A DNA stretch of 64,000 nt from a virus (lineage: Duplodnaviria > Caudoviricetes). Below are positions 1 through 64,000 of this stretch, one piece after another. The notes under the pieces were generated by a model, which ran no database searches, was not told the DNA's origin, and saw only the letters and a program-made list of their open reading frames with translations. How positions within the stretch are numbered: position 1 is the stretch's first letter; each line of letters opens with the position of its first letter. The DNA lies in the IMG/VR virus record IMGVR_UViG_3300021430_000575, positions 1 through 64,000 of that record. One strand, given 5' to 3'. The position numbers and the translations under genes were made by a program.

Positions 1-68
1 CTCAGCCTACTATGGTCTCAGCTAACCCGCTTTACAGCGTACCTCTAACCTATCTAGGTTGGGTATAT

Positions 69-144
69 TGGTGGGTCTTGATGGAATCGAACCATCTCGG
101 TGATGCCATGTCACGGCATTGCCTTCCCATTTGGCTAAAGACCC
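69..144 (-). tRNA. tRNA-Val(GAC)
   Basis: Cloverleaf GGGTCTT/AAGACCC, anticodon arm ATGCC-GTGACAT-GGCAT, TTCGA T-loop, encoded CCA. Confidence 0.9.
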
Positions 145-223
145 ATTTATAAGATTATTTATATTGGATATTTTTATATAAGTCAATGGTTCTCTCATCC
201 AGTACTGCCCTGGATTATCTCCG

Positions 224-427
224 TTACGAGCGGAGTGCATCGCTTGCAATGCTTTGAGAGATTGAATCCTGTTCAAACATTGGCATACGGTTTTTTACAA
301 TGTTTGTAAAATGCCATCCGTTTAAATCTTCTGGCTTGACACTTGAAGTCTTTATTAAGATAACTCGGTCAGAATAAACAAACCCAACCCAAGGAAACCC
401 ACGATTAATAATATCCTGATATGTCAT
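224..427 (-). CDS. hypothetical protein
   Basis: ORF with upstream GGAAAA purine run, same strand as neighbours. Confidence 0.55.
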   Translation of the reverse strand: MTYQDIINRGFPWVGFVYSDRVILIKTSSVKPEDLNGWHFTNIVKNRMPMFEQDSISQSIASDALRS

Positions 428-519
428 AGTTTTCCTACCTTTTTAAGTCATCATAACTCCTTATGTTTATTTACTCAAAAATATATTTTTTGAAAATTGA
501 TTGTTAATTTGTACGAATA

Positions 520-596
520 TGGTTCCACAGTCCGGAACTGCCCCGGCTTCCCGAACTTACAAGGTTCGACATCATCTAGATAAATGCTTCAGTGGA
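520..596 (-). tRNA. tRNA-Thr(TGT)
   Basis: CGAAC-CTTGTAA-GTTCG anticodon arm, GGCAGTT T-loop, CCA. Confidence 0.8.
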
Positions 597-607
597 TTAA
601 TATGTTG

Positions 608-1222
608 CTATTTTATAGCAGCGCGTCTACGTTGTCTACCGTTTCCTTTGTTTTTATTTTTATATGTCGGTGTTAAGCTATGACAATTTGGGCATACTAG
701 CCTTAAATTATCTGGATGATTATTGTTAGAGTTTCCGTCTATATGGTCTCCCTCTAACGTTAGCTCAGTACCATTCCATTCAAGTATTCCACATATATGG
801 CAATGATTTCCTTTTGTTTTTTTAAGGTATTCTTTTGCCCAATCTGGAAAGTTAGTGTTCCAAGAAATATCGTTTTCTAACCATTGCTTGATTCTTGTGG
901 CTCTTATGTGTAGTTTATGACATTGGCTATTACAATAAGTTCCAATTTTCCATCGTAAAGTTATATTGTTCTTATTACAGTACAGACAGTTCCATCTAAC
1001 AAGTGAGCTATTTTTACTATGTTGATTATTATATTCTGCGCTGCATTTTCTATTACAAAATTTATTACTTTTTTTATTATATGGTAAAATATTACCGCAA
1101 TTAATACATTTAGATGGAAATTTATTATATTTTATAATTTTTTTAGCATTAAGCTGTTTATGCAATTCTCTAGTTTTTTCTCCGCCAATTTTTCCAATTT
1201 GGACTTTAGATAGTTTTTGCAT
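608..1222 (-). CDS. HNH homing endonuclease with N-terminal Zn-ribbon repeats
   Basis: C-terminal LEGDHIDGNSNNNHPDNLRLVCPNCH motif; CxxC..FCxxxC repeats. Confidence 0.85.
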   Translation of the reverse strand: MQKLSKVQIGKIGGEKTRELHKQLNAKKIIKYNKFPSKCINCGNILPYNKKSNKFCNRKCSAEYNNQHSKNSSLVRWNCLYCNKNNITLRWKIGTYCNSQCHKLHIRATRIKQWLENDISWNTNFPDWAKEYLKKTKGNHCHICGILEWNGTELTLEGDHIDGNSNNNHPDNLRLVCPNCHSLTPTYKNKNKGNGRQRRRAAIK

Positions 1223-1241
1223 AAATTATTTGATCTAAAAA

Positions 1242-1414
1242 TGGTGCCCGCGACAGGACTCGAACCTGTGTAGATTTCTCGACGGTTTACGTGTTGGACT
1301 TATGAGCTTTAGGCTCTCTGCCCCTCAAAAAGCGAACGGAGATTTTATCGTTCGCTTCCGAAGTGTTACCCACTACGGAAAAAACCGTTGCAATTGCCGC
1401 TATGCGACACGGGC
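1242..1414 (-). tRNA. tRNA with ~90-nt structured insert/intron in the anticodon loop (spliced anticodon TTT, TGT or CGT)
   Basis: GCCCGTG/CGCGGGC acceptor, D and T arms, ACGGT/ACCGT anticodon stem split by insert 1289-1378, CCA. Confidence 0.7.
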
Positions 1415-1457
1415 GTATCTAAAAACAATATACTTTATTTATACATTAGAGTCAACA

Positions 1458-1883
1458 TTAAATTAAATCTAATGACAAAAATTCAAATTTTAATTTATGC
1501 ATTTGAAGCCCTTTATCGGCGTAGTCAAGTATAGTATTGTGCTCTATCATTTTTAATCTAGTTGGGGATAGCTTGTAGAGTGGTTCTTGCTGCATTGGAT
1601 CTCGTATACCTTCTATCTGAAAATTACCTCCACAACGCATAAATTCGCTTAATGCGTGTGCAACAGTGCCATGGTCGGTCTCATACATTTCAAGAGTGAT
1701 GGTTTTATCTAGCAAGCTATAAGAAACAGATTTAACTTGCCTGCAAAGTGCATCGTCATAATGTTGACGACCAGTGTAAAATTTTACCCTAAACCTATAA
1801 GCTTGCTGTGGCATCATAACCACATATTCTACTTTTGGTTGGTCTGGTGTATCTTCAACGATTTTTTCTTCGTTTATTGTCAT
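1458..1883 (-). CDS. hypothetical protein (weak resemblance to tail-tube-like fold)
   Basis: 141-aa ORF; LDY and F-x-F pattern near the C terminus; by eye only. Confidence 0.5.
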   Translation of the reverse strand: MTINEEKIVEDTPDQPKVEYVVMMPQQAYRFRVKFYTGRQHYDDALCRQVKSVSYSLLDKTITLEMYETDHGTVAHALSEFMRCGGNFQIEGIRDPMQQEPLYKLSPTRLKMIEHNTILDYADKGLQMHKLKFEFLSLDLI

Positions 1884-1940
1884 AAAACATCCTTATTAGC
1901 TGATGTTTTATTTATCGGGTAGTTTTATACCAAAGAAAAA

Positions 1941-2228
1941 TTACCCTACTTTATTAGAATTATTCTTACCAATGTGATATCCATCACAAAACAAACACTT
2001 ATAAGAACTAAAATGCGCGCCTTTTTTCTTTTTCATTGCGTCGGCTGCACGCAAGCTTGATTCCTTAGAGTTATACATGATCTTTGGTTTACCAGAATAT
2101 GCAGCAACATGGCTGTTCTTACTAAACAACCCCCATGCATTTCTAGTTATAAACCAGTTCCTGACAAAACGTACAAGAGGTCCTTGATCTTTCAAAACAA
2201 GGAATAGGTTTTTGATTTTTATTTTCAT
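1941..2228 (-). CDS. hypothetical phage protein with YKCxxCxxYHIG motif
   Basis: ORF and Zn-binding-like motif. Confidence 0.6.
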   Translation of the reverse strand: MKIKIKNLFLVLKDQGPLVRFVRNWFITRNAWGLFSKNSHVAAYSGKPKIMYNSKESSLRAADAMKKKKGAHFSSYKCLFCDGYHIGKNNSNKVG

Positions 2229-2238
2229 TGGAAAAATT

Positions 2239-2314
2239 TGGTGGACCTGCTCGGTACTGCCCCGAGTCTCCCTGCGTGCAAAGCAGGAGTGCTACCTTTT
2301 ATCACTACAGGCCC
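2239..2314 (-). tRNA. tRNA-Ala(TGC)
   Basis: CCTGC-TTTGCAC-GCAGG, G3:U70, GGCAGTA T-loop, CCA. Confidence 0.9.
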
Positions 2315-2329
2315 CTAAACTATTTAATA

Positions 2330-2358
2330 ACTATACAACTGTATAATATTTATGTCAA
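2330..2358 (-). promoter_or_regulatory. sigma70-like promoter internal to the tRNA array
   Basis: TTGACA-17-TATAGT directly upstream of tRNA-Ala. Confidence 0.65.
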
Positions 2359-2390
2359 CACTAAAATATCAATCTTTTAAAATTCGTATT

Positions 2391-2540
2391 TTAGTCATTT
2401 TCTTTCATTCTGTTAAGCTTCATTTTGGAAAGCTTCTCAGTTATTATCCACCACAAAAATGCAGAGGTTGTTACTAACCCAATTAGAAAAACAATTACAA
2501 TAATAGCAATTAATAGAAACATGAATACAATTTCAAACAT
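2391..2540 (-). CDS. small single-pass membrane protein (49 aa, not in ORF track)
   Basis: MFEIVFMFLLIAIIVIVFLIGLV...; start overlaps upstream stop. Confidence 0.55.
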   Translation of the reverse strand: MFEIVFMFLLIAIIVIVFLIGLVTTSAFLWWIITEKLSKMKLNRMKEND

Positions 2541-2671
2541 TACATTTGCCTTTTATCAAAATGAGAAGAAATCCATTTTATAGAGAAAAATATAAATGCC
2601 AGGAATGAAAATGTTATTCCAATAGAAACTAATATTGCTATAATACATATAAAAATGAGAGTGATATCCAT
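2540..2671 (-). CDS. small single-pass membrane protein (43 aa, not in ORF track)
   Basis: MDITLIFICIIAILVSIGITFSF...; ATG overlaps TAA of 2671..2979. Confidence 0.55.
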   Translation of the reverse strand: MDITLIFICIIAILVSIGITFSFLAFIFFSIKWISSHFDKRQM

Positions 2672-2979
2672 TAGTGTTCAACCTTAGTACAAATGCCAAA
2701 TATGTTTGATTTAGATATCCATCCGTTCAATTTACCTCTATTGTTACCAATTAAATATCTATTGTCTGACCCAACTGCCTTAATAAGATGTAGATATTGC
2801 TGCCCTTTTACCTTACATAACACAATCATACCTGGCTCTAGTTTAGAGTTTTTATTTATGGGATCAACCGTAACAAGTTGTCCGCTTTCAATTTTTCCAG
2901 TCATGCTATTACCGCGAGGACGAAACTGTACAGTTTCACCTGATCTAAGAGATTCAATATATCTACTTGCCCACGACAT
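2671..2979 (-). CDS. S24/S26-family peptidase-like protein
   Basis: RPRGNSM motif (catalytic Ser-Met) and VLCKV..YLHLIKAV. Confidence 0.7.
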   Translation of the reverse strand: MSWASRYIESLRSGETVQFRPRGNSMTGKIESGQLVTVDPINKNSKLEPGMIVLCKVKGQQYLHLIKAVGSDNRYLIGNNRGKLNGWISKSNIFGICTKVEH

Positions 2980-3196
2980 GTAAACGTCCTGTTACCCATA
3001 ACCATCGTATAAAGCCAAATGGTATCAATATTATTGTAGGTAAAATCTGCACAAAATCATTATTAATACCAAGAAATATTAATACAAGACTTGGTATCCA
3101 TGCAGCAATAATCAATAGCATGAAGAGTCCAAATCTATATGGATCTTTGATGTTATCATACCATTGGTTTATATTATGTAATTTTTCTTTTATCAT
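2963..3196 (-). CDS. small membrane protein
   Basis: Two hydrophobic segments; coupled ORF. Confidence 0.55.
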   Translation of the reverse strand: MIKEKLHNINQWYDNIKDPYRFGLFMLLIIAAWIPSLVLIFLGINNDFVQILPTIILIPFGFIRWLWVTGRLHVVGK

Positions 3197-3597
3197 CAGC
3201 TATACTTTAGTAGGAAAAATGTTTGATCTTCACTATTATCAAATTCTAATTTATACGCAAATCGCATAATTTTTGAGTCAAAATACTCTATAACAACATA
3301 CTCACCTGGATATGATTCTTGCATTTCGGCATTAGCCTTCATGATGTTATCCTGGCTAGTGATACCAATTTCAGCATACCTCATGTCAACTGCATATTTC
3401 ATATGTAAGGAATTAAGCAGTATTTGCCATGACGGCAATGAAGAGCTATTCATAGGTTGTAAAGTAAGTGGACTATATGGGCAAAAATAAGCCGCCGATT
3501 CAGTTTCTTCTGCACCTTTATAACCAACTAATACATTGTTGTCATTTTCATTTTTATCGTTATATATTTTCATTTTATAAGTTGCTAACCACCCCAT
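3196..3597 (-). CDS. hypothetical protein
   Basis: Overlapping ORF chain on minus strand. Confidence 0.6.
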   Translation of the reverse strand: MGWLATYKMKIYNDKNENDNNVLVGYKGAEETESAAYFCPYSPLTLQPMNSSSLPSWQILLNSLHMKYAVDMRYAEIGITSQDNIMKANAEMQESYPGEYVVIEYFDSKIMRFAYKLEFDNSEDQTFFLLKYS

Positions 3598-3842
3598 GGC
3601 TCATGATTCACATGTATTTCTATTTCTTTGGTAATCATACCAGATGCAATTTTTTGCCTGTAATCGTAGATAAATTTATCCATATTTTTGTTTTTCTCAG
3701 GAGGATAATATAAATCATTATATTTTACTATAGTGCAAAGAGCATCTTCTAAGGCACGACGAATAATTTCTGCTTCGTAACAAATAGTTCCGCCAGGTCC
3801 TGTGATATTAACTGTGATAGGCATTGTTTTAATCCTCTCCAA
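3585..3842 (-). CDS. hypothetical protein
   Basis: Overlapping ORF chain. Confidence 0.55.
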   Translation of the reverse strand: MERIKTMPITVNITGPGGTICYEAEIIRRALEDALCTIVKYNDLYYPPEKNKNMDKFIYDYRQKIASGMITKEIEIHVNHEPWGG

Positions 3843-4122
3843 ATTTCTGCCAGGTCATGCCATAGAGCACATAATCTTCTCTACGGCGAAACCTTATCTC
3901 TTTTCTTAACCAAGTCCATTGATCATCCATGGGACCAATGTTGTTATCTAGCCATTTCTGAATGGCTTCTCCTTGACCCGGATTATAACTTGGATTTACC
4001 ACATATGGGAAATTTTCTACTACCCAGGCTATAGCTTTGTTGATTTCTTCCTGAGTTGGAACTGTTATCTTAGGCTGGGTTTGAACCTGTGTAACTTTTG
4101 TTTCTAGATCAGCAAAGCTCAT
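3829..4122 (-). CDS. hypothetical protein
   Basis: Overlapping ORF chain. Confidence 0.55.
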   Translation of the reverse strand: MSFADLETKVTQVQTQPKITVPTQEEINKAIAWVVENFPYVVNPSYNPGQGEAIQKWLDNNIGPMDDQWTWLRKEIRFRRREDYVLYGMTWQKFGED

Positions 4123-4124
4123 TC

Positions 4125-4505
4125 TTATTTTCCACTAATATAACGCCAGCCTGTTTGACCAGTTTCATATTTTTCCATAGATTTTATTGCAAGCATATAT
4201 TCGTCTTTGGTACCTACTCCACGTCGATGATTTTCTATAACACCGACTGCATTATGATAATCTTCTATTTCATACTCATTACCACATGGTATTTCATATA
4301 AATCTCCGCTGTATGAGCGTATTCTTTTACATGCACCGTCGTCGCTATGACCGCAACTTGGACATTTTAGGCATGGAATAAGTTTTAAATTTTCTGCTGT
4401 GACGATATGTCCGTATCCAAATCCACGGCATACATTGCCAGGTTCATATTGGTCAGGAAGGGCAAAGCCTTTGACCATTTCTATTTTACAACGCGGACAT
4501 ATCAT
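4125..4505 (-). CDS. Zn-ribbon hypothetical protein
   Basis: CPRC ... CPSC motifs. Confidence 0.55.
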   Translation of the reverse strand: MICPRCKIEMVKGFALPDQYEPGNVCRGFGYGHIVTAENLKLIPCLKCPSCGHSDDGACKRIRSYSGDLYEIPCGNEYEIEDYHNAVGVIENHRRGVGTKDEYMLAIKSMEKYETGQTGWRYISGK

Positions 4506-4520
4506 ATAAAAGACCTTTTT

Positions 4521-4613
4521 TGGCGGAGCCGGAGGGATTTGAACCCTCGGTACATTTTTACAATGTACGGCGGTTTAGCAAACCGCTACCTTAAGCCACT
4601 CGGTCACAGCTCC
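4521..4613 (-). tRNA. tRNA-Ser(GCT)
   Basis: GCGGT-TTGCTAA-ACCGC, long variable arm, G73, CCA. Confidence 0.9.
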
Positions 4614-5176
4614 ATTATATTCATAATAACATCTCGTTTCCATATGGTCAACTTTTTTGTAAATTGTGACCATTTACATCTATCCAACTCAGTTTCGTAT
4701 CCTTTTACTTCTAAATATCCTCCTAGTTCTTCTACATAAAAATCTGGAGTATAATGGCTTATTTTGCCTTGTAGGTTAATATACTTGAAACGTTTTTTAT
4801 TACGTTTCCAATTCCATTTTGATCTGTCTAAAAATTTTGCAACAGCAAGTTCCCATGTTCCATCAACCGTGATAGCACCTGCTATTGGAGAGATATATTT
4901 TATTTTTTTACATCTACCTGCCTTTGGCATCCATCCAGATGCATATCTTTCAAGAATTCTTTTTCTTTGTTTTTCTTTAAATTCGTCTGAATGTTTTCGT
5001 TGTACTTTTTTGTGACTTATTTTTGCAGCTTCGCTTTTATTGCGGCATTTTAAAATACCTTTACGAACTGCCATTATTATGGATTTACTTGATATTCCAA
5101 ATTCTTTTACAATGTCTCTTTGCGACATTCCTTTATTGTACTGTTCTTGTATATTTTCCCAATCTATATTTTTCAT
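4604..5176 (-). CDS. PD-(D/E)XK homing-type endonuclease with N-terminal HTH
   Basis: YTPDFYVEELGGYLEVKGY motif; 3' end overlaps tRNA-Ser. Confidence 0.75.
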   Translation of the reverse strand: MKNIDWENIQEQYNKGMSQRDIVKEFGISSKSIIMAVRKGILKCRNKSEAAKISHKKVQRKHSDEFKEKQRKRILERYASGWMPKAGRCKKIKYISPIAGAITVDGTWELAVAKFLDRSKWNWKRNKKRFKYINLQGKISHYTPDFYVEELGGYLEVKGYETELDRCKWSQFTKKLTIWKRDVIMNIMEL

Positions 5177-5344
5177 GCAGTATTTATCTCTAATCTACTG
5201 CATTACTTTCTATTAGAAAAAATATATAAGATGAATTTGAATTTAAAGAGATTTTAAAGTAGAAACTAGATTACCATGTTTAACGACGATTGATCTAGTG
5301 TATTAGCTAGAATTTTTGTTGCTGCTATGTTAACCTCTTAATTT

Positions 5345-5421
5345 TGGCTCCCGGAGTAGGAATCGAACCTACCTGATGTACAGATTAACAATCTGCTGGC
5401 CCACCTTGTGCCCGTCCGGGA
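5345..5421 (-). tRNA. tRNA-Asn(GTT)
   Basis: GCAGA-TTGTTAA-TCTGT, TCCCGGA/TCCGGGA acceptor, CCA. Confidence 0.9.
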
Positions 5422-5487
5422 ATAATTACTTTTTTATAATACGTTGTTAGAAATGAATAGTCAACTGCTTTATTTTATTAATAAATT

Positions 5488-5565
5488 TGGAGTAGCGGGA
5501 AGGCAATTCTCCTTCATAGTCTTGCTTTGCGGGCAAGTGCATAAAACTTTTTCTGCCACCGCTAC
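5488..5565 (-). tRNA. tRNA-Cys(GCA)
   Basis: CTTGC-CCGCAAA-GCAAG, GTAGCGG/CCGCTAC, U73, atypical T-loop AGAATTG. Confidence 0.8.
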
Positions 5566-5571
5566 ATAAAT

Positions 5572-5647
5572 TGGAGTTCCGAGCGGCGCTTGCATCCGCG
5601 TGATTGAAATTTGCAGTTTCACCCATAACTATCTCTGGCATCGGAAC
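5572..5647 (-). tRNA. tRNA-Cys(GCA), second copy
   Basis: TGAAA-CTGCAAA-TTTCA, GTTCCGA/TCGGAAC, U73, CCA. Confidence 0.8.
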
Positions 5648-5689
5648 ATTATCTCTTATATTATATTTATATAGTTGATCTGTCAACTA

Positions 5690-5902
5690 TTAAATAGGTC
5701 TACTACTAATGGTGATTTTATGTTCTTTACCATCTTCTAGTAGATAAATTAATAGATTATTATCTACATCGAGCTCTTCGTCGGCTCGATATTGTATATT
5801 GCAAGAATCCATAAAACTCTTAAGTTTATTTTTTGTATTAATATCCCATAGTTCAAATAATAGAACCTCTTTAACATCGTTTAATATATTTTGAATATTC
5901 AT
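5690..5902 (-). CDS. hypothetical protein
   Basis: ORF with AAGGA RBS. Confidence 0.55.
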   Translation of the reverse strand: MNIQNILNDVKEVLLFELWDINTKNKLKSFMDSCNIQYRADEELDVDNNLLIYLLEDGKEHKITISSRPI

Positions 5903-5949
5903 GTTTATCCTTAATTATATGTATTATTTATAAATCAAAAAATCAACTA

Positions 5950-6210
5950 TTAAATGTCACTGGCCTTTCTAGTTTCTTTCCAGTCGCGTTCACGTTCTTG
6001 AATGTACTTGCTCGGAAAGGTCTGTCCGCCGGCTGTAACTACCTGCCAACCATCTTCCCAGACATCTTCCTTAATTCCACGGTCATTGAGCTTGGTTTCC
6101 TTGAGCTTGACATACTTTCCAACCACAGCATGATCGGTAGGAATCCAGCTTACCTGTGTGACATTACCTCGGCGTAGATGGCATTGTGTATGTGTTGGGT
6201 TCTTAGTCAT
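5950..6210 (-). CDS. hypothetical protein
   Basis: ORF with GGAG RBS. Confidence 0.6.
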   Translation of the reverse strand: MTKNPTHTQCHLRRGNVTQVSWIPTDHAVVGKYVKLKETKLNDRGIKEDVWEDGWQVVTAGGQTFPSKYIQERERDWKETRKASDI

Positions 6211-6221
6211 GGTTATTCTCC

Positions 6222-6611
6222 TTAGCTGTTAAACTTTTTATCAATATTATTAATAATTTCATCGGCAACAAATGTAGGCCTGCAATCGCTTAGTCTCTGA
6301 GATTCTTCTTTAATAATATCTTTGACGTCGTCAAGTGTTTGTTTTTGAATTGTGAGGCCAACGTTGTATGCCTGCATCCATTTACCAATTTTACTCGATC
6401 GTTGACTGATCTTAAGCCACAGATCTGAAATGTCTTGAGTTGCTATCCAAACATTGCCGTCTAAAAGACACTGCGTGTTAGTTTCCATTGAAGTAGGATG
6501 GACAATGCAAGGCAGTCCTGCTGCTTCTCGTGTCTGATGAAATTCAGCTCCACAAAATGGGCATTCAATTCCTAGATATTTGTTATCATCTGAAATAAAA
6601 GATACAATCAT
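6222..6611 (-). CDS. hypothetical protein
   Basis: ORF, CPFC motif. Confidence 0.55.
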   Translation of the reverse strand: MIVSFISDDNKYLGIECPFCGAEFHQTREAAGLPCIVHPTSMETNTQCLLDGNVWIATQDISDLWLKISQRSSKIGKWMQAYNVGLTIQKQTLDDVKDIIKEESQRLSDCRPTFVADEIINNIDKKFNS

Positions 6612-6621
6612 GTTACATTTT

Positions 6622-6984
6622 TCAAATTAGATTATGATAGATATTATCACGTTTGTAATATTCACTAGACACATACCATTGTAACCAATCTGCAGTTTGG
6701 TGTATATATTTTCCTGCATGTTCAGTTTTCACAGGATTCTCAGGAGCTATGCTATGTAGCAGATGCAGATGTACCCAGGTTGAACCGGTACTTAGCATGT
6801 GATGAATAATATAAGAGATAATTTTATCTCCCATGCTTTCCAAATCTTTAAAATCTGGATGATCGATGATATATGACGGAGAAGACTGGTAACAAGTGTC
6901 TTTTCTTATGTTTTCAAGCTTTTGATCAATATCCTGCGATATTTTCAAATATTGATCAAACAGCTCGGGCGATGGAATAGTCAT
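6622..6984 (-). CDS. conserved hypothetical protein
   Basis: HPDF..L..MG..I..YI...W...L..I..ENPV pattern seen in small bacterial proteins. Confidence 0.6.
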   Translation of the reverse strand: MTIPSPELFDQYLKISQDIDQKLENIRKDTCYQSSPSYIIDHPDFKDLESMGDKIISYIIHHMLSTGSTWVHLHLLHSIAPENPVKTEHAGKYIHQTADWLQWYVSSEYYKRDNIYHNLI

Positions 6985-7004
6985 TAATATACTCTGTGTA
7001 AAAA

Positions 7005-7095
7005 TGGAGGTCCCCGGAGGAATCGAACCTACTTTGCCTAACCATCCAATTCTTAAAAGGACTAGTTTAGAAGACTAGTATCGGAGACGGGAACC
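7005..7095 (-). tRNA. non-canonical D-armless 8/4 tRNA-Arg(TCT)
   Basis: 8-bp acceptor GGTTCCCG/CGGGGACC, CTAGT-CTTCTAA-ACTAG, no D stem, large variable arm, CCA. Confidence 0.65.
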
Positions 7096-7149
7096 ATTAA
7101 TTCTTTTGTTATATTACATTACTTTACTTTATTTTACAAGCATTGTAAT

Positions 7150-7236
7150 TGGAGGTCCCCGGAGGATTTGAACCTCTTGCCCTACCATCCAACTCTTAGG
7201 GACTGGTTCCGAAGACCAGTGTCGGAGACGGGAACC
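7150..7236 (-). tRNA. non-canonical D-armless 8/4 tRNA-Arg(TCG)
   Basis: Paralog of 7005-7095; CTGGT-CTTCGGA-ACCAG, 4-bp T stem GAGG/CCTC, CCA. Confidence 0.65.
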
Positions 7237-7250
7237 GAACTTTTTAACAA

Positions 7251-7330
7251 TGGTGGAACGGTTAAGACGCTCGCCTGCCATTTCGTTGGCCATGATCAGA
7301 AATCAGAAAAATAATCATGTTCGCCGTTGC
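7251..7330 (-). ncRNA. CCA-ended tRNA-like structured RNA
   Basis: GCAACGG/CCGTTCC closing helix plus ACCA, three internal hairpins, no canonical anticodon or T loop. Confidence 0.4.
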
Positions 7331-7386
7331 CGTTATGTCTGATTAACACCACCAGACATATTTAAATGACTAACAGTGATAATAAA

Positions 7387-7617
7387 CTACTCAGTGTCAA
7401 CGTCGAAGTGGTTATCCCTACGACGACGTATACGTCTCATTAGTGTTTTAAGCTTAGCTCGCATTTTACGTTGATTACCGAATCGTTCTCCAACTGTTCT
7501 AAATGCGTCTTGCATTACATGTCTAAGCCGCATGCCCGGTGTATATTCATCAAAATTTTGATGATGTGCTTGATATGCGCGTTGAGTTTTAAATGTTCTA
7601 GACATTTTATTCTCCAT
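7387..7617 (-). CDS. small basic hypothetical protein
   Basis: GGAG RBS; Arg-rich C terminus. Confidence 0.6.
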   Translation of the reverse strand: MENKMSRTFKTQRAYQAHHQNFDEYTPGMRLRHVMQDAFRTVGERFGNQRKMRAKLKTLMRRIRRRRDNHFDVDTE

Positions 7618-7621
7618 ATAG

Positions 7622-7707
7622 TGGCGGATGAGTAGTTAATCGAAAACTATTCCCGGAGGAACGCACTCCTTAGCAGGGAGGCCCAAACCCTGTTTGGTCA
7701 CTCATCC
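7622..7707 (-). tRNA. tRNA-Ser(GCT), second copy
   Basis: CTCC-CTGCTAA-GGAG, long arm, G73, CCA. Confidence 0.8.
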
Positions 7708-7762
7708 ATAATTAATTATAATTAATAATTGGCGTATTGCAACTAGCCAACTAAATATTTTT

Positions 7763-8089
7763 ATGAGTTATTTTATATATGTAATAGGCCCTAAAGAGCC
7801 TCCTATAAAAATAGGCATAACTGGCGATATTAATCAACGTTTGCGCAGCTTGCAAACTGGTCACAGCAGTAAACTATTTGTGCATCATCAAGAAGAAATA
7901 ACCGACAGTAAAACAGCTAAATTATTTGAAGGCATCATACATAAAAATCTCAAGCATCTGCAAACACACGGTGAATGGTTTAATTTAAGCATTGAAGACG
8001 CAATAAATCATGTAAAATGGTGTATTATCCGTTATGAAAACGAACCTAATTTAAGTTATAGAAAAAGAGCCGGATTGTTGTTTAATTAA
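7763..8089 (+). CDS. GIY-YIG (T5orf172-like) nuclease
   Basis: FIYVIG..IKIGIT....RL..LQTG...E..IH..L......GEWF. Confidence 0.8.
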   Translation: MSYFIYVIGPKEPPIKIGITGDINQRLRSLQTGHSSKLFVHHQEEITDSKTAKLFEGIIHKNLKHLQTHGEWFNLSIEDAINHVKWCIIRYENEPNLSYRKRAGLLFN

Positions 8090-8739
8090 AGCGCTATACC
8101 ACGTCTTGCAATTTCAGCTTGTAGTGCTTGCAGTTTATTTGGAGACCGTGCTATAGCGTTGCGTATTTCGCCAGCAACACCCTGCGGTAAGTTATTGAGA
8201 ATTGCATTAATCATCTGCTCTGCTTGCACATTTTGCTGCGGTACGGCACTTTTAGTTTTTGTTTTATCGGATGTAACAGGAGTAGCAGCAGGAGTGTTGT
8301 TGCCAGACTCTTCAGATGCAAACTTTGCCCATAGATTTCTATTGGTGTTTTTCCATCCTTCTGCATTATTTTTTAGATGTGAGCTTCCTAAGCGTTGTCC
8401 TAACTCAATTAAAACATTGGGTAAGCTGTCTGTGATATCAAAGAATTTGTTATCCCTGCGGCTTAGCCACTGTTTTAAACGGGTACCTTTTGATCCAGAC
8501 TGTCTAGCTAGATCGTATAGTTCCATATTTAAACGATTCCAGTTATCATGCATCCATTTACTGGCTGCACCACCTGCCAGGAACCCGTAACCGTCGCTAA
8601 CGCCGTTCTTTTCAATGAGTTTATCCAGCATGATATCTAGTTGCCTATAAAGGCCCATGATATTGTTACCGATGTCAGTGCTAACAGCGTTGATTGTTGA
8701 TTGAAGCTCCGGTGCTTCTAATAGCTCACTTATTCTCAT
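8086..8739 (-). CDS. hypothetical jumbo-phage protein (MRISELLE-type N terminus)
   Basis: 217-aa ORF after ATAAATA motif. Confidence 0.7.
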   Translation of the reverse strand: MRISELLEAPELQSTINAVSTDIGNNIMGLYRQLDIMLDKLIEKNGVSDGYGFLAGGAASKWMHDNWNRLNMELYDLARQSGSKGTRLKQWLSRRDNKFFDITDSLPNVLIELGQRLGSSHLKNNAEGWKNTNRNLWAKFASEESGNNTPAATPVTSDKTKTKSAVPQQNVQAEQMINAILNNLPQGVAGEIRNAIARSPNKLQALQAEIARRGIAL

Positions 8740-8749
8740 GAGCTATTTA

Positions 8750-8833
8750 TGGTAGGAGCGGAGGGACTCGAACCCCCAATCCCAAAGGAAGAGCATTTTG
8801 AGTGCTCCGCGTAGACCATTCCGCCACGCTCCC
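8750..8833 (-). tRNA. tRNA-Leu(CAA), long arm
   Basis: GAGCA-CTCAAAA-TGCTC, class II arm, A73, CCA. Confidence 0.9.
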
Positions 8834-8850
8834 ACACAATCTAAAATTTT

Positions 8851-8927
8851 TGGTAGGACGCCTCGGACTCGAACCGAGAAGCAAAATATTTTGAGTATTC
8901 TAGGTCTACCAATTGCCTCAACGTCCC
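8851..8927 (-). tRNA. tRNA-Leu(CAA), short variable loop
   Basis: GAATA-CTCAAAA-TATTT, 5-nt variable loop, CCA. Confidence 0.8.
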
Positions 8928-8934
8928 AGAAATT

Positions 8935-9090
8935 TGGTGTGCAGAGAAGGATTTGATACCTCCAGTCAGGACCTAAGTTTACTCTGCTTACTAACTATGA
9001 AAGAGCGTACGATTCTCATAGTTTTTGTCATTTCGCCGTATCCATTTTCTCCCCTCATTTGGGAGCGCGTCTACCTTTCGCCATCTGCAC
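8935..9090 (-). ncRNA. 156-nt tRNA-Leu-scaffold RNA with an ~80-nt insert carrying a tmRNA-tag-like frame
   Basis: GTGCAGA/TCTGCAC acceptor plus ACCA, Leu-type D arm, T arm; insert reads RNDKNYENRTLFHS followed by two stops. Confidence 0.65.
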
Positions 9091-9101
9091 ATAATAAATT
9101 T

Positions 9102-9179
9102 TGGTGGAGCGGGTCGGCTTCGAACCGACAAACACCGAATTTTAAGTACGGTAGGTATTCCAATTCCCTTCACCGCTCC
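9102..9179 (-). tRNA. tRNA-Leu(TAA), short variable loop
   Basis: CCGTA-CTTAAAA-TTCGG, CCA. Confidence 0.8.
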
Positions 9180-9187
9180 ATTCTTCT

Positions 9188-9216
9188 AATATACAGCCTA
9201 ATAGACTATTAGTCAA
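9188..9216 (-). promoter_or_regulatory. sigma70-like promoter
   Basis: TTGACT-17-TATATT upstream of the Leu tRNA cluster. Confidence 0.55.
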
Positions 9217-9231
9217 GCATACTTTTAATAT

Positions 9232-9311
9232 TGGCGTCCACCGTCGGTATCGCACCGCACTCCCAACTCTGGGTAAGCTCCCAGCGCCGACAGATCTCCT
9301 GTTGAGTGGAC
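9232..9311 (-). ncRNA. tRNA-like RNA with aberrant 6-nt anticodon loop
   Basis: GTCCACT/GGTGGAC plus GCCA, ACAG/CTGT D stem, CTGGG-AGCTTA-CCCAG. Confidence 0.5.
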
Positions 9312-9373
9312 TATGTCTGCAACCACATCAGGATGCTTTACTTCCTTGTGCATTATTGCAAGACATTTAACCT

Positions 9374-9453
9374 TGGTGCCCATGGCGGGATTCGAACCCG
9401 CAAAACTTTCCCTTCTCAAGAGAACAACTTTACCTAAATTTGTCCACACGGGC
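9374..9453 (-). tRNA. tRNA-Leu(GAG), short variable loop
   Basis: TTCTC-TTGAGAA-GGGAA, CCA. Confidence 0.8.
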
Positions 9454-9461
9454 TTAAAGAT

Positions 9462-10250
9462 TTATACAAGAATGGTTTTTATTTTTTGCCGATATTTTCC
9501 AGAACATTGTCTGCTACAAAAAACAACATTTGTCGATAATTTTTTATCTCTATAGAATTCGTTGTTGCAGTTAAAACATGAATAGGTAAAACATGGCTTG
9601 TATGTGTCATATAATTTATACAATTGAGTTTTCAATATCTGGTGTTTATTTGACACATAATCTATGTAAAATTTTATTTTTTCTCCGGCAATCAATATTG
9701 CATTTGATGCGTTTATCTTTATGTAATCGACATCAGTAATTCTTCCTTTGATTTCAAATATTTGATTTTTAATTTCAAAATCTGGATAATAAACGTGTTC
9801 TTTATTATTATATATGTATTTGAATGATTTATGACACCTTGTAATTGGTATATTGTTATCTAAACTATAGATTAGAAAAGCCAATTCATATGTGCTACCA
9901 CAATATATTCCTTTATAGTAACCGGTCTTAGCTCTACCGGATCCTACCCTAACTCCACCTTTTTTAATGCATTCTTTTGAGCAAAAAACTTTACCCCATT
10001 TTGTATATGTTTCAAATTTTTTATCACAGGTAGGACAAGTCTTTATTTGCATTTGTGCCCATTTACGACCTTTACCATTTCGATACAATGCAGGATTAGC
10101 TATTACTCCTTTTGGATTAGCTAACGCATATGCTCTCATTTTGGCTTTAGTTTCTTCAGAACGAGGTCCGCGTGCCCTATTAACACATGTTCTTGAACAA
10201 TAAATTCCTTGTTTATTATGTAAAATGTTGCAATGCTGACAGATTTTCAT
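9462..10250 (-). CDS. PD-(D/E)XK homing-type endonuclease with Zn ribbons
   Basis: GSTYELAF...YYPDFEIKNQIFEIKGR; CxxC..FCSxxC repeats. Confidence 0.75.
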   Translation of the reverse strand: MKICQHCNILHNKQGIYCSRTCVNRARGPRSEETKAKMRAYALANPKGVIANPALYRNGKGRKWAQMQIKTCPTCDKKFETYTKWGKVFCSKECIKKGGVRVGSGRAKTGYYKGIYCGSTYELAFLIYSLDNNIPITRCHKSFKYIYNNKEHVYYPDFEIKNQIFEIKGRITDVDYIKINASNAILIAGEKIKFYIDYVSNKHQILKTQLYKLYDTYKPCFTYSCFNCNNEFYRDKKLSTNVVFCSRQCSGKYRQKIKTILV

Positions 10251-10294
10251 AAACTATTTTATGAAATCTATTAATATATTGTCATTATTTAAAA

Positions 10295-10369
10295 TGGTCC
10301 CCCGTATCGGTGCTGCCCCGATTTTTCAAAGTTGAAAGCCTTGTGTCTTAGCTGGTAAACGAACGGGAG
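10295..10369 (-). tRNA. tRNA-Glu(TTC)
   Basis: CAAGG-CTTTCAA-CTTTG, GGCAGCA T-loop, CCA. Confidence 0.8.
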
Positions 10370-10445
10370 TAATATCAAATTACAAATGTATTTATACGAC
10401 AAACTAGATAATTTAGCAACAAATTATTTTAATTGTCAACTACTT

Positions 10446-10847
10446 CTATCGAACCTCTAGCCTAACGTCCGGAAGAATAGTGGTAGGCTTAAATGTAACT
10501 TGATAGAAATTAGGACTTACAATAGCCGAACCAAGCTGCTCTACAAAATAAGTCACATTGTTTGACAATCCAAGAATATGTTTCTTGTAACCGTCTTGAG
10601 TTTTGCAAGTAACAGTAATGCTTGTGGCACTAGTTCCTGATCCCAGTGAACATAGACCTTTAATTTCAAGCATGTAGTCGTTTGTAAAACCATTATAAAA
10701 TACCACTCGGCGAGCAACACGAAAATTGTCAGCTTCCTGTGACAAGTTCTGCGAAACAACCTGAGCATCGTTACTACAACCGCTGTTTCCCATAGTAAGA
10801 GGTGCAATAACTAGTGCAGCCAGTACAGCATACGTTGAACGTTTCAT
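10446..10847 (-). CDS. putative phage lipoprotein
   Basis: Signal peptide plus SGC lipobox-like motif; ADNFRVARRVVFYNG motif typical of a phage lipoprotein family. Confidence 0.7.
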   Translation of the reverse strand: MKRSTYAVLAALVIAPLTMGNSGCSNDAQVVSQNLSQEADNFRVARRVVFYNGFTNDYMLEIKGLCSLGSGTSATSITVTCKTQDGYKKHILGLSNNVTYFVEQLGSAIVSPNFYQVTFKPTTILPDVRLEVR

Positions 10848-10972
10848 ATCTAATAGTCCTTTTTAATTTCTCAAGTTGCAATTAATATTAGTCTACTTAT
10901 ATAGTTCTTATATTTTGTTGTCAATAACAAACTAACAAAGTTTATCCTAACTTCTACATGCTCTTATCTGAT

Positions 10973-11176
10973 TTATTTTGATACATTTGTTCTATTTTTA
11001 AAAACTATATATACTTCATTACCAGTTGCTAAACATTCTAGCTGCTCTTCAACGTCGCGTAGTGCTAGCTCATATCCTAGGTTAAAATCATCTGATGCCC
11101 ATGAAGGCATTTGACGGATAAAATCAATTCTTTCTTTAATAGCTTGATAAGCTTCTTTAGAAATTATATCAGCCAT
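10973..11176 (-). CDS. hypothetical protein
   Basis: ORF with GAGGG RBS. Confidence 0.55.
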   Translation of the reverse strand: MADIISKEAYQAIKERIDFIRQMPSWASDDFNLGYELALRDVEEQLECLATGNEVYIVFKNRTNVSK

Positions 11177-11188
11177 GTTCCCTCTGTG

Positions 11189-11422
11189 TTAGGTATTATC
11201 CCAGCTTCGCCATGCTCGTATCTGTGGACGATGTTTCCATTGTGGAAGTTCTTTCTTAAAATCTCTCGTTTGTATCTCATACGCTTCTGGACATGCATCG
11301 CATTGCAATCCATTTTTTAGTTTGCCATACCCACCATTGCAGCAGTTATTGCCACATTTACCGCATCTAACCATTGGACCACACATATCGCAGTAGTCCC
11401 AATAATGTGTAATCTTTGACAT
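11189..11422 (-). CDS. Cys-rich hypothetical protein
   Basis: CDMC, CGKC, CC, CDAC. Confidence 0.55.
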   Translation of the reverse strand: MSKITHYWDYCDMCGPMVRCGKCGNNCCNGGYGKLKNGLQCDACPEAYEIQTRDFKKELPQWKHRPQIRAWRSWDNT

Positions 11423-11623
11423 AGTAACTACCTTTTATTCATTGCATTGTATTGGCCCCCGCTCCGCCATACAATCGATACTACCTCACCACCTCGCACA
11501 GCGTACAGTGTGGAAAACAGCATCTTGCCTTGTAATGCAGCGTACACTTTTTATAAACAACATCGCTGCAGTTCATATAATATAGCAAACTCAATTATAA
11601 AGTTCAAGAGGTTTTTTATAAAT

Positions 11624-12064
11624 ATGCATATGGATATACGTCGAATACTCAAATTATTAGAAGCTGCAGGAGACTATCAAAAAATAGATAGGTCTGCTTT
11701 TATATACCTCGATCCTCAAGGTAAAAAAGAAGAATTTGCACAGTGTGGTACTTGTGTTGCTTTCTTACCTGGTAAAAAACGTTGTGGATATTTTGGTAAA
11801 AACGACGAAGTCGTTGCCAATGCTAGCTGTGGGTTATATGTACATGGCAAACCACACGATGATCAGCCTATCATTAATGCAGTGACCCCCAAGGAAGCTG
11901 GGTATGTACTAGGACAGGTACGCTGTGAAAATTGCACATGGTATGTTAATTCTAAATGTGAACTTTTTGAAAAGCTTAATCAACAGCTACCAGATATCTT
12001 TGATTGTGATCCAGCAGTTGATGCACAGGGTTGCTGTAACGGATGGCAACCAATACTCAAATAA
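11624..12064 (+). CDS. tandem HiPIP-like Cys-rich protein (start re-called to ATG 11624/11630)
   Basis: Two CxxC-x(8-9)-C...C-x2-(Y/W) units; TATAAATA immediately upstream. Confidence 0.55.
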   Translation: MHMDIRRILKLLEAAGDYQKIDRSAFIYLDPQGKKEEFAQCGTCVAFLPGKKRCGYFGKNDEVVANASCGLYVHGKPHDDQPIINAVTPKEAGYVLGQVRCENCTWYVNSKCELFEKLNQQLPDIFDCDPAVDAQGCCNGWQPILK

Positions 12065-12072
12065 AATAAAAA

Positions 12073-12101
12073 GAGCAGCAAAATTTAAATTGTTGCTGCT
12101 C
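12073..12101. terminator. bidirectional intrinsic terminator
   Basis: GAGCAGCAA/TTGCTGCTC hairpin between convergent genes, flanked by A/T runs. Confidence 0.65.
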
Positions 12102-12117
12102 GTTTTGATTTCTATTT

Positions 12118-13170
12118 TTATTTGATAAATTTTTCTAACATAGCCATTTGTGGCAAATCAACAGGGTTGCTGTAATCTACTGGATCTAGCGCAAACATAT
12201 AGCGTGGATAACCAGTCCATCTATCTCCACCACCCCACCAAGTTGCATATACCCATACATCAGAATTGTTCATTATATATGTAAGCATCTTTTCTAGTGC
12301 AAACATACTAACTGGGTCTGCAGCAGCAGCAAATTCTCCAAGGTACAGTTTATGGCCATGCTTTCTTGCCCATAGTGTTACATCTGCAAGACGATCAGCA
12401 CCTATAGTAGGAGAAACGATATCAGGTGTTCCGCCAGATCCATTCTTATTCATATATTGATGTATCTCAAACATATAGTTGTTTAGTGGGTCAACTACTC
12501 CCATTCCAACTACTTTTTCATTGTCACTCTTAGACCAAGTCCAGCCTCCATCATAGTAACTTCCTGGAACAACTATTGTCTGTGTTGCTCCTGTACCACG
12601 AATAGCTTTGATTGCTGCGTTGGCAGTTTTGATCCATTGTCGTGCACACTGATCATATGGTTCGCTCATAAGCATAAAAATAGTCTCAGGCTTATCTTTA
12701 TAGTGGATAGCTAATTTCTCCCAGAAATCAGCAAACGCAGCATCTGTCACAGATGATCCACCAATTAAATCATTAAAACGATATCCACCATTGTGAACGT
12801 CAATACCAACTGTCATTCCTTTTGAAATAGCATAGTTAACTACTTCGTCAATTCGGCTCATTTCAAGAGTATCTAGCGGTGCATAAAGCTTAGGCTGTAC
12901 ACGTTCCCAGAGAAAAGGTAAACGTATAGTCATCATTTTTTTTGATACATAGTAATCAATTGATTCTTTTGGCGGATAACCATAGTTTGGTCCATATTGC
13001 CCACCAGGTGTGAATTCACCTCCCGATAATACAACTCCTAATTGGCATGGTTTTGTATAGCTAGCAACATAGTTAAGATCAGCTTTGGTAACGTACGAAG
13101 CTCGCCATTGCCAATATGCGCGGCGAATTTTAACACTTAATACTTTTATTTGTTCGAATAATGTAGTCAT
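12118..13170 (-). CDS. glycoside hydrolase family 5 (endoglucanase-like)
   Basis: GGEF, IRLPFLWERVQP, DVHN, MSEP (acid/base), EIHQY, LGEF (nucleophile), TWW motifs. Confidence 0.85.
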   Translation of the reverse strand: MTTLFEQIKVLSVKIRRAYWQWRASYVTKADLNYVASYTKPCQLGVVLSGGEFTPGGQYGPNYGYPPKESIDYYVSKKMMTIRLPFLWERVQPKLYAPLDTLEMSRIDEVVNYAISKGMTVGIDVHNGGYRFNDLIGGSSVTDAAFADFWEKLAIHYKDKPETIFMLMSEPYDQCARQWIKTANAAIKAIRGTGATQTIVVPGSYYDGGWTWSKSDNEKVVGMGVVDPLNNYMFEIHQYMNKNGSGGTPDIVSPTIGADRLADVTLWARKHGHKLYLGEFAAAADPVSMFALEKMLTYIMNNSDVWVYATWWGGGDRWTGYPRYMFALDPVDYSNPVDLPQMAMLEKFIK

Positions 13171-13262
13171 ATGAACTTGTCTCCTATTCTTATCTTATTT
13201 ATTAGGAGATTAAAACTTGTATGACACCTGCATAATCATGTTTTTTGTAAAGATTATAAAAA

Positions 13263-13349
13263 TGGAGCGGTGTGGGAGAATCGAACTCCAATGCTTTTTA
13301 AGGCTCCAGACTGGCAATCTGGTGACGTGTCCACACGCCTACACACCGC
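13263..13349 (-). tRNA. tRNA-Gly(GCC) with long variable arm
   Basis: CCAGA-TTGCCAG-TCTGG, U73, 15-nt variable region, CCA. Confidence 0.8.
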
Positions 13350-13350
13350 A

Positions 13351-13377
13351 TAACTGGTAGATTTTTTCTACCAGTTA
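13351..13377 (-). terminator. hairpin after the peroxiredoxin gene
   Basis: Perfect inverted repeat TAACTGGTAGA/TCTACCAGTTA. Confidence 0.55.
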
Positions 13378-13388
13378 TTTATCAACTC

Positions 13389-13904
13389 TTAAAGGTTCTT
13401 TAAGATATTTTCTGGTGAAGTTTCACCATATGGATCAGTTTCACAGTTATCAACAAGACCGGGTTCAACCCACATCTTTTCAATTACGCCATCGTTTACC
13501 AGCATAGCATACCGCCAGCTTCTACGACCAAATCCAAGATTATCCTTGTCAACCAGCATACCCATTAGACGAGTAAACTTGCCACTTCCGTCAGGAATAA
13601 CCTGTACATGACGGAGGTTCTGACTCTTGGCCCATGCGTTCATTACGAATGCGTCGTTGACGCTTACACAATAAATGGCGTCAATACCCTTGGCCTGAAA
13701 CTTCTCAAAGTTATCTTCAAATCCAGGAAGCTGATAAGTGCTGCAGGTTGGGGTAAATGCACCGGGCAGAGAGAATACTACAACCTTCTTACCCTTAAAG
13801 TAATCATCAGTTGAAAGATCCTGCCAGCGATATGGATTTGGTCCTCCAACGCTTTCATCACGTACACGAGTTCTAAAAGTTACATTTGGAACAGTCTTCT
13901 GCAT
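13389..13904 (-). CDS. peroxiredoxin (Prx5-like); start re-called to ATG 13904
   Basis: VVFSLPGAFTPTCS, CVSVNDAFVMNAW, GFGRRSWRYAM; AAGGAG RBS. Confidence 0.9.
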   Translation of the reverse strand: MQKTVPNVTFRTRVRDESVGGPNPYRWQDLSTDDYFKGKKVVVFSLPGAFTPTCSTYQLPGFEDNFEKFQAKGIDAIYCVSVNDAFVMNAWAKSQNLRHVQVIPDGSGKFTRLMGMLVDKDNLGFGRRSWRYAMLVNDGVIEKMWVEPGLVDNCETDPYGETSPENILKNL

Positions 13905-14011
13905 ATATGTCTCCTTAAAACTATAATATAGGCATTTCACTTGTATAATACAAGCGGTTGTAAGAATTTTTATTAGGTAAAAATCTTTGCTGTGTTTCTA
14001 TCACATGTTAA

Positions 14012-14272
14012 TCATTTGCATGACAGAATAAAAAATGCCATTCTTTCTTTTTCTCTAAACCAAATTGTTTGATAATCTCTGGTAAAATAGTCTCCTAGTG
14101 TACCTTTTTGTTTCCAACTATAAAAACGATGTTTGTAAAACCAATCTCGTACTTCCATGTTGGTTAGTTCTTTAATTTTAACCCGATACGGAAAGTGTTT
14201 TTTTGCATTGGCTAGATTTTGTTTCTTAATAGCGTTACGAGCTGCAGTTATTTGTGTTTTAGTTAGCAGCAT
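14012..14272 (-). CDS. hypothetical protein
   Basis: ORF. Confidence 0.55.
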   Translation of the reverse strand: MLLTKTQITAARNAIKKQNLANAKKHFPYRVKIKELTNMEVRDWFYKHRFYSWKQKGTLGDYFTRDYQTIWFREKERMAFFILSCK

Positions 14273-15029
14273 TTAATAATTTCCTAATTTTCCATCGTTC
14301 CTTCAGTTTTTGCTTAGTTTCTTCAGAATGCTTCCTACCAATATGAGGTGATGGTTTACCTTTCTTTTTTTCAGACATTTTCTTTTTACTTTCTTCAGAA
14401 TGCTTCCTACCAAACATAGGATTACCTTCCTTCAGATTATTCATAGAATGTTTTTTCTTTGTTTCGTATGACATAGTCTTACCTAAATTATGTTGTCGAA
14501 GCTTTTCTTTTGTTTCAGGAGTTATAACCCGACCAGTTAATGATTTAGATATTTTTTCTCTAACTTCAGGTCGTTTGCTTGGATTTTTATCTCCAATTAA
14601 TTTACCTGTGTTTTTACCTTTAGCTGAATTAGACTGTAATTGTCTGGTTTCTAAAGAATGTCTTTTTCCATACATAGGATTATTTTTACCAATCCTATTT
14701 TTAAGTATTAGATGAAATTCTTCTTTTATATTTTGATATAATCTTGAGGTTAACTTTCTATTATATTTGTCCTGTTTTAACATAAATCTAATAGCATATA
14801 ACATTTTTTCTTTATCTTTACCTGTTGTTATTTTAACAAGTAATAAATGACAAATAAAATGTTCTTTAAAAGTTAATCCAACTAAATTTTCTTCGTTATT
14901 ATTACCATTTAAACTACATGGTATAATATGATGAACTTCATTTGCTAAATTTTTATCTCTTAGTTTTGCGTTTTCTATAATTGAATAATACCATTTAGTA
15001 TATTTGTTATCTAAAAATTGTGGTATCAT
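14259..15029 (-). CDS. HNH homing endonuclease with NUMOD3 repeats
   Basis: EVHHIIP...N..ENLV.LT.KEHFICH; GKRHS/GRKHSEE repeats. Confidence 0.85.
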   Translation of the reverse strand: MIPQFLDNKYTKWYYSIIENAKLRDKNLANEVHHIIPCSLNGNNNEENLVGLTFKEHFICHLLLVKITTGKDKEKMLYAIRFMLKQDKYNRKLTSRLYQNIKEEFHLILKNRIGKNNPMYGKRHSLETRQLQSNSAKGKNTGKLIGDKNPSKRPEVREKISKSLTGRVITPETKEKLRQHNLGKTMSYETKKKHSMNNLKEGNPMFGRKHSEESKKKMSEKKKGKPSPHIGRKHSEETKQKLKERWKIRKLLNAAN

Positions 15030-16013
15030 TTACCTATTTCTCACCAGAAACGTACCGGCCATTCGTTGCCATTGGTCTGGATTGCTCTTGATCATTTCAG
15101 CTAAATGTATCGGTGTACGCAGACTAAGAGATCTGATTCCTACAAGATTCTCTTTAATCCATAACAGAATTAAATCATAATAGTCTTTGCTGATTTCCTG
15201 TGATTCTAGCAAACGGTTATCAGTGATCATTTCTTTAATTCTGCAATAGATTTCTCTACGACTATGCAGCATTAAATCCAAATATAATGCCCTGTCAATT
15301 AATGCTTTCATGTGTTTGGCTAAAGGTCCTTTATCTTTATCGATAACACTTTGAAAATTTTCATTGGTGATGAAAATCATCTTCCCCTTGTATTCAAATT
15401 CGGTGGGTAATCCAATATTAGAAATTGCTTGACTCTTATATGAGATAATTCTAGGACGCTCACCGCTTTCCAGCGCAGCCTTGAGAATATTTAACGCATT
15501 TAAGTCTCGTAGAATATCATCACAGTCATCTAAGATTAAAATGGCTTCACTTTCAGCATTCATATACAGCAGCTGATATAACTGATAGCTGCTGACAATG
15601 TTACCTCTGATAATCTCAAACTCAGTACCATTTTTCTGACGGTGATCTTCTAAAATCTGGGTAATGGTTTCTGTTTTACCAATACCTGGTGCACCACTAA
15701 CAATTAGTGCGCGAATGTTTTCGGTTGCAACACCGCTTACACTCATAGAGAAAATATCAAAACGGTCTTTAATTCTTTTTATAATCTGCTCTTCTGTTTC
15801 TTCTTCAGCTGCCGATGCAGTGAGCTTGATCGGATTAAGATATGTTATGCTCTGCTCAGTAGGTAACTGAACCCGCATTGTACCTCGGCCTGGCACAAAG
15901 AAATTTCCATACCATCCTCTGGCTCCGTATTTGATAACACCATTTAATGTGCATTTCAAATCTAGAATTTCTTTATTCTTGTGCCAACCGTTTTTAATAA
16001 TTACATCTTGCAT
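15030..16013 (-). CDS. AAA+ ATPase
   Basis: Walker A GAPGIGKT, Walker B ILILDDCD, FITN. Confidence 0.8.
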   Translation of the reverse strand: MQDVIIKNGWHKNKEILDLKCTLNGVIKYGARGWYGNFFVPGRGTMRVQLPTEQSITYLNPIKLTASAAEEETEEQIIKRIKDRFDIFSMSVSGVATENIRALIVSGAPGIGKTETITQILEDHRQKNGTEFEIIRGNIVSSYQLYQLLYMNAESEAILILDDCDDILRDLNALNILKAALESGERPRIISYKSQAISNIGLPTEFEYKGKMIFITNENFQSVIDKDKGPLAKHMKALIDRALYLDLMLHSRREIYCRIKEMITDNRLLESQEISKDYYDLILLWIKENLVGIRSLSLRTPIHLAEMIKSNPDQWQRMAGTFLVRNR

Positions 16014-16219
16014 TTATTATACCTTTAGAAAAACACAGTATAGCTGTTATATAATGAAACACAAGAGAGCTAGATTAGCTTTTGTTGGAGTTGTCTTTGA
16101 ATAGTCCAACAAACTTGTCTTTAAGATTTACAAGATTTTCTTTTAACCAAGGTGATGGAAATAAAACGCCGATAACATACCCAACTGCTATTAAAAATAA
16201 TGCACCCATAGTAATCTCC

Positions 16220-16504
16220 TTAAAAATTAGCTAGAAAAGGTGGCTTTCTATTGTTACGCTGACACTGCTCATAAATGAACTGTAATAGTCTGCGTTTTTC
16301 GGATGTACGGTTCACTCCACTGTTAGGCTTTACATAATCATTCCCAACAATACCAAGTTCAGCTTTACGCTGCTCTAGCTGACGAACATAATCATCTAAT
16401 TTAATAACTTTCATAGATAGCCTTATTTTTCTATCGAACGTATTATAAGCAGCATCAGCAACGAATACAAGTGTATTACCAACGCTTTTTACGGTCTGCT
16501 GCAC
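16220..16504 (-). CDS. hypothetical protein
   Basis: ORF; NSGxxRTxxKRxLL motif. Confidence 0.5.
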   Translation of the reverse strand: MQQTVKSVGNTLVFVADAAYNTFDRKIRLSMKVIKLDDYVRQLEQRKAELGIVGNDYVKPNSGVNRTSEKRRLLQFIYEQCQRNNRKPPFLANF

Positions 16505-17432
16505 GTTTAGCTAACTTTTTTTGATACCAATCAGGATCATCGTATATGCTTGGGTTGGCCTTGCTAGGGCGTAAAGAGTCTATTATTCTTTTCTTTTGAG
16601 CAAGAGTGTAACCATTGGCTTTATCACCCAGCTCATTAACCTTACTAACAGCCGTAACAACAGCCTGTTGATCCTCAGGTGATAACTGTGTCCATTTATT
16701 ACGTATGTCACCAGTTGCTAGCTCTTTCATAGTTGAAAGTGTCGAAGCACCGTTTTTAAATCTTTCAACAGTTAAACTTGCCCATTTTGGATAACGCAAT
16801 CCCTTTAGCAAAGCATGAAATCTCTTCAATGGTTCTTCAAATTCTTTACCAACTTCTTTAAACGTTCCTTGACCTTGCTTTTCTTTAGCTTTTGCAACTT
16901 TCTGTTTTAATTCTGCATCTCTGGCTGCTCGTTTTTTATCTGCGGATTTGTATCCGGCTTGGCGTTTCTTTTCACGCTTAACCAGCTCTGCTGTCCATTC
17001 GTCTGGAAAATGATTTCTTAATATGCTATCTATTTTCCTATTATAGCTGTCCATGGTTCCTTGATTATATACATCGCCCGGAATCATGTTTCTATAAAAA
17101 TCTGCACGATCTGCACGTAACCTATTAAGCTCACGCCGATAATATGCTGTCTTTTCTTCTGGATGTTCTGCCCAGCGCTTTTCACGTTCTGAACGTTCAT
17201 ATTCAGCTTTGGCCATTTGTCCTAACCAACTATTTTCAAGATCTTTGATAACGGACGATTTCTCTCCTGGATAATCTGTTTGCAAACGTTGTTGCAAGCG
17301 AGCTTTTAATCTACGAGCATTGTCTTTTTCACCGTCTGTTGCAGCAGCGTCGTTGATCACAGCATCTAATGCAGTGATTTTTCTATAAAGGTCGTCGGCT
17401 GTTTCTTCGGTTAAAATGTCATGTAAGCGCAT
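16476..17432 (-). CDS. hypothetical jumbo-phage protein (start re-called to MRLHDILTEE)
   Basis: Long ORF with ATAAATA just upstream of ATG 17432. Confidence 0.7.
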   Translation of the reverse strand: MRLHDILTEETADDLYRKITALDAVINDAAATDGEKDNARRLKARLQQRLQTDYPGEKSSVIKDLENSWLGQMAKAEYERSEREKRWAEHPEEKTAYYRRELNRLRADRADFYRNMIPGDVYNQGTMDSYNRKIDSILRNHFPDEWTAELVKREKKRQAGYKSADKKRAARDAELKQKVAKAKEKQGQGTFKEVGKEFEEPLKRFHALLKGLRYPKWASLTVERFKNGASTLSTMKELATGDIRNKWTQLSPEDQQAVVTAVSKVNELGDKANGYTLAQKKRIIDSLRPSKANPSIYDDPDWYQKKLAKRAADRKKRW

Positions 17433-17484
17433 AATAGTATTTATCGATATTGCTATTGAGAATAATTTGTAGTATTTAATAAAT

Positions 17485-17570
17485 ACCATCGGGGAGTAGT
17501 TAGCCTACAGGCTTCATGTATCGTCAACACGATGACAACATCCGGTACATGAACTAAGAAACGAGACCAT
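17485..17570 (+). promoter_or_regulatory. yybP-ykoY (Mn2+) riboswitch
   Basis: GGGGAGTAG, CGTCAACAC, CCGG and ACGAGACC hallmarks directly upstream of a TerC-family gene. Confidence 0.8.
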
Positions 17571-17584
17571 AACAGGAGAATGCT

Positions 17585-18274
17585 ATGGAACTACTTTCAA
17601 TGAGTGGCCTTACGGCCATATTTGCTATTATTTTGATTGATTTAGTATTAGCGGGAGACAACGCACTGGTAATAGGTATGGCGGCTGCAAAACTACCGCC
17701 TCATCTAAAACGCCGTGCAATTATATGGGGAACTGTGGGTGCTATTGCAGTTCGAGTGGTCTGTATAGCCGTTATTACATGGCTAATGCTCATACCAGGA
17801 TTGCACCTAATAGGCGGGCTTGCACTGCTATGGATATCATGGCGATTGGTATTTGAAAATAAAGATCATGCTATAAAACCAGCTGTTGGTTTTTGGTCAG
17901 CCATGAGCACAATTGTTGTTGCTGATGCAGTTATGGGATTTGACAATGCACTTGCTATCGCTGCTGCTGCACAGGGTAATTGGTATTTAATTATATTTGG
18001 ACTGGTAATTTCTATACCGTTGGTAATTGTCGGTGCAGAACTAATTGGTAAAATTTTGCAACGTTGGCCAAACATTATATACCTAGGATCATTTACATTG
18101 TTTGTAGTAGCAGCAAAAATGATATTTAAGGAACCAATTGTAGCAGAACATGTTAAAGATATAACATACGTTCCTTGGTTTTTTGCTAGTATTGCTGTAT
18201 ATCTACAATGGATGATCAAGAGTGGTTGGCCATTTGGAGTGTATAGTAAACTGTTTAAGAAAAAATATTCTTAA
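17585..18274 (+). CDS. TerC/Alx-family membrane protein (YjbE-like)
   Basis: IILIDLVLAGDNALVI, IVVADAVMGFDNALAIAAAA, GLVISIP motifs. Confidence 0.9.
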   Translation: MELLSMSGLTAIFAIILIDLVLAGDNALVIGMAAAKLPPHLKRRAIIWGTVGAIAVRVVCIAVITWLMLIPGLHLIGGLALLWISWRLVFENKDHAIKPAVGFWSAMSTIVVADAVMGFDNALAIAAAAQGNWYLIIFGLVISIPLVIVGAELIGKILQRWPNIIYLGSFTLFVVAAKMIFKEPIVAEHVKDITYVPWFFASIAVYLQWMIKSGWPFGVYSKLFKKKYS

Positions 18275-18279
18275 TCATG

Positions 18280-18313
18280 TTGCTGGATAGCGTTATTACA
18301 TGCTATCCAGCAA
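18280..18313 (+). terminator. terminator of the TerC gene
   Basis: 12-bp inverted repeat TTGCTGGATAGC/GCTATCCAGCAA followed by T-rich tract. Confidence 0.7.
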
Positions 18314-18323
18314 TTTCATTTAA

Positions 18324-18454
18324 TGGCGGTCTATAGAGGATTCGAACCTCTGATGCCAAGCTCTTGCTTTCTCGGCCAATTTTAATCCTTAGTAGAGTCG
18401 CAGTCCTTATTGGTTCGGAACTCTCTACTTGTGCTGCCACTACACTACTAGACC
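18324..18454 (-). ncRNA. 131-nt expanded tRNA-like RNA without canonical anticodon
   Basis: GGTCTA/TAGACC plus GCCA, D arm, TTCGAAT T arm; AGTAGAG/CTCTACT extended arm and GCCGAG/CTTGGC extra arm. Confidence 0.65.
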
Positions 18455-18461
18455 GTAACTT

Positions 18462-18536
18462 TGGTGGAACTGCTCGGTACCGCCCCGAGTTCTTCTGCTT
18501 GCAAGGCAGACGTGTTACCTTTTATCACTACAATCC
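18462..18536 (-). tRNA. tRNA-Ala(TGC), second copy
   Basis: TCTGC-CTTGCAA-GCAGA, G3:U70, GGCGGTA T-loop. Confidence 0.9.
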
Positions 18537-18550
18537 CAAAAAAAAATAAA

Positions 18551-18626
18551 TGGCTGGGGATCTTGGAATTGAACCAAGCTGGTCGGTTTCAGAGACCGAT
18601 GACTTCATCCAGAAGTCTAATCCCCA
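18551..18626 (-). tRNA. tRNA-Gln(CTG)
   Basis: TCGGT-CTCTGAA-ACCGA, TGGGGAT/ATCCCCA, CCA. Confidence 0.9.
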
Positions 18627-18632
18627 TTAAAC

Positions 18633-18671
18633 TGGTCCCGGTACGGTGATACAACCGCAGATCATCCGGGG
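18633..18671 (-). ncRNA. minihelix-like CCA-ended fragment
   Basis: CCCGG/CCGGG plus ACCA, stacked on a TGCGG/CCGTA hairpin; no D or anticodon arm. Confidence 0.35.
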
Positions 18672-18676
18672 TAAAC

Positions 18677-18750
18677 TGGTACTTGGGGCGAGGATTGAAC
18701 TCGCAATAAAGGATTATCGGTCCTTCGTTATACCATTTAACTACCCAAGT
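18677..18750 (-). tRNA. tRNA-Ile(GAT)
   Basis: AAGGA-CCGATAA-TCCTT, CCA. Confidence 0.9.
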
Positions 18751-18840
18751 ATTTTGTATGATAAATATATGTGGTAATTGATCTGTTACAGCAGATCAAA
18801 ACTCAGCTTGGAGTTTGAGCTGTCCCACTAGATATTTAGC

Positions 18841-19692
18841 TTGGAGTATAATATGAAAAAAATATTTTCTTGTAAAGAATGCAATAACAAATTTTCTGGT
18901 AGAACTGATTCTAAAAATTTATTTTGTTCACATAAATGTGCTAGATCATATACAGGATTAGTATCTAAGATAAGAAATAAAATACTCAAAAATATTAATG
19001 TAGAAATATACAATTTAAATCCTAAAAAATGCATGGGATGTGGCCAAGCAGTACCTTATCCTAGTCGTATTAATAAATTCTGTTCACGATCGTGCGGAGC
19101 ACAGCATACAAATAAAAAAAGATATGAAAATGGATTTAAAATGTCAAACAGTTCAAGAAAAAATTTAGCATTGATAAATCGTAAAAAATCGTTAGTTAGA
19201 TATAATAATAGTCCAAAATCTTGTGCAATTTGCAATCAGATTCTTACGTATGAAAAACGAAATAAAAAAACATGTTCGCAGGAATGCTTAAAAGCCATTG
19301 CAAAACTATCGGGTCAAAAAGGTGGATTAAAATCTTCACAAGTTCGGCCAAGAAGATCAAAAAATGAAATTGCTATGTATGAATTATGCAAATCTCATTT
19401 TAAGAATGTTACACATAATGATCCAATTTTTAACGGCTGGGATGCTGACATTCTTTTACATGATTATAAGATCGCAATCTTATGGAACGGTGATTGGCAT
19501 TATCAAGAAATGAATTGTTATAACCATAGCTTAAAACAAGTGCAAAATCGAGACAAACATAAAAGTAAATTAATAAAAGAAGCAGGATGGGTTGAATATA
19601 TTATCAAAGATACCACCAGAGAACCAACTACTCCAACAGATGCATTTAATTTATTGTTAAAATATATTAATGAGTATTGGTCCTACCATTGA
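18841..19692 (+). CDS. homing-type endonuclease (Zn ribbons plus Vsr/DUF559-like nuclease domain)
   Basis: SKNE..MYE...GWDADI......IAILWNG.WHY; likely start ATG 18853 after GGAG. Confidence 0.7.
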   Translation: MEYNMKKIFSCKECNNKFSGRTDSKNLFCSHKCARSYTGLVSKIRNKILKNINVEIYNLNPKKCMGCGQAVPYPSRINKFCSRSCGAQHTNKKRYENGFKMSNSSRKNLALINRKKSLVRYNNSPKSCAICNQILTYEKRNKKTCSQECLKAIAKLSGQKGGLKSSQVRPRRSKNEIAMYELCKSHFKNVTHNDPIFNGWDADILLHDYKIAILWNGDWHYQEMNCYNHSLKQVQNRDKHKSKLIKEAGWVEYIIKDTTREPTTPTDAFNLLLKYINEYWSYH

Positions 19693-19703
19693 AATACACG
19701 GGC
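19669..19703 (-). pseudogene. truncated 5' half of a tRNA-Met(CAT)-like gene
   Basis: GCCCGTG-TA-TTTC-AATGGTA-GGA...CT-CAT; no matching 3' half; overlaps end of the endonuclease ORF. Confidence 0.4.
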
Positions 19704-19709
19704 ATAATT

Positions 19710-19769
19710 TGGTAACAGAGTGCATGATACATGTGCTCATGTTTCACATGTACAGCTCATGCACTCTGC
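19710..19769 (-). ncRNA. long rod-like hairpin ending in ACCA
   Basis: GCAGAGTGCATGA/TCATGCACTCTGT (13 bp) plus TACATGTG/CACATGTA (8 bp). Confidence 0.5.
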
Positions 19770-19810
19770 TTAGGGATTATTAGTGCTCGCGAAACACTTC
19801 ACCCTAAAAC

Positions 19811-19890
19811 TGGCTCGGGGCCCAGGAATCGAACCTGGCTGAACGTCCTGATTCAAAGTCAGGCCTCCACACCTTGCAGAGCCTCCCCGA
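19811..19890 (-). tRNA. tRNA-Gln(TTG)
   Basis: CCTGA-CTTTGAA-TCAGG, CCA. Confidence 0.9.
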
Positions 19891-19896
19891 AAAATT

Positions 19897-19970
19897 TGGT
19901 AGGGAATAACGGTACCGCCCCGCTTTAGCTGGTATGTAACACCAGTGCATTACTTTTATGCTAATTCCCC
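19897..19970 (-). tRNA. tRNA-Val(TAC)
   Basis: CTGGT-GTTACAT-ACCAG, GGCGGTA T-loop, CCA. Confidence 0.85.
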
Positions 19971-19978
19971 AAAACTCG

Positions 19979-20183
19979 TATTGTGTGCTAGGCTTGATAC
20001 TAGCTTGTAGGCGATAGGCGTGTAATGACGCCTCGTTTTACATCTTGTCCGGCGACCATACAGGACGGTGTTTATCCGCTCTGGGCAGCTCTGGTCTTGC
20101 CCGCACCACCTGTAATCTCTTACAAGATACCGAACAAGTTCTCGCTCTACTGATTAACGTGTCCTATCCACGTTGACACAATA
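19979..20183 (-). ncRNA. unidentified ~205-nt multi-hairpin RNA
   Basis: Closed by TATTGTGT/ACACAATA; at least 5 internal GC-rich hairpins; no credible ORF. Confidence 0.55.
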
Positions 20184-20185
20184 TC

Positions 20186-20452
20186 TCAATCCATTAATTG
20201 AACAAGGCTATCTGGAACTTTTTCGTATTCCTTTACCCATTTATCAGCTAACGGACATCCTGCATCTTGTGCCATGTAAGCAACAATAGCAAACTTATAA
20301 CTATACTCATCAAAATATTCATCTGGTGTTCTATCTGGATCATCCCAGGTGCCCGGAGGCTGTGTAGTCAGCCATTCATTAAATTCTTTTAGATGACGCT
20401 CAACCATATCATTATAATCGTCCACAGTCATCGTTGATTGTTTCTTAGCCAT
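20186..20452 (-). CDS. hypothetical protein
   Basis: GGAG RBS, sigma70-like promoter upstream. Confidence 0.6.
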   Translation of the reverse strand: MAKKQSTMTVDDYNDMVERHLKEFNEWLTTQPPGTWDDPDRTPDEYFDEYSYKFAIVAYMAQDAGCPLADKWVKEYEKVPDSLVQLMD

Positions 20453-20509
20453 TGTATAACTCCATTGGCATATTTTAACAGATAAAATAACAATGTCAAC
20501 TGTATAAAT

Positions 20510-20598
20510 TGGAGCGGTGCGGGGTAATCGAAACCCATGTACCTTTTACAGTCGTCGGGTTGGAAGCCCGATGAAGGCCCCAGCCTTCCGCACACCGC
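20510..20598 (-). tRNA. tRNA-Gly(TCC) with long variable arm
   Basis: TCGGG-CTTCCAA-CCCGA, U73, ~16-nt variable region, CCA. Confidence 0.8.
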
Positions 20599-20603
20599 AT
20601 TAT

Positions 20604-20810
20604 TCATTTACAATTATATGTATAAACAAAAGTTGTTCCGTCATATGTAAGAAATTTTGGTTCGCACCAATTCTTCTTTTTATCTTTTGTTTGTTCTGTT
20701 TTCTTTTCATTGTCTTTCTTGTCATTGTCTTTCTTGTCGTCGTCTGCTGCATATGCAACAACTGGCATCAAGCAAAGACATAATAGCAAAGTTTTATACA
20801 TCAAAAACAC
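20604..20810 (-). CDS. small secreted charged protein
   Basis: Signal peptide ending AYA, followed by D/K-rich low-complexity region. Confidence 0.55.
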   Translation of the reverse strand: MFLMYKTLLLCLCLMPVVAYAADDDKKDNDKKDNEKKTEQTKDKKKNWCEPKFLTYDGTTFVYTYNCK

Positions 20811-20818
20811 CTTGTATT

Positions 20819-20916
20819 TGGTGAAGTGGGATGGATTTTAACCACAATCTGCTCGCAGCAGCGGAAAGGCACGACCCGGGATCCTTTCCGGCAGCACGTT
20901 CCTCTGCCGCCACTTC
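20819..20916 (-). ncRNA. 98-nt expanded tRNA-like RNA without canonical anticodon
   Basis: GAAGTGG/CCACTTC plus ACCA; CGGAAAGG/CCTTTCCG arm with 13-nt loop; CTGCT/AGCAG arm; TTAAAAT T-loop. Confidence 0.6.
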
Positions 20917-20926
20917 ATAAAACTTT

Positions 20927-21003
20927 TGGTACCTGAGGTCGGATTCGAACCGACACTGGAACGCTCCTAAGGCGTTTGCCTCCTACCGTTGGGCTACTCA
21001 GGC
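20927..21003 (-). tRNA. tRNA-Leu(TAG), short variable loop
   Basis: AACGC-CTTAGGA-GCGTT, CCA. Confidence 0.85.
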
Positions 21004-21091
21004 ATAAACTCTAAATATGATAGGTTCTTCCCTTTTAGGGGGCAGGAAGATTACGCTGTGGCCCCACTCCGATACTACCTATCACGTATAT

Positions 21092-21176
21092 TGGTGGGCA
21101 AGGTTGGACTCGAACTTGCCCACCGTACGGCAATGTCCTCTAAGACTATCTCAGCTACCAGCTACGACACATCTGC
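21092..21176 (-). pseudogene. degenerate tRNA-like sequence (TAG loop)
   Basis: CCA end, TTCGAG loop and D-loop-like AGCTGGTAG, but acceptor and anticodon stems do not pair. Confidence 0.35.
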
Positions 21177-21614
21177 AATTTCTTTCTTTTTTCTACCACC
21201 TTTGTGATGTAATGCAAGTTTTTTCTTGTGTTCTTCTGACTTAGGTTTTCCTTTATTTCCACGTCCGTGTGTATTACCAGTTTTACCTTTGGAGTTCATT
21301 TTGCATGCCTCTTCGTAACCATACTTTTCTACCATTTTTTCCCAAATACTCTTTCCGCCATTATTCATGTAATCCCTTCTATTTTCTTTTGCTGTTCCCC
21401 AATACAAATGGTTAGGGTTACTACAACTACCATTATGGCATGCATGGCACACATGAATTTTATGTCCAGAAGGGATAGTAGTATTATGTATATGAGCCAG
21501 TAATCCTTTACAATACATGCTCTGGCCGCCACGTTCCAAGCAAGGCTCATCTAATTTCAAGTGTTTTTGTCTATCTTCCTTGGGTAATTTAATATATTCA
21601 TTGATATCTTTCAT
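21162..21614 (-). CDS. HNH endonuclease with NUMOD3
   Basis: HVCHACHNGSCSNPNHLYWGT..EN; GKPKSEEHKKK. Confidence 0.8.
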   Translation of the reverse strand: MKDINEYIKLPKEDRQKHLKLDEPCLERGGQSMYCKGLLAHIHNTTIPSGHKIHVCHACHNGSCSNPNHLYWGTAKENRRDYMNNGGKSIWEKMVEKYGYEEACKMNSKGKTGNTHGRGNKGKPKSEEHKKKLALHHKGGRKKKEIADVS

Positions 21615-21629
21615 AATAATAACCTGTAA

Positions 21630-21854
21630 TCACCTATCATATAAATTACATACCCTAAACATACGCAGATCTTCTTGATATTTAAATCTCAATTCATAAG
21701 CATCAAACAGATATGTATATGGAGAATTATAAAATTTTACATACCATCGTTTTCCATAATCACCTAGGTTGGCATAACACCACTTTTCCATATCATAAGT
21801 TGAAACCAGCCATGGTTTACTAATTCGTTGTTTATACCAAAAGAATTTAAACAC
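21630..21854 (-). CDS. hypothetical protein
   Basis: W-C..N-G..W..F pattern shared with the adjacent ORF. Confidence 0.55.
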   Translation of the reverse strand: MFKFFWYKQRISKPWLVSTYDMEKWCYANLGDYGKRWYVKFYNSPYTYLFDAYELRFKYQEDLRMFRVCNLYDR

Positions 21855-22089
21855 GATCTATATTCGCCAAGATAAAAAATGTTCGATCGTCATCGTTTTC
21901 AAAAATAAACATATTAGCCGGTCTAGAAATATCTAATCTATTCATAGTTTGAGGAATCCATTTGGTATCTAGGTCCCATTTATTACCTCGTAGACTGATA
22001 TGGTCATTACACCATCGAATCATATTATTAATTTCAGCACGATTATATGATAACGGAACCACATAATTAATATTGGTAAATCTATTCAT
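21847..22089 (-). CDS. hypothetical protein
   Basis: Paralog-like motif WC.......W...F.FE..D..FF. Confidence 0.55.
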   Translation of the reverse strand: MNRFTNINYVVPLSYNRAEINNMIRWCNDHISLRGNKWDLDTKWIPQTMNRLDISRPANMFIFENDDDRTFFILANIDRV

Positions 22090-22133
22090 TGTATACTTTT
22101 ATAATGAATAATATTTCTAGTCAATGAATAAAA

Positions 22134-22208
22134 TGGAGGACCGTGTGAGGCTCGAACTCACCGGTGTCGGATTAAGAGTCCAACTGACCCACCCGGGTGC
22201 TACGGTCC
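22134..22208 (-). tRNA. tRNA-Lys(CTT)
   Basis: TTGGA-CTCTTAA-TCCGA, CCA. Confidence 0.85.
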
Positions 22209-22214
22209 ATAAAT

Positions 22215-22301
22215 TGGCTGCCCCTCTAGGATTCGAACCTAGACTGAAGTTATCTCTACAGATTCAAAGTCTGTCTGCCTACCAATTAGCATCAAGGGGC
22301 A
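22215..22301 (-). tRNA. tRNA-Gln(TTG) with long variable arm
   Basis: ACAGA-CTTTGAA-TCTGT, ~15-nt variable region, G73, CCA. Confidence 0.8.
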
Positions 22302-22311
22302 ATAATTTCAA

Positions 22312-22650
22312 CTACTTTTTTTCAAACTTTTTCTTTAGACGAAGATATTCTCTTTTTTCTGCGGCTAAAGTCTTTTTATCTTTTTCTTCTTTTTTTGCTT
22401 TTTCATGCGCTAGAGCACTTTCATATCTTGCAATACGTTCATTCATTTCTAGATCAGTTTCTGGCTCATACCAGACTAGATTGACGTTGCAGTCTTCATA
22501 ATACCAATCGAGTTCAATTGTAGCTTTTGTATTGTTGTTGCAGATCTTTAAGATATCACCGAGCGACATTGAATCTGAGATATCATGCTCTCGTCTAACA
22601 TCCTGTCGCTTTTTATAATCATATTTTTCTTTAGCCATATTGCACACCAT
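22312..22650 (-). CDS. hypothetical protein
   Basis: ORF, charged coiled C terminus. Confidence 0.6.
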   Translation of the reverse strand: MVCNMAKEKYDYKKRQDVRREHDISDSMSLGDILKICNNNTKATIELDWYYEDCNVNLVWYEPETDLEMNERIARYESALAHEKAKKEEKDKKTLAAEKREYLRLKKKFEKK

Positions 22651-22776
22651 ATAAAAATGAATACTCTAACTTACCCCAGATTCTATATATAGTATCAATT
22701 GTCCAAATACTTTACAAGAGTTGGAATAAGTTTAATTATTTTACAATAAAATTGTTTGTATATATAATTTATAAAT

Positions 22777-23508
22777 ATGTCAATACATCAAATAAATTAT
22801 TTTAATTTTAACTTTCTTAATAACAAATATACAAAATGGTATATTACTATTATTCAAAATGCATTAGCAAGAGATGAGGTTACATCTTATACTGAAATTC
22901 ATCATATTATACCACGGTCATTTGGCGGTTCTAATGACAAAAGTAATTTAGTTAAACTTCTAGCTAGAGAACATTATATAGTACATTTATTATTGCCTAA
23001 AATGGTTGCTGGACAACACAAACATAAAATGCAAGTGGCGTTATGGAATATGATGATTAAATCTAAAGATAGGTATATACCACATAATAAACAATATGAG
23101 ATCATTAAAAAAAATATGGCAATAGCATTATCTGTGTTACATAAAGGTAAAGAATCAAAACTTAAAGGTAGACCAAACAATAAAATACCATGGAATAAAG
23201 GTTTAACAGGAGTGCCCAGACATTATACAGAAGAAGGGATGAAGAAATTAAGAGCACCTAAAAGTGATGAAACTCGAAAACGTATTAGTCAAAGTATTAA
23301 AAATCGTAAAACTAAAAAAGGGTACACCCCCGCACCAAAAATGAAATTTATATTAAAAAATATAATAACCAACGAAATTGCGGAAACTACCAATATAACA
23401 AAATGGTGTAAAGAAACCGGTTTCAACTCAAGTTGGTTGTATCGAGATAAAAGCAATTGGAAGATTATTGAAAAATATAAACTTAAAGATGGGTCTAAAA
23501 TTTTATAG
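22777..23508 (+). CDS. HNH homing endonuclease (NUMOD-type)
   Basis: EIHHIIPRSFGGSNDKSNLVKL..REHYIVH; TATAAATA upstream. Confidence 0.85.
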   Translation: MSIHQINYFNFNFLNNKYTKWYITIIQNALARDEVTSYTEIHHIIPRSFGGSNDKSNLVKLLAREHYIVHLLLPKMVAGQHKHKMQVALWNMMIKSKDRYIPHNKQYEIIKKNMAIALSVLHKGKESKLKGRPNNKIPWNKGLTGVPRHYTEEGMKKLRAPKSDETRKRISQSIKNRKTKKGYTPAPKMKFILKNIITNEIAETTNITKWCKETGFNSSWLYRDKSNWKIIEKYKLKDGSKIL

Positions 23509-23519
23509 GCAAGAAATAT

Positions 23520-23603
23520 TGGAAGACCGGTGAGGTTCTGCCCCTCTTACGGGAGGATTAAAAGTCCTCTGGCGAGACTACTCTGCCTTTACGTTACCGG
23601 TCC
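23520..23603 (-). tRNA. tRNA-Lys(TTT) with enlarged D region
   Basis: GAGGA-CTTTTAA-TCCTC, GGCAGAA T-loop, CCA. Confidence 0.75.
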
Positions 23604-23809
23604 ATTACTTATAATTTCACAAACTAAGCCTTGTTCTTCATAGTTTAGCCTAGTCCAAGTTTTACTATACATGTCTGATGCAGCTTTAAACTGCTTAATT
23701 GAGTCTTTATTATTCCAATCTACTGGAAGGGTGTCAAGTACTCGATAGTATAAATCTACTACTTCTTGTAGGCGTCCTGCGGTGTCATATTATCAACCTC
23801 CTATAAAAT

Positions 23810-23897
23810 TGGGGGACCGGGAGGGAATTGAACCCATCCGTGCCTGTTAAGGCGGGAGATTAAAAGTCTCCTGTCAACACCAGTCGACAACCGGTCC
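23810..23897 (-). tRNA. tRNA-Lys(TTT) with long variable arm
   Basis: GGAGA-CTTTTAA-TCTCC, GCC/GGC variable stem, CCA. Confidence 0.8.
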
Positions 23898-24066
23898 GTT
23901 ATCTCATTAACAACAGCAGTATAACACAGGTATTATGCTTTTCCTAGCATATTCATCTAGCATCCTAGATGTACCTGCTAAATTTTAAAATACATAGTTA
24001 GTCTTATTCTTCGAGCAGGTATATCGACTATACCACCTTGGTAGGTAATTGCGCACTATGTATGAT

Positions 24067-24143
24067 TGGCGACTCTTAGGGGTACTGCCCCCCTCATTTC
24101 CGCCGTGACAGGGCGGCGTCTTCACTATGCAGACCCAAGAGCC
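24067..24143 (-). tRNA. tRNA-Asp(GTC)
   Basis: CCGCC-CTGTCAC-GGCGG, G73, CCA. Confidence 0.9.
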
Positions 24144-24153
24144 AATATAAATC

Positions 24154-24771
24154 TTATTTTGATATTTTTCTACCTTTATACCATCCAACCGGAATTTCAT
24201 CATTCTTCATTATTGATTTAGATGTTAGTCCGTTGGTGATCCACATTTTACCGTACTGTGAATTATTCTTACCAGTCTGCTTACCTTTTAGTGCAGCAAA
24301 TATTTTTTGTTTGCTATCTAATGTATGATGTTTACCTTTAAAGGTATCGTATCTTAATAATCCAAGCTTATGCCATTCTCTTAATCGTTTTGATCCTGCC
24401 GGATTTTTACGTCCTATATTTCCTTGTTGCAATTTTTTTATAATAGCGGAAACATCTCTTTTAGTATTGTTTAGATTGTTTCTATTAATATAGCTAAATC
24501 CACCGTGTCCACCTTCACATATATTATATGTATCTTTACGTAAACAAAATTCTTCTGTGACCAATTCTTTTTCTTTATTATTCATTTCATTTTCAGTTTT
24601 AAAAACAAATAATATTTCGTTTTTAAAATTGTTAATACCATATTTCTTTATGGCTCTTTTAAGAAGCTTCCCAGATCCAAAATAATCATCATTTATATCT
24701 TTAGTTTTATGTTTACCAATATAAATCTTATTATTGATTAAATTGGTTATTTGATAAATGATATAGTATAT
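24154..24771 (-). CDS. GIY-YIG (Seg-like) homing endonuclease; N terminus extends upstream of the track ORF to an ATA codon
   Basis: In-frame IYYIIYQITNLINNKIYIGKHKT..DDYFGSG upstream of ATG 24585; GAGGT RBS before ATA 24771. Confidence 0.75.
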   Translation of the reverse strand: MYYIIYQITNLINNKIYIGKHKTKDINDDYFGSGKLLKRAIKKYGINNFKNEILFVFKTENEMNNKEKELVTEEFCLRKDTYNICEGGHGGFSYINRNNLNNTKRDVSAIIKKLQQGNIGRKNPAGSKRLREWHKLGLLRYDTFKGKHHTLDSKQKIFAALKGKQTGKNNSQYGKMWITNGLTSKSIMKNDEIPVGWYKGRKISK

Positions 24772-24838
24772 CTCTTTACCTCTGTTTTCTATGAATAAGT
24801 CTTACATATTGCTTATTTATAAAAAACAGAGGCCTATG

Positions 24839-24918
24839 CGCCGACGACGGGATTCGAACCCGCCTTGCTGTAAAGCCCTGTTAGACAGACAGGTGATCTC
24901 CCCGAGATCTACGTCGGC
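24839..24918 (-). tRNA. tRNA-Asp(GTC) with long variable arm, CCA not encoded
   Basis: CCTGT-CTGTCTA-ACAGG, GCT/AGC variable stem, G73. Confidence 0.75.
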
Positions 24919-24976
24919 ATAAATCAGTATTCTATTTTACAATATGAAATGCAATGACATGTCGAGACAAACTTTA

Positions 24977-25363
24977 TTATATCCAATCTGATTTATGTTG
25001 AATATAGTATGGATTATTATCTTTTTTGTAATGCACACCTTCAACTTTGCTTCCTTTAGCTTTATTGCATGCTGTGCATAATATTTGAAGATTGTTCAAA
25101 TCTAATCTTGAATCCCAAAAATATCTAACAGGTTTTATATGATCAATATTTAGATATTTTTGATTTGAATCGTTTAGGTTTCCTTGACACCCATTACATA
25201 CCAATTCTTTATTTTGAAGAAACTCTTTTCGACATTCCTTCCATTCATGAGAATGATAAAAGTCATATATTTCATCATATGACTTGTTTGAGTATTTAGT
25301 AACCGATACATTATGATTATGAACCGTTATGTACTGTTTTCTACGCTTTTTATAAAATGACAT
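24977..25363 (-). CDS. HNH endonuclease (McrA-like small)
   Basis: CNGC...NIDHIKP......LDLNNLQILCTACN..KG. Confidence 0.8.
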   Translation of the reverse strand: MSFYKKRRKQYITVHNHNVSVTKYSNKSYDEIYDFYHSHEWKECRKEFLQNKELVCNGCQGNLNDSNQKYLNIDHIKPVRYFWDSRLDLNNLQILCTACNKAKGSKVEGVHYKKDNNPYYIQHKSDWI

Positions 25364-25400
25364 GCAATATATGTAATATAATATTTTTGATATTGCAAAA

Positions 25401-25478
25401 TGGAGCGCCCGGTGGAATTCGAATCCACACTATCTTCTGCTTCGTAGGCAGATGCTTATCCAATTAAGCTTCGGACGC
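25401..25478 (-). tRNA. tRNA-Arg(ACG)
   Basis: TCTGC-CTACGAA-GCAGA, CCA. Confidence 0.9.
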
Positions 25479-25488
25479 ATAAAATCGT

Positions 25489-25560
25489 GCTAACCATTTA
25501 CCAGGTATACATAAAATATACCACCTATCGTCATCACATCACGAGGAGGAAGATGTTAGC
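25489..25560 (-). ncRNA. small structured RNA candidate
   Basis: GCTAAC/GTTAGC closing stem, GGTATA/TATACC hairpin, single-stranded CTTCCTCCT. Confidence 0.35.
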
Positions 25561-25574
25561 GTTCTTGTTAAATA

Positions 25575-25650
25575 TGGTGCCGCCCCTCGGGATCGAACCG
25601 AGATATCACGTTCTTCAGACGTGCGCCTGAACCATCACGGCCAAAGCGGC
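25575..25650 (-). tRNA. tRNA-Phe(GAA)
   Basis: CACGT-CTGAAGA-ACGTG, CCA. Confidence 0.9.
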
Positions 25651-25658
25651 ATTTAAAT

Positions 25659-25734
25659 TGGCTCCCAGGGAGGGCTTCGAACCCCCAACCACCCGGTTAA
25701 CAGCCGAGGGCTCTACCGATTGAGCTACCTAGGA
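25659..25734 (-). tRNA. tRNA-Asn(GTT), second copy
   Basis: CTCGG-CTGTTAA-CCGGG, CCA. Confidence 0.9.
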
Positions 25735-25751
25735 ATAAAACTTTACTAAAA

Positions 25752-25884
25752 TGGCGGTAACATGTGGATTTTAACCACAAGCCTAACATTCTGTAGAATG
25801 GTCTTTGATTTATACTCTAATTATCAAAGTTTTATAGGCTCATACTCATCTGAGTGGAGTATGCAATCCCCTGCTTATGTTACC
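25752..25884 (-). ncRNA. 133-nt expanded tRNA-like RNA with multibranched variable domain
   Basis: GGTAACA/TGTTACC plus GCCA; ATACTC/GAGTAT arm; AGCCTA/TAGGCT domain enclosing two hairpins; TTAAAAT T-loop. Confidence 0.65.
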
Positions 25885-25890
25885 ATAAAA

Positions 25891-25964
25891 TGGTGCTCCT
25901 AAGAAGAATCGAACTTCTATTACTATCGTACCAGGATAGTGTAATACCATTATACTATGGGAGC
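25891..25964 (-). tRNA. tRNA-Thr(GGT)
   Basis: CTATC-CTGGTAC-GATAG, CCA. Confidence 0.9.
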
Positions 25965-25972
25965 ATTAAACT

Positions 25973-26064
25973 TGGTGGGAAGTAGCTCGAATTGAACGGC
26001 TTGCCAAAAGAGGAGCGAGGTTACAGCTCGCCGACGGGACCACCCATCCTTATTGATACTTCCC
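25973..26064 (-). tRNA. tRNA-Tyr(GTA)
   Basis: GCGAG-CTGTAAC-CTCGC, long arm, enlarged D region, CCA. Confidence 0.8.
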
Positions 26065-26070
26065 TTAAAT

Positions 26071-26147
26071 TGGCGTCCCCAAGCGGCGACAATCCGCTTC
26101 CTTGACCTTGAGAGGGTCACGATCTAATCTACGTAATCTATGGGGAC
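26071..26147 (-). tRNA. tRNA-Glu(CTC)
   Basis: TGACC-CTCTCAA-GGTCA, ATTGTCG T-loop, CCA. Confidence 0.85.
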
Positions 26148-26210
26148 AAAATTCTGTGGGCGCCCCGCAAGTGGGTCATTTAAGGATAGGTTCTTACCAT
26201 CCCCCAATAT

Positions 26211-26287
26211 TGGCGTTCCCAGACGGCGACAATCCGTCTCCTTCGCCTTGAAAGGGCGACGATCTAATCCACGTAATCTATGGGAAC
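26211..26287 (-). tRNA. tRNA-Glu(TTC), close paralog of 26071-26147
   Basis: TCGCC-CTTTCAA-GGCGA, CCA. Confidence 0.85.
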
Positions 26288-26294
26288 AAACTAG

Positions 26295-26745
26295 TATTTG
26301 TGATGGGATTCACACCCATATTTCCGGCCTCCAAATGCAAATGCTAATGGCCAGCGTGTTAAGTTAGAAACGGCCTTCAAAACCCCTCATATATACTCTG
26401 CAATTTTTCCTAATGCTTGACTTGTCTAGGCGCTGCCCCTAGCTCGACGTTTTTATAGCCTTTGCATTTAATATCAAACATTTTTACTAGAATGGTTTGT
26501 ATATACTACTCATTCCTACTACCCGTTAATTCAATTACACTACACAAAGCTCAGTAATTAAAAAAACTTATCCAGGACTTTCACCCGGTGTGAGCATCAC
26601 GCTCTCAGATAGATTTCTCATTCTACCACCGTTGGAGATCGGGTTAATGCATTGAGTTCGTAATTTACAAATTATACTCAACTACCTCTAACATGCATCA
26701 AAGTCTATCTTATCAACACATTAGCCAACTTCGTTCTGTTAAAGC
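26295..26745 (-). ncRNA. structured non-coding spacer with several T-loop-like hairpins
   Basis: 5-bp/7-nt hairpins at 26303-26319, 26426-26442 and 26572-26588; no credible ORF. Confidence 0.4.
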
Positions 26746-26753
26746 ACACAATA

Positions 26754-27515
26754 TTATCCTGTGTGCTTTTTAAATACCTCATAAAATTCACTGTCAACGT
26801 CATCTATATTGGCAGCGATCATTGCAAATCTATCGAAAGGATCAAGGCCTTGTTGCAGACGATGCGAAATCTTTTCTATGTCAGTATAAGTTGAATTATT
26901 AAATTCTTGATGTGAAAAATTTTCTATTTTGGTTTTTATATCTTCTGGTGACCCCCAAAAGCTTAGATGATACCCAGCATTTTTAGCTGCGGCCATTTGC
27001 CATCTTTGATCTCTCAACTGTTGAGCAGTGAATTTATTCATTAATGCTTTTTTGCAAATTACAGTACCACACCAATCCTGCGGTATATACTGACTAAAAT
27101 TATAATAATATGTACGTTGTTCAGCTGTTACAGAATCAAATTTATCTAACAACTGTATAAAGTCTGGTAACAATTGTTTTAAAGGAATTTCATCTAGGTC
27201 ACTGATCATAACAACAGCATTGTTGTCAAATAACTTGACTACTTGATCTATATGTCCTCGTTGAGCAAATTCAATTTGCCAATTAAAATTATCATGGAAT
27301 AATGTTGTATCAATAGTTATCGGTTGATAAATTATTTTATCTAAATATTTCTTATATCGTTTTATATTACTTAGAAAATTAAGAGGCTTTTTCTTTCCTG
27401 CAAAGGTAATATCTGCTTCTACTATGACAAAATAGTCAACTGAATCATAAAGATATTCTAGTCGACCTTCCAGTAGATCTAATTCTCTAAAAAATGTAAA
27501 ACAATCAATTATCAT
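26754..27515 (-). CDS. glycosyltransferase family 17 (beta-1,4-GlcNAc-transferase-like)
   Basis: IIDCFTFFRELDLLE.RL..L...VDYFVIVEA, E..QR, ISDLDEIP, GYHLS. Confidence 0.85.
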   Translation of the reverse strand: MIIDCFTFFRELDLLEGRLEYLYDSVDYFVIVEADITFAGKKKPLNFLSNIKRYKKYLDKIIYQPITIDTTLFHDNFNWQIEFAQRGHIDQVVKLFDNNAVVMISDLDEIPLKQLLPDFIQLLDKFDSVTAEQRTYYYNFSQYIPQDWCGTVICKKALMNKFTAQQLRDQRWQMAAAKNAGYHLSFWGSPEDIKTKIENFSHQEFNNSTYTDIEKISHRLQQGLDPFDRFAMIAANIDDVDSEFYEVFKKHTG

Positions 27516-28001
27516 CTATTCTACTTGCCAATCATATGATTCTCTAATGTAATCTGGTAACCCGTCTAAAGAATTGTTAAACTTTGGCCAATTGGAAAAA
27601 TTACCTGTATTTTCTAAAAGCAAATGCCATCCAGTTGGCTGTAATGGACTATAATAAGAGCTAAGAGTTTTTAAATCAAATGGTTTTATAGTACCGTCTT
27701 TATACCATGATTTTGTAAATCTTGATAATCCTTTAACCACTTCTTGCATATCTGATGAATGAATGTCCCCCAATAATAACTGTGGGTGATTTAATCTAGT
27801 TTTAAAAAACCAAAGCATCTTTGAAAATATTTTTTGTCCTCTATAGTCTTTATTAACCCATACATGATCTACTATTGGTATATATTCATTATTTAATGAT
27901 GCCATTGCTACAAAAATAGCATTATCCCATAGCGAATAAAAATTGTTATATTTTTTTACAACAAACTTGTCTATATCGCCTATATGGTCACATATTTTCA
28001 T
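27516..28001 (-). CDS. hypothetical protein (GNAT-like motif)
   Basis: VWVNKDYRGQKI resembles acetyl-CoA-binding motif A. Confidence 0.5.
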   Translation of the reverse strand: MKICDHIGDIDKFVVKKYNNFYSLWDNAIFVAMASLNNEYIPIVDHVWVNKDYRGQKIFSKMLWFFKTRLNHPQLLLGDIHSSDMQEVVKGLSRFTKSWYKDGTIKPFDLKTLSSYYSPLQPTGWHLLLENTGNFSNWPKFNNSLDGLPDYIRESYDWQVE

Positions 28002-28096
28002 ATAAGTATTTAGTTACCGGTTTAATGGAGAGCCGGCATCCAGGATAGTATCCGCCAGTCCATTTTTATCTTGCGAATGGTAATGAACACCCAATA

Positions 28097-28175
28097 TGGT
28101 CAAGGTGGAAAGATTTGAACTTTCGATCTCCAGTTTCCAAAACTGGCGGGGACGGCCAGACTCCCCTACACCCTG
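28097..28175 (-). tRNA. tRNA-Pro(TGG)
   Basis: CCAGT-TTTGGAA-ACTGG, CAGGGTG/CACCTTG, CCA. Confidence 0.9.
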
Positions 28176-28206
28176 TTATTTTTATCTATAGATATAAATT
28201 GTAAGA

Positions 28207-28242
28207 TCCAAGGCCGGCACTCTTCTTCTGAGCTACACCCTG
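28207..28242 (-). pseudogene. 5' half of a second tRNA-Pro(TGG), truncated after the anticodon
   Basis: CAGGGTG-TA-GCTC-AGAAGAA-GAGT-G-CCGGC-CT-TGG-A followed by unrelated AT-rich DNA. Confidence 0.6.
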
Positions 28243-28947
28243 TTAATTCTTTGTTAGCACACAGCTTACCATAGTATGGTTCCCTAGTCCCTGATATTTC
28301 ATACTATTAAAAGTATAGCCGTGCCGTTTGGCTATAAATCGTACAGCGCCTTCGGTTATCTGCCGATATGGAACAGCCATATTACCACGACGATGCTCAT
28401 ACATTTTTATGCCTAGCCTATTCATCCATTTAATAATACAGGTATTATGTTTGCCGCCGCCGCCACCGCGTGTTGAGACAACTAGTATAATGACCTCTAC
28501 ATTATTTTTGCATGCTTTTTCTAAAAAATCTATATGGTAATCCTGTAAACATTTTACATCATCGAAATCAATCAATGATATCTTGTGTCCCAACGCCCAC
28601 AACATTTCGGCTTGGTTAATTAAATTAGCCTCTACAACTTGACCTTTGAAGCCAAGTTCCTGTTGAGCCTTACGTAATGTCCAATAGGTTTCCCAATCCC
28701 AATCGATCATAAATAGATTTTCTTCTCGAATTCCATTAGCTAAATGCTCATCGATGTGCCGTTTCAGTTGACCGCCGTACCCGGGTATACACAACCCAAC
28801 TCCGTCAAACGTTTTATTCTTAAACGTATTTTGTATAAGAGCAGTCTGACGTAAACAGGTAAGAATCTTACCAGGACTTGTGGTATCAGTATATGCAAAT
28901 TTTGCAGTTTTGCTTGCCATATATATATATCTCCATATTTCACACAT
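28243..28947 (-). CDS. hypothetical protein, possible SAM-dependent methyltransferase fold
   Basis: Gly-rich LCIPGYGG, then FMIDWD and IDFDD acidic strands; weak. Confidence 0.5.
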   Translation of the reverse strand: MCEIWRYIYMASKTAKFAYTDTTSPGKILTCLRQTALIQNTFKNKTFDGVGLCIPGYGGQLKRHIDEHLANGIREENLFMIDWDWETYWTLRKAQQELGFKGQVVEANLINQAEMLWALGHKISLIDFDDVKCLQDYHIDFLEKACKNNVEVIILVVSTRGGGGGKHNTCIIKWMNRLGIKMYEHRRGNMAVPYRQITEGAVRFIAKRHGYTFNSMKYQGLGNHTMVSCVLTKN

Positions 28948-28987
28948 AACGCTAACATGTGTGCATGTTGAAAAGCAAGGATAAAGT

Positions 28988-29064
28988 TGGTTGCGGGAGG
29001 AGCGATCGCATCTCCGTCCGATAGAGTATGAATCTATCCATCTACTGTCTGATTGTATCCCGCG
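28988..29064 (-). tRNA. tRNA-Met(CAT), initiator-like C1:A72
   Basis: ATAGA-TTCATAC-TCTAT, CGCGGG acceptor, CCA; lacks the three G-C pairs of a typical fMet stem. Confidence 0.75.
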
Positions 29065-29074
29065 ATAATAAAAT

Positions 29075-29394
29075 GAAGCAACCGTTATCTCCCATTATCG
29101 GGAACCCTCTAGCGCACTAGCTGGCGGAATATCATTTTTGATATTTAGGCATGATTAAGCCCATTGCTTCGTTGTCTCTGATATTAGTTAGATCAAGTTG
29201 AAATAGTATGAAACACAATATAGAATAACGGTTTATCAGATCGTTCCTTATATTACATTTTCTATACTATTTCAATTATGTAATAAAAAGAGGATTGACC
29301 ATTTGAGCGCATACGCGTCTACCTTTTCAGGCCGTGCCATCGTTAGTGGATGAATAACATGTATTCCACAACGTCCCAATGACTAAACAATCCC
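29075..29394 (-). ncRNA. three adjacent structured RNA modules
   Basis: GAAGCAA/TTGCTTC multiloop (29075-29170), 12-bp stem rod (29198-29275), GGGATTG/CAATCCT multiloop (29291-29394). Confidence 0.5.
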
Positions 29395-29411
29395 AAGTCT
29401 CTATGATATAT

Positions 29412-29484
29412 TGGTACCGGCTATTCGTACTGCCCGAATCTCGGATGGCGTTATGAGCACCACCGGGTCCTTGACCAAACCGGC
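29412..29484 (-). tRNA. tRNA-Met/Ile2(CAT)
   Basis: TGGTG-CTCATAA-CGCCA, reduced D arm, GGCAGTA T-loop, CCA. Confidence 0.75.
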
Positions 29485-29491
29485 ATAATAT

Positions 29492-29567
29492 TGGTTGGCC
29501 CGGCAGGTCCTGCCCCTGCGACCTCAGACTTATCAGGTCTGTGCTCTACTAACTGAGCTACGAGCCA
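29492..29567 (-). tRNA. tRNA-Ile(GAT), second copy
   Basis: CAGAC-CTGATAA-GTCTG, CCA. Confidence 0.9.
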
Positions 29568-29578
29568 TCGAAATAATT

Positions 29579-29654
29579 TGGGGTGCATAGTGGGTTCCGC
29601 CCCCACCTAAACAGAGTCACAGTCTGCCGGCTACACTAGCTGCCTCTACGCACC
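29579..29654 (-). tRNA. tRNA-His(GTG)
   Basis: GCAGA-CTGTGAC-TCTGT, G-1:C73, CCA. Confidence 0.9.
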
Positions 29655-29727
29655 ATAAGCTTTTTGAGACATATGGCTATATAATCTTTTTCAAAGAAAG
29701 ATCTAGTTACTCTATACATTTCAAAAT

Positions 29728-29801
29728 TGGCAGGTCGACCAGGTATTGAACCCGGGCTAAAAGTTTTGGAGACTCTTGTGCTACCATTACACCACCGACC
29801 T
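29728..29801 (-). tRNA. tRNA-Trp(CCA), most 5' tRNA of the array
   Basis: AGAGT-CTCCAAA-ACTTT, G73, CCA. Confidence 0.9.
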
Positions 29802-29848
29802 ATATAAACTGTTTGATTAAACAAACGATTTTTCTGCGTCAAATTATG

Positions 29849-30436
29849 TCATTCGCCAAAATCATGTTTTGTTAAATTATACCACAATTCAGCTGAATAA
29901 AATTTTCTACGTTCAATTATTTTGTAATTGTTTTTTTTATCTTTCCATTCGTTTATTCGATGTTGTTTTGCTACTAATCTAGCTTTCTTTTTTTGTTCAT
30001 TAGGTCGTAGAGTAGTCTTACTCTTCTTTACAATGTTGATTGTTTGTATGGTGTACCTTTTTTCTTTAATTGCTGTACCGGCAAATGTATTCTTCTTATT
30101 TGATGTACTTACCTTAATAAACACGTTTCCAAAAACGTCAGACGTTGTTATGCTGTTAACACTAACATGTTTGAAACATTCAGTTGACCCGCCTGAATAT
30201 AACCAATTAATTGGAACATATTTCTTAGCCTTAAATCTGTTGTGTAACTTTTTCTCGTGATCAAATGCAACTTTTGGGCTTAACTCTTTTGAGAGAGCCA
30301 ATGTTTCAATTTTAAATTGATTTAAATCTTTTGCAAATCTTTCCTCAATAGATGTCGATGTTACACCAATTTTATAAAATTCTTCAAAATTGTGTTCATC
30401 GAGCGAGGTAAATTTTAATAGATATACTTTCCACAT
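29849..30436 (-). CDS. GIY-YIG-like (T5orf172-type) nuclease
   Basis: VYLLK...FYKIGVT....ERF....HEKKLH......GSTECF. Confidence 0.7.
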   Translation of the reverse strand: MWKVYLLKFTSLDEHNFEEFYKIGVTSTSIEERFAKDLNQFKIETLALSKELSPKVAFDHEKKLHNRFKAKKYVPINWLYSGGSTECFKHVSVNSITTSDVFGNVFIKVSTSNKKNTFAGTAIKEKRYTIQTINIVKKSKTTLRPNEQKKKARLVAKQHRINEWKDKKNNYKIIERRKFYSAELWYNLTKHDFGE

Positions 30437-30477
30437 GCTTTAATGTAACACATATCTATTAAATTGCAATCTCTTAA

Positions 30478-30749
30478 TACGGCAAGGCGGTTCTTCACCC
30501 TGCTAACCTTTAATCACCGTTCGGTGGTGCGCCACGTAGCGCACTTTATGCACTGGTATTATATAGAACATACCAGTTATTGACCCCTGTACATTCAGTG
30601 CCAACTCACCCTTTTTCATCTACGCTACAAATGCATCAAACTATATCGGCATAACCATATAGCCACGTAGTATCCCAGCAGGTGCTCAACAGTCCTTATT
30701 TGTTTTAGTTTTTTAACGTAGACCAAGTAGACCGCATCTAAACTACGTT
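30478..30749 (-). ncRNA. unidentified ~270-nt structured RNA directly downstream of the attenuator
   Basis: Hairpins AACGTAG/CTACGTT, GCTATAT/ATATAGT, ACTGGTAT/ATACCAGT, GTGCGCT/GGCGCAC, CACCG/CGGTG; no ORF. Confidence 0.5.
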
Positions 30750-30829
30750 TTAAAAATTCTATCTATTCATTCCTTGCAACTATCTAATCTCCTATCAATA
30801 CATCTTTGTTAACTATTTTGCTGACCAAT

Positions 30830-30864
30830 AAAAAACCCGGTAAGTTTGTTAGTCTTTACCGGGG
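30830..30864 (-). terminator. intrinsic terminator of the leader/attenuator
   Basis: CCCGGTAAAG-loop-CTTACCGGG followed by TTTTTT. Confidence 0.8.
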
Positions 30865-30896
30865 TCTTGTCAGCTTTTTTGTGTTATCACATTACA

Positions 30897-30992
30897 CTAG
30901 CGGACAAGACCTCCCACAGGCTTATAATTCCAGGCCTGGCGATCTTCATTTTTACTAATAAAGAGCATATGTGTAGTCATTTGTGAACTCAT
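30897..30992 (-). CDS. 31-aa leader peptide MSSQMTTHMLFISKNEDRQAWNYKPVGGLVR (not in ORF track)
   Basis: AAGGA RBS 3 nt before ATG; last codons pair with the terminator 5' arm. Confidence 0.7.
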   Translation of the reverse strand: MSSQMTTHMLFISKNEDRQAWNYKPVGGLVR

Positions 30993-31033
30993 TTATCCTT
31001 TGTTAAAATTTGTGTGTTGTTTCCAACGTAGTC

Positions 31034-31063
31034 TATTTATACTGTATTTATTTATAATGTCAA
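31034..31063 (-). promoter_or_regulatory. composite sigma70-like / T4-late-like promoter of the leader
   Basis: TTGACA-16-TATAAA(TA); two TATAAATA motifs. Confidence 0.7.
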
Positions 31064-31101
31064 TTAGTTTTCTTGGTGAATCACGTATTTTTTAATTCTT
31101 T

Positions 31102-31476
31102 TTACCAACAGCGTCCTGCACGACATCCGTACCATGGTCTCGGGCCACCCCAAATAGGTGGAAGATAAACAGGAGGTGCTACATATACAGGCGGTGCTAG
31201 TATAACCGGGGCAGGCGCTACATATACAGGCTGAGGTGCTACATATACAGGCGGTGGTGTAGTATAAATCACTTGCGGCGGAGGATTATTAACAATGATT
31301 GGCCGCGGTGGAGGATTATTAATCACCACCGGAGGACTGTTTGGTTGGACAACCACAGCAGGACTGTCAACCACAATAGGAGGAGGACCATAGTCTACTC
31401 GCACCACTCCTGCTGGTACTGCAGGAGCACATCCATTTATTAAAAATCCAATGGCAAGTACAATATAACTATTCAT
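31102..31476 (-). CDS. proline-rich (PVYVAP repeat) secreted/lipoprotein
   Basis: Signal peptide ending NGC; repeated GCTACATATACAGGC units on the + strand. Confidence 0.65.
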   Translation of the reverse strand: MNSYIVLAIGFLINGCAPAVPAGVVRVDYGPPPIVVDSPAVVVQPNSPPVVINNPPPRPIIVNNPPPQVIYTTPPPVYVAPQPVYVAPAPVILAPPVYVAPPVYLPPIWGGPRPWYGCRAGRCW

Positions 31477-31489
31477 ATTAATATTTATA

Positions 31490-33130
31490 TTAGCTAGAAA
31501 TCGTTGGTTTTACAACCTCATTCATAATTTTATTAATAGCTATTTCACCACCTGGTGTAGTTTCAAACGGCAATGAGTATGTGTCAAGTAGTTCTTTGAC
31601 TTTAATATCAAATCTCACAGCTTCAAGTTCATCTTTTTGATTTCTGCCTACTGGGTCATAGGTAAAATGTCGCTGTAATATGTAATTATAATTTTCATAT
31701 TCGTTAAAAACTTCCAGTACTAGGTTAGTAAAGTTTTTGCTAGTATATTCTGGTTTTACATATATAAGTCCCAGAGGAATTGGGCTGTCTGTGATTACCC
31801 AATCTATATTATGATTCTTTAGCCGTGCAATACGTCTTTGTTGTTTGGCAAATATATAAATTTGATCGTCAAATAAATCAACACGTCTTTCCCAGACAGC
31901 TTCTTTGGCATACTCTGTTACCAGTTCAACGCTGAGTTTTGATTTTTTCATTTCGTAAAAAAGTCCGGCGGCCGTTGTAGAATTATGTGTAACCACATAA
32001 TTATCAGTTACGTATAAATGATCTGTATGGTCAATCATAATACATTGAACTTCAGTTGTTCTAGAATATTCTATACTTTTGATTCTCAATTTTAAATCAG
32101 AATATTGGTAATTTTCTGGTAGTCGATTCATTTTTCTCGTAAGTTTACTTAATTTTCTTGGCTTGGGATATCTAATACAAACATTATAATTAATTTTACC
32201 AGATTCTTTTATACCTTTATACGTATATTTTGGGAATTTTTTTAATATTTTTGCTTGCCCTCCAAGTGACCAAATAATTTCTTGTATATCTTTAGCCAAT
32301 TGTTCGCTAGATGTAGAAATAGAAATGCTACCGCTTTTACAGACATACCCGTCAGAATCTACTAACCCGGCAATCAAATCTTCTTTTTGTGAAGTTGAAC
32401 CACGTTTATATAAATCTGGAATAAATTTGGTATATGAACGTGTACCAAATAATCCCAAATCAAATAATGATTTTTTATAGCAATTTCTAAAAACATTTCT
32501 TTTTCCTTGACCTTTAACAGATTCTGTAGGGTCTATGAACCTAATATTATATCCGTATTTTTGTGGCATTTTATGTATTTTATACTTTGACGATATCTTA
32601 TTGGACATTAAATTTACTATTTCATAGTCATTAGTTGTAAAAGATGTCAATGCTCGTTTACTTGAAAAGCATCCGTCCCCTAATAAAAAACCAAGAACCC
32701 ACGGATCAATTGGTAAAGGTATATCTATGGCATTTAAGTTTCTTACCATAGGTATTCTAAAAATTTGTGTTTTATTAGTCTTTAATTTATCCATCATCCA
32801 TTCTAATGATACGGTTTTATAATCTAATTTTCGCCCTGTATAATTGGATCTCGTCTTATAAGTATTGCCATATTTTCCATATATCTTCCAAAGATGATCT
32901 TTACAACATTCAACCGATCGGCCGTCAATAAATGTAATTTTATACACATCCTTAATCCCTTGTGGATATACTCCTACTACTTTTGAAACCTCTCCGTTTG
33001 GCACAGTAACAGTGGTTCCAATTTTTATATCCTTCATCTGTTTCCACCCATCAGGAGTCAAAACGTTTGCGTCTAATGGCTGAGCCTTCCCTGTTCCTGG
33101 GCCACCGAAGAGATTAATTACTTTCATCAT
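31490..33130 (-). CDS. P-loop nucleotide kinase (AAA_28/NadR-like) containing an intein
   Basis: VINLFGGPGTGK|STTAAGLF...ELVTEYAK...VITDSP after intein removal. Confidence 0.85.
   Translation of the reverse strand: MMKVINLFGGPGTGKAQPLDANVLTPDGWKQMKDIKIGTTVTVPNGEVSKVVGVYPQGIKDVYKITFIDGRSVECCKDHLWKIYGKYGNTYKTRSNYTGRKLDYKTVSLEWMMDKLKTNKTQIFRIPMVRNLNAIDIPLPIDPWVLGFLLGDGCFSSKRALTSFTTNDYEIVNLMSNKISSKYKIHKMPQKYGYNIRFIDPTESVKGQGKRNVFRNCYKKSLFDLGLFGTRSYTKFIPDLYKRGSTSQKEDLIAGLVDSDGYVCKSGSISISTSSEQLAKDIQEIIWSLGGQAKILKKFPKYTYKGIKESGKINYNVCIRYPKPRKLSKLTRKMNRLPENYQYSDLKLRIKSIEYSRTTEVQCIMIDHTDHLYVTDNYVVTHNSTTAAGLFYEMKKSKLSVELVTEYAKEAVWERRVDLFDDQIYIFAKQQRRIARLKNHNIDWVITDSPIPLGLIYVKPEYTSKNFTNLVLEVFNEYENYNYILQRHFTYDPVGRNQKDELEAVRFDIKVKELLDTYSLPFETTPGGEIAINKIMNEVVKPTISS
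31982..33085 (-). mobile_element. class-3-like intein with LAGLIDADG homing endonuclease (368 aa)
   Basis: Starts AQPLD, block-B DHLW, block-F VQCI, ends VTHN|S; LGFLLGDG and IAGLVDSDG motifs. Confidence 0.85.
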
Positions 33131-33136
33131 TGTCCT

Positions 33137-33940
33137 CTATATTCTGGTTTCTAGTTCTTGTCTCACAGCTTCTATCAACTCTGGATTATAATTCTCGTGT
33201 TTATCTTTGAAACAGTCCATATTTTCCAGAGCCCACATGTAGTAGTCTGTGGGAATTTCTTTAAATTTCTTGCCTTTATATTTTCCAAATGGCCATGACA
33301 CCACAGGAAATGCCTGCCAGCAAAGTTTATTAATCTGTTTGCCAATATCAGGCGAATCAGTTACAATGCCTCTTTCTAGAGCAGTGTTTACCAGGAATTC
33401 AAATAATTTGCTGCATACATAGGTATCATCATGTGCTCTATGTACTCCAGTTGAATCATCAACTGGTAAATCAAACCTATAGCGTAGGTAGCTGAGGTTA
33501 TATTGCATGTTAGGAAAGTCAACTGTAAATAGTTGTTTAGCCAATCTATGTGTGCATATCCACCGACCGCGGTCTTGTGTAATCACACATTGTTTGACCT
33601 CGTCGGCCATGATCCATGCACGCCCTAGAACTTCCTGGTCGTAAAAGGAATTATGAGCTACCCAGTAACTGGTGTCAGTCCAGTGAAGTATTTCTTTTAC
33701 CAATGGTACAGAATCTGCAAAAGTTGGTTTGCCAGCGATCATTCGCTGACTGATATTATTCTTAGCGCTGGCTTCGGGCGGAATAGGATCACGACTTCCT
33801 AACAGCGTACTTTGCACTTGCCAATCGTTATCTTTATAACGTGCGCCGGCAATTTCTACTATTTCTGCTTTTTCTGGGACAAGATGTGTTGTCTCTGTAT
33901 CGACGACTGTGACAGTCTTAAAAAAATTTTCTTTGTGCAT
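33137..33940 (-). CDS. DEDDh 3'-5' exonuclease (exodeoxyribonuclease X-like)
   Basis: VVDTETT, VAHNSFYD, HRAHDD; C-terminal WPFGKYKG domain. Confidence 0.85.
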   Translation of the reverse strand: MHKENFFKTVTVVDTETTHLVPEKAEIVEIAGARYKDNDWQVQSTLLGSRDPIPPEASAKNNISQRMIAGKPTFADSVPLVKEILHWTDTSYWVAHNSFYDQEVLGRAWIMADEVKQCVITQDRGRWICTHRLAKQLFTVDFPNMQYNLSYLRYRFDLPVDDSTGVHRAHDDTYVCSKLFEFLVNTALERGIVTDSPDIGKQINKLCWQAFPVVSWPFGKYKGKKFKEIPTDYYMWALENMDCFKDKHENYNPELIEAVRQELETRI

Positions 33941-33981
33941 AAAGAACTATTATGCAGTACCACCGGCTATGTCTAGATTTA

Positions 33982-34449
33982 TTAAGTAATTCTTTCAATT
34001 CCGTTGCCATAATAATGAAATTTACAGTAAAAATAATTGGTTGAGTTTTGTAAATTTTGTATATTCATCCAATAGGTAACATCATTTTTGATTACATGGT
34101 AAATGTTAGCAGGTTTCAATTGATCTTGCTGAATATCAAAAATATGAAAATTCCAATCAACTCCATTAGGGTTCATATTTACGCTGGCCTGTGTTTGTCG
34201 TGGGCTAGCTGTTATGCTTGTACCTGCTGCTTCTGCGCTGGGCCAGCAGCGCATACCGGGTATCCACACATTAATATATGGTGTATTATTAGCCAGTGTA
34301 ATTACCAATTGATGCCAACGAGGGCGTAGATACCAGGGAAAACAAAGAGTTTTGCTTGGTCCTATTGTATAAGTATAATCTTCTTCGTTTAATTGTGTAA
34401 CTATGCTGGCACCTTGCGGCAAGCCACCTGAGTAATACTGTCTAACCAT
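33982..34449 (-). CDS. hypothetical protein
   Basis: ORF after ATAAATA. Confidence 0.65.
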   Translation of the reverse strand: MVRQYYSGGLPQGASIVTQLNEEDYTYTIGPSKTLCFPWYLRPRWHQLVITLANNTPYINVWIPGMRCWPSAEAAGTSITASPRQTQASVNMNPNGVDWNFHIFDIQQDQLKPANIYHVIKNDVTYWMNIQNLQNSTNYFYCKFHYYGNGIERIT

Positions 34450-34504
34450 ATTATATTTATTATCAAAATCTACTCATAAATATACAATAATTTGAGGTAT
34501 TCAT

Positions 34505-34942
34505 ATGAGTATATACACCTATCCGGTAATTGATGTCCAACTTCCTTCGTATACAGCAGGAGTATGGACTCCTACGTTAGAATTTAACGGTTCATCAGCT
34601 GGAATCATCAGCGATATTGCAGCAGGTACTTATTCATTCTTGTTTAACACAGTATTCTTTGAGCTATATATAAAACTATCCAGTAAAGGTGTAGCCACTG
34701 GCAACGCTACTATTGGCGGATTACCGCAGCTATCGTCAGTATATAGTGGCGACGGACGTATGGTTACGTATAGAAATATGTCAGGAGTAACATCTCCGGG
34801 TGGGTTTATTATGCCCAATGCTGGAAGCATAAATCTAACCAGTTCAACTTCCACAGAAACAGTAAACTTAACTGATGCCAATTTTACTGATACAACTGAG
34901 TTTGCGCTTTCCGGATACTACAGATTTGTAGAAATTAGCTAA
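34505..34942 (+). CDS. virion/tail-fibre-associated beta-sandwich protein
   Basis: GVWTPTL...GTY.....V.F...I..GLP...SG.Y pattern typical of fibre C-terminal domains. Confidence 0.6.
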   Translation: MSIYTYPVIDVQLPSYTAGVWTPTLEFNGSSAGIISDIAAGTYSFLFNTVFFELYIKLSSKGVATGNATIGGLPQLSSVYSGDGRMVTYRNMSGVTSPGGFIMPNAGSINLTSSTSTETVNLTDANFTDTTEFALSGYYRFVEIS

Positions 34943-34969
34943 ATATTCTATTAAACGTGGACAAACAGC

Positions 34970-36193
34970 ATGACAGTTAACAGCAAAGTAAATCCTAATT
35001 TTCCCATACCGGGGATTGACCAAAGTAGTCGTGGGTTTCGAGACAATTTCGCAACCATTAAAGAAGAAATTGAAAATCTTCAGACAAAACAAATTCAATT
35101 AACTGGTACAATAGTGGGAGGTCCAGCACAAATTGGCGACGGTACAGGAGATGTTGTCATTGAAACATCTCTTAACATAACCAATGTGCCAGCGGCTGGT
35201 AGTAACTTGTCAATACAAATAAATGATTCTGGGCTGTTAGCTGGCTCAAATATGTTTTGGGTTGATAACAAAGTAGGTATTAACACATCATTACCGGCTT
35301 ATACTCTTCATGTTATTGGTAATGCAAATATTGCAGGAACTTCTAACACTGCTAGTTTATTTCTAGGACCTAATTTTGAAATTACCTCAGAAACCAACAC
35401 AAGTAATATTATTGTAAATGATTTAAAAGTTATTCAATTTACGCATCAATATGGCAACGTAGGCATAGGTACTGCACCCAGTACAACATTTGATGTTTTT
35501 TCAGTAAATGGCGATGTAGCACATTTCATAGCCGGAAAAGATGTAAACGATAATACAATAAGATTTAGTACATCTAATAACAGTACTGCCGGTGTAGTTC
35601 TAGAACAAGTAACTGCTAATAAACTTGGTGGTATGAGAATTGATCAATCTGGCAATGTTTCTATTCATGTAAACGAAAGCAGTGGAGCCAACCTATCCGA
35701 TGCAAGCAGAGTAATCAATATTTTAACAAATAATAATGTCGGTATTGGTAGCATGATTCCACAAAAACAATTGGATGTTCAAGGAAATGTTAAAATTACC
35801 GGACAATTGGAATTTTCAAATGCATCAGTGAATAGCGGAATAGTATTTCCCGATGGCAGTTTTCAAACTGTTGCTGGCGGAGGCGGTACTACTTCTAGTA
35901 GTACACGTTCTCTTACCTTAGATGATATTGGTCGTTACATTGTTTCGACAACTGCTGGATCAGAAACTATTACATTACCTACCGATTTGGCACTGGCATG
36001 GCCAGTTGGAGCCAGGACCAGTATTGTATTAACCGGAGCAGGAACTGTAAGTATTAGTCCAGATATAGGTGTTAGTCTTTATCTTGCAGGGATTGGAACT
36101 ACTGGAGCCAGAACACTTGCTACTTATGGGCTAGCAACAATTGTTAAAATAGCAGCCGACACTTGGTATATCAGTGGTGATGGTATATCATAA
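34970..36193 (+). CDS. structural/tail-fibre-like protein
   Basis: N-terminal NFP..G.DQSSRGFRDNF..IK; VGIGT/GNVGI fibre repeats. Confidence 0.7.
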   Translation: MTVNSKVNPNFPIPGIDQSSRGFRDNFATIKEEIENLQTKQIQLTGTIVGGPAQIGDGTGDVVIETSLNITNVPAAGSNLSIQINDSGLLAGSNMFWVDNKVGINTSLPAYTLHVIGNANIAGTSNTASLFLGPNFEITSETNTSNIIVNDLKVIQFTHQYGNVGIGTAPSTTFDVFSVNGDVAHFIAGKDVNDNTIRFSTSNNSTAGVVLEQVTANKLGGMRIDQSGNVSIHVNESSGANLSDASRVINILTNNNVGIGSMIPQKQLDVQGNVKITGQLEFSNASVNSGIVFPDGSFQTVAGGGGTTSSSTRSLTLDDIGRYIVSTTAGSETITLPTDLALAWPVGARTSIVLTGAGTVSISPDIGVSLYLAGIGTTGARTLATYGLATIVKIAADTWYISGDGIS

Positions 36194-36211
36194 ATAACAT
36201 GAGGATTTAAA

Positions 36212-36538
36212 ATGGAACAAACACTTAAAGTTTTTGGGCAAAATAAACCGGATGCGGGTTTTGATACTAATTTGTTTACAGTTGCCATAGACAATCAGGC
36301 TCAATTCTCAATATTTGTTGCTAATCAATCAAATACATATGAGAGATTTACCATTGCAATAGTTCCTAATTCTCAAAGTGAACAGCCGGAGAACTATATA
36401 GCTTATAACACATATCTATATCCTAACGGTGTGATTGCATTTAGCGGATTATATTTAAACAGTGGTGACAAAGTGCAGGTTAGCAGCGAAAACGGAAATT
36501 GCAGTTTTACTGCCACAGGTATTGATTTTTCTCCGTAA
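36212..36538 (+). CDS. virion-associated beta-sandwich protein
   Basis: L..GD.V.V pattern; GAGG RBS. Confidence 0.6.
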   Translation: MEQTLKVFGQNKPDAGFDTNLFTVAIDNQAQFSIFVANQSNTYERFTIAIVPNSQSEQPENYIAYNTYLYPNGVIAFSGLYLNSGDKVQVSSENGNCSFTATGIDFSP

Positions 36539-36580
36539 TTTAAGGGGTTTTTACTTTTGTGAAGTAAATATCTTGTTATC

Positions 36581-36847
36581 ATGGGCGATATAATTAAATT
36601 TCCAAAGCAAAGGACTAAGAAACAACAAAAAATTGACAATTTGTTAGTTGAAAAATTGCCCAATGTTGAACAACATTCTAACATCGGAGATGTTAATTTT
36701 ACCTGCGCTACATGTGGTACACGTAGTCAGTTAACATTTAATTATATTGTATTTAAATTGTGCGAATTTTATTGCAGTGCCTGTGGTACAGGTTATAAAA
36801 TATCTAATCCATTGTTTTCATCTCGTAAAAAGACTATATCAAAATGA
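36581..36847 (+). CDS. Zn-finger hypothetical protein
   Basis: CATC...CSAC. Confidence 0.6.
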   Translation: MGDIIKFPKQRTKKQQKIDNLLVEKLPNVEQHSNIGDVNFTCATCGTRSQLTFNYIVFKLCEFYCSACGTGYKISNPLFSSRKKTISK

Positions 36848-37110
36848 GCGATAGTTCAATACACCCTTTTTTACCTCCTATGGCAGAATTAACTGCTGAT
36901 GAATTAGATAAAAAGCATTCATCATTGATAAATCGCTGGCGTATGGCTAAGAGTATGAATATGGATCAAAGTGTGCTTATACAACTTGACATGATGATTA
37001 CTGCAATGGAAGAAGAAAGATATCGCAGAGCTCAAGTCGAAGACAGTAAAAACAATGTAGTGATCGATACTGATCCAATTGAAATGCCAGTTTTTAATCG
37101 AAATAAATGA
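36844..37110 (+). CDS. hypothetical protein
   Basis: Coupled ORF. Confidence 0.65.
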   Translation: MSDSSIHPFLPPMAELTADELDKKHSSLINRWRMAKSMNMDQSVLIQLDMMITAMEEERYRRAQVEDSKNNVVIDTDPIEMPVFNRNK

Positions 37111-37631
37111 CCGTTGATTTATCAAACAGACAAATTCTTGATAATGGAACAGTAATATTAGATCGTTATGGCCTAGTTGAGCTGTTGTACCAAGGTCAAA
37201 CCTTAGACAATTGTATAAGCAACGATCTAAGAGAGATTAATCAATTTAAACAAGCTAAGAAAATATGTGACAATAATCTAGATGAACCTAGATATATAGA
37301 TGACGTTGTTATTCCTGACATTCAATGGAATCAACATTGGTTTACACCTATAGAATATGCTGAAATAGATGTCAGAAACTGGTGTCACAACCTATGTAAG
37401 ACAGATGAAGAGCATCAACGAGTTGATTTAGAAATAAACGAACTTGAAAAAAGAGATATGCTACCAGTTTTACGACATTTAATATATTGTGTTGATATTT
37501 GGAGAAAGAATAACATATTTTGGGGTGTAGGACGAGGAAGCTCAGTTTGTTCTTTTGTGTTACATCTTATTGGAATTAACCGTGTAAATCCATTAAAATA
37601 TAATTTAGAAATTGATGAATGGCTAAAATAA
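37107..37631 (+). CDS. dnaE: DNA polymerase III alpha subunit fragment (split DnaE)
   Basis: R...E.....GVGRGSSVCSFVLHLIGINRVNPLKYNL motif. Confidence 0.8.
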   Translation: MTVDLSNRQILDNGTVILDRYGLVELLYQGQTLDNCISNDLREINQFKQAKKICDNNLDEPRYIDDVVIPDIQWNQHWFTPIEYAEIDVRNWCHNLCKTDEEHQRVDLEINELEKRDMLPVLRHLIYCVDIWRKNNIFWGVGRGSSVCSFVLHLIGINRVNPLKYNLEIDEWLK

Positions 37632-37658
37632 ATAATAATATACTTAAGGAGACAAATA

Positions 37659-38048
37659 ATGAGACATAGAACCGCACGCGGTGAGCTAATTGATATGGCA
37701 GCACTAACAACGCAAAATGCCAATCAAGTTGCACTAGGAAATGCAAGAATGAACGCAAGAGGCGATATATTAGGTGATCATGGTGTAGTTCTTAAAACAC
37801 AAGAACAAATTGAAGCTGAATGGGCAGCAGAAAAGGCTAAATTAAATAACACAGGCAATCAATCCGAAGACATTAAACTTCCTCTCGATCAAATGATCGC
37901 TCCTCCTTCGACAAAAAAACAACCACATTTAATGGTTGATAAGGATTTTGATATGGATATGATATCAGAGAATCCTGGTACTGAAAATGTATCACCAAAA
38001 GCACAGACTAACAAAACACCAAGACGTAGAATAGTGGAAACTGAATAA
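37659..38048 (+). CDS. hypothetical protein
   Basis: HRTARG..IDM..L...N....ALGNARMNARGD.LG motif; GGAG RBS. Confidence 0.7.
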   Translation: MRHRTARGELIDMAALTTQNANQVALGNARMNARGDILGDHGVVLKTQEQIEAEWAAEKAKLNNTGNQSEDIKLPLDQMIAPPSTKKQPHLMVDKDFDMDMISENPGTENVSPKAQTNKTPRRRIVETE

Positions 38049-38374
38049 TGGAAAATTTTGATTATGAACTCAAAGACGGGTCTATAGTAAGTCCTTTAGC
38101 CGATGTTATATTAGTATACGGAATGGAGCATGGTGATCAAATATTGTCATCGGGTATTATTATTCCAGATGACAACGGTAAAAGCTCGGGAATACGTCCG
38201 CGAGCTTGTATTGTTTATTCAGTTGGAAATAACATAGATTATATAAAACCAGAAGAAAAGATCCTTGTTAGTCACGGTCGGTGGTCACGTGGCTTCAAGA
38301 TCAAAGAAAAAGATGGTTCAATAAAAGTGGTTCGCCGGGTTGATCCCAAAGACATTTTGCTAGTTTATTCTTGA
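38048..38374 (+). CDS. groES: co-chaperonin GroES
   Basis: PLAD.ILV...SSGIIIPD...VYSVG....IKP..KILV. Confidence 0.75.
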   Translation: MENFDYELKDGSIVSPLADVILVYGMEHGDQILSSGIIIPDDNGKSSGIRPRACIVYSVGNNIDYIKPEEKILVSHGRWSRGFKIKEKDGSIKVVRRVDPKDILLVYS

Positions 38375-38461
38375 TATCGTTACAAAATGTAACCTAGGTC
38401 TGGTATAAAGATTATATGTGGCTTGCTTGACATTCTGTTGATTTTAATACAATTATATAGA

Positions 38462-38905
38462 ATGATTAAATATATCACAGGCGATCTTATTGACGCCACA
38501 CAAAAAGTAATTGTCCATGGAGTAAATTGCTATGGAGTTATGGGTTCTGGAGTAGCAAAAGCTATACGAAATAAATGGCCTGAAGTATTTGAAGACTACC
38601 ATCTTCATTATAAACAATTTGGCTTAAAATTAGGTGACGTGTTGCCTGTGACTACCGATGATGGTAAAATCATTGTTAACGCAGCAACTCAAGAAAACTT
38701 TGGTAGAGATGGCAGGCAATACTGTAGCTATGATGCTATTGAACAGTGTTTTTTGCAAATTAATGATCTAGCATTAGAATGGCAGGTTAATGAAATTGCC
38801 TTACCAAAAATTGGCGCCGGTCTTGGTGGAGGGTCCTGGACTATTATAGAAAATATCATATTAAAAACTGCAAAAAATTATACACCTATTGTATACTCAC
38901 TATAA
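38462..38905 (+). CDS. macrodomain (Appr-1-p-processing family) protein; start re-called to ATG 38462
   Basis: GDL...IVHGVNC.GVMGSGVA..I, ALPKIGAGLGGG. Confidence 0.85.
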   Translation: MIKYITGDLIDATQKVIVHGVNCYGVMGSGVAKAIRNKWPEVFEDYHLHYKQFGLKLGDVLPVTTDDGKIIVNAATQENFGRDGRQYCSYDAIEQCFLQINDLALEWQVNEIALPKIGAGLGGGSWTIIENIILKTAKNYTPIVYSL

Positions 38906-38908
38906 TAA

Positions 38909-39547
38909 TTGAGAAAGCACATGACAAATAATACATTATGGACTGAACGTTATAGACCAAATACAATTGAAGATTATGTATGGATAAATGAAGGTCAACG
39001 CCAGCAAGTTGAAAGTTGGATTGCAGAGCAAGAAATTCCGCATCTTCTATTGTCAGGTGGTCCAGGAGTTGGTAAAAGTTCATTAGCCAAATTGCTAATG
39101 AATGCACTGAATGTAGACCCCAGTGATATTAAATTTGTCAATGCTAGTAAAAACACTGGTATCGATTATATTCGAGAACTGGAAAATTTCATTGAAACCA
39201 TGCCTACTGGCAAATACCGTTATGTTATCCTTGACGAGTGCCTCGATGAAAACACAGTTGTCACGGTTCTAAGAAACGGTGAAGTATCTTCTATTAAAAT
39301 TAAAGATTTAGATGAAAAGAACGATTTAGTAAAATCATATAATTTAGAAAAAGAAAAAATAGAATGGCGACCATTTGAGTTAATAGATAAAGGAACTCAA
39401 GAAACAATTGAAATTGAGTTTAACAACGGTGAAATAATTATATGCACACCTACACATAAATGGTATGTTGAAGATCCTGCAACGTTGCAACCAATTGTAG
39501 TACAGGCAAAAGATTTATTTAATTATAATCATATTTTAACTCCATAA
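38909..39547 (+). CDS. clamp loader (gp44/RFC-like) N-terminal half plus N-intein
   Basis: LWTERYRP, GGPGVGKS, ILDE|CLDENT...CTPTHKW. Confidence 0.9.
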   Translation: MRKHMTNNTLWTERYRPNTIEDYVWINEGQRQQVESWIAEQEIPHLLLSGGPGVGKSSLAKLLMNALNVDPSDIKFVNASKNTGIDYIRELENFIETMPTGKYRYVILDECLDENTVVTVLRNGEVSSIKIKDLDEKNDLVKSYNLEKEKIEWRPFELIDKGTQETIEIEFNNGEIIICTPTHKWYVEDPATLQPIVVQAKDLFNYNHILTP

Positions 39548-39571
39548 TTTTTTTACCACGCAGGCTGATAA

Positions 39572-39611
39572 CTTGTCTCGTGTTACACTAAATAGTGTAA
39601 TAGGAGACAGG
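39572..39611 (+). promoter_or_regulatory. hairpin sequestering the endonuclease RBS and containing a late promoter
   Basis: CTTGTCTC/GAGACAGG with TTACACT/AGTGTAA; CTAAATA spanning the loop; GGAGA in the 3' arm. Confidence 0.7.
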
Positions 39612-39612
39612 T

Positions 39613-40638
39613 ATGGCAGTATCAGAGTTACATAAAGCTAAACTAAGACAGCTAGCATATGAAAGAAATTTTGGCGGAAATCGATACACTCAACAACGAG
39701 AGTACACGAATCAAGAGATTAATGATCTCTTTTACAAGTATAGTCATAAAGAAAATAAATTAGAATCTTTGTTTTCAAATAAAATTTTAAAAAATGAATA
39801 CTGTTGGTTAAATGATTTATCTCGATTCATGTCTAGATATAGCAAGGAAGTTCTATTATTATTAATAAATCCTAGAAAATGTCATACATGTAAGGAAATT
39901 CTTACACCTGATAATTACCCTAAATTAACGCGGAAAGCTATCAACTGTATTTATTGTTATCAAAATCAGCGATGGAAAACTAAACAATATAGAGATCCAG
40001 AAAAATTAAAATTGGCTGGGGAGAAAATTAGTACTCATATGAAAAAGCTTATGGCAGGTCCCACTGCACAAGAAATAAAAGATAATATTGGTAGGAAAAA
40101 TTCTATTAATATGAAAAAATATATGCAAACAGAAACTGGCAAACAGCAAAGGGATCGAGTAGCAAAGCATTTAAGCAATTTAATGGTTAATAAAATATTA
40201 GCCGGGCATTTCACACCATGTGTTACTAATTCAAGAACACATTGGTCTGCTACGATACAAACAGGTATCGAAATCAAAAAATTTAGAAGCTCTTGGGAAG
40301 CATGTTTTTGGTTTTCAAATCAGCATTTATTATACGAATACTATAGAATTCCATACTACGATAAAAATAATAAGAAACGTGCATATGTAGTTGATTTTTT
40401 TGATATAAACTCTAAAACAGTATATGAAATTAAACCAATAGCTAGATTTAATGAAGAAATTCACAAAATGACAGAAGCTATAAAATTTTGTATTGCAAAT
40501 CAAGTCAAATTTATTTGGATAAATGAGAATAATATTATGCAGTACATTGACACAGAGGTATTTAAAGAACATAATCTAAAACAGTTACAAAAGCTTCAAA
40601 AAGGTCTCAATGCAAAAGTTAGAAATAAAAAGTATTAA
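39613..40638 (+). CDS. free-standing PD-(D/E)XK (TnsA-like) endonuclease between the intein halves
   Basis: FRSSWE...Y...Y.VDFFD.....YEIKP. Confidence 0.8.
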   Translation: MAVSELHKAKLRQLAYERNFGGNRYTQQREYTNQEINDLFYKYSHKENKLESLFSNKILKNEYCWLNDLSRFMSRYSKEVLLLLINPRKCHTCKEILTPDNYPKLTRKAINCIYCYQNQRWKTKQYRDPEKLKLAGEKISTHMKKLMAGPTAQEIKDNIGRKNSINMKKYMQTETGKQQRDRVAKHLSNLMVNKILAGHFTPCVTNSRTHWSATIQTGIEIKKFRSSWEACFWFSNQHLLYEYYRIPYYDKNNKKRAYVVDFFDINSKTVYEIKPIARFNEEIHKMTEAIKFCIANQVKFIWINENNIMQYIDTEVFKEHNLKQLQKLQKGLNAKVRNKKY

Positions 40639-41344
40639 AAAAACAAATACTACTCATCATGTATACGATCTCTCGGTGTCGTCAAATCATAATTTTTTTA
40701 TAGGAAAATCTGAAATTTTGACGCATAATTGCGATCGTCTATCAATCCAAGCTCAGGATAGTCTCAAAAGTATGATTGAAGAATATAGTGTTATTTGCCG
40801 CTGGATTTTAACTACTAATAGACCAAATAAAATAACTGCTCCTTTGCATAGCAGACTGCAAGGTTTTCATATTGAACAGCTTGATCGAGAACAGTTTGTT
40901 ACAAGAGTTGCAACAATATTGATCAATGAAAATATCGATCTCAAAGAAGAAAATCTTGAAGTATTAGATGAATATGTCAGCGTGACATATCCAGATCTAA
41001 GAAAATGTATTAATACTCTCCAGCAAAATTGTAAAAATGGTGAATTAAAGCGTCCAAGCCATACAGGGTCTGGGAGTATGACTGAATATATGGTGCAGGC
41101 TGTGAGTTTGTTTAAATCTGGAAAAATACACGAAGCACGCAAGCTAATATGCGCAAATGCCACTGACAATGACTATGAAGAAATTTATCGGTTGCTATAT
41201 ACTAATCTTAATTGGTGGTCAGCTGATGAAGAAGAGCAACATAAGGCCATTGTAATTATAGCTAACAGACTAAAAGATCATGCATTGGTTGCTGATCCAG
41301 AAATTAATCTTGCAGCATGTTTGATTGAGCTTAGTATGCTTTAA
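40610..41344 (+). CDS. C-intein plus clamp loader C-terminal half
   Basis: KSIKK...VYDLSV..NHNF...ILTHN|CDRLS..AQDSL...PLHSR...PDLRKCIN. Confidence 0.9.
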   Translation: MQKLEIKSIKKTNTTHHVYDLSVSSNHNFFIGKSEILTHNCDRLSIQAQDSLKSMIEEYSVICRWILTTNRPNKITAPLHSRLQGFHIEQLDREQFVTRVATILINENIDLKEENLEVLDEYVSVTYPDLRKCINTLQQNCKNGELKRPSHTGSGSMTEYMVQAVSLFKSGKIHEARKLICANATDNDYEEIYRLLYTNLNWWSADEEEQHKAIVIIANRLKDHALVADPEINLAACLIELSML

Positions 41345-41390
41345 AATAATCTATATTTGAAAAATATTACAGATTATTATTAATACAGGG

Positions 41391-41651
41391 TTATACATTA
41401 TCTTTTATAGTTACAGTTCCTTCTTGTCCAACTAAAATAGATGTATCTGGAAATTCATCTGGATAAAGTTGTTTAGCAAAATATGTGTACGGGGCATATT
41501 TAATTATAACATCGTCTATATTGTTAAAATCACTGTAATGTAGTCCAGTAACAAATACAGTAATTGGTGTAATATTTGCATAGCTATATTCAACAATTAT
41601 GTCATTGTTTCTAGATGAGATAATTTTCCAGTTTACATTGATATCTTGCAT
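41391..41651 (-). CDS. small tail-fibre-associated protein
   Basis: Follows the giant fibre gene; RBS. Confidence 0.55.
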   Translation of the reverse strand: MQDINVNWKIISSRNNDIIVEYSYANITPITVFVTGLHYSDFNNIDDVIIKYAPYTYFAKQLYPDEFPDTSILVGQEGTVTIKDNV

Positions 41652-41675
41652 TTTATTCCCTTATGTATTATTAAT

Positions 41676-44600
41676 TTAAATTAAAGCAACATTACCGACC
41701 ATTTCTGTTACAGTAATATATGTAGTACCCGACCCTCCTGAGATTCTATAGTAAGTAGACATAGATGCTCGTATAGGTAACGGATTTGTATTTGGTAAAA
41801 TATAAGCAGCAACACATCTCATCGGAGCTTCGTGATATGCAAGGTTTGAGAATTGACAAAATGCTGTATTCAAAGGTATCCATGACCCGCCGTCCCAATA
41901 GCTTAGTGTCATAGAAACCACAGACGATTGGCTACCTACTGCCGGATTATCGCATTCAATTTTAATTGTATTGCCGGCTCTTTGAGGATTGTAAGTAAAT
42001 TCTAAGGTATTCCATAAACTAACATTCGCCACCATAGTCTGATATGCTATTTGATTGGGAAATACAGCAGCAGTTGTCTGTACGGTATTATCAGGGAAAC
42101 GAATGCCACTTTGTCGACTTGCAACATTTGAAATCTGTATATTACCATATACTGCAAGTTGAGAATTGGTAAAACCAGATGTAGATGAAGTTCCAATTCC
42201 AACATTTCCACCAGCAACTATTCCATTTCCAACACCAACCCCGCCGGCTACTGTTAACGCACCAGTTATAGTGCTAGTTGCTGCAGTGGAATTAGTAATA
42301 GATATATTACCAAATCTACCGCTGTTTGATACTTGTAAGCTACCAGTATTAGTTATAGTGCCGGTCAATGTTGGATTAGCACTTAGCACCATACTTCCAG
42401 TGCCAGTAACACTGTTGTCAAGCGTGACACTGCCATATCGTAGTGCACCTGGTAGTTCTAGAGTGCCAGCAGCCGCACCGGTCCAATAGAACAACTGTGC
42501 TGTATTGGTTGCAGTCTCTGGTTTAACGGTTAGAAATTTAGTTCCGCCTGTTGCATATACCCTTAAAGAATCAGCATTATTTAAACCTTGAACATTGAGC
42601 ACTGTAGAGATAGTTGGACTTGCTGATAATACCATACTACCGGTACCAGTTACACTGTTGGCAAGAGTTACACCACCATAGGTTATAGCACTACTGAAGG
42701 TTTGTGCAGCACTGAAGGTTTGTGCAATGCTTAATCCTGCAACAGTAAATGTCGAGTCAGGTATAGTAACAGTTCTGTTAGCTGTAGGTGTATTGGATAT
42801 CTCGTGATAAAATGTACCGGTGGAGTTAAATAAGCGTAATGCACCTGCACCTGTAACCGACAAGGCAAGTTTAGGTTCACCGGCGTTTACACTGGTAAGC
42901 ACTCGTAATTGACCGCCAGCACTTGTGCTTTCTGCCACAGCCAGAAGTTGAACTTTGTCTCCTCTACCTCCTGCACTACTATCATTGGCTCCGAATAATA
43001 GACTTCCTAGTTCAATACCGCCTGACAAGTTAGAAGAGTTCATAAGCCTTATTCTAGGAGGCAAAGTACTGGTCTCAGTACCATATATGTTAATAGCAGC
43101 GTTTCTTACTGTGGCTACAGGAACACTAAATCCAACGCCACTGCCACCTACGCTGGTATTGGCAACAGATATTACATCACCTGCAATGTATCGATTACCT
43201 TCTCTTACCAGTGTCACAGCGGTTACAGATCCAGAAGCTATTGTTATATTAGCCGTAGCAAGACTACCACTACCACCTGTGAGAGCAACAGCAGTATATG
43301 ATCCGTCTACATATCCAGATCCGCCTGTTATTGCACCAAATGTAAGTATAGGACCTCTATATGCGTCATCACCAAGCCCGATAGGAACGGTAGGACGAAG
43401 TTGAGTGGTTTGAACACTAAATCGGTTAACTCCGCTTACTGTGGTATTTACAGCTACGGTGGAACTGTTGTACCATATACCGCTTGTAAGTGCACCGGTC
43501 CAAGTAAAGCTGGGCTGTGTAGCACTGTCTGTTGCTATACCTTGGAATCCGCCATTTGTAAGACTGGTGGCATTAAATGTACCAGAACTTAACACGTCTG
43601 TACTTGGATTATAGGTAAGTCCACTGTCAACTCGTATACCAATATTACCCGATGTTGCTTCAACAAATGTAGGATAGAATGCAGCATTGGTTGTTGTGTT
43701 GATTACTGATATATTACTTGCATTAAATGCTGTGTTAGCAACACCGAATATTGTGCCACCTACATATAGGTTTCCACCAACACCAACACCACCTGCAACA
43801 GTTAATGCGCCAGAGGTTGTGCTTGTAGCTGCAGTGGTATTGGTAACTGATATATTTCCAACAGAAGAACTATTAGTAACTGATAATGAGCTTATTGTAA
43901 GCAGTCCAATGTTGCTTACTCTTAACAATGGACTTGCATTTAAATTATTATCGATATCAACAGCAAAATCACCGCCAGTTGCTTGCCCAATAAAAATTGA
44001 ACCAGTACTATTTCTAAATTCAGCACTTACATTTAACGATGCGGTGCGTTCTATAACAAGCGGAGTAGTATCTGCGCCTGACAACGTCAGTGTATTTCCA
44101 GTAGCTTGTCCAATCATTGGTGCTGTCAATGTAGGATTATTAGATAGCACCATGCTACCTGTACCAGTAACACTATTGCTAAGTGTCACACCACCATAAG
44201 TTAATGCACCATTAAGATGTAATAATGAAACAGGGACGGTTGTACCAATACCAACTAATCCTGTCGAGGTGATTCGCATTCTTTCATCAATAACTGCATC
44301 ACCAGCAGTGTTAGTTGCAAAAGCCAATGCGCCGCCAAGTCCTGCTACATTATAATTTGTATAAACACCGTATATACCAGCAAGACGAGCAATGTTTGAG
44401 GTGGCATTAGTTCCAATAAAAAATTCAATACCGTTTGTTTGGTTAAGTGCACCACCATTAGAGTTTGAAATTTTAAGAACTGCAGTTGAGTCACCAATAA
44501 TTGTAGAAGAATCGTTTCTAGCAATAGCAAGTGGATTATCAAAGGTAGATATGCCAACACCTATGTTACCTGCAAAATAAGACTTTGCAGTGCTTAGACT

Positions 44601-47600
44601 ATTGATTGCATATGCATTAACAGCAGTATTACTGTTAATGATAGAATTTTCAATCAGTAGACCTGCACTATAGCTTAATGAATTGTTACCAGCGTATGTT
44701 ACTGCACCAATTCTAAGACCAAATGCATTGCCATTTCCTCTTCCAGTAATATCAGAAACAGACAGACCGCCAGCTGTTGCACCTGGTTGGCTGCCTAATA
44801 CATTTGAAATGTCCGTTATAACAAGTCCATATGCTGGACCACTGCCGGGTACATTGTTAGATGTAACGCGGCTAATGATCTGACCATAAGCGGAATAACC
44901 TGAACCTCCTGCAGATATACCGTCAATCTGTTGACCAATTGCATTACGAGCAACACTACCTACAGCCACATTGGTGATTGTAGCGCCATACTCACCTTGG
45001 ATGCTGCCGCCTCCTGGATTAAATATTGGTCCATATGCGCCACCGTCACCCCACACGTCAAAACGTGATCTTGGTGATGATGTACCTATACCAACTTGTC
45101 CAGTTACTAGTATATTCGAACCAGCAAATATGTTACCTACTATTCCGACCCCGCCTGCAACTGTTAATGCACCAGTAGTTGAGCTGGTAGATGCAGTGGT
45201 ATTATTAATAGATAAGTTACCAACAACCAGACTGTTTTGAATAGCAGCATTGCCAGTTAATGACAGTTGATTTGTACTCGGGTTAAATGTTAAGCTACTA
45301 CCTGCTCTGATACCGATGTTACCTGAGGTTGCTTCGACAAATGCAGGATAAAATGTTGCATTGGAGGATGTATTGGTTACAGATACATTACTTGCGTTAA
45401 ATGCGGTGTTAGCAACACCAAATATTCTTCCACCTACATAGATATTGCCTCCAATACCAATACCGCCTGCGCCTTGTATAATTAAAGCACCAGTTGATGT
45501 TGATATTGACGGGGTAGGTGTATTGCTTGCACTGCCTATGGTAATATTTCCAAATGAAGCATCACCTAGTGCGCCGGCATAAATTCCAGTGGTACTACCA
45601 GCAGAGGCATTGCTGATATAGACAAATTGGCCTGTTGAATTTTGCCAACCAATAAATCCGTATCTATCTCCGCCGCCGGAGTAATAATGATACTCGAGAC
45701 CTCTATCATAGCTATCTGGTGTTGTGAGTGGTGTACCATTTGGACCTGTTCCAATTGCAACTGCAGGATCTTCAATAACAGCGACATTGGTATTAATATA
45801 AGTAACGTTACCATTTACAATTAAATTCCCGGCAACATATAAGCTGCCGCCAATACCAGCTCCTCCCGCTACTGTTAGTGCACCAGTTGAAGTACTTGTT
45901 GCTGCAGTAGTACTTGTAATATTTACATTACCAGAAAATGTTCCGTTTGTGGTTGATAGAGCTCCAACAAGTGTTAATGCACCAGCTCCGGTTAACGTAG
46001 CTCCTAGAGTTGTTCCACCGTACCATTTAAAAGATCGACCGGCATCAGGAACACTAAACCATAGTGTGCTGCTGTCAATACCCAACGCATAGTCAACTGC
46101 CGCTGCAGTTATAGCAGGATATAATACTAATTTTGTACCTGCACTGCGAGTGGTAAATGCTGGTGGTGCGACGCCGTTTGTATTCCAATCAATTCTATTA
46201 CCTGTTCCATTGAGATAAATCTGTCCGCCACCTTCGGCAGTGTTATTTGTTAATGTGGATATTATTTGTCCTGGAAAGCTAGTGCTATTTGGTGTAACTG
46301 TTAGGCTAAGGGTTGGTTCGCCTGCATTCAAGCTGGTATATACTCGTAGAGTTCCTCCACCTGAAGAACCTGCTGCTACTCCTTGAAGCCAAACTTTATC
46401 GCCTCTACCGCCAGTGGCAGCGTCATTAGCTCCGAATAACACAGTTCCTAGTTCTTGTCCGCCGCCTAAGGTAGTGTCAGTATTCATAAGCCTAATTCGA
46501 GGTGGCAAGGTACCAGATGTAGAACCATATATATTAATAGCTGCGGTTCTTACAGTGGATACCGGAACACTAAATCCAGTTCCACTACCCCCTACACCAG
46601 TATTAGCAACCGATAATACATCGCCTGCAATGTATCGGCCACCTTCTGCTACTAGTGTAACACTTGATACAGAGCTATTTGTTACTGTTATGTTAGCCGA
46701 TGCTATAGAGCCGTTACCTCCTGTAAGAGCAACAGCCGTATATGAGCCATCGACGTAGCCAGATCCGCCTGTGATTGCACCAAATGTAAGGATAGGTCCT
46801 CTATATGCATCATCGCCTAACCCAATAGGAACTGTAGGGCGAAGTTGGGTGGTTTGTACACTAAAACGATTAGTGCCACTTACTGTAGTATTTACAGAAA
46901 TTGTAGAGCTGTCATAATATAATCCACTTGTAAGTCCACCAGTCCACGTAAAGCTCGGTTGTGTGGCACTATCCGTTGCTATGCCCTGAAATCCGCCATT
47001 CGTAAGACTGGTAGCATTAAATGTACCGGCATTAAACACATCTGTATTTGGGTTATAAGTAAGTCCAACATCTGCTCTAATACTAATATTGCCAGTGGTT
47101 GCTTCAACAAATGTAGGATAGAACGTTGCGTTTGTAGTAGTGTTAAATACCGATACATTGCTTGCATTAAATGATGTGTTAGCAACACCAAATATTGTTC
47201 CGCCTACATATAAATTACCACCAATGCCAACACCCCCTGCCACAGTTAATGCACCTGTTGTGCTACTAGTTGCTGCAGTGGAGTTAGTAATAGCTATATT
47301 ACCAGCAGATATGCTGTTTTGTATGGCAGCATTTCCTATTAATGATATCTGATTTGTACTAGGATTAAACGTAAACACCGGATCTGTTCTAAGTCCAATA
47401 TTACCTGTTGTTGCTTCAACAAAAGCAGGATAGAATGTTGCATTTGTAGTAGTGCTAGTTACGGACAAGTTACTTGCATTAAATGCCGTGTTAGCAACAC
47501 CAAATATTCTTCCACCTACATAGACATTTCCTGCTATTCCCGCACCACCTGCTACTATTAATGCACCAGATGTTGTGCTGGTTGCAGCAGTAGAATTGGT

Positions 47601-49370
47601 AATAGATAGATTGGCAATTTGTGTGGCTTCGGTAATTCTAACATTACCCCATACCTCTAGCCTTGCACGAGGAGGAAATGTACCGACACCTACTCTACCA
47701 ATTCCATCAACAATAAACGGAGTTGTATCATTGGCGCTGTCGCTGACAATCAACGAATTCCCTGATCCATCTTGACGTATTCTTACAGTATCAGTTGTGT
47801 TATTTGCGTAAACTCTAAGAACAGATCTAACTAGATCGCTGGTACCAATACCGATATTACTTGTTATATATGCATTGCTAGCCCAGATATTACCGGCGAC
47901 ACCAATGCCACCGGCTACTCTTAATGCACCTGTAATTGTACTAGTAGAAGATGTAGTATTGGTAACTGATATATTACCTGCCCATAGACTACCCGTGGTA
48001 TATATATTTCCTCTTACATCAACTCGTTGAGTTGGCGATGCAATACCTATGCCAAAATTACCAGTAATATTATCAAAGAACAATTGATTGGTCGGAGCAA
48101 GTCTTACGTTACCACTGGTGCTGTATAAAATAGATCCACTAACCGGTGTAAGGTCGGAACTAGTACCACCTCGACTCATTGGCAACTGGCCGGTGGTTAT
48201 AGTTGTATTTGATAGATTAACTGCACCCCATAATAACTCACTACCGTTAGTAGTTAATATCTTGTCTATACTACCAATCGGAAGTTTACCAAGTAACAAC
48301 GAGTCGTTTGTTCCATAGAGAAGATCTCCATTGCTAATAGAGGTAAATCCAGTTCCGCCGACGTCAACATTAATTACTCGACCTGCCCATTCAGCTCCTT
48401 TAATTCTGTTTGTCGACGGATTATACGTATACTCAGTATCAGCACGAATAACTGAACTACCGGCAACTGTATCTACAAACGGAACATAATAATCATTATT
48501 ATTAGCTGAGCTATCAACAATAATAACATTTGCGATATTTCCACTGTTTAAAATAGAGCCATCTGGGAACCGAATTGAACTTTGTCTGCCAGAAACATTT
48601 GATATCTGTATATTTCCGTAAACTGCTAATGCCGCATTAGTAAAACCTACAGTCGATGAAGTACCAATTCCAATGTTTCCTCCAGCAATTATACCGTTTG
48701 CAATACCTGCTCCCCCTGATACAATTAACGCACCGGTTGTGCTGCTAGTTGATGCTGTAGAATTAGTAATGGATAAATTTCCAAACCTACCACTATTTTG
48801 TATCCAAGCATTACCTGTAAGAGATAGCTGATTTGTGCTTGGATTAAACGTCCACATGCTATCTGCACGTATACTAATATTTCCTGTAGTTGCCTCGACA
48901 AAAGTAGGATAGAAAGTTGCGTTAGTAGTTGTATCAACTACTGCAATATTACTGGCACTAAATGCCGACCCAGATGCAGCAGTAGCCTGAAATGTACCAT
49001 CAGAGAAAACAACACCACCAATTGTTGATGTGTTTCCAATACGTATATTGCCAAATACATGTAACGGCGATAATGGGGTTGCTGTACCAACACCAACATT
49101 TCCGCCAAATGCAGAAAGACTTACATTACCACTTGCATCAACATTGATAATAGGTATTCCAGAAATATCATTTACTGAGAAAATTGACCCAGATGTAACG
49201 TTATTAGAAATACTGAATAGTTGTCCAGTAATATTTTCAAAACTTAAACTGTTATCGTCGGTGACACGCAGAGTCATTGGTACATTAGCATTACCTGTGA
49301 AAACAACGTTTGGCTGTCCAGGTAGGTTTCTATTTGGTATGATAACTATGTTTTTGTCACTATTGGCCAT
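41676..49370 (-). CDS. giant tail fibre protein (2564 aa)
   Basis: GNVGIGT and TSTTTGAL.V.GG.G repeats, internal duplication, C-terminal globular domain. Confidence 0.85.
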   Translation of the reverse strand: MANSDKNIVIIPNRNLPGQPNVVFTGNANVPMTLRVTDDNSLSFENITGQLFSISNNVTSGSIFSVNDISGIPIINVDASGNVSLSAFGGNVGVGTATPLSPLHVFGNIRIGNTSTIGGVVFSDGTFQATAASGSAFSASNIAVVDTTTNATFYPTFVEATTGNISIRADSMWTFNPSTNQLSLTGNAWIQNSGRFGNLSITNSTASTSSTTGALIVSGGAGIANGIIAGGNIGIGTSSTVGFTNAALAVYGNIQISNVSGRQSSIRFPDGSILNSGNIANVIIVDSSANNNDYYVPFVDTVAGSSVIRADTEYTYNPSTNRIKGAEWAGRVINVDVGGTGFTSISNGDLLYGTNDSLLLGKLPIGSIDKILTTNGSELLWGAVNLSNTTITTGQLPMSRGGTSSDLTPVSGSILYSTSGNVRLAPTNQLFFDNITGNFGIGIASPTQRVDVRGNIYTTGSLWAGNISVTNTTSSTSTITGALRVAGGIGVAGNIWASNAYITSNIGIGTSDLVRSVLRVYANNTTDTVRIRQDGSGNSLIVSDSANDTTPFIVDGIGRVGVGTFPPRARLEVWGNVRITEATQIANLSITNSTAATSTTSGALIVAGGAGIAGNVYVGGRIFGVANTAFNASNLSVTSTTTNATFYPAFVEATTGNIGLRTDPVFTFNPSTNQISLIGNAAIQNSISAGNIAITNSTAATSSTTGALTVAGGVGIGGNLYVGGTIFGVANTSFNASNVSVFNTTTNATFYPTFVEATTGNISIRADVGLTYNPNTDVFNAGTFNATSLTNGGFQGIATDSATQPSFTWTGGLTSGLYYDSSTISVNTTVSGTNRFSVQTTQLRPTVPIGLGDDAYRGPILTFGAITGGSGYVDGSYTAVALTGGNGSIASANITVTNSSVSSVTLVAEGGRYIAGDVLSVANTGVGGSGTGFSVPVSTVRTAAINIYGSTSGTLPPRIRLMNTDTTLGGGQELGTVLFGANDAATGGRGDKVWLQGVAAGSSGGGTLRVYTSLNAGEPTLSLTVTPNSTSFPGQIISTLTNNTAEGGGQIYLNGTGNRIDWNTNGVAPPAFTTRSAGTKLVLYPAITAAAVDYALGIDSSTLWFSVPDAGRSFKWYGGTTLGATLTGAGALTLVGALSTTNGTFSGNVNITSTTAATSTSTGALTVAGGAGIGGSLYVAGNLIVNGNVTYINTNVAVIEDPAVAIGTGPNGTPLTTPDSYDRGLEYHYYSGGGDRYGFIGWQNSTGQFVYISNASAGSTTGIYAGALGDASFGNITIGSASNTPTPSISTSTGALIIQGAGGIGIGGNIYVGGRIFGVANTAFNASNVSVTNTSSNATFYPAFVEATSGNIGIRAGSSLTFNPSTNQLSLTGNAAIQNSLVVGNLSINNTTASTSSTTGALTVAGGVGIVGNIFAGSNILVTGQVGIGTSSPRSRFDVWGDGGAYGPIFNPGGGSIQGEYGATITNVAVGSVARNAIGQQIDGISAGGSGYSAYGQIISRVTSNNVPGSGPAYGLVITDISNVLGSQPGATAGGLSVSDITGRGNGNAFGLRIGAVTYAGNNSLSYSAGLLIENSIINSNTAVNAYAINSLSTAKSYFAGNIGVGISTFDNPLAIARNDSSTIIGDSTAVLKISNSNGGALNQTNGIEFFIGTNATSNIARLAGIYGVYTNYNVAGLGGALAFATNTAGDAVIDERMRITSTGLVGIGTTVPVSLLHLNGALTYGGVTLSNSVTGTGSMVLSNNPTLTAPMIGQATGNTLTLSGADTTPLVIERTASLNVSAEFRNSTGSIFIGQATGGDFAVDIDNNLNASPLLRVSNIGLLTISSLSVTNSSSVGNISVTNTTAATSTTSGALTVAGGVGVGGNLYVGGTIFGVANTAFNASNISVINTTTNAAFYPTFVEATSGNIGIRVDSGLTYNPSTDVLSSGTFNATSLTNGGFQGIATDSATQPSFTWTGALTSGIWYNSSTVAVNTTVSGVNRFSVQTTQLRPTVPIGLGDDAYRGPILTFGAITGGSGYVDGSYTAVALTGGSGSLATANITIASGSVTAVTLVREGNRYIAGDVISVANTSVGGSGVGFSVPVATVRNAAINIYGTETSTLPPRIRLMNSSNLSGGIELGSLLFGANDSSAGGRGDKVQLLAVAESTSAGGQLRVLTSVNAGEPKLALSVTGAGALRLFNSTGTFYHEISNTPTANRTVTIPDSTFTVAGLSIAQTFSAAQTFSSAITYGGVTLANSVTGTGSMVLSASPTISTVLNVQGLNNADSLRVYATGGTKFLTVKPETATNTAQLFYWTGAAAGTLELPGALRYGSVTLDNSVTGTGSMVLSANPTLTGTITNTGSLQVSNSGRFGNISITNSTAATSTITGALTVAGGVGVGNGIVAGGNVGIGTSSTSGFTNSQLAVYGNIQISNVASRQSGIRFPDNTVQTTAAVFPNQIAYQTMVANVSLWNTLEFTYNPQRAGNTIKIECDNPAVGSQSSVVSMTLSYWDGGSWIPLNTAFCQFSNLAYHEAPMRCVAAYILPNTNPLPIRASMSTYYRISGGSGTTYITVTEMVGNVALI

Positions 49371-49434
49371 TTCTCAATCCTTGTACTCGATATTTATCGG
49401 TTATTAGCAGACAATTCACAGTTATTGGTATAAA

Positions 49435-50118
49435 TCATAGTCCAAATCTTCCTCGAGTTGCATTAAAAAGATGTGTTATTTCATTATTTGATAGAGCTCT
49501 GTTATATAACATTCCTGTTGCTACGTAGCCCCACGGTTGATTATTGCTACTATCACCTAAATTTCCTAACCAAACGTGCACTCCTCCGGCTACACTATAG
49601 GCTATCGTATTTCCTACTGGAACATCATTAACAAACAGAGAACTAGACCCACCTGATGATGTAATAGTCCACATTGTCCATTTAGCTTCGAGCTCGGCTG
49701 TGATAATATTATATCCAAATGATCTAAAAGTTCCACTGATCCACATGCCTGCTAGACCTGTGGTTTTTTGTATTAAAAAAGGATGATTACCGGTTGCCGA
49801 TGAATGTCTCCATAATGTTCTCCAAGTTGATACCTGCGAATCCAACAAACATCTAGCCCATGATACCATAGTGTATGATGCCGGCAATGTGTAATTAACA
49901 GACGTTCGTGTTATTACTCTACCAGTAGCTGCGCAGTCAAAACACTGAACTCCATCTTGCGATGTTAGTGCTACACCTGCTGAGAGAGTATGATTAATAC
50001 GATTTGTTGACAGATCGTTGAAACTGGTTCCAGATCCTGTATAACTGCGTGGATTAATCACGTCCAAGTATAAATCTAACCCAATAATTGGAATTAACGG
50101 TCCGTGTCCTAAACTCAT
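49435..50118 (-). CDS. LamG/ConA-like lectin domain protein
   Basis: GL.LYLD..NP.SY.GSG...DLS; YNRAL...F.A.RGRFG. Confidence 0.8.
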   Translation of the reverse strand: MSLGHGPLIPIIGLDLYLDVINPRSYTGSGTSFNDLSTNRINHTLSAGVALTSQDGVQCFDCAATGRVITRTSVNYTLPASYTMVSWARCLLDSQVSTWRTLWRHSSATGNHPFLIQKTTGLAGMWISGTFRSFGYNIITAELEAKWTMWTITSSGGSSSLFVNDVPVGNTIAYSVAGGVHVWLGNLGDSSNNQPWGYVATGMLYNRALSNNEITHLFNATRGRFGL

Positions 50119-50792
50119 ATACTAAACCTTCCACGTAATGCATTAAAGTTTTGTACAGTTTCAGCGGCTGTTAAAACTCTATTATAAACTGCTGCTATTG
50201 CCAAATCGCCGTTATAATAATATCCTCTAGTACCGCTGTAACCCCCATGTGCCCCTATGCTCATGCCACTGGCATTTGTCGCTACTGTACCAACAGTTGT
50301 GCCTGTTCCGGCAACAGATGAGTTAATATAACAAACTTGTGATCCACTGGTAAATGTAAATACCACTTGATACCAGTCTGTTGTATTCATAAAATTAGCT
50401 GTGGTTACGGCTATTGTATTCACTATAGTACCTGTGTTTACTCTACAGAAAATAACAGTACCTCCTTGAAAAAGACTATATTGTGTATTAACATTTCCTT
50501 TTTCAAACCAAAATCCATTTTGATTTAATGAATTTGTGCGAACCCAAACCATTATACTGAAATTTTGATTGTCCAATGCTGTTGTATTGGTAAATCTAAT
50601 ATATTTATTTGTAACAAAAGAAAAATATCCATCCAAATTGTATACAGGCGCGTTTACTGCTTCTCCAGTGGTAGAGTTTTTCATTAAATCAAAACATGCT
50701 GTTCCTGTACCTGGATAGCTCATTGTGTTTTTAGCATCAAAATAAAAAACCATTCCATTTGTCAACACAGATGGTCCAGCAAATGCACTCAT
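50115..50792 (-). CDS. LamG/ConA-like lectin domain protein
   Basis: Paralogous motifs; WYQVVFT, VYNRVL. Confidence 0.8.
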   Translation of the reverse strand: MSAFAGPSVLTNGMVFYFDAKNTMSYPGTGTACFDLMKNSTTGEAVNAPVYNLDGYFSFVTNKYIRFTNTTALDNQNFSIMVWVRTNSLNQNGFWFEKGNVNTQYSLFQGGTVIFCRVNTGTIVNTIAVTTANFMNTTDWYQVVFTFTSGSQVCYINSSVAGTGTTVGTVATNASGMSIGAHGGYSGTRGYYYNGDLAIAAVYNRVLTAAETVQNFNALRGRFSI

Positions 50793-51454
50793 AGTCCAAA
50801 CCTCGATCTAGTTGCTTGAAAATTTTGATATATTTCTTGTGGTGTTAGAAGCCTTGAATATTGTCTAGCTATTGACACTTCTATGTTTGAATACAGATTA
50901 TCTCTGTTATCTTTGGCAATACTCCACACAGCATTGCCGGCTACACCTAAATCAGTGCTGGTAAATTCAGGAGTATCCAATTCACCGTTTGCATAATAGG
51001 TAGCAGTATATCCAGATAACAATACAACTGCCTGAACCCATTCTCCAATGGCCATTGTTTTATTAGATAATATTAAACTGCTGTCGTCCCATCTCCAACC
51101 AAACTTTCCTGTTCCGGTTGTTGTGCGCAATATACCACTGGAACCATTTCGATCGCCCCAGATAGCCATTCCAGCTAATGATAAAAATCGAAACCATATT
51201 TCAACAGTGCGGGTTGGTGATGCACTCCACGTAATGTTTAGTGCGCTGCTGCCTATATCAGCATGTTGATTGATACCATCAAATACAAAAGTTGATCCTG
51301 TAAACGTAGGAGTATTAAGTAAATTAAGACCGGATGTAACACCTGATATGTCTGTCCAGGTATCACCGGTACCTGGATAACTTCGTTGATTAGCCGCATC
51401 GACACAGAACAATAATCCATTTGTTACAGCAGACGGTCCGTACGCAACCGACAT
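50789..51454 (-). CDS. LamG/ConA-like lectin domain protein
   Basis: Paralogous motifs. Confidence 0.8.
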   Translation of the reverse strand: MSVAYGPSAVTNGLLFCVDAANQRSYPGTGDTWTDISGVTSGLNLLNTPTFTGSTFVFDGINQHADIGSSALNITWSASPTRTVEIWFRFLSLAGMAIWGDRNGSSGILRTTTGTGKFGWRWDDSSLILSNKTMAIGEWVQAVVLLSGYTATYYANGELDTPEFTSTDLGVAGNAVWSIAKDNRDNLYSNIEVSIARQYSRLLTPQEIYQNFQATRSRFGL

Positions 51455-51455
51455 A

Positions 51456-54400
51456 TTAAATCTCCACCTTAAGTTTTGGTACGTCTTTTCTTTCTGCGTA
51501 AACAGTGTAAAAACATTTGATAGATTTTAGCCAACTTGAGCTGGCCACTGTTACGGTTTCAGCACTGATATTTTTTACATATAAACTCTGTGCCGACCCA
51601 TATGGTGTTAGATGTACCGTGATTGTGTCAGGATCAACTAGATGTTCCCAATACGCAGGTAGATCTATAACATCATCTCCGTCAAGTTTGCCTCTGATAT
51701 ACACACCATTTTCTGGACCTTCCAAGCTGGCATATTGTAGCTTCATGCCGGAGCGTGTTGGATGAGGTATTACGAAGCTCTTGGTTGTTGCTGCAAGACC
51801 GCCGTTTACAGTTAGTATATATCCGCTGACTGGAACAGTTGTACCTATTCCAACATTGCCGTTAACAAATATTTCTGAACCGGCAAATACATTACCTGCA
51901 ATTCCAACTCCGCCTGCTACGGTTAATGCTCCGGTTGTTGTGGAGGTAGATACCGTGGTATTGGTAACGGATATATTACCAACCCATGCACCGCTTGCAG
52001 TATAAACATTGCCTATCACAGTTAATTGTGCCTGTCCATAGACTGAACTTGTTCCGATACCTACTTGACCTGCAGGATTTACAAAGAACGTTGCACCGGT
52101 ATATACTCCTGCACTTCCGCTTACAGCTGGTCCTACTGCAAATGTTCCATCTACTGCTGTTTTTAATTGATAACCAGCCATACCGGCGTTTGCACCGGCA
52201 GTTCCAGATGCTGCCCAACGAAATCCACCATAGCTACCCGCAAAATAGAGGAGACCGGCAGCACCGGTACGACGATATGCAAACTTTGATCCGTCGTAAT
52301 AAACGTTTTCTCCAATGTGTGAATTGTTTAACGCATATGACTGAAACTCAAAAGAACCTGTGATGATATTTGGACGTGTAGTGTTAAAGGTACCAACGTC
52401 GAGTAATGTATTTGGAATAGTGGTTCCGATACCCACATACCCAACCGAACTAATTCTCATTTTTTCACTTGAATTGGTAGCAAATCCTAGTGTATTAGCA
52501 GTTGGTAACCATATACCATTTGGCGGTGCATTTGATCCGGTAACGTTTACGTTAGCTCCATTAATACTTCCGTCAACAAACAGGTTACTTGAAACACCAA
52601 CACCACCGGCTACGGTTAATGCTCCAGTTGTGCTACTAGTAGATGCAGTTGTATTGGTTATAGATAGATTACCAATTTGTGCGCTATTGGCAATACGTAC
52701 ATTTCCTGCAACATCTAATATTTGTGACGGAACAGTGGTTCCAATGCCAATTCTACCGTCGCTTCGTAGTGTTAAAACATTAGTGAGGTCACTTGGCAAA
52801 GTATTAGATAGCTTGATGTCTAGCTGAGTTCTAGCCCATACGCTGTCAAATCCCCATGCCGACATGTCAAACATTGCAAGCCCGGCATACACGACGCCGC
52901 TTTGGCCGCTTCTAGATAATACCATTACATTGCTTTGTGCGCTGCGTTGATTTGTGACCTTAGAAGTGATAATAGCACCGACATTGCTAAATGTAACAGA
53001 ACCTGTATCAGTCAGGTTATTACCGCTGTGTAGCGTAGCTAGTGGGTTTGTAACTCTAATTCCTACATTTCCACTTGAATTGATACGCATACTCTCTGTA
53101 CTTTTGGTTGAAAATCCTAGTGTATCAGCGACTGGTAACCAAATACCGTTTGGAGGAGCATTTGATCCAGTAACATTTACGTTAGCTCCATTAATACTTC
53201 CGCCAACAAACAAGTTACCTGCGACACCAATACCACCGGCTACAGTTAATGCACCAGTGGACGAATTGGTAGATATACTAGTATTAGTAACCGATATGTT
53301 CCCGACAGATACACTATTTTGAATAGCAGCATTACCTGTTAATGTTAATTGATTTGCGCCCGGATTAAAGGTAAACATAGGATCTGTTCTAATACCAATG
53401 TTACCGTTAGTTGCTTCGACGAAAGTAGGATAGAATGTTGCATTTGTAATAGTACTGGTTACAGATATATTGCTTGCGTTAAATGCTGTGTTGGCAACGC
53501 CAAATATTCGCCCGCCTACATATAAGTTTCCACCTACGCCAATTCCACCATTTCCTTGAATAATCAATGCGCCAGTTGATGTAGATGTAGATGGATTAGG
53601 TGTATTGCTTGCACTGCCGATCGTAATATTTCCAAATGCAGAGTCACCTAATGCTCCTGCATAAACTCCAGTTGTACTACCCGCTGTAGCATTGCTAATA
53701 TAAACAAATTGCCCTGTGCTATTTTGCCAACCAATAAACCCGTATCTATCTCCGCCGTTGGCGTAATAATGATATTCGAGACCTCGATCATAGCTATCTG
53801 AGGTTGTCAGAGGTTCTCCATTTGGTCCTGTGCCGATAGCCACCGACGGATCTTCAATTACTGTAATATTTGAGTTGATATAACTAACATTACCATTTAC
53901 AATTAGGTTACCAGCAACATATAAATTACCGCTAATACCAACACCACCTGCAACTGTTAATGCACCAGTTGTTGTACTAGTTGCTGCAGTAGAATTGGTA
54001 ATAGATATATTACCAATCCATGCACTATTTCCAGTGTAAACATTGCCTAACACAGTTAATTGTGCTGATCCATATACTGAGCTAGTACCAATACCAACTT
54101 TCCCCTGTACTGCTAATCCATCAGCCGGCGCCGCAGCTGACGATACGCCAGCATAGTTACGACCTATTACCTGATTCCCATAAACATCAACATTGTTAGT
54201 TGCTGCCGATCCGCCGCCTGCACCAACCCACAACCTACCGTTTCGTAGGTACATTACATTATACCCACTAAGTACGCTGTAACCATTACCATTAATTGAC
54301 CATGCGTATCCAGCTGAAAGATTATCAACATAAAATTGCATATAACCACTGCTAGCACCAATACCGACATTTGATATGCCTTCACGGTTCATTGCTATCC

Positions 54401-56657
54401 AAAGTCCTGCATCTGAATTTGGTTTAGCTAGAATTAGATTTGTACTTGTGCCACGTAAGCTAGGATTACTTGTTCCAATACCCACTTGACCACTGACTAT
54501 CATGGTATTTGCACTAGTGGTTATATTACCTGCATAGTTACCAATAGCTACACCACCTAATACATCAAGTGCATTGGTACCAGTAGATGTACCAATACTC
54601 AGTCCTCCAGTTGATGTTAATCTCATTCTTTCGGTTGAATTAGTTACAAATCCTAGTGTATTTGTAGTAGGCAGATATAAACCATTAGTAGGTAGATTTG
54701 CGCCAGTAACATTAAGGTTAGCTCCTTGTACCTGACCATCAGCAATCATGCTACCTGCAACACCGACACCACCTGCAACTGTAAGAGCACCAGTTGTTGT
54801 ACTAGTTGCTGCAGTAGAATTGGTAATAGATATATTACCGGCCCAGATACTTGCAGTGGTATATATATTTCCCCTTACATCTAACCGTTGTGTTGGGGAT
54901 GCTGTACCAAGGCCAAAATTACCACTAACATTATCAAAAAATAACTGATTAGTTGGAGCAAGTCTTACATTACCGCTGGTACTATATAAAATAGATCCGC
55001 TAACTGGTGTAAGATCTGAACTTGTACCACCTCGGCTCATTGGCAGTTGTCCGGCGGTAATACTTAGATTTGATAGATTAACTGCACCCCAGAATAATTC
55101 ACTTCCATTTGTGGTTAGTATTTTATCTATAGTGCCAATTGGTAATTTGCCAAGAAGTAGAGAGTCATTTGTTCCGTATAATAGATCGCCGTTGTTTACA
55201 GTTGTAAATCCAGTGCCACCAACATCTACGTTAATTACTTTACCAGCCCATTCAGCTCCTTTAATTCTGTTTGTTGATGGATTATAAACATATTCGGAAT
55301 CTGCACGTAGAACTGAGCTGCCGGATACAGTATCTACAAACGGAACATAATAATCATTATTATTAGTTGAGCTATCAACAATAACAACATTTGCTATATT
55401 TGCGCTGTTTAGTATAGATCCGTCTGGGAAACGAATTGAACTTTGTCGTCCGGCTACATTAGATATTTGTATGTTTCCAAAAACGGCAAATGTAGCATCA
55501 TTATATCCAACAGTTGATGACGTACCGATGCCAACATTACCATTGAAATTTGCCCGCCATCCTGATAGTTGTCCTGCAACACTGGCATTTTGCAGAATTT
55601 GCACATCGCCAGATATTAAAGCATTACCAACTAGGTCAAACCTACTGTTATTACCCAAATCAAATTGATAAACTACACATGCACCGGCTCCTGTTCCAGT
55701 ATCATTAGTAATGTAGATTGCACTGCCATCCGGTTTTAAATATGTTCCGGTTGGCGCTGTAATATTTGAAACCATGCTTGGTAGGCTAAACTGTGTTCGA
55801 TGTCTTGCAGTAGTTAGTGCCCACGGTTCTGATAAATCATATACATTAATTTCATCACCATTAGAGCCTATTATCAACATAGTTGCGCCATCTGACGTAA
55901 AAGTTATACTAGTAGGTGTTAATTCTTGCGAAGCAATTGAAAGAGAACTAACAACAGTATTTGATATACCTGCCAATGTCCACTGCGTGGCAGGTTTAAA
56001 TTCTACGACGCTTCGCGGATTTGTACCTATGGTTCCCGCAAATACAACAAAAAGAGAAGTACCATCTGGTTTCCAATAAATCTGTCTTGGTGCGTTATTA
56101 CTGCTGGTTATAATAATACTAGACCCACTGTAAGACAAAGATGACGACGACACATTCCATGGAATTGATAGATTATATTCGTATATACCAGTATTGTTGC
56201 CTGTCATCCACATCTTAGTACCAGTTGGATCAAAATACACTCCAACCGGATCACCATTTTGTGCAGCTAGTGACGGTGATGATCCTGCAAAGGTTGCAGT
56301 CGAAATATCCCAGGGAGTATCAAGATTATAATAATCAACAACATTTCCAGATGTACCGATGAGATAAAATATTTTACCATCAGGACTAAAAAATATATTA
56401 AAAGGATTTGCTTCTTGACCACTAACATCCAGTGATTTACCTGTATATACTAGAGTGTTACTGGTTAACACATTTGATATAATTTGCTTACCTGCAACAT
56501 AAAGAGTTGATGCAGGCAGCGAAGTACCAATACCAACACTGCCGCTGATAATAGCCCCATTGGCTATGGGTGTAGATTGTAGTGTGTATGAGCCTACAAC
56601 GAGATTAGACGATACTTGTAGACCGTTTTTGACTATAAAGTCGGTGTTATTGGCCAT
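51456..56657 (-). CDS. tail fibre (1733 aa) with beta-propeller repeats and C-terminal intramolecular chaperone
   Basis: F.PDG..Y......WD.STA repeats; KSFVIPHP...L.YASLEGPE.GVY.RG tail. Confidence 0.85.
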   Translation of the reverse strand: MANNTDFIVKNGLQVSSNLVVGSYTLQSTPIANGAIISGSVGIGTSLPASTLYVAGKQIISNVLTSNTLVYTGKSLDVSGQEANPFNIFFSPDGKIFYLIGTSGNVVDYYNLDTPWDISTATFAGSSPSLAAQNGDPVGVYFDPTGTKMWMTGNNTGIYEYNLSIPWNVSSSSLSYSGSSIIITSSNNAPRQIYWKPDGTSLFVVFAGTIGTNPRSVVEFKPATQWTLAGISNTVVSSLSIASQELTPTSITFTSDGATMLIIGSNGDEINVYDLSEPWALTTARHRTQFSLPSMVSNITAPTGTYLKPDGSAIYITNDTGTGAGACVVYQFDLGNNSRFDLVGNALISGDVQILQNASVAGQLSGWRANFNGNVGIGTSSTVGYNDATFAVFGNIQISNVAGRQSSIRFPDGSILNSANIANVVIVDSSTNNNDYYVPFVDTVSGSSVLRADSEYVYNPSTNRIKGAEWAGKVINVDVGGTGFTTVNNGDLLYGTNDSLLLGKLPIGTIDKILTTNGSELFWGAVNLSNLSITAGQLPMSRGGTSSDLTPVSGSILYSTSGNVRLAPTNQLFFDNVSGNFGLGTASPTQRLDVRGNIYTTASIWAGNISITNSTAATSTTTGALTVAGGVGVAGSMIADGQVQGANLNVTGANLPTNGLYLPTTNTLGFVTNSTERMRLTSTGGLSIGTSTGTNALDVLGGVAIGNYAGNITTSANTMIVSGQVGIGTSNPSLRGTSTNLILAKPNSDAGLWIAMNREGISNVGIGASSGYMQFYVDNLSAGYAWSINGNGYSVLSGYNVMYLRNGRLWVGAGGGSAATNNVDVYGNQVIGRNYAGVSSAAAPADGLAVQGKVGIGTSSVYGSAQLTVLGNVYTGNSAWIGNISITNSTAATSTTTGALTVAGGVGISGNLYVAGNLIVNGNVSYINSNITVIEDPSVAIGTGPNGEPLTTSDSYDRGLEYHYYANGGDRYGFIGWQNSTGQFVYISNATAGSTTGVYAGALGDSAFGNITIGSASNTPNPSTSTSTGALIIQGNGGIGVGGNLYVGGRIFGVANTAFNASNISVTSTITNATFYPTFVEATNGNIGIRTDPMFTFNPGANQLTLTGNAAIQNSVSVGNISVTNTSISTNSSTGALTVAGGIGVAGNLFVGGSINGANVNVTGSNAPPNGIWLPVADTLGFSTKSTESMRINSSGNVGIRVTNPLATLHSGNNLTDTGSVTFSNVGAIITSKVTNQRSAQSNVMVLSRSGQSGVVYAGLAMFDMSAWGFDSVWARTQLDIKLSNTLPSDLTNVLTLRSDGRIGIGTTVPSQILDVAGNVRIANSAQIGNLSITNTTASTSSTTGALTVAGGVGVSSNLFVDGSINGANVNVTGSNAPPNGIWLPTANTLGFATNSSEKMRISSVGYVGIGTTIPNTLLDVGTFNTTRPNIITGSFEFQSYALNNSHIGENVYYDGSKFAYRRTGAAGLLYFAGSYGGFRWAASGTAGANAGMAGYQLKTAVDGTFAVGPAVSGSAGVYTGATFFVNPAGQVGIGTSSVYGQAQLTVIGNVYTASGAWVGNISVTNTTVSTSTTTGALTVAGGVGIAGNVFAGSEIFVNGNVGIGTTVPVSGYILTVNGGLAATTKSFVIPHPTRSGMKLQYASLEGPENGVYIRGKLDGDDVIDLPAYWEHLVDPDTITVHLTPYGSAQSLYVKNISAETVTVASSSWLKSIKCFYTVYAERKDVPKLKVEI

Positions 56658-56724
56658 ATGATTTCCCTTTCCATCACTGCCATAATTGATTTATTACGTA
56701 TTTATGTTAATCAACACCCAACTT

Positions 56725-59700
56725 TTAAATTTCAATCGATGTTCTAATCAATTTTACAGTTTTATTGGTTGCTGCAATTGGTGTAAAGGTAAGAGATAAC
56801 GTACCGGTTGCTATAGACGCATCAAATGTTCCTAGCCCGTTTGGATTTGTTATATTACTGCTATACATTATGTTGTATTCAGTTTTATAAACAGTGGTAC
56901 CATCGTGCATTACAGTAATTTGAACAATATGATATTGAGAATTGGTATTGTCTGTAATTTGGATCATATAATGTGCAGTACGATATACAGCAATAGGCCA
57001 GCTATCAAGTATTTTATCTCCAGTCGTCCCAAATGCTGTAACATTACCATTTAATATAAATGCATTGCCAGAAACTGATGTATTACTAATGACCTTGTCA
57101 ACTGTAATTGTACCAGCAGCATATATGTTACCGCCAATTCCTGCACCACCTGCTACAACTAATGCACCAGTTGATGTACTAGTAGAAGCTGTGGTATTTG
57201 TAACTGAAATATTTCCAGCCCATACACTGTTAGCAACATAAACGTTACCTCTTACACCAACTCCTCCAGCTACTGTTAGTGCGCCTGTTGTGCTACTGGT
57301 TGCAGCAGTGGTGTTATTAATGGACATATTACCTGCCCAAACACTGCTCGGTGTAAAGATGTTACCTGTTGCTCCAATACCACCTGCTACTGTTAATGCC
57401 CCAGTGGTAGAAGATGTAGTTGCAGTGGTATTTGTAACCGAAATATTTCCAACCCATACGCTCGATGGCGTAAAGATATTGCCTGCAATTCCCGCACCGC
57501 CCCTGACAAGTAAGGCACCGGTTGTACTGCTGGTTGTCGGTGTTGTGTTAGTAATAGATGCATTTCCAAACCATGCACTGCTTGGAGTAAAAATGTTACC
57601 TGCAATTCCAGCACCACCTCTAACAAGTAAGGCACCGGTTGTACTGCTGGTTGTCGGTGTTGTATTGGTGATTGATGCATTACCTGCCCATAAACTAGTA
57701 GATGTAAAGATATTACCAGCTGTTCCAATACCTCCAGTAACTATCAGTGCACCTGTGTTATTTGATATAGTAGGAGTTGCATTGGCTATGAAAAGACTAC
57801 CGTGTGTGGCACCTGCAGATGTAAACAAGTTACCAGATATTCCAACACCGCCTACAACTACAAGAGCACCAGTTGTGCTACTTGTAGATGGAGTTGAATT
57901 GTTAATTGATACGTTTCCAAACCATGCACTACTTGGTGTAAAGATATTACCAGAAAGTCCAATACCACCTGTAACTACTAGTGCTCCTGTAGTAGAAGAA
58001 GTAGTTGTGTTAGAACTTGTTATAGTAGCATTATTCAACCATGTCCATCCACCGGCGTATAGGTTGCCAGATATTCCTACACCACCAGCTACTGTTAGTG
58101 CTCCAGATGTTGTACTGATTGCAGGTGTTGTATTAGTAACAGATATATTACCTGCCCATACACTTGATGGAGTAAAGATATTACCGGCAATTCCTGCACC
58201 ACCTGCAACTATCAGCGCTCCACTTGTACTATTAGTAGTTGATGTTGTATTGGTAATAGACGCGTTACCTGCCCATAAGCTAGTAGATGTAAAGATATTA
58301 CCAGCTGTACCAATACCACCTACAACTACAAGAGCACCAGTTGCATTACTAGTTGTTGCAGTAGCATTTGTAATAGATGCGTTACCTGCCCATAAACTTG
58401 TGGATGTAAAGATAGCTCCTGCTGTACCAATACCACCTGTTACTACCAGTGCCCCTGTTGTAGGGCTAACTGTAGCAGTTGCATTTGTGATAGATAGATT
58501 ACCAATCCACGCGCTAGATGGTGTAAAGATGTTACCTGCAATCCCAACACCGCCTCTAACAATTAAGGCACCAGTTGTACTGCTAGTTGTTGGTGTTGTA
58601 TTGGTAATAGATGCATTTCCAGCCCATAAGCTAGTAGATGTAAAGATATTACCTGCTGTACCAATACCACCTGTTACTACTAATGCACCTGTTGTATTGC
58701 TGGTTGTTGCAGTTGCATTTGTAATTGAAATATTACCAAATCGACCGCCGTTCTGTACATATGCACTACCGATAAGAGATAGTATTCCAGTACCAGGATT
58801 GTATGTAAGTGCAGTGTTAGTTCTAGCTGTGAGATTTCCAGAAGTCGCTTCAAAAAATGCAGGGTAGAATGTAGCATTAGTTGATACAGCGGTTACAGTT
58901 AGATTGCTTGCATTAATAGAAGTGTTAACAACACCAAATATTGTTCCACCAACATAAATGTTCCCGCCTACACCAATACCACCTGTGCCTTGTATAACTA
59001 ATGCACCAGTTGAGGTTGATATTGACGGTTTAGGAGTGTTAAGTGCACTGCCAATAACTACGTTACCAAATGCACCGTCACCCAATGCTCCAGAATATAT
59101 ACCGGTACTGTTACCAGCAGTTGCATTAGCAATAAAGACAAATTGTCCTGTGTTATTTTGCCAACCAATAAATCCATATCTGTCACCACCGCCGGCATAA
59201 TAGTGATATTCTAATCCTCTATCATAGCTATCTGGAGTGGTTAGTGGTGTACCATTTGGGCCTGTGCCAATTGCAATTGAAGGATCTTCTATAACAGCAA
59301 CATTGGTATTAATGTAGCTGACATTACCATTTACAATTAAGTTTCCAGAAACAAGAAGATTTCCTCCGATTGTAGCCGAGTTACCTACATATAAACTCTT
59401 AGCAATACCAACTCCGCCGGCAACAACAAGAGAACCAGTTGTAGTGCTAGTTGCATCGACAGTACCATTTATTATTACAGATGTATTACTGGTAAGTCCT
59501 TGTACGTTTGCAGCAGTTGTAGCATTTAAATATGATGTCTTTACAAATGTATTGCTGGTAATATCATTAGCAATTACGGATGTAACAAAATTTGAAACAC
59601 CTGACTGAACATATAACCCACCAGCAACAATGTTAGCACCATTTCTAATAACTACGTTGCCATTTACATCTAGGTATCCAGTAGGACTACTGGTATTAAT

Positions 59701-61389
59701 ACCTAATCTACCGTTAGTGTTATTCCAGTACAATGCAGCAGGATTTGTAATAGCCATTGCGGTTGATGTACTGTATACCATTCCTCCAGCAGCAGCAGTT
59801 AATGCAGCATTAGTTCCGCCGTTTGCTAATGGTAATATCCCAGATACATCAGTAGTCAACGCTACTTGGCTAAATGTAATAGATGTTCCATCAGTTCTTA
59901 AAACTCGGTTAGCTGTTGTACCGGATGTCCATTGAGGTGATCCAGTAGCACCTGTAACCATTGCTGATGTTGTACTTGTAAGCAGAGTTGACATAGAAAC
60001 GGTATTACCGCTACCATATAACAATGCATATTGTGGAATGCTAGGCGTACCTGTGCCGCCATTTGCAACTTGTAAAGTTCCTGTAATACCAAATTGCGCA
60101 TTAACTTTACTAAAACTTAGTGCACCACCTCCGACATTAGTAGTTAGATATGTGTATGGACCACCGGTTACAGCCGTTGGACCACCGTTGTTATCAAATA
60201 CCACAGCAGCATTTGTGTTACTGGTAAGGCTGCTCATTACCAATCCGTTACTGGCAGTAATCACTACTGCGTTACCAGAAAACGCCGAGGCGTTAGTACC
60301 ACCGTTTACAATTGCCAGTTTGCCACTGACCATAGTGCTAACATCAAGCTTACCCCATTCAGGTGCATCACCTGCAGTATTAGTGATTAACACATTTCCG
60401 TATGGTTTGATATTTAATCTCTCTAATGTTGAACCACTGTTAGCTTTGTATAGGATTTGACCATTGCTCCACCCACTTGAATCTAATCCGGTTCCTCCAT
60501 AACTTAATTCAACTGGCGATCCATACCAAGTACCAACTGTTACTGCACCGTCAGATGATATAACAAATTTTTCTGAAAGACTTGAATTAATAAATTTTAA
60601 AAATTGTCCGTCAGATTTAACCTGTATAGAATTCTGAGACGCATCTGCAACAATAGAAAGCTTTGAACTAGGTGAGCTATCACCGATGCCAATGTTGCCA
60701 GAAACTACTAAACTGTTATCTGGTACAGAAACTGCAGTCGACCATCCAAGTGCAGCATTTCCGTTAATAGTAAGAGTAGCAGAAGGTTGTGTATTTCCAA
60801 TTCCAACTCTACCAGATTGAGTTACAACCAAGGTTGGTAAATTTGGGGACTGTGCTCCGGTAAAATATCCATAGTTATTAACAGGATCATAGCCTACAAT
60901 TAAGTTGCTGCCTACTGGAGAATTATTTCCAATTTGTATTTCATAATTTGTTCCATTTCTGGAAGAAAATACCGCAGGCCCGTCTGTGCCTACTACATGG
61001 AAAATATATTTGGCTTCTGATGTTCCAATACCAACATGGCTATTACTGGTATGAAAAGTAAAGAGAGAACTGCCACCAAATCCGGTACCAGTGTTATACT
61101 GAACGCTGTTAACCGGTCCACCGGCTGGTGTGCTATAACTTGCTGCGCTGGTTGCTTGATATGTGCCGTCTGGAAAGTAAATTCCGCTTATAGTACCTGC
61201 AACATTGGTAATTTGTATATTACCCACAACATGTAATTTTTGTGTGGGAATCGCTGTGCCAATACCTACGTTACCGCTTACAATCATACCATTAATAGGT
61301 GCTGCGTTAGCTAGTGTATAACTACCGACCACCACATTACTGGTTACTTGCAAGCCATTTCTTAGAATAAAATCAACAGGATTAGCCAT
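56725..61389 (-). CDS. tail fibre (1554 aa)
   Basis: Fibre repeats; C-terminal YRTAHY.IQ...H.GT..Y..EY domain. Confidence 0.85.
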   Translation of the reverse strand: MANPVDFILRNGLQVTSNVVVGSYTLANAAPINGMIVSGNVGIGTAIPTQKLHVVGNIQITNVAGTISGIYFPDGTYQATSAASYSTPAGGPVNSVQYNTGTGFGGSSLFTFHTSNSHVGIGTSEAKYIFHVVGTDGPAVFSSRNGTNYEIQIGNNSPVGSNLIVGYDPVNNYGYFTGAQSPNLPTLVVTQSGRVGIGNTQPSATLTINGNAALGWSTAVSVPDNSLVVSGNIGIGDSSPSSKLSIVADASQNSIQVKSDGQFLKFINSSLSEKFVISSDGAVTVGTWYGSPVELSYGGTGLDSSGWSNGQILYKANSGSTLERLNIKPYGNVLITNTAGDAPEWGKLDVSTMVSGKLAIVNGGTNASAFSGNAVVITASNGLVMSSLTSNTNAAVVFDNNGGPTAVTGGPYTYLTTNVGGGALSFSKVNAQFGITGTLQVANGGTGTPSIPQYALLYGSGNTVSMSTLLTSTTSAMVTGATGSPQWTSGTTANRVLRTDGTSITFSQVALTTDVSGILPLANGGTNAALTAAAGGMVYSTSTAMAITNPAALYWNNTNGRLGINTSSPTGYLDVNGNVVIRNGANIVAGGLYVQSGVSNFVTSVIANDITSNTFVKTSYLNATTAANVQGLTSNTSVIINGTVDATSTTTGSLVVAGGVGIAKSLYVGNSATIGGNLLVSGNLIVNGNVSYINTNVAVIEDPSIAIGTGPNGTPLTTPDSYDRGLEYHYYAGGGDRYGFIGWQNNTGQFVFIANATAGNSTGIYSGALGDGAFGNVVIGSALNTPKPSISTSTGALVIQGTGGIGVGGNIYVGGTIFGVVNTSINASNLTVTAVSTNATFYPAFFEATSGNLTARTNTALTYNPGTGILSLIGSAYVQNGGRFGNISITNATATTSNTTGALVVTGGIGTAGNIFTSTSLWAGNASITNTTPTTSSTTGALIVRGGVGIAGNIFTPSSAWIGNLSITNATATVSPTTGALVVTGGIGTAGAIFTSTSLWAGNASITNATATTSNATGALVVVGGIGTAGNIFTSTSLWAGNASITNTTSTTNSTSGALIVAGGAGIAGNIFTPSSVWAGNISVTNTTPAISTTSGALTVAGGVGISGNLYAGGWTWLNNATITSSNTTTSSTTGALVVTGGIGLSGNIFTPSSAWFGNVSINNSTPSTSSTTGALVVVGGVGISGNLFTSAGATHGSLFIANATPTISNNTGALIVTGGIGTAGNIFTSTSLWAGNASITNTTPTTSSTTGALLVRGGAGIAGNIFTPSSAWFGNASITNTTPTTSSTTGALLVRGGAGIAGNIFTPSSVWVGNISVTNTTATTSSTTGALTVAGGIGATGNIFTPSSVWAGNMSINNTTAATSSTTGALTVAGGVGVRGNVYVANSVWAGNISVTNTTASTSTSTGALVVAGGAGIGGNIYAAGTITVDKVISNTSVSGNAFILNGNVTAFGTTGDKILDSWPIAVYRTAHYMIQITDNTNSQYHIVQITVMHDGTTVYKTEYNIMYSSNITNPNGLGTFDASIATGTLSLTFTPIAATNKTVKLIRTSIEI
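57100..58737 (-). repeat. 14 x 117-bp (39-aa) coding tandem repeat
   Basis: GNxSITNxTxTTSSTTGALxVxGGxGxxGNIFTxxSxWx unit counted in the translation. Confidence 0.85.
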
Positions 61390-61472
61390 AAAAAAACCTC
61401 AATAAAGAACCACAGTTCATGCTCTATGTTACTCTATTTATCATTTTTTAATTTTAGAGTTGACTTGTACTA

Positions 61473-62186
61473 TTATGGCTCAATACTTGTTCGTATTACC
61501 TTGATGTTTTTATCACTTATATAAAAAGGACTAAAATTTAACTCTACATTACCACTGTTGACTACGCAGTCAAATTCACCAAGTTTTTGCTGAGTTACCA
61601 CAATATTATATTCACTTTTAAAAGCTTTAATTCCATCATGTATAATCATTATTTGACTGGTATGATACCAACTGTAATCGTTGTCTGTTACCTGAACAAT
61701 ATAATGACAACTTCTATAATCAACAGCAGGAAAACTATCTAGTACAACTGTACTGAGATCAGAAACGCTGGTATCTGTACTTTCATACCCAACATCTTTA
61801 ATTTGTAGAGTAGAGCGAGGATTGTTAGTTCCTATTCCTAACCGAGCAGTTGAATTATCAAAATATAAATTTATAGAGCTGCCAAAGTTACCATTATCAT
61901 AAAATTGAACGTAGCCTTGGTTTCCGCTGGGAGAAATAGTTACAGCTTTGGTGGTTTGATGTGTGCCATCTGCAAAGATGTAACCAGAATTGGTACCCGA
62001 AACCGATACATTACCTATTACTGACAGTGGATTTTCTGGTAAACCGGTTCCAATTCCTACTTTATTATCAATTATAAAAACATTACCGGCTGTGTTAATA
62101 TCAGTTGACGATGCAGCAACAATCACTTGGCCGGTTGATGCACCTTGTTTTCTAAGATATTCTATGTCTAAATATTTAACTACCAT
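61473..62186 (-). CDS. short fibre-like protein sharing its C-terminal domain with 56725..61389
   Basis: YRSCHYIVQV...HDG..A..SEY. Confidence 0.75.
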   Translation of the reverse strand: MVVKYLDIEYLRKQGASTGQVIVAASSTDINTAGNVFIIDNKVGIGTGLPENPLSVIGNVSVSGTNSGYIFADGTHQTTKAVTISPSGNQGYVQFYDNGNFGSSINLYFDNSTARLGIGTNNPRSTLQIKDVGYESTDTSVSDLSTVVLDSFPAVDYRSCHYIVQVTDNDYSWYHTSQIMIIHDGIKAFKSEYNIVVTQQKLGEFDCVVNSGNVELNFSPFYISDKNIKVIRTSIEP

Positions 62187-62251
62187 TGATATGCTACTTT
62201 ATAAGATATTATGTAGCAATATTTATGCTATTATACTAATTGAAACTATTA

Positions 62252-62656
62252 CTAGAAAGTATTAATTTTTAACCAATGAATTGTTGTTGATGGTTCAAGA
62301 GCATGAATAGAATGTATTTCATTTAATTCAATATTTGCTGTTTCTCCAGGACCAAGTTCAATATCACCTTGGTAATCTCTTTTTACCAAAACACGTCCTT
62401 CCACACATTCTATATTATGAAGATTTTGTTCAGTGTTATGCTGATGGTGGTAAAATACACCATCGGTTGAAAACTTATAAGTTGTACCAGCGACAATCAT
62501 ACCTGTGGAATTATCAGGTAAATCAGTTCCTAGTAGCCTAGTTGGTATATCCGGCGGATTTATCAATGAGCTAATATCATAATTAAGTGAACGGCCGTCT
62601 TCAAACGTTACCGTTACGGTTTTATCAGTATGATGTGTGATTATCCAATTATCCAT
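62252..62656 (-). CDS. cupin-like protein (start re-called to ATG 62656)
   Basis: H.H......H.I.C..G....HSI.ALE. Confidence 0.65.
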   Translation of the reverse strand: MDNWIITHHTDKTVTVTFEDGRSLNYDISSLINPPDIPTRLLGTDLPDNSTGMIVAGTTYKFSTDGVFYHHQHNTEQNLHNIECVEGRVLVKRDYQGDIELGPGETANIELNEIHSIHALEPSTTIHWLKINTF

Positions 62657-63530
62657 TTGTAACTCCTTGTAATGTTCCAGCAGCAATTATAGATATTTTA
62701 GAATAGCCAACGATAGAATACCCTGGCGATCCACCTGCAGCACCAGAAAATGCGTAATTATAAACATCTGGAACATTGCTAAATCCAGATAACCCTGCTG
62801 ATCCTGCTTGTGCCCAGGTACCACCGTTTCCGCCATTTCCTCCATATGTTGGAAAACCACTAACATAGCCGCCAGGTCCACCTGCTCCTGCCCCAAGTGT
62901 AGTACCATTGTTTCCGGGTCCTAAAGTATACGGAGCTCCGGCATAATATGCCGGTCCAACAAAATCTTCGTAACCGACTCCACAAGGTCCGCCGGTGCCA
63001 CCAATGTTTCCTTGGCCACCTCCGCCACCGCCACCTCCAGGATAAACAACTGAATTGCCATACGTACCCGGATCACCACCATATTCGTATCCAGCAGCGC
63101 CGCCGCCACCGCCGCCACCGCCACCTGCGCGAATAGTACCAACATTGTTTAATTTAAATACAAATCCGCTTACTGCATTAGCATTTAGTGCGTTACCTCC
63201 TGTAGAACCTTGTGCTGCAGGATACCAAGAATATGGATTGTCTGGTCTGCCACGACCACCAGTTCCGCCTGCACCACCAGCGCCACTAATATAACCGTTG
63301 TTAGTTAGAGTAACTATAGAACCTGCAGGAAATGTACCCACTGTTAGACCATAATTAGAGGTATTAGATGCATAACAATCTATACCTGAATTAATTGTAG
63401 CTTCTACGTGTCCATAGCCTGAATAACCAGCGGCATTTGCCAGAGTTCTAAGATTTGCATTTATTTGGTTGGTTGAAATTGTAAATTTAAATACTTTAGC
63501 AGCCGCTAAGCTTGCTCTAGCAACACCCAT
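62649..63530 (-). CDS. glycine-rich virion protein (start re-called)
   Basis: N.G.I.GAGGAGG..G motifs, poly-Gly runs. Confidence 0.75.
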   Translation of the reverse strand: MGVARASLAAAKVFKFTISTNQINANLRTLANAAGYSGYGHVEATINSGIDCYASNTSNYGLTVGTFPAGSIVTLTNNGYISGAGGAGGTGGRGRPDNPYSWYPAAQGSTGGNALNANAVSGFVFKLNNVGTIRAGGGGGGGGGAAGYEYGGDPGTYGNSVVYPGGGGGGGGQGNIGGTGGPCGVGYEDFVGPAYYAGAPYTLGPGNNGTTLGAGAGGPGGYVSGFPTYGGNGGNGGTWAQAGSAGLSGFSNVPDVYNYAFSGAAGGSPGYSIVGYSKISIIAAGTLQGVTNG

Positions 63531-63535
63531 GACCA

Positions 63536-64000
63536 TTAGAAGTTTAGTCCTCCAACAAACCCAAGCCACGAAGTACCACCGTCATATGTGATAAATGTAA
63601 TCACATCGATCTTACCATTAGTATATGTTAATGTCGGTGCTGTTCCGCCAGGCCATTTTACAGAAGCTGGCCAAGTTATTTTGTATGATGGACCTTGGTT
63701 TAGAATTAATAAAGTAAATGATTGAGGACGAGTTCCGCCTTCTGGATTAGAAATTGTTAAGGTATTAACTGCCGCACTCATAGTTAATACCCAAACTGTA
63801 CCAAGTGTAAGGTCAATGGTTACAGCATTGCTTACAGGTGAAACGTCTGTGCGAGTTTCTACTATACTCGAACCCAAATCAATTGTTTCTGATATAGTTG
63901 CAGGTCCACCAACTACTATATTACCTGTTATTGCTAGATCACCATCTTTTGACAACTGAAATATTGGAGTAGTAGGGGATGATAAATTTGAAATAGCCAA
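63536..64000 (-). CDS. C-terminal part of a tail-fibre protein (5' end outside window)
   Basis: IDL..G....L..N.....SFTL......ITWP..VKWPGG.AP. Confidence 0.7.
   Translation of the reverse strand: MAISNLSSPTTPIFQLSKDGDLAITGNIVVGGPATISETIDLGSSIVETRTDVSPVSNAVTIDLTLGTVWVLTMSAAVNTLTISNPEGGTRPQSFTLLILNQGPSYKITWPASVKWPGGTAPTLTYTNGKIDVITFITYDGGTSWLGFVGGLNF

Follow-up and report, generated by a model that had tools for sequence, protein, structure and literature searches.

The window analysed here, a stretch of 64,000 nucleotides taken as a whole, covers the initial 64 kb of a viral contig that has a length of 83.4 kb and an estimated completeness of 32%. DNA runs containing part of it are mostly from freshwater, and the nearest cultured relatives of the window phage are jumbo phages, with ~36% protein identity in the case of the neighbouring exonuclease. 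On the minus strand, a promoter, a short leader open reading frame (ORF), the hairpins P1 and P2 and an intrinsic terminator (P3) are followed by an array of tRNA genes (Table 1). All 23 tRNA genes of the window are located downstream of this element and on the same strand, and none was found upstream of it within the window.

A blastn search with the leader region against cultured phage records gave no match, and exact-motif scans with the 5′ leader motif and with the P2/P3 junction recovered no relatives because of a 1-nt indel and sequence divergence. Relatives were sought around homologues of the neighbouring exonuclease and of the P-loop ATPase, and also with terminator patterns. The element was found in eight distinct variants, namely, the window and seven other divergent jumbo-phage contigs (L002; L008, equal to L006; L005; L007, equal to L083; L104/L105; L240; L475), with its parts in the same order. 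An architecture scan of the first ~240 loci recovered seven of these variants, the first ones to be found. Among the later terminator-pattern matches listed, L475 was the sole new variant after filtering (two looser patterns were used, and the other added none), and L240 was the sole addition among the matches listed in a metagenome scan. The set conserved in all variants consists of the promoter, an ORF of 25 to 34 codons, P2, a CCCC run, and the terminator. L104 and L105 are one base apart. Among the variants, the flanking ATPase shows ~61 to 70% identity, and pairwise 16 to 40% of the aligned residues of the leader peptides are common. Many close homologues of the ATPase sit on long contigs, and further variants probably exist beyond the eight found.

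Table 1. Positions of the element, of its neighbours, and of selected features in related contigs
Feature	Sequence	Position	Strand	Remarks
−35 hexamer TTGACA	Window	31063-31058	(−)	TTGACA in 7/8 variants, TTGACT in the eighth
−10 element TATAAAT	Window	31041-31035	(−)	16-nt spacer after −35; kept in 7/8 variants
AAAGGA, Shine-Dalgarno-like	Window	31001-30996	(−)	Conserved; 15 nt from conserved ATG, 3 nt from first ATG
Leader ORF	Window	30992-30897	(−)	31 aa (27 aa from 30980); stop TAG 30899-30897
P1, hairpin inside ORF	Window	30939-30914	(−)	Gln/Ala/Trp codons paired with Pro/Val codons
P2 5′ arm, candidate antiterminator	Window	30914-30903	(−)	Last four to five ORF codons
P2 3′ arm	Window	30871-30861	(−)	Ends in shared CCCC 30864-30861
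P3, intrinsic terminator hairpin	Window	30863-30836	(−)	8-bp stem, 12-nt loop
Terminator U tract	Window	30835-30830	(−)	Six U
195-aa ORF, weak T5orf172 match	Window	29849-30436	(−)	Between terminator and first tRNA
tRNA array	Window	29801 down to 69	(−)	23 co-oriented tRNA genes with small ORFs
124-aa proline-rich ORF	Window	31102-31476	(−)	Between ATPase and leader promoter
P-loop ATPase (AAA_28)	Window	31490-33130	(−)	Just upstream
ACGTAG/CTACGT motifs	Window	30534-31026		Around and just downstream of leader, within ~500 nt
Leader	L104	2516-2620		Three consecutive ACA Thr codons
Leader	L105	10195-10299		Three consecutive ACA Thr codons
tRNA-Thr(UGU)	L105	10408-10483		Reads ACA; first gene after terminator, 47 nt away
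tRNA-like 3′ half	L105	~10100-10170		Just upstream of leader promoter
CUA-anticodon tRNA	L002	11647-11722		Near element
CUA-anticodon tRNA	L004	5404-5480		Near element
CUA-anticodon tRNA	L005	8854-8928		Near element
CUA-anticodon tRNA	L007	8644-8717		Near element
CUA-anticodon tRNAs	L083	435-508 and 12366-12441		Near element

The promoter named in the original prediction, TTGACA with TATAAAT, was found on the minus strand and is conserved across the variants. TTGACA-16-TATAAAT is the sole perfect 13/13 match to that consensus within the 64-kb window. Between the promoter and the ORF the sequence is A/C-rich. The AAGGA motif proposed as ribosome-binding site is there, but its spacing to both ATG codons is odd. 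In six variants it lies 14 to 17 nt from the start, compared to 6 to 7 nt for normal genes of the window phage, and efficient initiation is therefore not evident in these six. The leader had been taken to start at the ATG at 30992, which does open a frame of 31 codons, but the start kept in the relatives is the second ATG at 30980, which sits in a conserved context; the nearest relative has CTG in place of the first ATG. The −10 element of L104/L105 and L475 is so near the ATG that the predicted transcript begins at this codon or within 1 to 2 nt of it. Judged from this placement, the messages of L104/L105 and L475 should be leaderless, which would provide a second route to initiation at the same codon.

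The leader frame has been kept open. In the seven variants tested, frame 0 contained no stop in 187 codons, compared to 9 and 14 stops in the other two frames, and the product of the chance probabilities for the leader frame staying open was ~2e-5. The peptides share a Lys-His-Tyr motif near the N terminus, Phe-x-Arg-Trp in the middle, and a Pro 7 to 9 residues from the end. The C-terminal residues change freely along with the covarying P2 arm, indicating that RNA pairing rather than peptide sequence is constrained there. Searches of the leader peptides against Pfam gave no match, and against PHROG all matches had E values of at least 0.077 and were scattered over different families. From the behaviour of the frame, the leader ORF is predicted to be translated.

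The leader transcript also has a pronounced secondary structure. Fold stabilities relative to shuffled sequence corresponded to z values of −4.2 and −4.8, the value of −4.2 being that of the 221-nt RNA of the window, which folds far better than its shuffled counterparts. Most variants also folded into a hairpin at the relative place of P1, in which the region of the Trp codon was frequently paired with that of the Pro codon; in these models P1 might serve as a pause hairpin. The original prediction had the last leader codons form ~13 bp with a downstream segment. Pairing indeed occurs there, but it is interrupted: in the window, P2 consists of 9 contiguous bp, 2 G-C pairs across a bulged A, and 3 inner bp. 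The sequences of the P2 arms differ between variants yet always pair, and nine stem positions show two to three pair types with both sides changed. Between L104 and L105, one A-to-G change turns a U-A pair of P2 into U-G. As MAFFT alignments left P2 out of register, with RNAalifold recovering the terminator alone, this covariation is a tabulation of the pairs in each sequence's own fold rather than a statistical result. The stop codon comes directly after the P2 5′ arm. Counted from the first nucleotide of this arm, the stop begins after 12 to 15 nt in the seven variants scanned, and its distance to the CCCCGG that follows is 26 to 32 nt.

The predicted terminator, a stem with six U on the minus strand, was located at the positions given in Table 1, and a G+C-rich stem followed by five to six U is present in all eight variants. 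P2 and P3 abut without a spacer, and the CCCC in which the P2 3′ arm overlaps the 5′ arm of the terminator is invariant (8/8). When P2 was folded alone, it took three to four of the four C in every variant. With the C run, the stability of the terminator ranged from −11.5 to −19.1 kcal/mol across the variants; without it, from −0.2 to −8.1 kcal/mol, and the G run beside the U tract was then also unpaired. The corresponding values for the window are −11.5 kcal/mol for the complete terminator and −3.0 kcal/mol if P2 holds the C run. In the lowest-energy folds, the C run is paired in P2 for L002, L008, L240, and L104/L105, and in the terminator for L005 and L475. The folds of the window and of L007 contain both hairpins, with an almost complete terminator (7 bp in the window). 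The two structures had been described as mutually exclusive; across the clade this holds in a limited sense, as predicted competition for CCCC at the base of the terminator stem, and in the fold of the window both hairpins are present side by side. In this model the switch of the window and of L007 would rest on one to four bp plus kinetics. When the footprint of a terminating ribosome was blocked in silico, the full terminator formed in all eight sequences folded in this way.

P1 and the P2 5′ arm have no sequence in common, and P2 persists when the untranslated RNA is folded. Of the covarying stems expected in homologous leaders, the alternative pairing P2 was recovered. An anti-antiterminator (1:2 of the trp scheme) was not found. 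An untranslated leader would therefore read through, in contrast to the trp paradigm. A cmscan search of window positions 29600 to 31300 against Rfam with E values up to 1 returned only tRNA-Trp and no leader, T-box, or riboswitch match.

These properties bear on two explanations in which no switch is involved. A small non-coding RNA of ~150 to 200 nt with functional hairpins and an incidental frame would have folds much more stable than shuffled sequence, a covarying P2, and its own promoter and terminator, all of which were observed. We nevertheless regard it as very unlikely, as the frame is open in the seven variants tested despite heavy divergence with the other frames closed, the ATG is conserved, two variants show the leaderless promoter placement, and the stop codon is in a fixed register with P2. 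An independent small gene, in which a strong promoter and a compound terminator would serve a trans-acting peptide of 25 to 34 residues and the adjacency of the tRNA genes would reflect conserved gene order, is also unlikely, albeit less so. The complete promoter-to-terminator unit, the conserved frame, and the recurring residues, which suggest a conserved peptide, fit such a gene. It is at odds with C-terminal residues that vary freely with the P2 arm, with Trp and Pro codons that pair in P1, with a pairwise identity of only 16 to 40%, and with the lack of a Pfam or PHROG match, and it leaves the zero spacing between P2 and the terminator and the invariant shared C run unexplained.

The attenuator architecture is well supported: its anatomy is conserved, P2 covaries, the frame is open, and tRNA genes follow. 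With regard to function, the evidence leans modestly towards a ribosome-dependent transcription attenuator that gates the entry of RNA polymerase into the phage tRNA array. According to this model, the strong sigma-70-type promoter would start a short transcript with an ORF of 25 to 34 codons. The last codons would pair, as the 5′ arm of P2, with a 3′ arm ending in the four C that are also needed by the base of the P3 stem. A ribosome promptly at the stop codon would hold the P2 5′ arm, the C run could then pair with the G run beside the U tract, and the full terminator formed in this way would end transcription. If the ribosome were late, stalled upstream, or absent, P2 would form first; the terminator would lose its bottom three to four G-C pairs and be displaced from the U tract, and polymerase would read into the tRNA genes. 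The idea of a leader-peptide attenuator, which was at the core of the original prediction, thus gains strong support from the conserved anatomy in eight variants and from the covariation of P2, but the window, from which it was derived, shows the weakest competition and an oddly spaced ribosome-binding site. The switch itself and the signal that it senses are what we infer from this architecture.

A second aspect of the prediction was the amino acid diversity of the leader. The counts given for the window were exact: the 31-mer contains 19 of the 20 amino acids, with Cys missing, and 15 consecutive residues that all differ. When random 31-mers were drawn from the phage's own composition, at least 19 kinds occurred with P ~0.0026 and a run of at least 15 with P ~0.0012. 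Counted from the conserved start, the variants had the following numbers of kinds per length, with P values from the composition null: window, 19/27 (4e-4); L002, 18/25 (2e-3); L008, 19/25 (1e-4); L005, 17/26 (0.025); L240, 17/25 (0.016); L007, 16/25 (0.078); and L104, 19/34 (0.007). L475 had 15/26, with ~13.7 kinds expected at this length. None of the seven relatives was picked for diversity, and together they have 121 kinds compared to 96.5 expected. Full independence of the relatives would make this z = 6.4; they fall short of it, and as the variants are homologous, the combined statistics overstate independence.

The excess of diversity survived nucleotide shuffling within blocks of 9 to 15 nt. 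Under a null that fixed the residues common to the nearest homologue, the window, L002, L008, and L104 were significant (P = 5e-4 to 0.03) and L005, L240, and L007 were not. In three variants, the first 16 codons, at which a stalled ribosome would leave P2 free, specify 15 kinds. No variant carries all 20 amino acids, Cys being the one usually missing, and the conserved Trp and Pro are explicable by RNA pairing in P1. Runs of one codon are absent from the leaders, save for the three ACA codons in L104/L105. Diversity is near normal in L007 and L475 and modest in L005 and L240. The homologous leaders therefore show the anticipated diversity as a group but not in every case; it is clearly elevated and recurrent without being a strict rule.

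When 8,711 short ORFs of the window and ~80 loci were ranked blind, four leader variants came out among the most diverse. The top of this ranking was another short ORF of L008, with 17 kinds in 19 residues; because it lies out of frame inside a kinase-like gene, it was rejected as a chance case. Such diverse short ORFs do arise by chance, as this case illustrates, and in principle the leader could be one of them, in an intergenic region with no role other than ending the upstream operon. We consider this extremely improbable: all parts are conserved in eight divergent contigs, which are homologues and not assembly duplicates of one sequence, P2 covaries, and matches to the architecture that occur by chance, with 9 to 19 kinds of amino acids, lack the other conserved parts.

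If the element is the attenuator outlined above, the unusually varied codons upstream of P2 would make ribosome arrival depend on many aminoacyl-tRNAs at once, and the element would therefore raise tRNA transcription when translation capacity falls. A tentative extension, which we consider possible without giving it preference, is that the leader was selected as a sensor of all tRNAs, with about one codon for nearly every amino acid placed upstream of the antiterminator. Depletion or cleavage of host tRNAs, as by host shut-off or anticodon-nuclease defences, would then stall the ribosome, and the stalled ribosome would block the terminator and turn on the replacement tRNA array. If true, this would be a self-correcting counter-defence circuit in jumbo phages. 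Alternatively, the same attenuator might sense general translation-transcription coupling only, i.e., ribosome availability, elongation rate, or release at the stop codon, with the diversity a by-product or a weak preference. The architecture agrees with both versions equally, and this one is also consistent with a diversity that is not universal (L007, 16/25; L475, 15/26), with the non-significant conditional tests for three variants, and with the textbook knowledge that single codons are weak sensors in classical attenuators. We hold it to be rather unlikely, as the diversity of the clade is far above chance and is concentrated in the codons upstream of P2.

Co-oriented tRNA genes follow the element in all eight variants, and we infer that it controls the tRNA array. 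The gap between the terminator and the first tRNA gene is 47 nt in L105, where 16 tRNAs follow, 266 nt in L008, 286 nt in L007, about 390 nt in L475, 419 nt in L005, 685 nt in L240, 835 nt in L002, and 1,028 nt in the window. The gap of L105 is too short to hold a promoter. Elsewhere in the set, promoter-like sites ahead of the first tRNA gene and after the terminator were found in L007, L240, L005, and the window but not in L002 and L008, nor in L105; where they occur, control by the element may be partial. In the 452.8-kb record with L008, which is rated complete, the element was found once, ahead of at least 40 co-oriented tRNAs over ~40 kb. A second terminator-pattern match in this genome was discarded as an ordinary gene-end terminator; its ~3-kb locus contained no tRNA genes. 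A position at the head of the tRNA array, as originally proposed, is the rule across the variants, but in L105 tRNAs are also present upstream of the element.

The 195-aa ORF located in the long gap of the window has a T5orf172 match below the Pfam cut-off. It probably represents a mobile insertion of the endonuclease type, and its presence stretches the distance between terminator and first tRNA gene to the value given above. Just upstream of the leader promoter of L105, a stretch with a T arm and a CCA-bearing acceptor end resembles a tRNA 3′ half; ARAGORN made no call for this stretch. A match of the leader codons to the phage's own tRNAs was considered and dropped, since the leader and genome-wide fractions were alike.

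Assembled metatranscriptome contigs from two studies match positions 30474 to 30736 of the minus strand, just downstream of the terminator, with at least 99% identity, and contigs from one study match 29352 to 29612, 28739 to 28951, 28336 to 28658, and 26289 to 26445 with the same minimal identity. The leader itself lies outside the matched stretches. Being assembled contigs and not raw reads, they allow neither ends nor levels to be read and are uninformative on the leader. Positions 30474 to 30736 fold moderately well (z = −1.9), and the matched stretches in the array may be stable structured RNAs. For 26 unmatched letters at 30474, no match was found anywhere in the window.

Comparison with known systems places the element close to the amino acid attenuators. 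Like the trp, his, leu, thr, ilv, and pheA attenuators, it has a short leader ORF (translated in the known systems), an intrinsic terminator before the genes that are or would be regulated, a hairpin that competes, or in the element would compete, with the terminator, and a stop codon whose position lets a terminating ribosome cover that hairpin. In contrast to them, it has near-maximal variety instead of a run of codons for a single amino acid, it lacks the 1:2/2:3 exchange, and its overlap with the terminator is confined to the 4-nt C run. The regulated genes would be phage tRNAs, whereas those of the amino acid attenuators encode biosynthetic enzymes. The Thr codons of L104/L105 together with tRNA-Thr(UGU) as the first gene after the terminator (Table 1) are reminiscent of a classical single-amino-acid attenuator, and this leader is among the less diverse ones.

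With pyrBI and pyrE of enteric bacteria the element would share an outcome that is set by the closeness of ribosome and polymerase through a leader ORF overlapping the terminator region and not by one codon run. In pyrBI, a closely following ribosome prevents formation of the terminator. The logic of the element would be reversed, as a timely ribosome should permit the terminator. In T-box riboswitches, as would be the case for the element, the choice between antiterminator and terminator follows tRNA status. T-boxes, however, bind uncharged tRNA directly and without a leader ORF, and no T-box model matched the element.

The mef/mel attenuator (PMC4335068) and ermC-type leaders are ribosome-stalling leader ORFs upstream of antibiotic-resistance genes. 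In these resistance leaders, as proposed for the element, a short ORF reports impaired translation, switches the RNA structure, and turns on genes that relieve the impairment. The resistance leaders respond to drug-bound ribosomes at particular peptide motifs, whereas the element has no such motif and its target genes would be tRNAs. The tnaC leaders (PMC8429421) resemble the element in their peptides of ~24 residues, in a conserved Trp and Pro, and in the importance, proposed for the element, of events at the stop codon, but they are Rho-dependent and have a fixed Trp-Pro spacing of 12 residues. In the element, Trp and Pro are 3 to 6 residues apart, which is explained by codon pairing in P1, and the terminator is intrinsic.

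A full-text literature search found no paper on leader-peptide attenuation of phage tRNA genes. Judged by its sequence, the element appears to have the defining parts of trp/his-type attenuators except for the codon run and the anti-antiterminator and would fall outside the described families. Large phages carry dozens of tRNA genes, whose presumed role is to keep translation going when host tRNAs are lost by decay or by cleavage through defence nucleases. To our knowledge, next to nothing has been described on the control of phage tRNA gene expression. The conserved leader ORF and the putative switch at the entry of the array would provide a first candidate for a regulatory logic in which tRNAs would be made when translation falters. 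If true, this would be a new attenuation design with many different codons in place of a run of one. The element is compact (~230 nt). Should it function in the way outlined here, it could be used to sense translational stress in general.

Several further features were observed near the element. The P-loop ATPase just upstream of it carries an insertion of ~367 residues inside the Walker A motif, with LAGLIDADG homing-endonuclease domains. This insertion apparently begins with Ala and ends with His-Asn before Ser, in the manner of an intein. The relative in L002 has an uninterrupted protein of 179 aa. The proline-rich ORF between the ATPase and the leader promoter, which is absent at this place in L002, encodes a lipoprotein-like signal ending in Cys and PXPV repeats.

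The leader stop of L007 is TAG. If this stop were suppressed, ribosomes would run on across P2 and the terminator as far as a TGA just past the U tract. The tRNAs with a CUA anticodon listed in Table 1 would be amber suppressors, and their presence near the element hints at TAG recoding in those phages. Finally, four copies of the hexamer ACGTAG and one of its complement CTACGT are present in the interval around the leader given in Table 1, and the whole 64-kb window contains 13 copies of ACGTAG and 12 of CTACGT.
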